DNA from: Candidatus Omnitrophota bacterium
Lineage (GTDB): Bacteria > Omnitrophota > Omnitrophia > Omnitrophales > Aquincolibacteriaceae
Length of the DNA: 42,921 nt
Direction: 5' to 3'
Assembly: GCA_043803685.1 (NCBI GenBank)
Contig: JAZDJU010000129.1
Coordinates: forward strand, 1-42,921
The stretch's first letter is position 1. Every line of letters begins with the position of its first letter. The notes beneath the pieces were generated by a model. The model was not told the origin of the DNA. It searched no databases and worked only from the letters and a program-made list of their open reading frames with translations. A program made the translations under genes and the position numbers. Positions 1 to 42,921 of this stretch are shown here, in pieces.

Positions 1-3000
1 TATTTGAGGTATTCCGAGATAGCTGGTGGCCTGCCAGGAACTGAGATCGCCTAAAGCGGTGTTGGTGGATTGGCGGACTGATATCTGGTAGGTAGAGTTG
101 GTATTAACGTACTTGGAAGCGACCCAGAGATAGTTGTCCGCATCCACGGTGAGAGTCGGACTTACAAACTTGTCCGTTGCCGCGGAACCATCAAACACTG
201 TGACCGGCGCGTCAAAGGTGATGTTGTTGGAAGAAAGCAGGCCTCTGGAGAGTGAGACATCGTAGCTGTTATTCTCGGAAACCAGGAAAACATAGCCGGA
301 GCCTGAGAGGGACCGGTAGGTCAAAGCAAAGTTAGTGGAGTCATAAGAAAGTGTTGAGGCAACGGTCGTCCAGCTTGAGCCGTCAATCGAGTAGGCGTAT
401 TCGATTCCCACACCGCTTCCCGCGTAATAGAACACCCAGTAGCGGTTGTTGACGGTATCGAAGAAACTCTTTCTCTGAGTAGAGTTCAGAGTGGCGCCTG
501 AGGAGGTGGAAGTATCAATGGTCGTGGTGCCATCGACACTTAAGCCGTAGTTGCTGAGATCCAGAGTTCCGGCAGTAATCGTCAGATTACGGGCAACAGT
601 GATATCACTTCGCACAGCCCATTCTCCGCCTGCGGCGTTAAAGGTCAGATCATAAAAGCTCTTGCCTCCCGTGGCGAGGGTCTTTCCGGTAGTCGCTCCG
701 TCAAAGGTCACGGTGTTCGAGCCAGAGGTGAAAGTTGCGCCGGGATCCACGGCCCAGTTGCCTGAGACATAAAGTGAAGCGGGGGCGGTGAGTGTTGCGC
801 CTGAACCAACCATCACATCTGTCACATCAACGGTGCCGGCGGCTCCGGTGAAGATGCCTGTACCCGAAAGTGTGAGGCCGCCGTTAAGAGTCTGGGTGCC
901 TGCCTTGGCTTGATACTCACCGCCGCTTACTGTAACCAAACCTGTGATTGTTGTCGCCTGACCATTCGCGTCATAGGTGCCGCCGGTGATCGTGAAAGCT
1001 CCGGTGCCAAGCGCTGACGCATTCCCGCCATTATAAAGCGTCCCGGCATTCAAGGTAGTCGTGCCACTGTAGGTATTGGCGTTGCTTAGGATAAGCGATC
1101 CGGCTCCAGCCTTGGTGAGTCCGCCACTCCCGCTGATAACACCACTAAGTGTGAGCGATTCCCCGGAGTTGGTAACGGTCATGGTCCGTGTCGCGTTAAG
1201 CGTCATGCCCAAGCTGATCGTGTTGGAACCCGAAGCGGCGCTGTCCGTGATGCCTCCCGCCCCTAGCTCGATCGCATTCCCGGCAAGGGTATATCCGCTC
1301 GCCGTAAAAGTGAGCGAATTGAAGGGTGTCCCGGCCAGGTAGTCATTAGTGAGGGAATACCGGTTACTTCCACCGCTAACGTCCGGAAATACCAGGTCAT
1401 CCCCGGCACCCGGCGCCGCGCCACCAAGGCCGCTCCAGTTCCCCCCATCGTTCCAGAGGGCGCTATTGGTCCCGGTCCAGGTCGCAGTCGGGTCCCAATT
1501 GACGCTATTCCCGCGGTTGGTGGATTCCGTCATGACAAGGAGGGTTGGATTGACGTTATGGGAATCCTCCACCCAGGCGTAAGTAAGGTCACGAACACCC
1601 TGAGGATCCACCAGCCACCGTGACCCGGACTGTGTCGAAATGAGCCGAACATGCTGGTTATAGGCACCCTGGATCTTGAAGGTCCCGAGGATGGTCTGGG
1701 TCTTCCCGGCCTCAAAATAGAGGACCTTGGAGGGGGTCACGCAGGTCAGGTTATAGAAGGTGTTGTCACCATAGATGTGTGAGGGCTTGGAAGCATCGAC
1801 AAATTCGACCCCATAAGTGGACGGATCAAAGCCGCCCGTCTGGTGGTTAAAGTCACCGCTCAGGGTAAGATCCCGACCGAGGGTAAGAGTACCGGCATAC
1901 CCGTCCAGAGTAAGGGAATCGAGTGCCCCTAAAAAGGCAGAATCCACGAGTGAATCCTTATGGGGATTTAGACCCGTGGCACCCTCGAATACAACATGAG
2001 AATAGGACCCGGGCACTACGCCCGTATCCCAGTTATCCGAATCCGACCAATTACCGCTTAAACCATTGCCTGTCCAAAGAACATTCACTACAAAATTCGT
2101 CAAATTACCGGACGAATCACTGTGGAGCGCCACCACCGGGGGCCCTCTTATATTGATACAGTCACCTAGATACGCGAACATCACATCGATAAGGCCTAAG
2201 GCATTAAGACGCCACTGTTTGGGGGGCTCGATCGACCCCAGGGAGACCAGGTTCCCGTAAGACCCCTTGACCGTCAGGGTCCCCAGGATGGTCTGGGTCT
2301 CCTCAGAATCGAACTGCACGATCTTTCCAGGTTCCTCAATAACGAGATCAAAGAACGTATTAGACCCGATGACCTGAGCTACAAACTGTGAAACCATGTG
2401 AACGGCAGACGTCTGAGGGATGAAGTTTCCAAGGTTGACCCAGTCCTTGCCGATCTCATAGACCGCGTTAGCGGCGATCATGGTCACACCGGAGTTGATG
2501 ACAATGGATCCTTTTGTCACAATAAGGGAACCTGCCAGCTGGGTAAAGGTAACCGGGGCTCCACCCTGCTGGAGAATAAGATCACCGGCTGAATTGACGT
2601 TGCCAAGGGTACTCTCTCCGGAAGCCTGGATCCGGATATCCCCGAAGTTGACGGTAGAGAGGGTGGTTCCCTCAGCCTGGTGGAAGGCGCCGACTCCGTT
2701 CAGGTCCGCGTCCGCCAGGAGGACCAGATCCCCGTTCAGGGTGGTCAGATCGGCATAAACGTTAATATCCCCGTCGGCCTTGATCTCGGTATCTCCCGTG
2801 GTCTGTAACGCCTGAGGCACCGTGACCGATTCCTGGGAAACGACCTCGACCTTCCCGCTTGCGGCTTCTAGCGTTCCCGAAACTTCGATGTTCCGGTTGG
2901 CCACGATCCTGAGAACCCCGTTCTCTTCGACGATCCCGGTCGCGCGGACAATGCCAGTCTGATTCACAGCCTTCTGGAAAAGACCGCGCGCCACCTGAGC

Positions 3001-3753
3001 GTCCAGCACCACATGTTTTCCTTCCAAAGTTCCGGAGTTCTCGATCGCGGCGCCCGCGATCGTTTCACCCGCTTCGGTTCCGGATCCTGTTTCCACGTCC
3101 ACCACCACATTGATCAAACCTTGCGCGTCAAAACTTACCGTCGTTTTGTCGCCGCTTGCCAAATGCAACGTGCCGACACGCGCCACGACCGATCCCGTGT
3201 TCTTCACGCGACTCGCCATCAAAGCGATGTTGTTGCCGATCATCGTGCCTTCGTTCGAAACTTCCGCGTAGGGTGCGTTCGCTCCGCGTTCAAAAACATA
3301 ATTGCCGGACAAAAAATTCTGGGTCGCGATATCCAGACTGGAAGCCGCGAAGTTGTTGACGTTGACATTCGCGGTCGGAGTAAAATGAATGCCGGCGGCG
3401 TTCGTCAGAAAAAGCATGCCGTTGGCGCTCAAGCTTCCGGCGATCACGCTCGGGCCACCGCCCAACACGCGAGCCAGGACCGACGCGACTCCGGAAGGTT
3501 GCAGAAAATTCACGGCTTCGTTCGCGGCAATATTAAAACTCTGGAAGTTGATCACCGTGTTGTCCGCGGCGGTAATGTTCAGCGTGCTGTTGTCGGGCGA
3601 ATAATCGAACGACGCGTCGCCGGACTCCACGACCTGTCCTTCCGGAAGCGCAATGGCGGAATCCTGATAAAACACAAGAAAAGTCGTCGCGAGGACTATC
3701 GAAATGAAACTCCGCGTCAATAGAACGCACTTGCGCCAGGAGTGGATTTTCAT
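1..3753 (-). CDS. Very large secreted filamentous-haemagglutinin N-terminal (TPS) domain protein / adhesin, 3'-truncated by window edge (>1250 aa)
   Basis: Manual translation from ATG 3753 (in-frame ATGs also at 3768, 3774): signal-peptide-like MKIHSWRKCVLLTRSFISIVLATTFLVFYQDSAIA then LPEGQVVESG...TVINFQSFNIAANEAVNFLQPS...VLARVLGGGPSVIAGSLSANGMLFLTNAAGI (haemagglutination-activity domain). Autotransporter-type strand repeat GGLTKAGAGSLILSNANTYSGTTTLNAGTL at ~1040-1130. The same frame is open at position 1; no stop in the window explains its absence from the ORF track. Confidence 0.88.
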   Translation of the reverse strand, partial: MKIHSWRKCVLLTRSFISIVLATTFLVFYQDSAIALPEGQVVESGDASFDYSPDNSTLNITAADNTVINFQSFNIAANEAVNFLQPSGVASVLARVLGGGPSVIAGSLSANGMLFLTNAAGIHFTPTANVNVNNFAASSLDIATQNFLSGNYVFERGANAPYAEVSNEGTMIGNNIALMASRVKNTGSVVARVGTLHLASGDKTTVSFDAQGLINVVVDVETGSGTEAGETIAGAAIENSGTLEGKHVVLDAQVARGLFQKAVNQTGIVRATGIVEENGVLRIVANRNIEVSGTLEAASGKVEVVSQESVTVPQALQTTGDTEIKADGDINVYADLTTLNGDLVLLADADLNGVGAFHQAEGTTLSTVNFGDIRIQASGESTLGNVNSAGDLILQQGGAPVTFTQLAGSLIVTKGSIVINSGVTMIAANAVYEIGKDWVNLGNFIPQTSAVHMVSQFVAQVIGSNTFFDLVIEEPGKIVQFDSEETQTILGTLTVKGSYGNLVSLGSIEPPKQWRLNALGLIDVMFAYLGDCINIRGPPVVALHSDSSGNLTNFVVNVLWTGNGLSGNWSDSDNWDTGVVPGSYSHVVFEGATGLNPHKDSLVDSAFLGALDSLTLDGYAGTLTLGRDLTLSGDFNHQTGGFDPSTYGVEFVDASKPSHIYGDNTFYNLTCVTPSKVLYFEAGKTQTILGTFKIQGAYNQHVRLISTQSGSRWLVDPQGVRDLTYAWVEDSHNVNPTLLVMTESTNRGNSVNWDPTATWTGTNSALWNDGGNWSGLGGAAPGAGDDLVFPDVSGGSNRYSLTNDYLAGTPFNSLTFTASGYTLAGNAIELGAGGITDSAASGSNTISLGMTLNATRTMTVTNSGESLTLSGVISGSGGLTKAGAGSLILSNANTYSGTTTLNAGTLYNGGNASALGTGAFTITGGTYDANGQATTITGLVTVSGGEYQAKAGTQTLNGGLTLSGTGIFTGAAGTVDVTDVMVGSGATLTAPASLYVSGNWAVDPGATFTSGSNTVTFDGATTGKTLATGGKSFYDLTFNAAGGEWAVRSDITVARNLTITAGTLDLSNYGLSVDGTTTIDTSTSSGATLNSTQRKSFFDTVNNRYWVFYYAGSGVGIEYAYSIDGSSWTTVASTLSYDSTNFALTYRSLSGSGYVFLVSENNSYDVSLSRGLLSSNNITFDAPVTVFDGSAATDKFVSPTLTVDADNYLWVASKYVNTNSTYQISVRQSTNTALGDLSSWQATSYLGIPQI

Positions 3754-4028
3754 AGATTTTGTATTCATATTCATCTATAAAAAATGTACCTGACGAAATG
3801 ATCAGAGTCAAATCAAATTGCTATATATTGCTAGTTTTGCATTTTAGAAGATCGCTGGATTTGTATAGAGAGTTTTACGGATTTTTAATACAGACGTTGT
3901 TTTATGGAAAAAATTTTATAAAGCCAGGAATCCTAAATCGAAAAAATCAGGTTACCACAAAGGCTAAATAATCCGCAGCAAAGAGACAAACAAGTCTTAG
4001 AGACTATCCAATTAACAAATTCAACTAC

Positions 4029-4128
4029 CATTGCGAGCGAAGCAATCTCTATTTCAAAAAAGATTGCCGCAGTCGTCCCCGTCGCTTTTCTTCGCAAAGC
4101 GAAGCAGCGGGGACTCCTTCGCAATGAC
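4029..4128. repeat. REP/RPE-like nested palindromic element
   Basis: Outer CATTGCGA (4029-4036)/TCGCAATG (4119-4126); inner GCAATCT/AGATTGC (4042-4067), GTCCCCG/CGGGGAC (4075-4114), CTTCGC-AAA-GCGAAG (4090-4104). Confidence 0.7.
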
Positions 4129-4197
4129 GGCTCAAATTATGTGCTGTGCCTGCCCTGCGCAACTTTAGCGGAGGAGGGTCCCCCGAATTCCAAAAAC

Positions 4198-4674
4198 TTA
4201 GGGGATAAACTCGACACCTGCGATATGAAAACCGGGTTCAACCTCTTTGCTCCAAACAAATTTTCCGCGGCGACGAAGAGCATCCTCTTTCCCGAACAAA
4301 TGGATCACCAGATCACAGGTTCCTTCAACATGATGACTCTGCTCATATTCCACACAAACACCCCGATCGGAGAGATTAACACAATAAGCTCTAAGCTCAT
4401 TCGCCTCCGGTTCAGGGAAGCTCAGCTGAAGGGTCCCTAAACAATATTCACGAGCCTGACGCCGTTTCTCCAAAGCTCCTGGCACCTCGATATACCGGAG
4501 CACTTTAAGGATATGTCCATAATGCCGAACCTCATCATCACCGATCTTTTTCAAAACACGCGACATGGTCACATCCGCAACCTCAAGGCCGAGGTCGTAA
4601 GACCGGTAGATCATCTTCCTCTCGACACGTGCGATTTGATCGAAATAGTTGACGTAGTCCGCTTTAGTGAACAT
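4198..4674 (-). CDS. Half ferritin-like (rubrerythrin-type) domain fused to PilZ domain
   Basis: Start revised to ATG 4674 (MFTKADY), overlapping the upstream gene end. N-terminal E...DEVRH (ExxH) helix pair; C-terminal EKRRQAR (RxxxR) and NLSDRG (D/NxSxxG) c-di-GMP motifs, plus GKFVWSK...GVEF. Confidence 0.8.
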   Translation of the reverse strand: MFTKADYVNYFDQIARVERKMIYRSYDLGLEVADVTMSRVLKKIGDDEVRHYGHILKVLRYIEVPGALEKRRQAREYCLGTLQLSFPEPEANELRAYCVNLSDRGVCVEYEQSHHVEGTCDLVIHLFGKEDALRRRGKFVWSKEVEPGFHIAGVEFIP

Positions 4675-4900
4675 TTTGCTCCGATCCCTGGATCTTTTTG
4701 ATCGTCGCCTCAAATATCCGGCCATGGACCTCCGATTCGAGCGCCAGGGTCAGCAGCATCTCCTTGATCTCTTTTTGCGCCTCCCGGCTGAATTCGGAAA
4801 GAAAAAAGGTGCTCTCGAGGTGCCCGACGTAAAGAAGAATGGCCTTTTCTTCTTCATCCTGAAGCCGTTTCAATCGACCGATCAGTTCGTCCTGAGTCAT
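4664..4900 (-). CDS. Small ferritin-like (two-helix, half-bundle) protein
   Basis: ATG 4900 overlaps the GH26 stop (ATGA). EEEKAILLY...LALESEVHGRIF resembles a ferritin-like E...ExxH helix pair, with a degenerate ExxH. Confidence 0.6.
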   Translation of the reverse strand: MTQDELIGRLKRLQDEEEKAILLYVGHLESTFFLSEFSREAQKEIKEMLLTLALESEVHGRIFEATIKKIQGSEQNVH

Positions 4901-5832
4901 GACAAATGCGCTCCCACCGCTTCTAGAAAATAGGAATCCTCGAGCCCAGCCTTCAATTTCCGTCCGCTCGGCGAATCCGGAAGAAACCGCCAATCCGTTT
5001 CCTTATCGACATTAAAAAGGACCCAACCTTTCACCGCAGGCATACGTCTCATTTCCTTAAGAGCCTCCTCGATCCAGAAGGCCTTGTCCCCCCCGGCCGA
5101 AGTCGATCCGAATTCGGAAATGATCACCGGCTTGGAATACCTTCGCAGGACATCTTGATAAACTTCGGAAAAAATATCGCTAAAACTCCTCCATTGGCTC
5201 CAGGACCGCATGGTCCCCCAATTATAGCCGTCCAACCCGACATAATCCACAAAACGGCCGCCCGGATAGCAGAGATCATAAGCATTTTCAGGGGGAACGT
5301 TCTCCGCGTTGATCGAAAAAAGCCAACGGACATTATCCGCCCGAGTCTCCTCGAAGATCTTCCGGACGTATCTGAAAAGCCGCTGATATTTTTCCCCGCC
5401 AATTTTTTGCCCCGACCAGGGATACCAATCGCCGTTCATTTCATGGGCGAACCTCAAAAGAACGGGCTTCCCGATCGACTTCAATTTCAGGGCAAACGCA
5501 CGGATATACGCGTCCTCCTTTCCGGACAAAAGCGCATCGTAATCGATCCCTTTTTGGGTGGGCGCGTCCCAGGGCTCCCAAGTGATCATGAGAACGCCGC
5601 CTTGCCCGTACACTTCCTTCACCACGCTCTCAAGCGGGTATTTCTCCCAATCCAGAAAGATCAGGACCACGGCGGGTTTCTTGCCGTAATCTTCCTGGAA
5701 ACGGTCGATATCCTCTGTCAATGGAACGTCCGCAAAAAAAGCGCCGATCCAGCACCCAGAGGTTCCCTGCTTCGCACACGCACTGGTCCAGCACAGGCAG
5801 AGGATCCCGGCAACAAGAAGGAATCGTTTCAT
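4897..5832 (-). CDS. Glycoside hydrolase family 26, probable lipoprotein
   Basis: MITWEPW, LRFAHEMNGDWYPW (acid/base Glu), YPGGRFVDYVGLDGYNWG, IISEFG (nucleophile); N-terminal hydrophobic stretch ending TSAC (lipobox-like). Confidence 0.9.
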   Translation of the reverse strand: MKRFLLVAGILCLCWTSACAKQGTSGCWIGAFFADVPLTEDIDRFQEDYGKKPAVVLIFLDWEKYPLESVVKEVYGQGGVLMITWEPWDAPTQKGIDYDALLSGKEDAYIRAFALKLKSIGKPVLLRFAHEMNGDWYPWSGQKIGGEKYQRLFRYVRKIFEETRADNVRWLFSINAENVPPENAYDLCYPGGRFVDYVGLDGYNWGTMRSWSQWRSFSDIFSEVYQDVLRRYSKPVIISEFGSTSAGGDKAFWIEEALKEMRRMPAVKGWVLFNVDKETDWRFLPDSPSGRKLKAGLEDSYFLEAVGAHLS

Positions 5833-7373
5833 TTCGCCCTCCGGTTGAAGTAGAAGATAGTCGAAAAGATCAGGAACTGGTAAATAGCCCAGAAGCCGTT
5901 GATGATCAGAGAAGGTTCATGTTCATACACATACCGGTTCGCCGCCCACACGGGCGCCGCAAAGGTGAGCATCAAGACCGCAAGCTGCGGCCAAAGCGCC
6001 CTGAAGGACATGGCCTTCCCCTTTACTTTGGAAGTAACTCCGAATGAAAGTTTAGAACCCGAAAGAACGGCCAACGCCGCTTGGACGTAAACCAGAAAGG
6101 TCATCGCCCCCAAAAATTGACCCAGGACCAGGTCCCAAGGCTTGTAGTTCCTTTTTCTCAGGGAAAAATAAAACACGCTCGTAGACAAGATCACATAAGG
6201 TAAGAAGGAAAGAAAATAAACAGACGGGCTTGCGTAAAAGGACGGCACCTTGAAAAAAATATACAGGAGCGGTCCCAGGATCAGACTGAAAAAAGCGAAT
6301 CCGATGAGGTAGTACGTGCTGGAAAGGAAGTACTGGAACCACTGCCACGGTTTCAATGAAAAAGGCCTTGTCAGCAGCAACCAGAAAAGATCGCGAAGGA
6401 CCTGCAGGGTCCCCGAAGCCCAGCGAAACTGCTGTGTAAAATAACTGTTCAGATCTTCGGGACCCATACTGAACGCACCGACATGGTTGTAGTAGAGCGA
6501 AGAAAATCCGTGCGCGTGCAATCTCAGAGAGGTCGAAAAATCCTCCGTAAGGGTCCGCTCGTCCATCCCCCCCACGGCCTTAAGCGCGCTTACGCGAAGG
6601 ATCACGTTCGTCCCGCAACAGAACATGGCGTCGACCGTTCCTTTTCCGTCGCAAATGTACTCGTAAAAAACCGCTTGCTGGAGCATAGCGGCCCGGGCGA
6701 TCCGGTTCGTGTTGATGTTCGTGTAAAACTGCGGCGTCTGGATAAAGGCCAGTTTTTCATTCGCTTCCATGATCGGAACAAGAGGACTGAGAAAGTCCGG
6801 CATGGGATTACTGTCCGCGTCAAAGATCACTACGTACTTTTCGGTCATCTGCTCGAGAAAATCGTTGATGATCCCCGCCTTGGCCCCATGCCAGGGTTTG
6901 GTGCGACGGAACAGCTGAAGACCAAACTTGCGAGCAAGCTCCTCGGCTTCCTTGTGATATTCCTCTTTCACGCTATCGTCCAGAAAATAGATCCGTTTGT
7001 TCGCATATTCAATGTTGTTGATCGTGATGAACGTCCGGCTCAACACCTCGCGGGGCTCATGGCGCGCGGGAATGAGAATAGCGACAAAGGGACACGTCTC
7101 AATGCGGGAGGAGCGATCTCCTGTGGAAAAATCCGAGATCATTTTTGATCTCTTCTGACTCCAGAGGATCGCGGCCGCATAACCGATCCCGTGCAGCAGA
7201 ATAAAGGCCTCGGCCAGAAGGATCAGGACCGCGAAAACACCGTCGACAGCGGAATATTTGGCCCGTTCGAGCAGAACTCCCCGAACGACCAAATAAGTCA
7301 TGGATGACAAAATCGCAAGGATCCCGGCCGACTCGAGGATGATACTGGACCGCTGGCTTCGTTCCTGTTCCAT
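5829..7373 (-). CDS. Processive GT2 polysaccharide synthase, BcsA/cellulose-synthase-like, no C-terminal PilZ
   Basis: Motifs YFLDDS, HGAKAG, FDADS, QTPQ, FCCGT, TED, QQFRW (QxxRW), FGVTSK (FxVTxK gating loop); TM helices at both ends; protein ends right after the last TM helix. Confidence 0.9.
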   Translation of the reverse strand: MEQERSQRSSIILESAGILAILSSMTYLVVRGVLLERAKYSAVDGVFAVLILLAEAFILLHGIGYAAAILWSQKRSKMISDFSTGDRSSRIETCPFVAILIPARHEPREVLSRTFITINNIEYANKRIYFLDDSVKEEYHKEAEELARKFGLQLFRRTKPWHGAKAGIINDFLEQMTEKYVVIFDADSNPMPDFLSPLVPIMEANEKLAFIQTPQFYTNINTNRIARAAMLQQAVFYEYICDGKGTVDAMFCCGTNVILRVSALKAVGGMDERTLTEDFSTSLRLHAHGFSSLYYNHVGAFSMGPEDLNSYFTQQFRWASGTLQVLRDLFWLLLTRPFSLKPWQWFQYFLSSTYYLIGFAFFSLILGPLLYIFFKVPSFYASPSVYFLSFLPYVILSTSVFYFSLRKRNYKPWDLVLGQFLGAMTFLVYVQAALAVLSGSKLSFGVTSKVKGKAMSFRALWPQLAVLMLTFAAPVWAANRYVYEHEPSLIINGFWAIYQFLIFSTIFYFNRRAK

Positions 7374-8137
7374 TAGAAGAAATACTTCATTGAGGCTTTG
7401 GCTCCGGCATCTTCGTAGATCTTGGTGGAGGCAAGGGTGTACTGCCCACTGCCCTGGATCTGGAAACGCTTGGTGATATCCCAGGTGACCCCCCCCGTAA
7501 TCTGATGACTGGTGATCCCCGTGGAATCGAACGAAATGTCATAGCCCGACTCGTAATAAAGGTCGTTCGCGCCAAAAAAAACTTCTTCCTTGTTCAAAAA
7601 ATGCTTCCACCTGACCGAGATCGTATGCAGGGAATATTCTTGCGGCGAAAAGTAGTCGTTCTCGACCTTCCGGAAATTGCGGAAGGCATACCGGTATTTC
7701 ACATAAAACGCCCGGGGCTCAAGCGAGAGGTAATACAGGGTGTCCCCCGCGACTTCGTTGCAGTTATTGTGGTCAGAAAAATACGAAAAAGTGTAATCGG
7801 CGCCCGTCTTCCACCGTTTCGTCAGATCGATGTCCTGCCGGATCTTAAAATTATTCCGGAAAAGCCTGCGTTCGATCACGGTACTGTTGTTCTCAAGTCG
7901 CTGTTGCTCCTGGGAGAGGATCATCTGCCCGATGTCCAGGGTCCGGAAGGCGAACTGCCCGCCAAATTCATAAACGGGCGCGATCCCCTTGTAATAGGTG
8001 ATCAGGTTGAAGAAGGCCCCGGCGGACCGGTCCGGACCTTTTTTATAACTGAATCCAATCCGGGCCTGATTCTCGGTCAGATCGCGGTGGTCCAGAAAAG
8101 ACCTCCGGACAAGCTGATAGCCCAGTTCCAGCCCCAT
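7373..8137 (-). CDS. C-terminal beta-barrel part of a TPR/outer-membrane polysaccharide export protein (frameshifted from 8043-9290)
   Basis: Alternating aromatic beta-strand pattern, DYFSPQEY, terminal KYFF (beta-signal-like), no signal peptide. Joins the upstream TPR frame if one C is removed from C5 at 8138-8142. Confidence 0.7.
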   Translation of the reverse strand: MGLELGYQLVRRSFLDHRDLTENQARIGFSYKKGPDRSAGAFFNLITYYKGIAPVYEFGGQFAFRTLDIGQMILSQEQQRLENNSTVIERRLFRNNFKIRQDIDLTKRWKTGADYTFSYFSDHNNCNEVAGDTLYYLSLEPRAFYVKYRYAFRNFRKVENDYFSPQEYSLHTISVRWKHFLNKEEVFFGANDLYYESGYDISFDSTGITSHQITGGVTWDITKRFQIQGSGQYTLASTKIYEDAGAKASMKYFF

Positions 8138-9290
8138 CCCCCTTGCTCAGTGGTATGCGGAGTCGATTATTGAAAGCATTTTTATGGATATCCACGTCCC
8201 GAGCGCCGCTGTGCGCCTTGAAAAATTCATAGCCTGAAGTAAGTAGAGAATGGCTCGAGAACAACTCAGCCTTTTCCAATCCCTCGCGGGCCCGAAAATG
8301 TCCCGCATAGAGACTCAGGAGCTTTTTGTATTGATCGATCGCCTCCTGCCACATCCCCTGATAGGCCTCGATCTGGCTCAGGTCGAACATGGCTTCGGTA
8401 TTTTCCGGGGTCTTCCGGATCAGCTCTTGATAGGCCGCGATCGCACGTTTGACCCTGTTCTTCCAATAGAGGTCTTTCGCCTTCATTTCCCCATGGATAA
8501 GCTCATCGGGCCCCTTCTCCAGGATCTTCCGGTACTCCTCCTCCGCTTGAGGATATTTCCGTTCCCAGCCAAGGATCCGGGCTTTTTGCAGCCGGACCTC
8601 CTTCTCATCTTTTTCGGCCAAAAGTTCATCGTAGATCTTGAGCGCTTCCGGGTAATGTCGGGCCCAGCTCTGGACATCCCCGATCTTCATCTTAAGTCTG
8701 CGGTCATACTGACGGTCGAGAACTTTTTGATAAAGCACGATCGCACGGTTGAAATCCCTGTTGGCCGCGGCAAGATCCGCCAGAAGGACTTGGGCCGTGG
8801 CGTGGTCAGGGTCCTTGAGCAACACCCCCTGAAGCAGCTCTTTTGCTTGATCGGATTTCCCAAGATGAAAGAGGGTGTTCGCGAGAGAAACGATCGTCTC
8901 CGGGTCCCCTGGGTAACGCGAAAGGAAGCCTTCATACAGGGCCAAGGCCTTGGGATAATCTTTTTGCCAGACATAAACATCAGCCAGTTTTTTCCGGACC
9001 GCGATATCTTCGGGGGCGGCGCCCAGGACTTTTTTATATTCCGTGACCGCTTCGTCATATTTCTTCTGCCAACTCAATACGTCCGCAAGCCGGGTCCGGG
9101 CCTTCGTATTCCCGGGATCTGTTTTCAAGATATTCTGATAGGCCGTGAGAGCGCTGTCATGATCCTGGCTCATCACATAGCTCTCGCCGATAAGCTCTTT
9201 AAGTTCGTTCCGGTTCACTCCCTCTTTCGCAAAAAGCGGCGTCAAAACAGCCAAAAACATCAGCATCCCCCAAAAAAGAGCCTTTTTCAT
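8043..9290 (-). CDS. Signal peptide + TPR-repeat N-terminal part of a PgaA/PelB/BcsC-like exporter
   Basis: Signal peptide MKKALFWGMLMFLAVLTPLFA; many TPRs (LADVLSWQKKYDEAVTEYKKVL, LADVYVWQKDYPKALALYEGFL); the sequence after RIPLSKG looks out of frame. Confidence 0.85.
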   Translation of the reverse strand: MKKALFWGMLMFLAVLTPLFAKEGVNRNELKELIGESYVMSQDHDSALTAYQNILKTDPGNTKARTRLADVLSWQKKYDEAVTEYKKVLGAAPEDIAVRKKLADVYVWQKDYPKALALYEGFLSRYPGDPETIVSLANTLFHLGKSDQAKELLQGVLLKDPDHATAQVLLADLAAANRDFNRAIVLYQKVLDRQYDRRLKMKIGDVQSWARHYPEALKIYDELLAEKDEKEVRLQKARILGWERKYPQAEEEYRKILEKGPDELIHGEMKAKDLYWKNRVKRAIAAYQELIRKTPENTEAMFDLSQIEAYQGMWQEAIDQYKKLLSLYAGHFRAREGLEKAELFSSHSLLTSGYEFFKAHSGARDVDIHKNAFNNRLRIPLSKGDGAGTGLSACPEVFSGPPRSDRESGPDWIQL

Positions 9291-9892
9291 ACAAACTCCT
9301 TCGCCTCCGCAAGAGACCCCTTCAGGATCCCTTCGAAGATCTGGCGCGCTTCTTCCGGTTGTCCCGAATAAAGAAGGGCCTTTCCGTAAAGGGATCTTGC
9401 ACGAAGATCGCTCGGATCATTTTTCATAAGGACCGTGAGTATCTCTTTCGCTTTATCAAATTGCTTGTTCCAAATATAGATCTCCGCCAACGCGTTCCGG
9501 GCCTCTCGGTCATCGCCATTCTTGCGGATGATTTCCAGATAGATCGCTTCAGCCCTGCCGTATTCTTTTTTCCAGGAATAGGCATCTGCCAATATTTTCT
9601 TTGTACGCGAAGATCCTGGGTCCACTTCCAGCAGTTTTTGAAACACCTCGATCGCTTCCCTCTGGCTTCCGGACCAAAGATACGCATAAGCCAGCTCCGT
9701 TAAAGTTTCGACCCGCTTGGGGGCATAAGGAAGCGATCGGATGAAAAACGGGATGGCGTCTTTGAATTCCGACCTCATAAAACGATCGTGACCCTGGTAA
9801 TAGTAGATGTCGGCCTTTTGGGTCAGGTGATACACCCCCGTTGTCGCAACAGCCACCAGGATCAACAAGATGACCAGCAGAGTATTTCTCAT
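9287..9892 (-). CDS. Membrane-anchored TPR protein, first gene of the EPS operon
   Basis: N-terminal TM/signal; TPRs LAYAYLWSGSQREAIEVFQKLL, LADAYSWKKEYGRAEAIYLEII; ATGA overlap with the next gene. Confidence 0.85.
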   Translation of the reverse strand: MRNTLLVILLILVAVATTGVYHLTQKADIYYYQGHDRFMRSEFKDAIPFFIRSLPYAPKRVETLTELAYAYLWSGSQREAIEVFQKLLEVDPGSSRTKKILADAYSWKKEYGRAEAIYLEIIRKNGDDREARNALAEIYIWNKQFDKAKEILTVLMKNDPSDLRARSLYGKALLYSGQPEEARQIFEGILKGSLAEAKEFV

Positions 9893-9986
9893 TGGGATCT
9901 TGATCCCTCGGAAGATTTTGAGTATTGAGCCTGTTTCGACGTATAGTTTATCGTGGTTCCGGGGCCCCTTCTTGAGAGAAGAATTG

Positions 9987-10015
9987 TTGTCGGTGGGCTA
10001 AAGACCCGCTATAAT
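9987..10015 (+). promoter_or_regulatory. sigma70-type promoter for tRNA-Gln
   Basis: TTGTCG (9987-9992), 17 nt, TATAAT (10010-10015), ~40 nt upstream of the tRNA. Confidence 0.6.
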
Positions 10016-10055
10016 CCCACCTGTTTTTCCCGCCGGTCGATCACATAATCTTCAT

Positions 10056-10126
10056 TGGGGGATGGTGTAACGGTAGCACCGATGCCTCTGGAGCATCTAG
10101 TCTAGGTTCGAATCCTAGTCCCCCAG
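10056..10126 (+). tRNA. tRNA-Gln (anticodon CTG)
   Basis: Cloverleaf: acceptor TGGGGGA/TCCCCCA, anticodon arm GATGC-CTCTGGA-GCATC, T arm CTAGG-TTCGAAT-CCTAG; CCA not encoded. Confidence 0.96.
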
Positions 10127-10130
10127 TTTC

Positions 10131-10231
10131 TCCTTCGCCGTGTCCTTACGGCACGGCTTCGGAGGAACAAGTCTTCTTCGCGGCGAAGGAAAATTCCTAC
10201 GAAGCTCCGCCGTAAGGACGGAGCGGAGTAG
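10131..10231. repeat. Palindromic repeat cluster between tRNA-Gln and the GIY-YIG gene
   Basis: TCCTTCGCCG (10131-10140)/CGGCGAAGGA (10181-10190); GTCCTTACGGC (10142-10152)/GCCGTAAGGAC (10209-10219); local hairpins GCCGTG/CACGGC and GCTCCG/CGGAGC. Confidence 0.65.
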
Positions 10232-10273
10232 AATCAATTTCAAAGTAACGGTATTTAGTTCCGGAAAGCAACG

Positions 10274-10525
10274 ATGCCCTTCACCGTCTACATCCTTACC
10301 AGCATTGCAAACCCCAAGCGCACCTATATCGGCTACACCACAAACATCACACAAAGGATGATCGCGCATAACGGGAAGAAAGCCACGGGCTACAGCAACC
10401 ATTACGCTCCATGGAAACTCGAGACTTCAGTTGTTTTCCACGAAAAAAAGTTGGCGCTGGAATTTGAACGTTATCTCAAGTCGGGCTCGGGACAAGCATT
10501 TCTAATGAAGCATTTTCTGCCATAA
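10274..10525 (+). CDS. Small standalone GIY-YIG nuclease family protein
   Basis: VYIL...TYIGYT...QRMIAHN...PWKL...ALEFERYLKSGSG. Confidence 0.9.
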   Translation: MPFTVYILTSIANPKRTYIGYTTNITQRMIAHNGKKATGYSNHYAPWKLETSVVFHEKKLALEFERYLKSGSGQAFLMKHFLP

Positions 10526-10567
10526 AGCACAGAACTACCGCGCTACCGCTTCTGGATGGCTTTGCGT

Positions 10568-12256
10568 TCAGCCCTTTTTTTCGATCTTCTCCCACGTGTC
10601 ACGCAACGTAACCGTGCGATTGAAGACGGGCTGGCCGGGCTTGGAATCGAGGGGATCGACGAAGAAATATCCAAGACGCTCGAACTGGAACCGTTCGCCG
10701 GATTTCGCGTCCTTGAGACTTGGCTCGAGGAGTGCCTCTGGGATCGTGATTAGGGACTTGGGATTTAGATTGGAGAAAATATCCTGTCCTTCCGGAACAT
10801 TGCCCGGGTCTTCCGCAGCAAAGAGATGATCATAGAGCCGGACTTCGGCCTTCAACGCATGCTGAGCCGAAACCCAGTGGATCGTCCCTTTCACTTTGCG
10901 GCCGTCCGGAGGATTGTTCCCTCCGCGAGTCTCAGGATCGTAGGTGCAATGAAGCTCCGTGATCTTGCCTGAAGCGTCTTTCACCACTTTTTCGCATTTG
11001 ACGAAATACCCATAGCGAAGGCGCACTTCCCCGCCAGGCACTAGCCGGAAGAACTTCTTCGGCGCATCCTCGCGGAAATCATCCCGTTCAATATAAAGTT
11101 CGCGCGAGAACGGGAGTTTCCGGGAACCCGCGGCCGGGTCCTCAGGATTGTTCACGGCCTCCATCTCTTCGGTCTTCCCTTCCGGATAATTCGTGACCAC
11201 GACTTTAAGCGGGTCGAGAACTGCCATCACTCGTGGCGCGGTCTTATTGAGTTCCTCACGGAGCGAACTCTCAAGCACCACCCTGTCGATCGTGCTGTTG
11301 AACTTCGCGACGCCGATCTTGTCGCAGAACGTGCGGATCGAAGAAGGTGTATAGCCCCGGCGGCGGAATCCCGAGATCGTCGGCATACGCGGATCGTTCC
11401 ATCCGGAAACGGTCTTCTGCTGGACAAGCTTCAGAAGGATGCGCTTGCTCAAAAGGGTGTAAGTGAGATTGAGACGGGCGAATTCGATCTGCTGGGGATG
11501 ATGGATGCCGAGCTCGTCAAGGACCCAGTCGTAAAGGGGGCGGTTGTTCTCGAACTCGAGCGTACAAATGGAGTGAGTGATCCCTTCGATGGAGTCCGAG
11601 ATGCAATGCGTGAAATCGTACATCGGGTAAATGCACCATTGATCTCCGGTGCGGTGGTGCGACGCCTTCTTGATCCTGTAGATCGTGGGGTCCCGCATCG
11701 TGATGTTGGGCGATGCCATATCGATCTTAGCCCTCAAAACACGGGAGCCGTCCGCGAATTCTCCCGCTTTCATTCTCTCGAAAAGGTTCAGGTTCTCCTC
11801 GACGGACCGGTCGCGGAACGGGCTGTTCTTCCCAGGAGCGGTCAGCGTGCCGCGATACTGCCGTTGTTCGTCAGCGCTCAGGTCACAGACATAGGCCTTC
11901 CCTTTTTTGATGAGCGTCATGGCGTGCTGGTAAAGCTGCTCAAAATAATCCGAGGCGTAATATTCGCGGGTCCCCCAGTCAAAGCCGAGCCAGCGGACGT
12001 CCTCGCGGATGGAGTCGACGTACTCGACTTCTTCTTTCTCGGGATTCGTGTCATCAAAACGGAGATTGCACAGTCCCTGATAATCGCGGGCGATCCCGAA
12101 GCTGATGCAAATGGCTTTGGCATGACCGATATGAAGATAGCCGTTCGGCTCGGGCGGAAAACGCGTGTGCACGCGGCCGCCATGCTTGCCATTGGCAATA
12201 TCCTGGTCGACAATGTCGCGTATAAAATTGGAAGGCGTCTTGGGTGTTTCCGTCAT
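10568..12256 (-). CDS. glnS: Glutamine--tRNA ligase
   Basis: [58 protein letters not shown]. Confidence 0.97.
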
Positions 12257-12379
12257 GTTCGATCTCCGGCAAAACTCCAGAAATGATTTTATTATGCGTT
12301 ACTCTGGCCCAATCCCCCTTTCTAAAACCCGGTCTTGGAAGGGGGACGAGACCCACGGGCGGGGATTATATCAGATTTA

Positions 12380-12646
12380 TTAACTTCGGGCGAGACGATG
12401 AAGATACGCCGCGATAAAGGTCTGATAACGGACGCCGAGCTTTGCGGCCTTTTCCTTGATCAACATCATATCTTCCGGATTGACGCGCATATTAAGCACC
12501 GCGCTCTTCTTCCACTGATCGATCGCCTCTTTGATCTTGAAAAACTCCTCACGGCTTACGGGCTGATAGACGCCCGCGCAGAGGTCCTCATCCGCCTGTT
12601 TTTCTTCTTCCGTTAATTTCATTTTCTTCCAGTCAATCTTCTTCAT
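12380..12646 (-). CDS. Putative antitoxin (BrnA/CopG ribbon-helix-helix type)
   Basis: LTEEEK...LNMRVNPEDMMLIKEKAAKLGVRYQTFIAAYLH; overlaps the toxin stop. Confidence 0.8.
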   Translation of the reverse strand: MKKIDWKKMKLTEEEKQADEDLCAGVYQPVSREEFFKIKEAIDQWKKSAVLNMRVNPEDMMLIKEKAAKLGVRYQTFIAAYLHRLARS

Positions 12647-12899
12647 CTTCGATCTCTCCCCCGTAAAGTTTCGTATATTTCCGGCACGGATAAAGCGTCT
12701 TCAAAAACACACCGTCCTCTTCGAACACGCAAGGCGCCACCCAGACATAGCCCTCATATTCAAATAAGATCTTCCGTTGATCGGACCGCTGGGGATGGTC
12801 CACAATGGCAATGATCCGATGCCGCACCATCTCCTCAAACGACACCCCGCGCTGACACTTCAATACGCGGCTCTTTTCAACGTCCCATCGAACTTTCAA
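12633..12899 (-). CDS. Putative BrnT-like toxin
   Basis: Start revised to TTG 12899 after a GAGGTG RBS. RWDVEKS...RGVSFEE...HPQRSDQR...YVWVAPCV...FLKTLYPCRKYTKLY. Confidence 0.75.
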   Translation of the reverse strand: MKVRWDVEKSRVLKCQRGVSFEEMVRHRIIAIVDHPQRSDQRKILFEYEGYVWVAPCVFEEDGVFLKTLYPCRKYTKLYGGEIEDEED

Positions 12900-12911
12900 A
12901 GACTCACCTCG

Positions 12912-12950
12912 AATATAGCACTGTTTTTTTGTATAGACAAGTGTATTGTC
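12912..12950 (-). promoter_or_regulatory. TA operon promoter with overlapping operator-like palindrome
   Basis: Minus strand TTGTCT (12940-12935), 17 nt, TATATT (12917-12912) with extended-10 TG; GACAA-N5-TTGTC (12936-12950) overlaps the -35. Confidence 0.55.
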
Positions 12951-13040
12951 AGTTACGTTTTCTGAATTAGAATATTTTATATTATTTTTAGCGATATTCA
13001 ACAGTAAAATCCTCCCCCGAGAAATTGCGATTGCGGTGTT

Positions 13041-14321
13041 TTAGGAGAGAAAGCGCCGGAGGCGATCCAGACAAGCCTCTTTGCCGATCAGGCTCATCAC
13101 TTCAAACATTCCGGGGCTCGCCGTGCCGCCCGTGAGAACGAACCGGAGAGGATGGATAATATCTTTGGGCTTCAAGCCAGCGGCTTCCGCTACTTGTTTT
13201 GTCTTCTGGTCCAAAAGCTGGACATCGTCGAAATCGCCAACATCCTCAAGGACCTCACATAATTGTTTCAGAAGAGCCATCGCCGGCGCATGAGTTTTGA
13301 TCTCCGTCATGAAAGCGACGTCCTTGTATTCCGGCGGAGTAAAACAATACGCGGTCTGGTCTTTAAGCTCCCCGTAAGTCTGGATACGGGGCCGGTAAAG
13401 CGCGATCAGCTTCCGCCATTTTTCTTCCGGCAGGGGCTCCATCTTATCCTTCCAGAACTCCGTCATTTGTTTTTCGTAGTCTTCGCCCGGAATGGCACGA
13501 ATGTGCTGACCGTTCACCCAAAATAGCTTTTCAGGATTGAACTGGGCGTTCGATTTGATCACACGCTTGAGAGAGAACTGCTTCACAAGCTCCGGAAGCG
13601 AAAAGATCTCCTGAGGCGTCCCAGGATTCCAGCCAAGAAGCGCCAGATAATTGATAAGCCCTTGCGGGAGAAAACCCTTGTTGCGATATTCGGTGACCGC
13701 CACGGCTCCGTGACGCTTGGAAAGCGGAGTGCCGTCCGAACCGAAAATGAGCGGCAGATGAGCGTACTTCGGGGATTTCCAACCCAGCGCCTGCTGGAGC
13801 AGCACGTGCCGCGGCGTGTTCGGAAGATGGTCTTCCCCGCGCACCACATGCGTGATTCCCATATCATGATCATCCACGACCACGGCCAGATGAAAGACCG
13901 GATAGCCATCGGATTTCATGATGACAAGGTCGTCAAATTCCTTGGAGTCGTAGGTCACTTCCCCGCGAACGATGTCATAGACCTTGACCTCGGTCTGCGG
14001 GATCTTGAACTTGATGGCCCCTTCGAATTCATAGGCGAGACCTTTGGAGACTAGCTCCTGCGCGACTTCACGATACCGGTCTAGCCGGCTGCTTTGATGG
14101 ACCAGATCCTCGTCCCATTCCATTCCGAGCCATTTCATCGAATCGAGAATCTCTTTCTCGAATTCGGGCGTTGAACGCTGCCGGTCGGTGTCTTCGATCC
14201 GCAGCAGGAATTTTCCTCCCTGCTGGCGGGCATAGAGATAGTTGAAAAGCGCGGTGCGCACGCCGCCAATATGCAGGTATCCCGTCGGGGACGGGGCAAA
14301 ACGAACTCGAATGTCAGACAT
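13041..14321 (-). CDS. gltX: Glutamate--tRNA ligase
   Basis: RVRFAPSPTGYLHIGG, LRIEDTD, HVVRGEDH, LSKRHG, NYLALLGW, anticodon domain SPGMFE. Confidence 0.96.
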   Translation of the reverse strand: MSDIRVRFAPSPTGYLHIGGVRTALFNYLYARQQGGKFLLRIEDTDRQRSTPEFEKEILDSMKWLGMEWDEDLVHQSSRLDRYREVAQELVSKGLAYEFEGAIKFKIPQTEVKVYDIVRGEVTYDSKEFDDLVIMKSDGYPVFHLAVVVDDHDMGITHVVRGEDHLPNTPRHVLLQQALGWKSPKYAHLPLIFGSDGTPLSKRHGAVAVTEYRNKGFLPQGLINYLALLGWNPGTPQEIFSLPELVKQFSLKRVIKSNAQFNPEKLFWVNGQHIRAIPGEDYEKQMTEFWKDKMEPLPEEKWRKLIALYRPRIQTYGELKDQTAYCFTPPEYKDVAFMTEIKTHAPAMALLKQLCEVLEDVGDFDDVQLLDQKTKQVAEAAGLKPKDIIHPLRFVLTGGTASPGMFEVMSLIGKEACLDRLRRFLS

Positions 14322-14330
14322 GGTCTAGGA

Positions 14331-14351
14331 TCTCAAATTTGAAATTTCAAA
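14331..14351. repeat. Heptamer tandem array, TYTSARA family (3 units)
   Basis: TCTCAAA TTTGAAA TTTCAAA directly abutting the response-regulator stop (14352-14354). Confidence 0.7.
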
Positions 14352-14717
14352 TCAATGCGGGGTCGTACGCGCCACAGTATGAATGAGGGATTTCACGCGG
14401 TCAAGGTCCAAGGGCTTGCGCAAGCAGGCCGCGGCTCCAAGATGAAGGATCTCTTTTTCCTTAGACTCCGTGATAAAACCCGTGATCAGAGCCACAGGGA
14501 CCTGGCTGAAATGGCGGATCCGTTCCAGGACTTTCTTCCCATCCATGAAGGGCATCGAAGAGTCAAGAAAAACGAGATTATAATCGTGGTCCTGGATCTT
14601 CCGGAGCCCCTCCTTGCCGTTCAAAGCGCAATCCACCTCATGGCCTTCATGCTCGAGGGTCTCGCGGAACTCCTCACAGATCATTTTTTCGTCGTCCACG
14701 ATCAGCAATTTAGCGAT
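14352..14717 (-). CDS. Single-domain response regulator (CheY-like receiver)
   Basis: LLIVDDE, LVFLD..MPFMDG, ITG, KP. GGAGG RBS lies 8 nt before ATC-GCT-AAA-TTG (14717); the ORF track uses TTG 14708. Confidence 0.9.
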   Translation of the reverse strand: MAKLLIVDDEKMICEEFRETLEHEGHEVDCALNGKEGLRKIQDHDYNLVFLDSSMPFMDGKKVLERIRHFSQVPVALITGFITESKEKEILHLGAAACLRKPLDLDRVKSLIHTVARTTPH

Positions 14718-14772
14718 GGCCTAATCCTCCTGGTGGGGATCCTTCCCCTTGAACCTCAGGAAGACTTTCCCC

Positions 14773-15609
14773 TTAATCGAAATCAGGGAACTTGAAATTC
14801 TCCCTGAGCGTCTGGAGATAACCCCGCTTCGTGCTCTTCACCAGAGACAAAGGCATGTGGAAGCGGGTCACTTCGACGCTATAGCTATCGTCGATTTCGA
14901 TCTTTTCTTGACCATCGGCCGTAAGGAGGGCCTTTTCATTGGGGTTTTCCGTGCGGATACGGATCGTGATCTTCTCATCCGCCCCGATCACCAGAGCGCG
15001 CAGATTGAGGGCATGAGGACAGATGGGCGTAATAAGGATCGCCTCGAGTTTGGGATGCACCACCGCGCCGCCCGCGGAAAGCGAGTAAGCGGTAGAACCT
15101 GTCGGAGAGGCGATCACGACCCCGTCGCCCCTGAAACTCGTGAACTTCTCCCCCGAGATTGTGACATCCAGTTGGAGGATACGGGCCAGTCCTTCGCGAC
15201 TGATCACGATATCGTTCAGCGCAATGAACCGCCGGCCCTGATCGCCTTTTTTGCTTTTCGCGGTGCAGGAAAGCATCAGCCTGTTTTCCACCATCGGCTT
15301 CTGAAGAAGATAGGCGTTCAGCTCCTCAAAAACCTCCTCGGCTTTCGCCTCGGTCAGAAATCCGAGCTTCCCAAAATTCACGCCCAGGATCGGCACAACA
15401 CGGTTCTTCATGCGACTCACCACAGAAAGAATGGTCCCGTCCCCGCCGAGGCAGAGTAGGAGCGTCGAACTTTCGATCAATTCGTCGAACGAAGAGGTCA
15501 GAGAGTCCCGAACAGGAATATCCCGTTTCGCGAGCCATTCCTTGAGCTTCACGCAAAGCTCCGGCGCGCCTTTTTTCTTCTGATTGACGACGATCCCGAT
15601 TTTTTCCAT
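14773..15609 (-). CDS. nadK: NAD+ kinase
   Basis: LGGDGTIL, GVNFGKLGFL, ALNDIVI, GDGVVIASPTGSTAYSLSAGG, PICPH. Confidence 0.96.
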   Translation of the reverse strand: MEKIGIVVNQKKKGAPELCVKLKEWLAKRDIPVRDSLTSSFDELIESSTLLLCLGGDGTILSVVSRMKNRVVPILGVNFGKLGFLTEAKAEEVFEELNAYLLQKPMVENRLMLSCTAKSKKGDQGRRFIALNDIVISREGLARILQLDVTISGEKFTSFRGDGVVIASPTGSTAYSLSAGGAVVHPKLEAILITPICPHALNLRALVIGADEKITIRIRTENPNEKALLTADGQEKIEIDDSYSVEVTRFHMPLSLVKSTKRGYLQTLRENFKFPDFD

Positions 15610-15675
15610 CTCTAAGCCCCTCGTTTGGAATCTATTTTAAATACTCCGCACTCCCGATTCAAGCATAGAAGCATA

Positions 15676-15738
15676 TATGGCTTATAGCTGATAGCCTATA
15701 GCTTTTAGCTAAAGGCTATGCGCTTCAGGCTATAAGCG
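15676..15738. repeat. Heptamer tandem array, TATAGCT family, inverted halves
   Basis: TATGGCT TATAGCT GATAGCC TATAGCT TTTAGCT AAAGGCT ATGCGCT TCAGGCT ATAAGCG. Confidence 0.8.
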
Positions 15739-15748
15739 CACTCCATTT

Positions 15749-15961
15749 TTAATCCACGAGAATCGTTTCTCCGGCGTACTCCACCCGCTGCCCTTTGCGG
15801 ATCTTGCAAGCCTTTCGCATCTCGATCTGCCCGTCGACTTTCACCGCCGACTGCGAAACCGCGCACTTGGCCATCCCCCCGCTCTCACAAAGCCCCGTCA
15901 CCTTGAGAAGCTTGAAAAGTTCGATATATTCCGTGGTCAGTTCAAAAGAGATCGGTTCCAT
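15749..15961 (-). CDS. S4-domain RNA-binding protein (YbcJ/YaaA family)
   Basis: YIELFKLLKVTGLCESGGMAK...VKVDGQIEMRKACKIRKG. Confidence 0.92.
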   Translation of the reverse strand: MEPISFELTTEYIELFKLLKVTGLCESGGMAKCAVSQSAVKVDGQIEMRKACKIRKGQRVEYAGETILVD

Positions 15962-15972
15962 GAACGCTCCGC

Positions 15973-17124
15973 CTATTCTTCCACTCTGACCGCCATGCCT
16001 TCGTCGATCAGTTTCTGGTTTATATAAATGTCGGCTCGGCCAGGAACATCAAGTTCCTGCCGAAGCCGTCCTTGCCCGTTGGGGGCAAGGGCAATAAAAA
16101 GATCGGCCAAGTAGCGGTCGTACTTGTCTGATTTCACTGTTCGAATAAGAACGGAAGAAGCTGAGACGCCAGAGGCAAGAGGCAGAGATTTTTCTTGCTT
16201 CTCTGCTTCTGTGATTCTTAATTCTTTTTCTAAGAATGCCTTCGATTCCATCCCGTCCGCGGTCATTATCTCAGGGGCGTCAATCCCTCGCAGGCGGAGT
16301 TTCTGAACTGTCCGGAACCCGAAACCGAGATCGATCAAGGCCTTGATCGTATCGCCATCCAGGACCTCGAGGACTTTGATCTCATAGGTATAAAGATCGT
16401 CTTCGGTCGCGTTGTCGAGTTTCCTGTATTCACCGTTCACGACCTGAAGAATATCTTTCTCCTGAAAGGAAAATCCCTTGGCGGGTGTGTAGTAATTGGA
16501 AAATCCAAGATCGAGCACCCGTTCCTTTTCCTCCGTCCCCCGGACAACACGGTACGTATGCGGAATACCAGGCTCGGCGGTAAGAACTTCCTCGAGGATT
16601 GGTTTTTCACCCCGGGTAACATTCCGGATCTCTTCGCGCAACCGGCCCCTCGTCCAATTTTCTTTTTCTGTCCTCTCGGCAAGGGTTTGCCGTTCTTCAG
16701 GATCATTGACCGAAAGCAGGTCGCGGTACTCCGACCAGCTCAATTTTGACGCACGCGGCAAAATCGGGTAGGCCCGGTAAAATCTAAGTGAGTAATAAAG
16801 CTCACGCCCGCTCATCCCAAGATCGCCGGAGAGCCGTCCCAGGACATGCTCGGCATAGTCTGCCCGTTCCTTGTGCTGAAGCACATGCGCATCGATCAGT
16901 CTTCCGATCTCCCACGCCTCGCGCACCCGCTCCCGTTCCACGGCCTTTTCCACCCGGACTCGGGCTTCGGCCCGTGCCCCACGGATCGCCGACACCAACT
17001 GATCATAAGCCTTAACCTCCGGCAGCGCCGTGACTTCCCCGCCGGGAGTGGCTTCTGCTGGAAGAATCGCGGAGGTCATAAGGATCAAAACGAGAAAAAT
17101 GCCGAGCATTTTCATCTTTTTCAT
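15973..17124 (-). CDS. DUF1016 (YhcG) N-terminal domain + thermonuclease (SNase-like) fusion with signal-peptide-like N-terminus
   Basis: Start ATG 17124 after AGGAGG. WEIGRLI...LSGDLG...LYYSLRFYRAYP...LSWSEYRDLL (DUF1016_N); VLDGDTI...LRLRGIDAPE...DKYDRYLAD...INQKLIDEGMA (SNase). Confidence 0.85.
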   Translation of the reverse strand: MKKMKMLGIFLVLILMTSAILPAEATPGGEVTALPEVKAYDQLVSAIRGARAEARVRVEKAVERERVREAWEIGRLIDAHVLQHKERADYAEHVLGRLSGDLGMSGRELYYSLRFYRAYPILPRASKLSWSEYRDLLSVNDPEERQTLAERTEKENWTRGRLREEIRNVTRGEKPILEEVLTAEPGIPHTYRVVRGTEEKERVLDLGFSNYYTPAKGFSFQEKDILQVVNGEYRKLDNATEDDLYTYEIKVLEVLDGDTIKALIDLGFGFRTVQKLRLRGIDAPEIMTADGMESKAFLEKELRITEAEKQEKSLPLASGVSASSVLIRTVKSDKYDRYLADLFIALAPNGQGRLRQELDVPGRADIYINQKLIDEGMAVRVEE

Positions 17125-17214
17125 CTTGGGAACCTTCCTCCTACCCCATTCCAGACCGGGTCTGGAATTGGGTTCCATTTTCAATTAAGTGATGTGTCCC
17201 CCGACCCTGTGTTT

Positions 17215-17757
17215 TCAGCTCTTTAAATTAAGACACTTTTGAATTACTTTTTTTGTTTCAAGCAACAAATAGCCAGTAAGAAAAATTACAACTATGCAAA
17301 CAATTAAATCGAAACCTCCCTTTATTGGTTTTGTAAATGGAATCGCGGCAATAGACACTAAAAATAGACTCGCCCAAAGTTTTAATGGATAAGAAATCAA
17401 ATTCGACAATGCATCCGGAAACCTTTCAGCATCATCAATTTCACTCATATGCCGATTTGCTTCACCCATCAAATCCAAACTGTAGATGTCGACCTTATCG
17501 CTTATTCTACGAAGTTCCTTTTTCACCCCTTCATGACATTCTGAATCAACCGCTTCTATTTGTATTTGCAGTAAAGACCGCGCATCCTTTTTTGAGCGCA
17601 ACCACTCAGCCGCTTCTCGATGCTTCTGAATTACAATGGATGAGTTTGTTTGCAATCTAAAAATCGCAAATACACCGATTAATGCCGCAAAAGCAACCGC
17701 ACACTGCGCAAGCGTACTAAAGAAATAAAGGAGCTGTGTGGAATCCACGTCAAACAT
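17215..17757 (-). CDS. Hypothetical membrane protein, AT-rich
   Basis: ATG 17757 after GAGGAGG; YFFSTLAQCAVAFAALIGVFAIFRLQ TM plus two C-terminal TMs; visibly more AT-rich than neighbours. Confidence 0.65.
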   Translation of the reverse strand: MFDVDSTQLLYFFSTLAQCAVAFAALIGVFAIFRLQTNSSIVIQKHREAAEWLRSKKDARSLLQIQIEAVDSECHEGVKKELRRISDKVDIYSLDLMGEANRHMSEIDDAERFPDALSNLISYPLKLWASLFLVSIAAIPFTKPIKGGFDLIVCIVVIFLTGYLLLETKKVIQKCLNLKS

Positions 17758-18020
17758 TTTCTCTCCCTCCTCTGCATCAAGCAGATATCTTATCAAATGG
17801 TACTGAGCCCACCCCATTTTTACTACCGGCATGAATTAGAGTTTTCCGGGGTTGCAGTTAACAGTTTTGCTTTCTGATTTAACGGTTAACGTTAACGCGT
17901 TAACGGGACGCCGTCCGCGGGGAGACGTTGATTTTCATTATCGTAAGGACGTTAACCTCTCTCCATTTAATAGATAGAGTCTCTGCTCCTGAGGGAAAAG
18001 TTTCAAGAAATTTTTCAGGT

Positions 18021-18332
18021 TCAAAACTTCTTGGAGAGGGTGAGGAAATAAACCGCGGTTCCGAGATCGAGGATGAGCCAAATGAGCGGCGTCAGAGGGG
18101 CCGGGACGAAGGGATTGAAGAGCAGGGCCAGGACCGCGAGGGGCCAAAAGTTCCGTCTCAGACGCGGGTCGTCCCTGAAATTCAGGGCCCCGTAGACCGC
18201 GGCACCGCAAACAGCCCATTTGAGCAGGACGTAAAAAACGTAAGGCATGCCCGGAAAGACCGCGAGACAGAGCATAAGTCCCGCCACCAGTAACGCGACC
18301 TTCAATTTTTTCGCGTGCGTTTGAAGGTCCAC
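18021..18332 (-). CDS. Small membrane protein, DUF6804-like
   Basis: GTG start after AGGAG; MPYVFYVLLKWAVC...LALLFNPFVP...WLILD pattern. Confidence 0.75.
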   Translation of the reverse strand: MDLQTHAKKLKVALLVAGLMLCLAVFPGMPYVFYVLLKWAVCGAAVYGALNFRDDPRLRRNFWPLAVLALLFNPFVPAPLTPLIWLILDLGTAVYFLTLSKKF

Positions 18333-18390
18333 CGTTCACTCTCCTGTCTGGCGCTTGCATTCCGTTGACCGGACGCACGAGCGGTTTGGG

Positions 18391-20280
18391 TCACTTCTTC
18401 TGGGGATGGAGTTCTTTGAGAATTGCGGCGGCGATCTTTTCGGGGGAAAGGCCGAACTCGTCGAGCTGAGCTTCGCGGGAGCCGTGTTCGATGAATTCGT
18501 CCGGAAGGGCGAAGCGTTTGAGCGGAACGTTGCGGACATTCTTTTCTTCCAGGAATTCCAGGACCCGGGACCCAAAGCCGCCGGTACCGACGTGTTCTTC
18601 CAGAGTAAAAAGGAACTTCGTCTTTTTGATGGAATCCAGGATCAACTGTTCATCAAGAGGCCGGGCAAAACGCATGTTCACGATCCGGGCCGAGATGCCT
18701 TCTTTCTTGAGGAGCGCGTGCGCCTTGCAGGCAGTCTCCACCATATTGCCAAGCGCGAGAAGCGTGACATCCTCACCGTCAAAGAGCAACTCCCCTTCGC
18801 CTACTTCAAAGCTCTTCTTGGGGAAGGCATCGAACATCTTGGGAATATTCGCCCGCGGATAACGGATCGCGAAGACCGAAGTGTGGTCTAACGCGAGCTC
18901 CATCATTTTTTCCATTTCATATTCGTCGACAGGCGATGCCAACACGATCCCCGGCACGGACCCGAGATAGGCGATATCGAAGATCCCCTGATGCGTGGCC
19001 CCGTCGGCGCCGACAAGGCCCGCGCGGTCAATTCCGATCACAATGCTTTGGCGCTGGAGCGCGACGTCATGCATGATGGAATCGTGGGCGCGTTGCAAAA
19101 AAGACGAATAGATCGCGACCACGGGCCTCAGTCCCCCCCGCGCGAGGGCCCCCGCGAAAGTCACGGCGTTCTGTTCCGCGATCCCGACGTCGAAGAAACG
19201 CTCCGGGAATTCTTTCTGGAATTGAGACAAGCCCGTCCCGGACGGCATGGCCGCGGTGATCGCGACCACTTTGGGATTGCGGCGCGCCTGTTTGGAAAGA
19301 GCGTCCGCAAAGGCCTGGGTATACGATACACCTGCGGCGTCAGTCTTCGAAGTGGCGACCTCAATCTTTTCTCCAGTCTTCACGTTAAAAGGACCGACCC
19401 CGTGCCCTTTCTCCTCATCCTTTTCGGCGAAGGCGCAGCCCTTCCCTTTTTTGGTAAGAATATGAAGAAAACTGCAGGAATTGAGGGCGAGCACATCTCG
19501 CAAGGTCTTCACGAGCCCCAGGACATCATGTCCATCCACGGGTCCGAAATACCGGAAACCCAGCTCCTCGAAAATGATCCCGGGCACGAAAAGATGTTTC
19601 ATGCCTTCCAGGGAAGCGTTCGAGAATTTTTTGAGACGGGGAAAACGGCCAAGCTGTTTGTCGACCTCCCCGCGAATGCGGTTGTAGAGGGGATTCGTAA
19701 TGACCCGGTTGAGGTAACGGCTCATCCCTCCCACGTTCTTCGCGATGGACATCTCGTTGTCGTTCAGGACGATCAGCATGTTCTTCTTGAGATGTCCGGC
19801 GGTATTCAGGGCCTCGAAGGAAAGTCCCGCGGTCATGGCACCGTCACCGACCACGGCCACGACCTTTTCATTTCCTTTTTTGATATCCCTCGCGGCGGCA
19901 AGCCCCAAGGCCTGCGAGATCGCCGTGCCGGCATGGCCCACGATAAAAGGGTCGTGAGGATTTTCCCAAGGGGCAGGAAAACCGCTCAACCCGCCGGGCT
20001 GACGCAGAGTATTCATCCGGTCCTTGCGGCCCGTGATCATCTTATGAACATAGGCCTGATGCCCGACATCCCAGCAGATCTTGTCTTCGGGAGAATTCAG
20101 AACATAGTGGAGAGCGATCGAAAGCTCCAGCACCCCGAGGCTCGCGCCCAGGTGGCCGCCGGTCTTGGCTACCGACTCGATCAGAAAATGACGGTACTCT
20201 TCAGCCACCTCCGGAAGTTTTTCCAGGGGCACCTGCTTCAGGTCCTGCGGGCACTTGATTTTATCGATCCAGTTCGTCAT
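18391..20280 (-). CDS. dxs: 1-deoxy-D-xylulose-5-phosphate synthase
   Basis: GGHLGASLG, WDVGHQAYVHK, GDGAMTAG, LNDNEMSI, DVGIAEQ, YSSFLQRA, DRAGLVGADGATHQG. Confidence 0.97.
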   Translation of the reverse strand: MTNWIDKIKCPQDLKQVPLEKLPEVAEEYRHFLIESVAKTGGHLGASLGVLELSIALHYVLNSPEDKICWDVGHQAYVHKMITGRKDRMNTLRQPGGLSGFPAPWENPHDPFIVGHAGTAISQALGLAAARDIKKGNEKVVAVVGDGAMTAGLSFEALNTAGHLKKNMLIVLNDNEMSIAKNVGGMSRYLNRVITNPLYNRIRGEVDKQLGRFPRLKKFSNASLEGMKHLFVPGIIFEELGFRYFGPVDGHDVLGLVKTLRDVLALNSCSFLHILTKKGKGCAFAEKDEEKGHGVGPFNVKTGEKIEVATSKTDAAGVSYTQAFADALSKQARRNPKVVAITAAMPSGTGLSQFQKEFPERFFDVGIAEQNAVTFAGALARGGLRPVVAIYSSFLQRAHDSIMHDVALQRQSIVIGIDRAGLVGADGATHQGIFDIAYLGSVPGIVLASPVDEYEMEKMMELALDHTSVFAIRYPRANIPKMFDAFPKKSFEVGEGELLFDGEDVTLLALGNMVETACKAHALLKKEGISARIVNMRFARPLDEQLILDSIKKTKFLFTLEEHVGTGGFGSRVLEFLEEKNVRNVPLKRFALPDEFIEHGSREAQLDEFGLSPEKIAAAILKELHPQKK

Positions 20281-20301
20281 AAGTCGAGAAAATGATCTTT
20301 T

Positions 20302-21135
20302 TTAAGATTGATGGGGTATACGTGATCCAAGAAAATCCGCTAAGAAAACGAGCGGGGCCGCTTTGCGACCTAATTTCGCCGCTTCCCTTTTGGCCTGCGC
20401 GATAAGACTGACCGCTTTCGCCGTAGCTGTTTTAACGCTCATGACTTTGCAATATCCGTCCCCGTCCAGAATATCATCTACGACCTGGAACGCAAGTCCT
20501 AAGCATTCCCCGTAACGGGTCACGGCTTCGAGTTTGCGCGTCCCGGCGCCCGCGGCAATAGCCCCGGCGACCGCGCTAACGCGAATAAGCGCGCCCGTCT
20601 TGAGACGACTGATGAAATCGTGCTCCGCCAGCGTCTTTTTCCGAGCAGGAGCTTCGAGGTCCGCGACCTGTCCGCCGATCATCCCCCGTGTTCCCGCGGC
20701 CCTGGATATTTCGCGCAGGACATGGATTGCCCGCTGCGCCGGACTGATCTCCGAGATCCACTCGAACGCCAGGGTCAGGAGCGCGTCTCCCGCGAGGATC
20801 GCGTTCGCCTCGCCGAATTTCTTGTGACACGTGGGTTTCCCGCGACGCATATCATCGTTATCCAAAGCCGGAAGATCGTCATGAATAAGCGAATAAGTGT
20901 GGATCGCTTCGATGGCCAGCGCCGCAGGGATCGCATCCTGGGGTTTTCCGCCACACGCCTCGCACGCGCTGAGCGTGAGCACAGGCCGGAACCTTTTTCC
21001 GCCCGTGAAGATCGCGTACTGCATGGCCTTGTGGATACTGACCGGTCGAGCTTCATGCGCGAGCAACAGACCTTTTAGGCTTTTTTCAATGAGTCCCAGA
21101 TGCCGCTTGAAATATTGTTCGTAGGTCATAAGCAT
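20302..21135 (-). CDS. ispA: Polyprenyl (farnesyl/geranylgeranyl) diphosphate synthase
   Basis: GGKRFRP, HTYSLIHDDLPALDNDDMRRGKPTCHK, GDALL, GLAFQVVDDILD; start revised to ATG 21135 (or 21129). Confidence 0.92.
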   Translation of the reverse strand: MLMTYEQYFKRHLGLIEKSLKGLLLAHEARPVSIHKAMQYAIFTGGKRFRPVLTLSACEACGGKPQDAIPAALAIEAIHTYSLIHDDLPALDNDDMRRGKPTCHKKFGEANAILAGDALLTLAFEWISEISPAQRAIHVLREISRAAGTRGMIGGQVADLEAPARKKTLAEHDFISRLKTGALIRVSAVAGAIAAGAGTRKLEAVTRYGECLGLAFQVVDDILDGDGYCKVMSVKTATAKAVSLIAQAKREAAKLGRKAAPLVFLADFLGSRIPHQS

Positions 21136-21139
21136 CTGG

Positions 21140-21415
21140 CTAGGCCTCTTCGTCGGAAGCTTTTTTCTTTTTCGTTCTTGGAGCCGTAGCGTCAGGATCA
21201 AAAGCCTCTTTTTTGAGGGACCCGTCCAGACTTTTGGTCAGGACCTCGATCTTCTTTTCCGTTTCGGTGAGTTTAGACTGGCAGGCCCGCACCAACCCAA
21301 CGCCCTCTTCGTATTTCTTGAGCGCCTGGTCGAGCGTCAACTCCCCGCTTTCCATCGCTTCCACGATCTTTTCAAGGTCTTCCAGCGCTTTTTCAAATTG
21401 GAATTTTTCGTTCAT
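21140..21415 (-). CDS. xseB: Exodeoxyribonuclease VII small subunit
   Basis: FEKALEDLEKIVEAMESGELTLDQALKKYEEGVGL; xseA-xseB-ispA-dxs synteny. Confidence 0.95.
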   Translation of the reverse strand: MNEKFQFEKALEDLEKIVEAMESGELTLDQALKKYEEGVGLVRACQSKLTETEKKIEVLTKSLDGSLKKEAFDPDATAPRTKKKKASDEEA

Positions 21416-21426
21416 AGGATATTTCC

Positions 21427-22647
21427 TTATGGGTTTATGTCGGTAATTTTTGAAACCAAAGAACCTTTATGAAGCCGTGTTCGCACCACATCTCCTACCG
21501 AAAGCCGCCGGACATCCTTCACGATCTCGCCCTGTTCATTAAAGCTTACGGAATAACCCCGTTCGAGGATCGCGAGAGGATTCAGCGCGTTCAACCGGCC
21601 CATGATACCCTGAAAGGCCTGCTTTTTGGAACTCACAAAACTTTCAAGGCGAAGTGTCATCCGACGTCCCAGGTCATCCACTTGTCCGGTAAACTGGTCC
21701 AAAAGGAATTGCGGCTGACGAAAGGCCGCGCTCGAGGCCAGGTCCGAAAGCCTCTCCCGGCCTTCTTCGAACATACCGTTTATCGAAAGACCGAGTCTTT
21801 CCTTGTGTCCGCGCAGACGTTCTTCAAGCTCAAGACGGCTTGAGACCACAAGTTCCGCAGCCGCAGAGGGCGTGGGCGCCCGAAGGTCCGCCACAAGATC
21901 ACAGATCGTCCAGTCGCTTTCGTGCCCTACTGCGGAGATCACGGGGATCCGCGAATTAAAAACCGCACGAGCCACAGGCTCCTCGTTAAAAGCCCAAAGG
22001 TCCTCGATGCTTCCGCCGCCGCGCCCCACGATCAGAACCTCGGCCTCCGAATGTTCGTTCATCGTCTCAATGGCCGCAGCAATCTCCCCCGCCGAGCCTT
22101 CTCCCTGCACCTTGACCGGGTAAAGCTGAATGTGCGTCCCGCAGAACCGCCGGTTCACCACGTTCAAGATATCCTGGATCGCGGCCCCTGTGGGTGAAGT
22201 GATCACGCCTACGGTCTTCGGAAATCTCGGGATGGGCCGTTTCCTCTCCTCAGCGAACAATCCTTCCTTGGCCAGCTTCTCTTTCAATTGCTGGAATGCC
22301 AACTGGAGCGCCCCAACGCCCTGAGGCTCGATGCGTTCGATATAAAGCTGGTACTGGCCGCGCGCCTCGTAGATCGAGACGCGGCAGAACGCGAGGACCT
22401 TGAGTCCGTCCTTGAGCTCAAACCGAAGTCCGCGCTGGTACTGGCTGAAAAAAGCCGCTGAGATCTGCGCCGACGCGTCCTTGAGCGTCAGGTAAATATG
22501 CCCGGAACTATGGTGTTTGAAGTTCGAGATCTCCCCTTCCACCCAGACCGATGGGAGTTTGGATTCCAGAAGCAACCGGCTTTGCCGGTTGAGCTGGCTG
22601 ACGGTGTAAATTTTTCTTTCTTTATCATTAGAATCAAGATCACGCAT
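21427..22647 (-). CDS. xseA: Exodeoxyribonuclease VII large subunit
   Basis: YTVSQLN, VWVEGEISNF..HSSGHIYLTLKD, GRGGGSIEDLWAFNEE, VGHESD, PTPSAAAE. Start revised to ATG 22647; the track's N-terminus is translated repeat. Confidence 0.95.
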   Translation of the reverse strand: MRDLDSNDKERKIYTVSQLNRQSRLLLESKLPSVWVEGEISNFKHHSSGHIYLTLKDASAQISAAFFSQYQRGLRFELKDGLKVLAFCRVSIYEARGQYQLYIERIEPQGVGALQLAFQQLKEKLAKEGLFAEERKRPIPRFPKTVGVITSPTGAAIQDILNVVNRRFCGTHIQLYPVKVQGEGSAGEIAAAIETMNEHSEAEVLIVGRGGGSIEDLWAFNEEPVARAVFNSRIPVISAVGHESDWTICDLVADLRAPTPSAAAELVVSSRLELEERLRGHKERLGLSINGMFEEGRERLSDLASSAAFRQPQFLLDQFTGQVDDLGRRMTLRLESFVSSKKQAFQGIMGRLNALNPLAILERGYSVSFNEQGEIVKDVRRLSVGDVVRTRLHKGSLVSKITDINP

Positions 22648-22673
22648 ATCCAAAACTTTCACACCTTTCCACA

Positions 22674-22734
22674 GACAGCACAACGCGCAAAGCACAACGT
22701 CAAAACTTTCTCATTGAGCGTTGTGCGTTGAACG
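22674..22734. repeat. Heptamer tandem array, CAACGCA family, inverted halves
   Basis: GACAGCA CAACGCG CAAAGCA CAACGTC AAAACTT, TCTCA, then TTGAGCG TTGTGCG TTGAACG. Confidence 0.7.
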
Positions 22735-22738
22735 AATT

Positions 22739-23281
22739 TCAGTCTGTAATGACTCGATCCACTTTCACATCGCGCTTTCCCATCGGAACTTTTTTCACGA
22801 TCTGTTCCCGGAAGCACACGCCGATCTTGACGACCTTTTTGGCTTTCTTGAGAAGCCGGTCGTAGTACCCTCCCCCACGCCCGAGGCGCCCGCCACGCCT
22901 GTCAAAGGCCACGCCCGGAACGATAATGATGTCCATGTGACCGGCCGTCCGCTCCTCGCAAAAAGCCCTGGGCTCACGAATATTGTAAGCGCCCCTTTTC
23001 AGATCTTTGGAAAGTGAACGTACGAAGCACAAGGACAAACGCTTTCGCGGCTCAACCCGTGGTAGATAAATTTTTTTGTCTCTCAGGACCTTTTTTAAAA
23101 AGAGTTTCGTCTCGACTTCCGGCGCGATCCCGTAATAAAGAGCAACATGCTCCGCCTTCCGAAAACCAGGGACCTTGGCCAATGCGCGAAAAATACGGCG
23201 GCTTTTGTCATGTCTCAGAGGGGTCGGAATATTTTTTCTTTTATCGAGGAGTATCTTCCTGAGGGAATTCTTTTCCAGCAT
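22739..23281 (-). CDS. ygfA: 5-formyltetrahydrofolate cyclo-ligase
   Basis: KNSLRK, IYLPRV, IREP, IIVPGVAFDRRGGRLGRGGGYYDRLL, DVKVDRVIT. Confidence 0.93.
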   Translation of the reverse strand: MLEKNSLRKILLDKRKNIPTPLRHDKSRRIFRALAKVPGFRKAEHVALYYGIAPEVETKLFLKKVLRDKKIYLPRVEPRKRLSLCFVRSLSKDLKRGAYNIREPRAFCEERTAGHMDIIIVPGVAFDRRGGRLGRGGGYYDRLLKKAKKVVKIGVCFREQIVKKVPMGKRDVKVDRVITD

Positions 23282-23293
23282 AGGACAGGCGGC

Positions 23294-23731
23294 CTAGCGA
23301 ACGGCCTTCAGTTTTTCCTGTTCGAAACGGTCTCTCTCTATCTGAAGCTGGCGGGTCTTTTCGTCAAGCGCAACTTGAAGCTGGCGAAGGTTTTCTTTCT
23401 GGCTGTTCATTTCCGCGGCGATTTTCTGACGCTCGGCCTCCAGAGCCGCCTTTTGGGCTTCTGACAAGGAACTCCCGCCCGGGCTCTTCATTTTGGAAAA
23501 GATCTCTTCCTTGAGTTTTTCGAGCTGGTCCTGTTTTTCGCGGATCATCTGGACCTGCTCGTCACGGACCGCTTCCCACTCGGATTTCAGCGTGGCAAGC
23601 TGGGCTTCGGAAAGCGGCTTTGCGGACTTTTGAGAAGTCTCTTCCACCCCCTGAACCGTGCCCACCCCTGTGAAGATCAAAACCAGGATCGCCACCGCCC
23701 ATCCGAAAGAGATTCTCATAGGCTGTCTCAT
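23294..23731 (-). CDS. Hypothetical secreted coiled-coil protein
   Basis: Signal peptide/TM followed by E/K/Q-rich heptad helices. Confidence 0.7.
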   Translation of the reverse strand: MRQPMRISFGWAVAILVLIFTGVGTVQGVEETSQKSAKPLSEAQLATLKSEWEAVRDEQVQMIREKQDQLEKLKEEIFSKMKSPGGSSLSEAQKAALEAERQKIAAEMNSQKENLRQLQVALDEKTRQLQIERDRFEQEKLKAVR

Positions 23732-23778
23732 TTTGATATTTTCCTCACGCGTCGCGCTGGAACTGTATGGAAAATCAA

Positions 23779-23852
23779 TGCCCCCAGCATGAATCGAACA
23801 TGCAACCCTCTCCTTAGGAAGGAGATGCTCTATCCAATTGAGCTATGGGGGC
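23779..23852 (-). tRNA. tRNA-Arg (anticodon CCT)
   Basis: Minus strand GCCCCCATAGCTCAATTGGATAGAGCA TCTCC-TTCCTAA-GGAGA GGGTT GCATG-TTCGATT-CATGC TGGGGGC A; CCA not encoded. Confidence 0.95.
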
Positions 23853-23856
23853 GTTT

Positions 23857-23934
23857 TAGACCATAGACCACAGACTATAGACCAAAGTCTTAAAATATTC
23901 CTGCTACGGTCTTCGGTCTCTAGTCTATTGTCTT
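23857..23934. repeat. Heptamer tandem array, TAGACCA family, inverted halves
   Basis: TAGACCA TAGACCA CAGACTA TAGACCA AAGTCTT, 15 nt, then CGGTCTT CGGTCTC TAGTCTA TTGTCTT. Confidence 0.85.
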
Positions 23935-23937
23935 GCT

Positions 23938-24459
23938 TTAATACTGGATCAGCGAGAAGACGTCGTGTTTCTTCAGATTCTCCCGGCCCTTCAAAAAACC
24001 CAACTCGATCACAAACGCGATCTTCGCCACTTTGCCGCCGATCGATTCCACAAGCTTCGCGGCCGCAGCGGCCGTCCCGCCAGTTGCCAAAAGATCGTCC
24101 ACGATCACCACTTTTTCTCCGCGCTTGACCGCATCCTGATGGATCTCGAGGATCTCTTCGCCATACTCCAGCGTGCAAGCAATGCGCTTGGTCTTCCAGG
24201 GAAGTTTCCCTTTCTTGCGGATGGGAACAAAACCTACCCCAAGCTTGGTCGCAAGGGCCGTCCCGAAAATGAAACCGCGGGACTCGATCCCCACCACCGC
24301 GGCGACTTTTTTCCCTTTGAGGGACTTCGCCAGCCGGGCGATAACCTCGCGAAGCGACTTCGAGTCCTTCAAAAGGGGCGTGATATCCCGGAAAAGGATA
24401 CCTTTCTTGGGAAAATCGGGAATATTGCGAACCTTGGCTTTAAGGGCTTTCAGATCCAT
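23938..24459 (-). CDS. apt: Adenine phosphoribosyltransferase
   Basis: IPDFPKKGILFRDITPLL, GIESRGF, RKKGKLP, LEYG, VDDLLATGGT. Confidence 0.97.
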   Translation of the reverse strand: MDLKALKAKVRNIPDFPKKGILFRDITPLLKDSKSLREVIARLAKSLKGKKVAAVVGIESRGFIFGTALATKLGVGFVPIRKKGKLPWKTKRIACTLEYGEEILEIHQDAVKRGEKVVIVDDLLATGGTAAAAAKLVESIGGKVAKIAFVIELGFLKGRENLKKHDVFSLIQY

Positions 24460-24487
24460 GGGAACTCCTTTTCAGACGTTTGAAAAT

Positions 24488-25631
24488 TTAATGCGGAAGA
24501 TAATTCTCGAACTGGTCGCCTTCCAGGGTGAGCTGGGCACGGACTTTTTTCAAGACAACGCACTCGATCTGGCGAATACGTTCCCTCGTGACTTTGAAAT
24601 GGTCCGCGACTTCCGCCAGCGTGTGCGGATCGTGATGGACCAACCCGAAGCGCCGCTCCAGGACTTCGCGTTCCCGATCATCCAGAACGCCCAGCAATTT
24701 TCGAACCCGTTCACTTTTGAGCATTTCCCCGACGAGCGCGTCCGGATTGCGTCCTTTGTCATCTTCGAGAACGTCGATCAGTTCCGCTTTACCGTCAAGG
24801 CTAAGCGGCGTATTGAGCGAACTCGGACGGTTCACAATGCTTTCGATCTTTTTCACTTTCGAGGTCGGGATCTCGAGCACCTTCGCGATCTCACGCCTTG
24901 TCGGCATGCGGCTGAGACGCTGCATCAACGCATCCCGCACCCGGCGCCACTTGGAAATAATGTCATACATATAGACCGGAATGCGGATCGTTTTTCCGTG
25001 GTTGGAAAGAGAACGCATCATGCCTTGTTTGATCCACCAGGAGGCATAAGTCGAAAAACGATAACCTCTGCTGGGATCAAATTTTTCCACCGCCCGCATC
25101 AGACCGATATTCCCTTCCTCGACAAGATCCGAGAACGGCAACCCCATATGGGCATAACGTTTCGCAAGAGAGATCACCAAACGGAGATTGGAACGGATCA
25201 TCTGCTGGCGCGCGTCTTCGCTCTTAAGCCCCCCGGCCTGCACTTTTTTTCCAAGGGAGATCTCTTCCTCAGCCTTCAACAGCGGGATATGTTCGATCTG
25301 ATCAAGATAGATCCTCATGGAGGTGCGGTCGAGGGTTTGATCCGCCTCGTCATCAGCGTGCGCATCCGGCTCTTCATCCTCACGCTCGCGTTTGCGGCGA
25401 TCGAGCAACCCATCCACCTTGAGGATGCTTTCCGCCTCTTTCTGGAGTTCTTTTTCGCGAAGCAGAAGAGCTTCCGTCTCTTCAGGAGTGACTTGAACTT
25501 TGGGAAGAGATTGTTTTTGGGACTTCGAGGATTTAGGAACCTTGGGAATGAAATGGGAACGCTTGGAATGTCGCCCGCCAGCGGGGCGGCTTTTCTTCTT
25601 TTCGTCTTTCTTCTTTTTTTTTACCTACCAT
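24488..25631 (-). CDS. RNA polymerase sigma-70 factor, RpoD/RpoS family (group 2-like); +1 frameshift in an A9 tract after codon 3
   Basis: Regions 1.2 (SMRIYLDQIEHIPLL), 2 (NLRLVISLAKRY, DLVEEGNIGLMRAVEKFD, FSTYASWWIKQ) and 4 (TLAEVA...VTRERIRQIE). Main frame is open from 25624; ATG 25631 joins it if one base is removed from the run at 25614-25622. The ORF track starts at GTG 25417. Confidence 0.9.
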
Positions 25632-25695
25632 AGGATCCAGTTTCCTTCGCCCCGATCAACCACGGAGCTCAGGATCATTCCAAGTATCGTTGTGA

Positions 25696-25789
25696 ATGCG
25701 ACATAACAGGTCTACGGAACCGCGTCTGCTCGCGCCTCAAAAGAGGTTGAACCGACGCGGCCCCGAAAACCTATTATGTCAATGGCATC
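25696..25789. other. Long rod-like hairpin (candidate structured RNA) between ppdK and the sigma gene
   Basis: Nested stems GACATAACAGG/CCTATTATGTC, CGG/CCG, CCGCGTC/GACGCGG, apical CCTC-AAAA-GAGG. Confidence 0.5.
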
Positions 25790-25811
25790 GCGATGTCTAA
25801 AGAACGCTCGC

Positions 25812-28490
25812 TTATTTCTTCTGCCGAAGAACCGCTTGAGCCGCCGCGAGTCTGGCGATCGGAACACGGTAAGGCGAACAGCTGACGTAATTCATCCCGA
25901 CCTTGTTACAGAAAGCGATCGAACTGGGATCCCCGCCGTGCTCGCCGCAAATACCGATCTTCAGGTCCTTCTTCGTTTTACGGCCTTTCTCCACAGCAAG
26001 TTGAATCAAAGATCCAACGCCTTCTTCGTCGATCGACTGGAACACGTCTTTTTCGTAGATCCCCTGGTCGAGATACGCGCCCATGAAGGAACCCGAATCG
26101 TCACGCGAAAAGCCAAGCGTCATCTGCGTGAGATCGTTCGTACCGAATGAGAAGAACTCGGCGATCTCCGCGACGCGGTCCGCCGTAAGCGCCGCCCGGG
26201 GCACTTCGATCATGGTTCCGATCATGTACTCGACCTTGGTTCCCTTTTCCGCGAAGACCTTGTTGATGGTCTCAATGGAGAGGTCCTTCAGGATCTCGAG
26301 TTCCTTTTTGGTCCCGACGAGCGGGATCATGATCTCAGGAACGATCTTCGTGCCCTTCTTCTTCAGATTGCAAGCCGCTTCGATAATGGCACGGACCTGC
26401 ATGGCATAGATCTCAGGATACGTGATCCCAAGACGGCAGCCGCGGTGACCGAGCATCGGATTGAATTCGTGAAGCGCTTCAACCTTCTGCTTGACCACTT
26501 CGACCGGCACCTTCATAACGTCCGCCATTTCCTGCTGATTCGCGGCTTCCTGAGGAAGGAACTCGTGAAGCGGCGGGTCCAGAAGACGGATCGTCACAGG
26601 AAAACCTTTCATCGCTTCGAAGATCCCTTCGAAATCCCCGCGCTGCATCGGCAGGAGCTTGGAGAGGGCCTTCTCACGACCGGCTAGGTCGTTGGCCAAG
26701 ATCATCTCACGAACGGCGATGATACGATCCCCTTCGAAGAACATGTGTTCCGTGCGGCAAAGACCGATCCCCTCGGCGCCAAAACGGCGGGCCACTTCCG
26801 CGTCGTGCGGGGTGTCCCCGTTCGTACGAACCTTGAGCTTGCGGGCCTCATCCGCCCACTTCATCAAGGTCGCAAAATCGCCTGAAAGCTTGGATTCGAT
26901 GGTGCTGAGTTTGCCGACATAGACCTGCCCCAAACTGCCGTCGAGAGAAATAAAATCCCCCTCTTTCACAACCACTTTTCCGGCTGTAAATTGGCGGGTC
27001 TTGTAATCGATCTGGATATCACTGACACCGGCCACACAGCATTTCCCCATGCCACGAGCCACGACCGCCGCGTGAGAGGTCATACCACCGCGCGCTGTCA
27101 AAATACCTTTCGCGACGTTCATACCGCCAATATCCTCCGGCGAGGTCTCGATACGAACCAGAATCACCGCTTCACCTTTTTTCGCCCAAGCTTCGGCGTC
27201 CTCAGCGGTAAACACCACCTTCCCGGTCGCGGCGCCCGGAGAAGCAGGCAACCCCTTCGCGATGACATCTTTTTTCTGTTTCGGATCGAATGTCGGGTGG
27301 AGCAACTGATCCAACTGCTTGGGGTCCACCCTCAAGAGGGCCTGATCCCGGCTCAGCACTTTTTCTTTCACAAGCTCGACTGCGACACGAACAGCGGCTG
27401 CGGCGGTCCGCTTGCCGTTCCGGGTCTGAAGGATGTAGAGCTTCCCTTCCTGGATCGTGAACTCGATGTCCTGCATGTCCTTGTAATGTTTCTCAAGGCG
27501 CAGGCGGAGAGCATCCAGCTGTTTGTAGACCGACGGCCATTTTTCGGCAAGCACCGCGATCGGTTCCGGCGTACGGATACCGGCCACGACGTCTTCGCCC
27601 TGGGCGTTGATCAGATATTCGCCGTAGAACTTGTTCTCGCCGGTCGAAGGATTGCGCGTAAAGCAAACACCCGTGCCGGAGGTGTCGCCCATGTTCCCGA
27701 ACACCATGGCCTGAATGTTCACGGCCGTTCCGAGAAGGCCGCGGATCTCATTGATCTGGCGATACTTGATCGCGCGAGGATTGTTCCACGAATTGAATAC
27801 GGCATTCGTCGCTTTCATAAGCTGTTCGAAAGGATCCTGAGGGAATTCTTCCTTCGTGTGATCCAGATAGATCTTCTTGTACTGGCGCACCACGTCTTTG
27901 AGGTCATTGGCGTTAAGCTCGGTGTCCGTCTTCGCGCCCACCTGCTGTTTTTTCTTTTCTAGCACGTGTTCGAAATCATCATGGGGCACTTCCATCACGA
28001 CGTCGCCGAACATCTGGATGAAACGGCGATAGGAATCCCACGCAAAACGCTCGTTCTCCGTCTTGACGATCAACCCCTGCACCACCTCGGAATTGAGACC
28101 GAGGTTCAGCACGGTGTCCATCATGCCCGGCATCGAAGCCGCGGCGCCGGAACGGATGGAAACGAGGAGCGGATTGTTCCGGTCCCCGAGCTTGAGCCCC
28201 ATGGCCTTCTCGAGCTTCGCGACATTTTCGCGCACTTGCTCTTCAAGACCCGCGGGCCACTTTTTGCCGTTCTTGTTGTAAAGATCGCACGTCTCGGTCG
28301 TGATCGTGAAACCGGCCGGAACAGGAATGCCGATATTCGTCATTTCGGCGAGATTCGCGCCTTTGCCGCCCAAGAGTTCCTTCATCTTGGCGTCGCCTTC
28401 GGCTTTTCCATTCCCGAAGAAATAAACGTATTTAGAACACTTGGATTTAGACTTACCTTTTGAAGATTTCTTGCATGTCGCGGTACCCAT
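25812..28490 (-). CDS. ppdK: Pyruvate, phosphate dikinase
   Basis: LLGGKGANLAEM, SIRSGAAASMPGMMDTVLNLG, GGMTSHAAVVARG, GIGLCRTEHMF, FSFGTNDLTQ, GICGEHGG. Confidence 0.98.
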   Translation of the reverse strand: MGTATCKKSSKGKSKSKCSKYVYFFGNGKAEGDAKMKELLGGKGANLAEMTNIGIPVPAGFTITTETCDLYNKNGKKWPAGLEEQVRENVAKLEKAMGLKLGDRNNPLLVSIRSGAAASMPGMMDTVLNLGLNSEVVQGLIVKTENERFAWDSYRRFIQMFGDVVMEVPHDDFEHVLEKKKQQVGAKTDTELNANDLKDVVRQYKKIYLDHTKEEFPQDPFEQLMKATNAVFNSWNNPRAIKYRQINEIRGLLGTAVNIQAMVFGNMGDTSGTGVCFTRNPSTGENKFYGEYLINAQGEDVVAGIRTPEPIAVLAEKWPSVYKQLDALRLRLEKHYKDMQDIEFTIQEGKLYILQTRNGKRTAAAAVRVAVELVKEKVLSRDQALLRVDPKQLDQLLHPTFDPKQKKDVIAKGLPASPGAATGKVVFTAEDAEAWAKKGEAVILVRIETSPEDIGGMNVAKGILTARGGMTSHAAVVARGMGKCCVAGVSDIQIDYKTRQFTAGKVVVKEGDFISLDGSLGQVYVGKLSTIESKLSGDFATLMKWADEARKLKVRTNGDTPHDAEVARRFGAEGIGLCRTEHMFFEGDRIIAVREMILANDLAGREKALSKLLPMQRGDFEGIFEAMKGFPVTIRLLDPPLHEFLPQEAANQQEMADVMKVPVEVVKQKVEALHEFNPMLGHRGCRLGITYPEIYAMQVRAIIEAACNLKKKGTKIVPEIMIPLVGTKKELEILKDLSIETINKVFAEKGTKVEYMIGTMIEVPRAALTADRVAEIAEFFSFGTNDLTQMTLGFSRDDSGSFMGAYLDQGIYEKDVFQSIDEEGVGSLIQLAVEKGRKTKKDLKIGICGEHGGDPSSIAFCNKVGMNYVSCSPYRVPIARLAAAQAVLRQKK

Positions 28491-28595
28491 GGTTCGCTCC
28501 TTTTCACTTCTTGTTGTTTTGATAGATTACGGACAATTACAAAAAACCACCCACTAAAGGACCTTCAGGGGGACTTACGAAGAGCGCGGATTATA

Positions 28596-30695
28596 TCACT
28601 CTTCGTCGATTCTGGATAGCACCGAAAGATCGGCGACCTCTGCGACATAAAGGCCCTTCACCTCCGCAATAAGCGCCATCCGATTCCCGCGTACTGTAGC
28701 ATCCTCCGCGTTCACGAGGACATGGTCGAAGAAATCGTTCAAGGGCGCTGAGAAAACATCCGCGAAGATCCGGGTCGCCTTCGCATACTCCCCCGCTTCG
28801 ACAGGCCCGGTGACATCTTGGGCCTTTGTACGCAATAATTCAAAAAGCTTCTTCTCGGCAGCTTCCACTAAAAGCTCTTCCTTCGGTTGGCCGGTCGTTC
28901 CTTGATAACCCTTCAGCATATTCGCCGTCCTTTGGATCACTTTGGCCGCCTTGATCAGAACCTTTTCATCCATTCGAGCCAACGCATCAAACCGTTTAAA
29001 CACATCCGCAATTTCCTCGAAAGAAGAACGCATCACCGCCTGAAGGATCTCAAAAGACCGCGTCCCGGCTTTGACGCCTAATTCGAACGACACGCGCTCT
29101 TGCAGGAATCGAATGAGTCTCGACTTCAGATCTTCTTTCTTGGTCAACTTATCACCGTAGCATTTCATGTCTGTCTCGATGAACTGCCCCAGAGAAAAAG
29201 AGATGCCGAACGCCCGGACAAGCTTCACGACGATGCCGCCCGCCCGACGTAGGGCAAAGGGATCCTGACTTCCCGTAGGTTCAATGCCCGAGCCCAAGGC
29301 CCCGACCAAAAGGTCCAGGCGATCCATGATCCCAAAGAGCGCTCCGAGAAGGCTCATGGACTTTGCAACCTTTGCGTGATCTTCCGTAAGATTTCTGGGG
29401 AGATATTGAGTCCCGATCGCCGCCGCAACCTCGTCCTTTTCCTTGGCTTCCCGGGCATATTCACGGCCTACGATGCCCTGGAGGTCCGGCATTTCATAAA
29501 CAAGATGGGTCACGAGATCGATCTTGGAAAGTGTGGCAACGCGCGCAAGATCCTGGCCGAGTTCCTTTTTCCCGATCGCCGCCGCGAACTCGGGGGCCAT
29601 TTTCTCAAGCCGCTCGGTCTTATCAAGAACGGAACCGAGTTTCCCAAGATATACGAGCTGAGCGAGCACGGATTTTTTATTTTCGAATGATTCGCGCGTA
29701 TCCATCTCGTAGAAATAACGGGCGTCCTTGAGCCGGGAGTCGAGAACGTTCTCGTAATCCGCACGGATCTTCGCGAGGCCATTGCGTTTGCCGTTCATGA
29801 CCGCGACGAATTGGTTTTTCATTCTTCCCTTGGCGTCCGAGCAGGCAAAAACCTTCTGGTTCTTCTTCATACAGCTCGCCAGCACTTCCGCGGGAAGCTC
29901 GAGATATTCCTGGGAAAAAGTCCCGGACAGAAAAAAAGGCTCCTCAACAAGCTGGGCATTCATATGCGCCAGTTCTTCATCACACTGCTTCTGCCCAAAA
30001 CGGTTCTTAAGAGCTCCCAAGACAAGATCCTCGCGCGTCTTGATCGGTAAAAAGACATGTTTCTTCTTGAGAAGCGCGACGTAGGCCTTCCAGTCGGCCT
30101 TCGGGATCACGAAACTCTGGGGCGAAAGAAAGCGGTGGCCAAAGCTCTTATTGCCGGACTTTACGTCGGCGAGCGTGAGCGGCACTTTTTGGGCGTCCAT
30201 TAGGACGACCAACCACCGGATGGGCCGCGGGAAACGGAACCCCGAAGCTTCCCAACGCATCAGTTTCGGGAATGAAAGCGAAGCAAGAAGCCCTTTGATC
30301 AGATCCGGGAGAAGGGCCGTCACGGCTACGCCTTTTTCTTTCTTCTTCAGAAAGATGAATTTCCCCTTGGGAGTTTCTCTGACTTCGATGTCTTTTTCAG
30401 TCGCTTGTTTACTCCGAAGGAATCCCTGCAGCACCGGCGTGGGTTTTCCCTGGGGATCATAACATTTCTCATGAGAGGGGCCCGAGATCTCAAGCTCCCG
30501 GTCCGGTTGCATCGAGGCAATGCCCTGGACAAAGAGCGCGATGCGACGAGGAGTCGCTTCGACCTTGACCTCTTCAAAAGTGACGCGTTCATCCGTCAAC
30601 TTTTGGCGCGTCTTCGCCGCCAGCTCGTCATAGATAACATCCAAAGTGCCGACGGGCAGCTCTTCAACGCCGATCTCGATCAATAAATTAGGCAT
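28596..30695 (-). CDS. glyS: Glycine--tRNA ligase beta subunit
   Basis: [21 protein letters not shown]...[42 protein letters not shown]...NR. Confidence 0.96.
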
Positions 30696-31587
30696 GTTTA
30701 CTTTTTCTTTGTTTAATCAATGGAAAATTCTGAGCCTTACGACTTTCAAGATACCCTTCCGCGCAGCGACGGGCCAGGGCCCGAACCCGGGCGATGAACC
30801 GGGGGCGTTCGTTCACGCTCACGGCACCGCGGGCATCCAGTAAATTGAAAATGTGCGATGTCTTGAGACAGCAATCATAGGCTGGCAAGACCATTCCGCC
30901 ATCTAGCAAACGCGCGGCTTGTTTTTCGTAGTCCTCAAAGTGGCGACGGTAGATCTCGGGATCCGATCCTTCGAAATTAAATTTTGAAAATTCCTTCTCG
31001 CCCTGAAGATGGACATCACCGTAGGTGACCTGGTCATTCCACTGGATGTCAAAAAGAGAATCCTTCTGCTGAAGGAACATGGCAATGCGTTCGAGACCGT
31101 AAGTGATCTCACAGGAGATCATCTCGAGATCGATCGAACCGCACTGCTGAAAATAAGTGAATTGCGTGATCTCAAGACTGTCGAGCCACACTTCCCATCC
31201 GAGGCCCCACGCGCCAAGCGTCGGGGATTCCCAGTCGTCCTCCACAAAACGAATATCATGCGCGAGAGGATCAATGCCGACCGCACGAAGGCTGTTCAGA
31301 TAAAGTTCCTGAGGATTCCCGGGAGACGGTTTCAAAATGACCTGGTATTGATAGTATTGCTGGGTCCGGTGCGGATTTTCGCCATAGCGACCATCCGTGG
31401 GTCTCCGGGAAGGCTCGACATAAGCGGCCTTCCAGGGCTCGGGACCCAAGGCACGGAGAAATGTGTGGGGAGAAAAAGTGCCGGCGCCAACCTCAAGGTC
31501 ATAGGGTTGCATCACAAGGCAACCCTGCTTCGCCCAGTAATCATTTAAATTTTGTATTAACTCTTGGAACGTCAAAGGTTTAGGCAT
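30688..31587 (-). CDS. glyQ: Glycine--tRNA ligase alpha subunit
   Basis: [60 protein letters not shown]. Confidence 0.98.
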
Positions 31588-31640
31588 CGTCTTCTATGAA
31601 AGATTTAAGCAGGTTCAATGAGCTTCTTTAAAGAGGCGGC

Positions 31641-31669
31641 ATTGTAACAAAAACCCTCTGACGAATCAA
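31641..31669 (-). promoter_or_regulatory. sigma70-type promoter for glyQ-glyS
   Basis: Minus strand TTGATT (31669-31664), 17 nt, TACAAT (31646-31641) with extended-10 TG. Confidence 0.55.
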
Positions 31670-31703
31670 GTTATGGGGGGGGGGAACCTTTAAGCCTTCT
31701 GTA

Positions 31704-31724
31704 TTTGAGATCTCAAATCTGAAA
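31704..31724. repeat. Heptamer array (TYTSARA) downstream of the four-helix-bundle gene
   Basis: TTTGAGA TCTCAAA TCTGAAA, 2 nt from the TAG stop. Confidence 0.75.
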
Positions 31725-31726
31725 TT

Positions 31727-32206
31727 CTAGCGCTGCGGCTGATAATATTGCCTGAGAGTTTCCTCGAACGCCTTCCGGCTTTTTCCTTGTTCAAAAATCG
31801 ACTTCGTCTGATCATTAAGATATCTTTGCCCGCGTATCGGGGTATTCTGAAGTGACGCCGACCAGCCCCGGATCTGGCGTGAGATCGCTTCGGCGACTGA
31901 TCTCAAATTTGAGATTTCAGATCTGAGATCATTCAAAACGTCGAGACGTTCCATCACCCACAGGATAGAACGCACCTCTCCGGCAGAACCCCGCGCGTAA
32001 TAAAGGAACGAAATCAGCTCCTGCGTCGTCCCGCGTTCGAATCCTTCTGCGATATTGTTCGATATGGAAAGCCCGGCACGCTGGATCTGGTTCGAAATAT
32101 CTCCGAGCCCGAGAAATCGTTTGTCCCGGGTCATTTTAAAAATGGACGCCGCCAGGCTGATACTGTCTTTCCAGACCGGGAGATCTTCAAAGCGTTCGAA
32201 TTTCAC
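31727..32206 (-). CDS. Four helix bundle protein (TIGR02436 / 23S rRNA IVP / Avd-like family)
   Basis: GTG 32206 after AAGGAG; FEDLPVWK...QIQRAGLSISNNIAEGFERGT...FLYYARGSAGEVRS. Confidence 0.93.
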   Translation of the reverse strand: MKFERFEDLPVWKDSISLAASIFKMTRDKRFLGLGDISNQIQRAGLSISNNIAEGFERGTTQELISFLYYARGSAGEVRSILWVMERLDVLNDLRSEISNLRSVAEAISRQIRGWSASLQNTPIRGQRYLNDQTKSIFEQGKSRKAFEETLRQYYQPQR

Positions 32207-32227
32207 CTGGATAGCTCCTTCCTCGAA

Positions 32228-32262
32228 TTTCAAATCTCAAATTTAAAATTTCAGATTTGAAA
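32228..32262. repeat. Heptamer array (TYTSARA) upstream of the four-helix-bundle gene
   Basis: TTTCAAA TCTCAAA TTTAAAA TTTCAGA TTTGAAA; contains the stop codon of the upstream gene. Confidence 0.85.
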
Positions 32263-32577
32263 TGACCCGAGGTGGCACTTCTTGAGTTTTTCAAGGACTG
32301 TCAATGCTTCCTGTCGCTCTTGGCAAACAGGATCGGCCTGCAAGGCCACCAACATCAGAAGCTCACGGAGTAATTCCTGGGCGGAGATCATTCGGTCTGT
32401 CTCCATGCCGGCCTGTTCAATGGCCGCGTAGAGAATGGATTTTACGGCATGGACATTGCCGTAATCACGGTCAGCTCCCTCTTCACGAAGGAAGCGACCA
32501 GTTCTGTCCACGACCTTCGCAAGACACCGGCGATAACCGTTTTCTATGTTTAGAGTCTTTTGCAGTTCCACTGTCAC
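32251..32577 (-). CDS. Hypothetical protein
   Basis: GTG 32577 after GGAGGGG; helical ~108 aa; no family recognised. Confidence 0.55.
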   Translation of the reverse strand: MTVELQKTLNIENGYRRCLAKVVDRTGRFLREEGADRDYGNVHAVKSILYAAIEQAGMETDRMISAQELLRELLMLVALQADPVCQERQEALTVLEKLKKCHLGSFQI

Positions 32578-32600
32578 TTGATTTCCCCTCCAGGTCCGGA

Positions 32601-32650
32601 ACGCAAAAGAAACGGCCCCGGGATCCCCCCTCGGGACTGCCTCTTTGCGT
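32601..32650 (-). terminator. Probable intrinsic terminator after comEA
   Basis: GC-rich stem (GAGGCAGTCCCGA / CGGGGCCGTTTC with G-U pairs) followed by TTTT on the minus strand, 6 nt after the comEA stop. Confidence 0.5.
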
Positions 32651-32656
32651 ACAGCC

Positions 32657-32998
32657 TTAGACCATGACCTGGTCTTTAATGCGCTGCAACTTGTTACCCC
32701 CAATGCCCTGAACCTTCGTCAGATCATCGATCGTTTTGAACGCGCCGTTCTTATCGCGATGCTCAATGATCCGCTTGGCCATGACAGGACCGATCCCCCG
32801 GACCTTGATCAGTTCCTCCACGGTGGCTTTGTTGACATTCACCATCACCGTGGGTTGGGCCTGATCTTGGAGTTGCAGGGTCGCCTTGGGTTGACCCGCC
32901 AGCACTTTTTCCGCGGCGATCATAGAAAGACCTCCGAAAAAGAACGTGGCGATGACCAGGACCCCCAAGGCCCTCTTCACTTCTGTTCTATACTTCAT
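32657..32998 (-). CDS. comEA: ComEA-family helix-hairpin-helix DNA receptor
   Basis: Signal peptide; VNVNKATVEELIKVRGIGPVMAKRIIEHRDKNGAFKTIDDLTKVQGIG. Confidence 0.9.
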   Translation of the reverse strand: MKYRTEVKRALGVLVIATFFFGGLSMIAAEKVLAGQPKATLQLQDQAQPTVMVNVNKATVEELIKVRGIGPVMAKRIIEHRDKNGAFKTIDDLTKVQGIGGNKLQRIKDQVMV

Positions 32999-33017
32999 TG
33001 TGACACCTCCTTTTTTT

Positions 33018-33138
33018 ATGTTACCGGGAAGGTAACATGAATATGATTATTTGTCAACATAGATTTAATAATAATCATATTAAGTTTTATTCATTTTTGT
33101 TATATTCAGCTTGACGAAGATCCCCTTTCGCTTACAAT
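33018..33138. promoter_or_regulatory. Divergent promoters (comEA / XRE regulator) with two inverted repeats
   Basis: Minus: TTGACA (33057-33052), 17 nt, TACCTT. Plus: TTGACG (33111-33116), 16 nt, TACAAT (33133-33138). Inverted repeats ATGTTACC/GGTAACAT and AATATGATTATT/AATAATCATATT. Confidence 0.65.
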
Positions 33139-33144
33139 ACACCT

Positions 33145-33699
33145 ATGTTAAAGAACCTAGGGCAACGTATACGAACGCTTCGCAGAGAAAAAGGGCTCAC
33201 CTTGGTCGAGATCTCCCAAAAGACCGGGATCGCCCAAGCCACCCTTTCCCGCATCGAGACCGGCACGATGATCGGCACGGTCGAAAGCCACGAAAAGATC
33301 GCCGAAACACTCGGCATCGGGCTTTCAGAGCTTTACACCGGAGTGGATCGCCGCTACGAGCAGATCAGCCATCAAGCCAAAGAAGCGCGTACGGCCACCC
33401 ATCACACCAAGGAAGTTCACGTCGAAGTGCTCACACAGGAAAGCTCCAAGAAGAAGATCACCCCCCTTCTCTTAACATTGCAAGGTGGCGGCAAAACGGA
33501 GAAGGAACACAACGAGCGAGGCGTGGAAAAATTCGTGTGGGTCCTTGACGGGCACATCAAGATCAAGCTCGAGAATCAGGAATACGACCTCAAAGCCCAA
33601 GAAACTCTCTACTTCGACGCCTCGTTCCCACACCAAATCATGAACGAAGGCCAGAAAGCCGCCAAAGTCTTCATCGCCGTCTCACCTTCCAAGATCTAG
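33145..33699 (+). CDS. XRE-family HTH + cupin transcriptional regulator
   Basis: LGQRIRTLRREKGLTLVEISQKTGIAQATLSRIETG; cupin EKFVWVLDG...LYFDASFPH. Confidence 0.92.
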   Translation: MLKNLGQRIRTLRREKGLTLVEISQKTGIAQATLSRIETGTMIGTVESHEKIAETLGIGLSELYTGVDRRYEQISHQAKEARTATHHTKEVHVEVLTQESSKKKITPLLLTLQGGGKTEKEHNERGVEKFVWVLDGHIKIKLENQEYDLKAQETLYFDASFPHQIMNEGQKAAKVFIAVSPSKI

Positions 33700-33731
33700 A
33701 TTCAGACCTACAGCTCAAAGACGTCAAAAAC

Positions 33732-34055
33732 TTAAGGGGCGACTTCTGTCGATATCCAATCCAGGTAGGATCTGCTGCCTTGAGTGATAGGAAGACAAAC
33801 GATCTCGGGAACTTCGTAGGGATGATTTTCCAGGAGGACCTTTTCGAGCTTCTTGTAATGCGAGTATCGCGTCTTGATAAGGAGAAGCACTTCTTTGGAG
33901 GTTTCTTTTTTGCCGCGCCAGCGGTAATGGGCCTCCATTCCGGGAAAGATCTGGACGCATGCCGCAAGCCGTTTAGAAACTAAAAGGCCCGCGAGCGTGC
34001 GGGCCTTTTGAATCCCTGGAACCGTGCTGAGAACGCAACAATACTTCACGTTCAC
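33732..34055 (-). CDS. cutA: Divalent-cation tolerance protein CutA
   Basis: LVSKRLAACVQI, YRWRG, E.LLLIKT, HPYEVPEI, YLDWI. Confidence 0.95.
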   Translation of the reverse strand: MNVKYCCVLSTVPGIQKARTLAGLLVSKRLAACVQIFPGMEAHYRWRGKKETSKEVLLLIKTRYSHYKKLEKVLLENHPYEVPEIVCLPITQGSRSYLDWISTEVAP

Positions 34056-34058
34056 AAA

Positions 34059-34262
34059 CTATTTTCGGTTCAATGTCGCCATATAACCACTTTCGGGAGT
34101 CCCCAAAGTGATATGACCTTCGCGGGCAAGCCATCCGAGGCTCATCAACACAAGCTCGCGAGGACGTTTTAAACCTTTGGTAAGATCATCTGCAGTGGCA
34201 TTTTTCTTATCGTCAAGGAAATGCCAAATCTCTCCGGCGACAATTCCGATTTCCATGATCAT
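34059..34262 (-). CDS. Small winged-helix protein (DUF2582-like)
   Basis: IGIVAGEIWHFL...LMSLGWLAREGHI. Confidence 0.85.
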   Translation of the reverse strand: MIMEIGIVAGEIWHFLDDKKNATADDLTKGLKRPRELVLMSLGWLAREGHITLGTPESGYMATLNRK

Positions 34263-34369
34263 GGGGAGGCTCCTTTTGAGACTGAATTTGTATCAACACT
34301 CACAATATAACAAGAAATGATTTCATTTAAAAGAACTTTATTGTTTCTCCTTTAAGCGAACGATCGCGC

Positions 34370-37156
34370 TCACCCGGCATCCATTCCAAGGATTTTGTGA
34401 AGGAACCGCCCTGTATAGGAGTTTGGAACTCGGGCAACCTCTTCGGGGGAACCGCAAGCGATGATCCTTCCGCCGTCTTTTCCGCCCTCAGGCCCCAGAT
34501 CAATGATATGGTCCGCCATCTTGATGACATCCAGATTGTGTTCGATCACGACGACCGTGTTGCCCTGATCCCGAAGGTCAAAAAGAGCCTTCAAAAGATG
34601 CTGGATGTCCCCGAAATGAAGCCCCGTCGTGGGTTCGTCCAGAAGATAAAGCGTTTTTCCCGTGGCTTTCTTGATGAGCTCGGAAGCGATCTTGATGCGC
34701 TGCGCCTCCCCGCCCGAAAGCGTAGTCGACGATTGCCCGAGTTTCAGATATCCCAACCCCACTGCTTCGAGGATCTCCAACCGTTCGCGGATCATGGAGA
34801 GTCGCGCGAAAAAAACGATCGCTTCCCGGACCGAGAGATCGAGCACTTCCGCGATGTTCTTTCCCTGATAACGGACCTCCAGCGTCGACTCATTGTAACG
34901 CTTGCCACGGCAGGATTCGCAGACCACGAAAAGGTCCGGCATGAAACTCATTTCGAGTTTTTCGGACCCCGCCCCACGGCAATTCTCGCAGCGCCCGCCC
35001 TTGAGATTAAAACTGAAACGCGACTGGGAATAACGGCGAAGTTTTGAAAGCTCCATGTCACTGTAAAGTTTCCGGATAAAACCAAAAACATCCGTGTAAG
35101 TCGCGGGATTAGAACGCGGCGTGCGGCCGATCGGCGCCTGATCGATCTCGATGATCTTGTCGATCCGATCCGCGCCCTCAAGCCCTCGGAAGGCCCCGAC
35201 CTTGTACTCGGTCTTCCAGATCCGGTTATGAAGCTCCTTATAGAGAATGTCGTGCACTAGCGTGCTCTTTCCGGAACCTGAAACGCCGGTCACACAAATA
35301 AAAAGCCCCAAAGGAAAGACCGCGTCGACGTCTTTTAGATTGTGCTCGCGACATCCCTTGACGACCAGCTTCGAAGCCTTAAGTCCGTTCTTTCGAGCCT
35401 TGGGAACGGCGATCGACAGTTCGCCGGAAAGATACTTCAAGGTCAGAGACTTGGGGCAGTCCTTCATCTCATCTAGCCTGCCCTGCGCCACGATCTCCCC
35501 GCCCTCAATACCCGCCCCAGGGCCCAGGTCGATCACGTGATCTGCACGCCGGATCGTCTCCTCATCATGCTCCACAACAAGCACCGTATTTTTGAGATCG
35601 CGAAGTTTTTCGAGCGCGTCTAAAAGCTTCCCATTATCCCGCGGATGAAGTCCGATACTCGGTTCATCCAGAACATAGAGAACGCCGGTCAGTCCGAGTC
35701 CGATCTGCGCCGCAAGCCGGATACGTTGAAGCTCCCCTCCCGCCAAGGTCGCAACAGTACGATCGAGCGTTAAATACCCAAGTCCGATGTTCAGGAGAAA
35801 TGAAAGGCGTTCGCGAACTTCCCGAAGAATGGGCTCCGCGATTGTTTTGAACACACCTTCAAAACACAGATCCCGAAAGAACGGCACCGCCTCGTCGACG
35901 GAAAAGCCCGTGACCTCCGCGATACTCTTTCCGCCAATCAGAACACCGAGGCTTTCCTTGCGGAGCCGCTCGCCTTCACATTCGGGGCAGATCTCTTCAC
36001 GCAGGAATTTCCGGACCTTCGCGCGCACCTCTTCGGAATTCGTTTCATGGAAGAGGCGCTCCCATTCCTCGACAAGCCCCGAAATATCCCCGTCGCCCAG
36101 GAAAAATACTTCCTTCGCCTCCTCCGGCCAATCCTGATAGGGCGTGTCCCATGCGAAGTTATACTTTTCCGCCAGTTCGTGCAGAAGATCTTCGAAAAAA
36201 TATTTATTGAATGAAAAGAAAACGTCCTTGTTCAAAGCGCTCATAAGCGGCTTCTGCGGCGACGAGATCACATTCCGGGTGAATATCTGCGAGAGCTTCC
36301 CGAGCCCTTTACACTTCGGACACGCTCCGTAAGGACTATTGAACGAGAACATGTTCGGCGTGAGGTCCGGAAGACTGATCTGACAACGGGCGCAAGTCTT
36401 GGTCGTGGAAAAAAATTGAAGGGTTCCCTTGCCATCGCCTCCCTTTTCCAGGATCGCCACGTGCCCTTTGCTGAAATCCAGCGCGCAGGTCACAGAACTC
36501 CGGAAACGCCTCTCCTCATCTTCACGAGGCGTCAATTCGTCGATCACGATCTCAATGTCATGGCGCACGGACTTCCGGAGTTTCAAATCATGCTTGAGGA
36601 GCTTCACATTCCCATCGATGCGCGCCCGGTCGAAGCCTTTTTTAAGCGAGTCCTGAAAAAGCTTCTGGAATTCCCCTTTGCGTCCCCGCACAAGCGGTGC
36701 CAGGACCAGCACTTCGCGCTTCTCGAAACGCGCGAGAAGATCCTTTAGAAGTTCCTCGCGGGATTGGCTCCGGAGAGGTTCTTGACACGAGGGACAGTGA
36801 GGAATGCCGACCTTGGCAAAAAGAAGCCTCAGATAATCATAAATTTCAGTGACAGTCGCGACGGTAGAGCGCGGATTGTGCGTAACCGAACGCTGTTCGA
36901 TCGCGATCGCCGGAGATAGTCCGGAGATATGGTCCACGTCCGGCTTCTTGAGCTTTTCGAGGAATTGTTTGGCATACGAGGAAAGGCTTTCGAGATAGCG
37001 GCGCTGGCCTTCAGCGTAAATGGTATCAAAAGCGAGCGAGGACTTCCCGGAGCCGGAAAGACCCGTGAGGACCGTGATCTTGTTCCGAGGGATCCTGAGC
37101 GACAGATTCTTGAGGTTGTGTTCCCGTGCTCCACGGACCTCGATATATTCGTCCAT
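34370..37156 (-). CDS. uvrA: Excinuclease ABC subunit A
   Basis: [32 protein letters not shown], zinc fingers, [39 protein letters not shown]. Confidence 0.97.
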
Positions 37157-37177
37157 GTACGGAATGCCCCCAGCAGT

Positions 37178-37993
37178 TCAGGTCCCGACGCGAACGGAGG
37201 CGAAAGCTTTTTTGAGCGTGGCGATCGCGGACAGAATGGCCAGATAGCTCGTCTTCGGATTCCCGGGCGCCGGTCTATTTTGTGTCACCGTGGTGAACGA
37301 TCCAAAATCCCCTTCGACCGTCACTTCATGCCGGTTCCCTTTGTAGTCCCGTGAAGTCCAGATCTCCACCTGGGTGAGTTCGGGACCGATCCCGGCAAGG
37401 CTCAACACAGCCGCCACATTGATATTCTGCGGAAAATGTTCGATGGCATCGATCGCAGTCCCTCGAAAAACAAGTTTTTCTTCGGAAGCGGTACGGAGGA
37501 CCGGGAATTTCTTCTTTAAAAAATACGCCGCGCCCATCAATGCCTCGGGAGGTTTTCGCGTGATCAAACGAACCTTGCGTATCTTGCCACTCGCCGCTGC
37601 CAAAAGACCGTCCACGCCCGTGATCGCGCCGGATGGACAAAAGATCCGGGACCGGTTCTTTTTGAGCAGTTCCATCACCTGCGGCTGCAACAATCCTCCG
37701 ACGCTCATGATGAGAACTTTTTTATTCCATTCGCAGGCAAGCTTCACGACCTGCGCTGCGACTTTGGGTGACGCCGCTTCAATGATCAGGTCCGAACGGC
37801 GAACAAGCTCGGTGAGAGGCACCAGATGGGCGTGAAATTTGTATTTTTCTTTAAGTGCCGCTGCTTTCTCCTTATGTTTCTCGCAAAGGAATTTGAGCTG
37901 GGCAAAGGCTCGAAGGTCTGTCACCACCGCTTGGGCGAGCGCCGTACCGATCGTCCCGCCTCCGATGATCCCGACCTTGATCTTCCTCTTCAT
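37178..37993 (-). CDS. nadX: L-aspartate dehydrogenase
   Basis: [53 protein letters not shown]. Confidence 0.9.
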
Positions 37994-38346
37994 TTCTTCT
38001 TCACAATGCGGTTCTTGGCATCCACATAAACGACCTTCGGTTTATGCTTTTTAGCCTCGGCGTTCGTGAGCACCACAAAGGTCAGGATGATAACGATATC
38101 CCCCGCTTTTCCGTGCTTGGCCGCGCCCCCGTTCAGGCAGATCACACCGGACCCCATGGGCCCCGGGATCGCGTAGCTTTCAATGCGAGAACCGTTGTTA
38201 AGATTCGCGATGAGGACCTTTTCATGCGGAAGGATGCCCGCTCGATCCATGAGCTTTTTGTCGATCGTGATACTTCCGGGATAATCAATACACGCTTCGG
38301 TCACGGTCACGCGATGGATCTTTCCACCCAACATTTGTCTTTGCAT
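37990..38346 (-). CDS. panD: Aspartate 1-decarboxylase
   Basis: KIHRVTVT...YPGSITID (G-S self-cleavage site), NGSRIESY, ICLNGGAA. Confidence 0.96.
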   Translation of the reverse strand: MQRQMLGGKIHRVTVTEACIDYPGSITIDKKLMDRAGILPHEKVLIANLNNGSRIESYAIPGPMGSGVICLNGGAAKHGKAGDIVIILTFVVLTNAEAKKHKPKVVYVDAKNRIVKKK

Positions 38347-38359
38347 AAATTCCTCGGTT

Positions 38360-39229
38360 TTAAGTGATAAGTGATACGTGACAAGTGGAAATTATAACAT
38401 TATCGATCAGCCTTGTCTTGCCGACATAACAGGCTGTCAATACAACCATATTTCTTTGGCATTGCTTGACAGGGACCAGCGTCACAGGATCCACGATTTC
38501 AAGATACTGGACTCGGTCCACATTTTTTTTTAATTCCCGAATAGCTCGGGCCTTCAAGGCAGCCACAGGCCCGCTTTTCCCCTTTAAAAGTCCTTTCCGA
38601 AGGGCAAAAAGTGTCCGCGAGATCGAAAGAGCTCGAGCTCTCTCCTTCGGACTGAGATACCGATTCCTGGAACTCATGGCAAGCCCGTCCTTGTCCCGAA
38701 CCGTAGGCCTCGCGCGTACCTGGACATTCATGTTCAGATCACGCACAAGCTGGCGAATGACTGCGGTTTGCTGAAAATCCTTAGCTCCGAGATAAAGCTG
38801 GCAAGGCCCGGTGATATTCAAAAGTTTCGCAACAATGGTTGCAACACCGCGAAAATGTCCTGGCCTGAATTTGCCGCAAAAAACATTCGCAATCCTAGGA
38901 GCGACATCCACAAACGTCGCATAACCTTTCGGATACATGGACGCTACAGAAGGACAAAAAAGATAATCGACGCCGACCTTCCGGAGCTTTTGGGTGTCCT
39001 TTGCTAAAACGCGCGGATATTTTGAATAATCCTCGTTTTTTCCGAATTGCGTGGGATTGACGAAAATACTTGCAACCGTAACATCGTTTTCATGGTTCGA
39101 CGCGAGAACAAGTGACAGATGCCCTTCGTGCAGAGCTCCCATCGTGGGAACAAAACCGATCCGCCTCCCCTTCCGGCGTGCCTGTTCCAAAACTGACTGG
39201 ATTTTTTCAGGATCTCGAATGATCTTCAT
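38360..39229 (-). CDS. panC: Pantoate--beta-alanine ligase
   Basis: VPTMGALHEGHLSL, SIFVNPTQF, RPGHFRGV, GAKDFQQ, GLAMSSRN, RLIDN. Confidence 0.97.
   Translation of the reverse strand: MKIIRDPEKIQSVLEQARRKGRRIGFVPTMGALHEGHLSLVLASNHENDVTVASIFVNPTQFGKNEDYSKYPRVLAKDTQKLRKVGVDYLFCPSVASMYPKGYATFVDVAPRIANVFCGKFRPGHFRGVATIVAKLLNITGPCQLYLGAKDFQQTAVIRQLVRDLNMNVQVRARPTVRDKDGLAMSSRNRYLSPKERARALSISRTLFALRKGLLKGKSGPVAALKARAIRELKKNVDRVQYLEIVDPVTLVPVKQCQRNMVVLTACYVGKTRLIDNVIISTCHVSLIT
38361..38388. repeat. Heptamer tandem array, TAAGTGA family, at the 3' end of panC
   Basis: TAAGTGA TAAGTGA TACGTGA CAAGTGG. Confidence 0.75.
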
Positions 39230-39238
39230 AAATTCTCG

Positions 39239-39724
39239 TTATCCACAACGTTCGAGCTTTTTCACTGGCCCAAGCTCCTTTAAAAGTTCCCGGATCGTCT
39301 TCTTCAGTACCGGATGTGTGAATCCCGGGGCGAGATCACAGAACGGCACAAGCACGAACGCCCTCTCGTGAAGCCTCGGATGAGGAATGACACAAGCCGC
39401 ATCGTTATGGACCTCATCGCCATAGAAAAGAATATCAAGATCCAGGACCCGGGCTTCATTTCGGATAGCCCGCCGCCGTCCCGCTTGGGCCTCGATCTCG
39501 TGCATTCTCGAAAGCAGCGCGGTCGCGGGGATCTCTGTTGCAAAACTCCACACCGCATTCCAGTACCGCGGCTGTCCTTCTCCCCCGAACGGTTCCGTAT
39601 CATAGACCGGCGAACGCTTCAGATCCCGGATCCGGTCATCCGCGAGAAGTTTTTCCGCCGCAAATTCAAAATGACTTTTCCGGTCCCCGAGGTTGGATCC
39701 GACACCGATATAGACCTGCGGCAT
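39239..39724 (-). CDS. folK: 2-amino-4-hydroxy-6-hydroxymethyldihydropteridine diphosphokinase
   Basis: Start revised to ATG 39724; YIGVGSNLGDR, SPVYDTEP, ARVLDLDIL, IPHPRLHERAFVLVP. Confidence 0.95.
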   Translation of the reverse strand: MPQVYIGVGSNLGDRKSHFEFAAEKLLADDRIRDLKRSPVYDTEPFGGEGQPRYWNAVWSFATEIPATALLSRMHEIEAQAGRRRAIRNEARVLDLDILFYGDEVHNDAACVIPHPRLHERAFVLVPFCDLAPGFTHPVLKKTIRELLKELGPVKKLERCG

Positions 39725-39765
39725 GTTTTCCCTTTGCGCGCACCCGGCCGTAATGAGGAGGCTCT

Positions 39766-40959
39766 TTATAGCTGCGAGTGATGCGGATGGCTCTTCTTGA
39801 TACGGTCGAGAGCTTCCATGAGACGGGATTCGGCAACAGTCAGGGAGATCCTGAAATAACCTTCTCCATGGGGTCCAAAACCGTTCCCCGGGGTCACCAC
39901 AATGTTCAACTCTTCCAGGAATTTCAGGGCGAGTTCCGCGGAAGTATAGCCCGCCGGCACCGGGATCCATACATAAAAAGTGGCCTTAGGCGCCTCGATC
40001 TTCCAACCCAGGTCGCGGAACCCCTGCACCAGAAGGTCGCGGCGTTCCTGATAGATCTTGAGATTCTTTTCCAGTTCCTTCTGCCCGTCCTGGAGCGCCG
40101 CCATACCCGCGATCTGGATCGCCTGAAAAATACCGGAATCCAGATTGGATTTCACCTTCGCAAGAAGCGAAAGCACTTGGGCATTTCCAACCGCGAACCC
40201 GATGCGCCAACCGGTCATACTGTAGGTTTTGGAAAGCGAGAAGAGTTCCACCGCGATCTCCTTAGCGCCGGAAACCTCGAGAATGCTCGGCGACCGGAGC
40301 CCGTCATAGCACATTTCCGAATAAGCAGCATCATGGGCGATCAAGATCCCGTGTTTACGCGCAAAGGCCACGGCCTTTTCAAAGAAAGCCTTATCCGCAA
40401 CTTGGGAGGTAGGATTATTTGGATAGTTGAGGAACATAAGTTTGGTGTTCTTCAACACATCTTCCGGAATCGCATCGAAGTCGGGAAGATAATGGTTCTT
40501 TTCTAAAAGCGGCATTGCGTAAGGGATCCCCTCAGCAAAAAGTGTCCCAGACCGGTACACCGGATAACCGGGATCCGGGATAAGACACACATTCCCCGGG
40601 TTCAGGACCGCAAGCGGCAAGTGCCCGATCCCCTCTTTGGAACCGATCAGCGGAAGGATCTCTTTGTCCGGATCGAGCTTCACACCAAAACGATGCTGGA
40701 ACCAATCACGGATCGCGTGGCGAAACTCCGGCATTCCCTGGTCCAGGGCATAACGATGATTGCGTGGATTTTTTGCCGCGGCACTCAGGGCCTCAATGAT
40801 GAAATCCGCCGTCGGAATGTCCGGATCCCCGACCCCAAGATCGATCACGTCTTTGCCTTTGGCGATCAGTTCGCGCTTCTTTTTGTCGATCTCGGCAAAA
40901 AGGTAAGGCGGCAGTTTCTGCAAACGTCCCGTCGGTTCGATCATCAGCGGTTTGGACAT
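39766..40959 (-). CDS. dapL: LL-diaminopimelate aminotransferase (class I/II PLP aminotransferase)
   Basis: LPPYLFAEID, DLGVGDPD, LIGSKEGI, LNYPNNPT, HDAAYSE, SLSKTYSMTGWRIG; start ATG 40959. Confidence 0.85.
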   Translation of the reverse strand: MSKPLMIEPTGRLQKLPPYLFAEIDKKKRELIAKGKDVIDLGVGDPDIPTADFIIEALSAAAKNPRNHRYALDQGMPEFRHAIRDWFQHRFGVKLDPDKEILPLIGSKEGIGHLPLAVLNPGNVCLIPDPGYPVYRSGTLFAEGIPYAMPLLEKNHYLPDFDAIPEDVLKNTKLMFLNYPNNPTSQVADKAFFEKAVAFARKHGILIAHDAAYSEMCYDGLRSPSILEVSGAKEIAVELFSLSKTYSMTGWRIGFAVGNAQVLSLLAKVKSNLDSGIFQAIQIAGMAALQDGQKELEKNLKIYQERRDLLVQGFRDLGWKIEAPKATFYVWIPVPAGYTSAELALKFLEELNIVVTPGNGFGPHGEGYFRISLTVAESRLMEALDRIKKSHPHHSQL

Positions 40960-41117
40960 AAGATCCTTTCCTGGAGAGCTCAAAAAATGATCACGTTAAC
41001 GAGCGGGGATTATACCAGAGTTCAGAAAGCTTGGAAATAGAATGCCCCAGAAAACGGACACACGAAGCAATCCCAAAAAGGACTTGAGGACATATTGTAA
41101 GACCTGACGAGGAATAA

Positions 41118-41516
41118 CTACTTCTTGCTATAGGGAGCGTAGGACTTCGGAGGATTTTTGACTCTTTTAGGGTCCGGGATCGGGAGCCCGTATCCCATAT
41201 CCGGAAAATCCACGGGAACAAAGAACGTAGCCAACTGGACCAAACCCCCGGCTGTATAGATCACGCCTTGACCAAACCCTGCAGAGTAGCCGGTCCACTG
41301 TGAAGAATATTTAGGATTCTTGGCCTCGGCCCAAGGCGTCATCCAACCCAAAAGAGAGTTTTTGATGCCAAAACAGAATTTCCCCCACATCCTCGTTCCA
41401 TACCCCTGTTTTTCCGCCCAAGGTGATGCCGCATGCGCGGGCGCCACGGACGATAAAAAAAAGCTGACCAGAAAGAAAAATACCCAAAGGCATTTCTTAT
41501 TTTTTAGTCGCTTCAT
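41118..41516 (-). CDS. Secreted/membrane protein, TIGR04073 (exosortase-system-associated)-like, paralogue 2
   Basis: Signal peptide ending AHA; KFCFGIKNSLLGW...GFGQGVIYTAGGLVQLATFFVPVDFP. Confidence 0.65.
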   Translation of the reverse strand: MKRLKNKKCLWVFFFLVSFFLSSVAPAHAASPWAEKQGYGTRMWGKFCFGIKNSLLGWMTPWAEAKNPKYSSQWTGYSAGFGQGVIYTAGGLVQLATFFVPVDFPDMGYGLPIPDPKRVKNPPKSYAPYSKK

Positions 41517-41904
41517 CGGGATCCCTTGTTTCCGTTGCTTTCTTTTTATACTCATAAGCAATCCCGCCCTGAGGCAACGGGATGTCGACGGGGATAGGAA
41601 ATGTCGCCGCATGAAGAATACCGCCAGCCGTGTTCGTCACGGCATAGCCGATCCCTTTTCCGACGCCCAGGAAAAAATTCTGATCTTTGCAAGGTTCAAA
41701 AAGAATGGCCATCCATCCGGCCGTTATATTGAGAAAGCCAAATCCCAACTTCTGAGAGATCTTGGCGACGTAGGTGGGCTCACGAGTCCAATCACTCGGT
41801 TCGAATGCTCCAGCATAGGCAGGAACAGCAACCGTAAAAAAAAGAACCAGGGCTGTGATCGTCCGTGCCCATTTGCGAGAGAAAAAAAACATGCGTAGTG
41901 TCAT
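41497..41904 (-). CDS. Secreted/membrane protein, TIGR04073-like, paralogue 1
   Basis: Signal peptide ending AYA; KLGFGFLNITAGW...GVGKGIGYAVTNTAGGILHAATFPIPVDIP; start 41904 or 41892. Confidence 0.65.
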   Translation of the reverse strand: MTLRMFFFSRKWARTITALVLFFTVAVPAYAGAFEPSDWTREPTYVAKISQKLGFGFLNITAGWMAILFEPCKDQNFFLGVGKGIGYAVTNTAGGILHAATFPIPVDIPLPQGGIAYEYKKKATETRDPDEATKK

Positions 41905-42024
41905 AAGCGGAAAAATACTACTGGTTTGTAAAGGATAAGTCAAGAAAACGAAGAGTAGACCTGGTGTAGCTCGACGCATCGCCTGGCGATTTTCGCGCGC
42001 CGGGATCGCTGGATCTGTTCTTCT

Positions 42025-42831
42025 TCAGATCGATTGATCAAGCTTGCCAATGTCAAAACGGAACTGAGGATCTAACTGGCCAAGCTCCTGGACCAGGTGA
42101 AGGAGCTTGCTTTTCAGGGCCGGAGCCTTCGTCGAAAGCCATCCCTGATAGGTTTCGAGAAACTGCTCCATTTTGATATCCCGCAGATGGTCCTTTTCAT
42201 AGTCCCCAAGCTTCACAAGAAAGTGGCGGAACGCTTGTTCCCGGAAACAATCGATAAACTTGAAATAATCCTCTTTGACGCCAACCAGGATACGCTGGTA
42301 AACGTCAAACTGGCCCGCGATCTTGCCTAGCACTTCCCCGACCCCGGTCTTTTTGTCATAAACCCCGGCGTGGGAACGCGAGGCTTGATTGTAATAGAAG
42401 ATCGCGGAAAGACGCTCATCACTCTTTTCACCAGAAATGTCCTTCTTGGCCGAGAACCGCTTAGCCAACTGGGGATCGGGATTGAAGATCGTGGACTGAA
42501 CTAGCAAATGGTCCGCATTGACCTTGAAAATGAAATACCGGAGCATCGGGTCATCTGTTTCTCGAACCCATTCAAAAACCTCATTCGCGTTGGACGAAAG
42601 GAACGGATCTGCCATATCGTGATATTCCGGCAACGAGACCGCAAAGAGAAGGTGCGCCAGGTAGATATTCACATCCTCATCATAGGAAGGCGTCCTCACC
42701 AAACCGGATGTTTGGTCTTTGGATTTCAAAATTGATTCCAGGAGAAAATAGATCGCTGACTCGCGATCCTCATTCGAGAGGCCAAAGTAAAGATATGGAG
42801 TTTTCGAATCCTGCCCTCTCTTTTCGCTCAT
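42025..42831 (-). CDS. Conserved-looking hypothetical protein
   Basis: 268-aa ORF with AGGGG RBS; helical; DEDVNIYLAHLL, YFIFKVNADHLL; no family recognised. Confidence 0.75.
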   Translation of the reverse strand: MSEKRGQDSKTPYLYFGLSNEDRESAIYFLLESILKSKDQTSGLVRTPSYDEDVNIYLAHLLFAVSLPEYHDMADPFLSSNANEVFEWVRETDDPMLRYFIFKVNADHLLVQSTIFNPDPQLAKRFSAKKDISGEKSDERLSAIFYYNQASRSHAGVYDKKTGVGEVLGKIAGQFDVYQRILVGVKEDYFKFIDCFREQAFRHFLVKLGDYEKDHLRDIKMEQFLETYQGWLSTKAPALKSKLLHLVQELGQLDPQFRFDIGKLDQSI

Positions 42832-42921
42832 TTTTTGCCCCTTTCAAAAATATAGCAATTTATAGCAATTGATACTTTTGTATCATTCTTAACTTCTAAA
42901 AGAACCATATCATGGCAATAT

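Follow-up and report, generated by a model that had tools for sequence, protein, structure and literature searches.

The described system closest to the element reported here is the S23p-type intervening sequence (IVS) found in the 23S rRNA genes of Coxiella and Leptospira. According to the available text of PMC4990558, such an IVS carries a small gene of the PF05635 family and fold with tandem heptamers just ahead of it, has complementary ends and is patchily distributed; in Coxiella the heptamers precede S23p and RNase III cleavage occurs. The cassette described below shares the family and fold, the heptamers ahead of the gene, ends that are complementary by consensus and the patchy distribution, but lies between protein genes (a comEA-linked ORF and glyQ) rather than in a 23S rRNA gene, and differs further in having a self-pairing unit, so that its arms are also direct repeats, an array within the gene itself and a 40-residue extension of the protein. 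The same fold occurs in Avd of the diversity-generating retroelements (DGRs; 4DWL, 8UB7), to which PF05635 has been likened (accessible part of PMC10053308) and which binds RNA in the DGR complex (bioRxiv 2023.10.23.563531, as far as available). In DGRs, too, part of a gene is replaced with a copy of a template, but their copies are adenine-mutagenised whereas tandem heptamers are involved here, and the cassette gene has no adjoining RT or TR/VR pair and matches TIGR02436 rather than the Avd model.

Heptamer SSRs such as GGGAATC of Xanthomonas resemble our arrays in having about four units and in being intergenic and often arranged as inverted pairs, and the excess of heptamers in bacteria is described as unexplained in the accessible portion of PMC4692102. 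In contrast to these SSRs, the heptamer studied here, TYTSARA, is tied to a gene subfamily, is self-complementary and is coded inside that gene. Looser parallels are provided by the Rickettsia palindromic elements (RPEs) and other MITEs (PMC10969869, available part), in which palindromic repeats also lie in frame in unrelated genes, and by the PARCELs (PMC2996958, available part), which are palindromic DNA repeats coding amphipathic peptides and spread across phyla. RPEs, however, are insertions of ~150 bp, whereas we deal with tandem arrays of 21-28 bp that leave the length unchanged at four sites, and we saw neither a transposase nor a target duplication; PARCELs are 25-residue repeats in membrane proteins, whereas the unit here is 7 nt long and its copies are mostly non-coding. 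We found no published name for heptamer-armed four-helix-bundle cassettes and, in a search mainly of openly accessible papers, no literature on this subfamily, an internal array or length-neutral replacement. What is new here is an internal array frozen at its silent sites and the length-neutral replacement of DNA in housekeeping genes.

The window, by which we mean the whole 42,921-nt stretch of DNA analyzed, comes from an Omnitrophota genome of 2.9 Mb (G000). A four-helix-bundle gene of 159 aa belonging to PF05635/TIGR02436 occupies positions 31727..32206 on the minus strand. Its upstream arm (32228..32262) consists of five TYTSARA units, its downstream arm (31704..31724), located 2 nt past the stop codon, of three exact units, and its internal array (31901..31928) of four exact units that code for residues 93-103 (DLRSEISNLRS on the minus strand). 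All three arrays are where a preliminary description of this DNA had placed them, with the correction that four of the five upstream units are exact, the remaining one (TTTAAAA) having one mismatch; that the TYTSARA consensus equals its own reverse complement, as that description also said, is correct. The gene is likely to start at the GTG at 32206, 8 nt behind a Shine-Dalgarno-like GGAAGGAG (32215..32222, minus strand), rather than at a TTG within the array, and this start agrees with the 159-160 aa of its homologs. The ORF upstream of the cassette (32251..32580, minus strand; start uncertain), which lies behind comEA, has no assigned function: it showed no match in Pfam or NCBIfam, and an atlas search gave no usable name. 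Its last codons and its stop (TGA, 32251-32253) are supplied by the upstream arm, as had been stated earlier. Among 41 genomes this host ORF is nearly limited to the genus, and some genomes have a second, diverged copy. On the other side lies glyQ (30688..31587, minus strand), preceded by a sigma70-like promoter match (TTGATT-17-TACAAT; 31641..31669, minus strand); the match is present in filled and empty alleles alike, so the cassette sits just upstream of the promoter. A run of about eleven Gs (31676-31686) between the downstream arm and the -35 box of glyQ is absent from the empty alleles displayed.

No transposase was found within the element, whose sole ORF is the PF05635 gene, and a comparison with Rfam yielded nothing above chance (one chance match, E 0.72). 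The earlier statement that the window holds no transposase, integrase or reverse transcriptase (RT) stands for the ORFs scanned (27 of the 52 ORFs of at least 150 aa, plus 6 more); the genome, however, does have a DGR RT on another contig. No target-site duplication was visible by eye between filled and empty alleles, which have diverged and in which the arrays blur the ends. By the features compared here, the element is neither a 23S IVS nor a DGR nor an IS, and it behaves like an IVS-type hitch-hiking cassette in mRNA operons.

The predicted protein scored 83.4 bits against PF05635 (cut-off, 33.8) and 80.9 against TIGR02436 (cut-off, 24). A structure model (pLDDT 86) predicts four long helices and a C-terminal fifth helix (residues 132-155) held by an extension specific to the subfamily; the internal array codes for the start of helix 4 (residues 89-119 in the model). 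Homopentamers are known for the PF05635/TIGR02436 family, and five chains are listed for 2GSC, the top Foldseek match (E 4e-5; TM 0.86 by target). The fold also resembles 2RLD and, more weakly, Avd. G000 has five PF05635 genes, and three of the other four have different heptamers at their flanks.

Of 19 same-genus relatives, 18 have the host ORF, and it adjoins glyQ in 16 genomes, G000 counted. Four of these 16 sites contain a full cassette (G000, G008, G009 and G014, the last with decayed arms), one a partly deleted cassette and one a solo array, and the remaining ten are empty (98-177 nt, no array). These empty sites, together with the finding that relatives of the gene lie behind unrelated genes, bear out the earlier view of a cassette inserted ahead of the glyQ promoter. 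In G015 everything between the upstream array and the internal array is missing, and G011 has the solo array only, which supplies the stop of the host ORF there too. In one contig of a close relative (depth 2.2), 31718 is joined directly to 32257, so that array meets array. At four further loci the neighbors differ. The states of the site are those expected from recombination between direct repeats, be it by loss or by entry at a solo array. A small antitoxin-toxin-like pair, labeled phd/relE-like by sequence reading, is found in the cassette's slot behind the comEA-linked ORF in G010, G006 and G002 (L037, L038, L039).

The cassette is not a one-off: it represents one variant in a class of elements that is widespread. 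We collected a subfamily set of at least 163 loci from the best 80 matches of each collecting scan; the set therefore leans to proteins resembling the query, a selection that acts on residues and not on silent bases. L124, L126 and L144 (unusable translation) and L069 (one residue shorter) were left out, giving 159 of the 163 loci. Among the listed loci with both flanks, 104 of 143 have at least one arm, compared to 1 of 127 and 4 of 119 control windows; an upstream TYTSARA arm is present at 92 of 154 listed loci (1 of 127 control windows). The neighbors are mutually unrelated: of 43 upstream ORFs scanned, 15 could be named at E 1e-40, and the names include cas7, xseA, atpA, rarA-like, hisB, rny, ubiD, fadE, lysA, selA and argC. 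A screen of viral contigs gave one relative among 22 candidates.

In the arms, the commonest upstream unit is TTTGAGA (80 of 311) and the commonest downstream unit is TCTCAAA (67 of 254), each the reverse complement of the other, and TYTSARA is the union of the two. Since they match in register at four of seven bases, arms that would usually be mirror images are here direct repeats as well, and the self-complementary consensus is best read as that of an ordinary mirror-arm cassette whose arms have grown interchangeable. Three units make 21 nt, that is, seven codons or one helical heptad, so an array can code for an amphipathic helix. Of the 17 positions of 31709-31725, 16 are complementary to 31914-31930 and the remaining one gives a G-U pair in RNA, and in the predicted fold of the window the internal array pairs with the downstream arm while the upstream arm pairs with itself (z -2.2) in a hairpin that reaches the start of the ribosome-binding site. 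By consensus the two arms could pair with each other as well; complementarity between upstream and downstream arms is not above null.

Of the 159 listed loci, 100 have four perfect internal units, 37 have one or two mismatches, 12 have three to five and 10 have more; thus 137 of these 159 genes, from nine named phyla and with a GC content of 39-65%, have four units with at most two mismatches. In 56 disjoint pairs (L135, which has an expansion, additionally excluded), differences affect 13 of 260 silent sites within the array and 1048 of 2968 outside it. Likewise, in 108 genes less than 80% identical, 862 of 909 informative codons fit the heptamer (expected, 464), and in a stricter set of 64 genes under 70% the figures are 491 of 523 (expected, 271). 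Ser96 is encoded by TCT in 88 of 95 cases and Ser99 by TCA in 87 of 92, compared to 259 of 1106 serines for those codons elsewhere in the gene. The top codon has a frequency of 0.93-0.98 in six array columns and reaches 0.8 in one column outside the array. The near-freezing of silent array sites indicates that the constraint is on nucleotides. Accordingly, the proposal that the gene may itself be a target of the repeat-generating process survives: synonymous changes in the internal heptamer are almost absent, and neither of the two outcomes that would have spoken against the earlier reading, a heptamer destroyed by such changes and a gene fixed in place without repeats, was borne out.

Variation in length of the DLRSEISNLRS segment was seen in rare outliers only. 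The spacing between helices 3 and 4 is identical in 158 of the 160 usable loci among those listed, and the segment has the same length in 119 of 120 near homologs. A few members have in-frame expansions at the array spot, in some cases by 21 or 28 residues, and this spot is also where many outlier proteins break. At least ten genes hold other residues in place of the motif, representing about five separate losses on a quick tree with many open forks, and the protein thus tolerates other residues at this segment. In the nearest sister group the arms consist of TTACARA and an internal array is missing, and none was present in the ordinary PF05635 members examined, which marks the array as a derived trait of the subfamily, ancient and common to the whole of this cross-phylum group.

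Positions that the consensus leaves free resemble the arm units and not the codon usage of the gene. Leu codons CTC, CTG and TTG at such positions number 63, 26 and 72 in the array, 164, 102 and 185 in the arms (p 0.22), and 297, 458 and 278 in the rest of the gene (p 5e-11), although two of three free-site tests differ from the arms too (Ile, p 0.04; Glu/Gln, p 0.002). Free positions change no faster than ordinary silent sites (68 of 206). In a GC-matched test in which kin are not independent, internal variants were nearer to the arms of their own locus than to those of other loci in three of four YSR tests (p 0.001-0.009), with p 0.065 in the fourth.

Solo arrays are found as well. G000 contains nine arrays of at least three TYTSARA units, three in the cassette and six elsewhere, and ~0.003 exact triplets would be expected by chance in a genome of this size, judging from the single-unit frequency. 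The six solo arrays occupy gene junctions and the 5S-23S rRNA interval, and in two genes an array is read in frame. A three-unit solo array in the window (14331..14351) is followed after 9 nt by the start codon of a gene for a Glu/Gln-type tRNA synthetase and is present at the corresponding site in G016 too; a four-unit array (C114:50703-50730; L240) lies between apparent 23S and 5S rRNA genes, which were labeled by sequence reading without a family scan. Where relatives have a solo TYTSARA array at a gene junction, G000 often has, by eye, a two-arm hairpin of another heptamer family; at such junctions one self-pairing array stands in for two arms. Among 45 arrays from relatives, 16 have no spanning match in G000 and 3 lie well inside a conserved gene (2 sites). 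Of 301 genomes of the phylum, 22 have arrays, 9 have a close gene and 5 have both, arrays occurring in 17 of 292 genomes without the subfamily gene and missing in 4 of the 9 that pass the protein cut-off, two of which belong to the sister group with TTACARA.

Period 7 dominates the short tandem repeats of G000, with 111 arrays compared to 0-18 for periods 5, 6 and 8-11. Three further period-7 arrays with other motifs are present in the window: those at 15676-15710 and 23857-23884 are halves of intergenic two-arm hairpins, and that at 38361-38387 overlaps the start of a pantoate ligase gene. Also in the window, a DUF1016-type (YhcG-like) gene (15973-17184) lies in a housekeeping region. Giant ORFs of 2000-7100 aa on contigs C10, C34, C47, C59, C67, C98, C114 and C123 of G000 contain many in-frame two-arm heptamer elements of several families. 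An Acidobacteriota genome (G050; L305-L322) has 248 exact triplet matches, its arrays sitting in a conserved REP-like hairpin, some of them in tandem with ~214-nt spacing.

The DGR of G000 has its own Avd and lies on contigs other than that of the cassette. On C24 (L323:197-2487) it looks complete: alongside the RT and an Avd that passes its cut-off (NF033474) there are a template repeat and two variable repeats, whose differences fall mostly at adenines, and a second target is on C130:26457-26607. The start codon of this Avd is immediately preceded by a TYTSARA doublet, and other heptamer families form hairpins close to the template repeat and within the RT gene. A link between the arrays and the DGR RT was considered and rejected, as the two do not co-occur among 41 genomes; the array-rich genomes G008, G016, G011, G015 and G009 gave no match to the DGR RT.

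Arrays also occupy protein-coding genes (the names proS, leuB, leuS, gcvP-like and cas4-like were given by reading the sequences, without a family scan). At all four housekeeping sites, coding DNA has been replaced by an array with zero net indel. In leuB, six of the nine rows displayed have the array and three have ordinary codons at equal length; the gcvP-like gene has an array in G008 and G010, and leuS one in G009, with ordinary codons in G000 and a net indel of 0 in both cases. In proS, 19 sequences align gap-free over 300 columns, 11 of them without a clear array and the others with TYTSARA, GACYACA, GTCCCGA or CTCCGAA-like units in one register, so that three or more heptamer families are represented in this slot. 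Two of them, GACYACA and GTCCCGA, are found genome-wide and serve as arms of other four-helix-bundle genes of the genus. On a tree of the flanks the proS states are scattered (seven changes), and even the 100%-supported sisters G010 and G003 differ. Array-bearing proS alleles mostly have a common short upstream haplotype, which suggests that block exchange between relatives may have moved some of them. The replaced sequences half-resembled the repeat beforehand (6-10 mismatches in 21 vs. 13.6 at random), a resemblance that suits homology-guided copying and a protein filter equally. G008 has two proS copies, one with and one without the array (C106 and C109), which may reflect contamination or a real duplicate. 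Insertions occur in tolerant loops elsewhere, and arrays in a neighboring cas4-like gene add length and vary in number. The cassette lies in type I-C CRISPR-cas operons at L065, L070, L074, L076, L082, L091, L105 and L152, where one loop of the downstream cas4-like gene holds an expanding in-frame array, longest in L082.

The explanation we favor, to which we would give roughly an even chance, is that arrays are repeatedly copied onto other arrays and onto look-alike sites, by an enzyme that is so far a postulate, and that protein selection pins the consensus. Recombination between direct repeats would give rise to the solo array and the half-deleted copy, conversion-like copying would write units onto neighboring units, other arrays and look-alike sites, and in essential genes the length-neutral outcomes alone would survive. 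By analogy with Avd, a relative with an RNA-binding fold, the protein probably recognises its own repeat and takes part. No invariant base of the heptamer is silent in all four internal units; unit-to-unit copying combined with protein selection would therefore, in principle, freeze the silent ones. Copying is also favored by the zero-indel replacements, by free positions that follow the arm units and by the likeness of internal array and arms at the level of the locus. Against it stand the rates at free positions, two of the free-site tests and the small number of zero-indel sites, four in all, which could have arisen by insertion and deletion filtered by selection, the arrays of the cas4-like gene being length-adding. 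The DGR RT, which does not follow the arrays, and the genomes that have arrays or a close gene alone count against it too. A more specific and, in our judgment, unlikely version is that four-helix-bundle proteins drive a template-guided rewriting in which each subfamily writes its own heptamer, in register, over look-alike or repetitive sites, often without change of length and including essential genes and its own gene.

The main rival, possible if rather doubtful, is that the internal array is instead a cis-acting site, bound or processed by the protein itself or by RNase III and kept by purifying selection, on which every active copy depends, e.g., for autoregulation or as a spare arm built into the gene. 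The distribution of arms fits such a site: at least 19 armless representatives are among the listed loci and 19 of 19 keep the internal array with 0-1 mismatch, while 15 of 15 listed representatives with a decayed array have an arm. The nominal association (Fisher p 0.005-0.07), however, fails a tree-aware test, in which six independent pairs give a median p of 0.5-1, and we do not count the trade-off between internal array and arms as a finding. Of 10 genomes with an armless gene, 4 have no exact three-unit array in the assembly other than the internal one, which agrees with a site and means that no outside template is available there, so that the copying account needs unit-to-unit copying or recent arrival of the gene in those cases. 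The predicted pairing of internal and downstream arrays and a weak excess of complementarity at a GC-neutral position (p 0.008, in one of 36 tests) point the same way, as does the cut that RNase III makes at the first heptamer of the Coxiella IVS, according to the text available in PMC4990558; G000 has an RNase III. On the other hand, neither a fixed hairpin register nor pairing covariation was found inside the array, the predicted partner varies (the array itself in 42 of 70 folds), and a site leaves the zero-indel replacements in leuB, gcvP, leuS and proS unexplained. Copying and selection for a site are not mutually exclusive. Less probable still is that polymerase slippage and ordinary recombination or transfer suffice, the gene being a passenger in repeat-prone slots and its protein inert toward the repeats. 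Arrays are indeed more numerous and longer-lived than the gene, slippage has been put forward to explain bacterial heptamers (PMC4692102, in its accessible part), host recombination alone accounts for solo and half-deleted alleles, and the proS haplotype allows for block exchange. Yet each gene subfamily has its own heptamer (TYTSARA here, TTACARA in the sister group, different ones in others), a local process cannot place GACYACA or GTCCCGA in a proS loop that lacked them, and slippage gives no reason for silent sites frozen across phyla. Finally, we consider it very improbable that the array merely reflects protein constraint, i.e., a conserved helix that happens to resemble the repeat, or recent common descent. 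Its residues do form a heptad in helix 4 of nearly fixed length; silent sites elsewhere are mixed even at invariant residues, however, while the array columns are frozen, and the motif has been lost repeatedly.

Taken as a whole, these observations bring together two old puzzles, the role of PF05635 proteins and the excess of 7-base repeats in bacteria. If the rewriting reading were true, the process would be related to DGR retrohoming but lack a linked RT, and it would be the source of bacterial heptamer repeats. Similarly, if the zero-indel swaps in proS, leuB, leuS and gcvP represent overwriting, they would constitute an unrecognised source of multi-residue protein change. The subfamily offers a clean handle on these questions, with a single defined target of 28 nt, whose silent sites are frozen in nine phyla, within a 160-residue gene, and conservation at the nucleotide level together with the swapping of arrays makes the function of the family directly testable.
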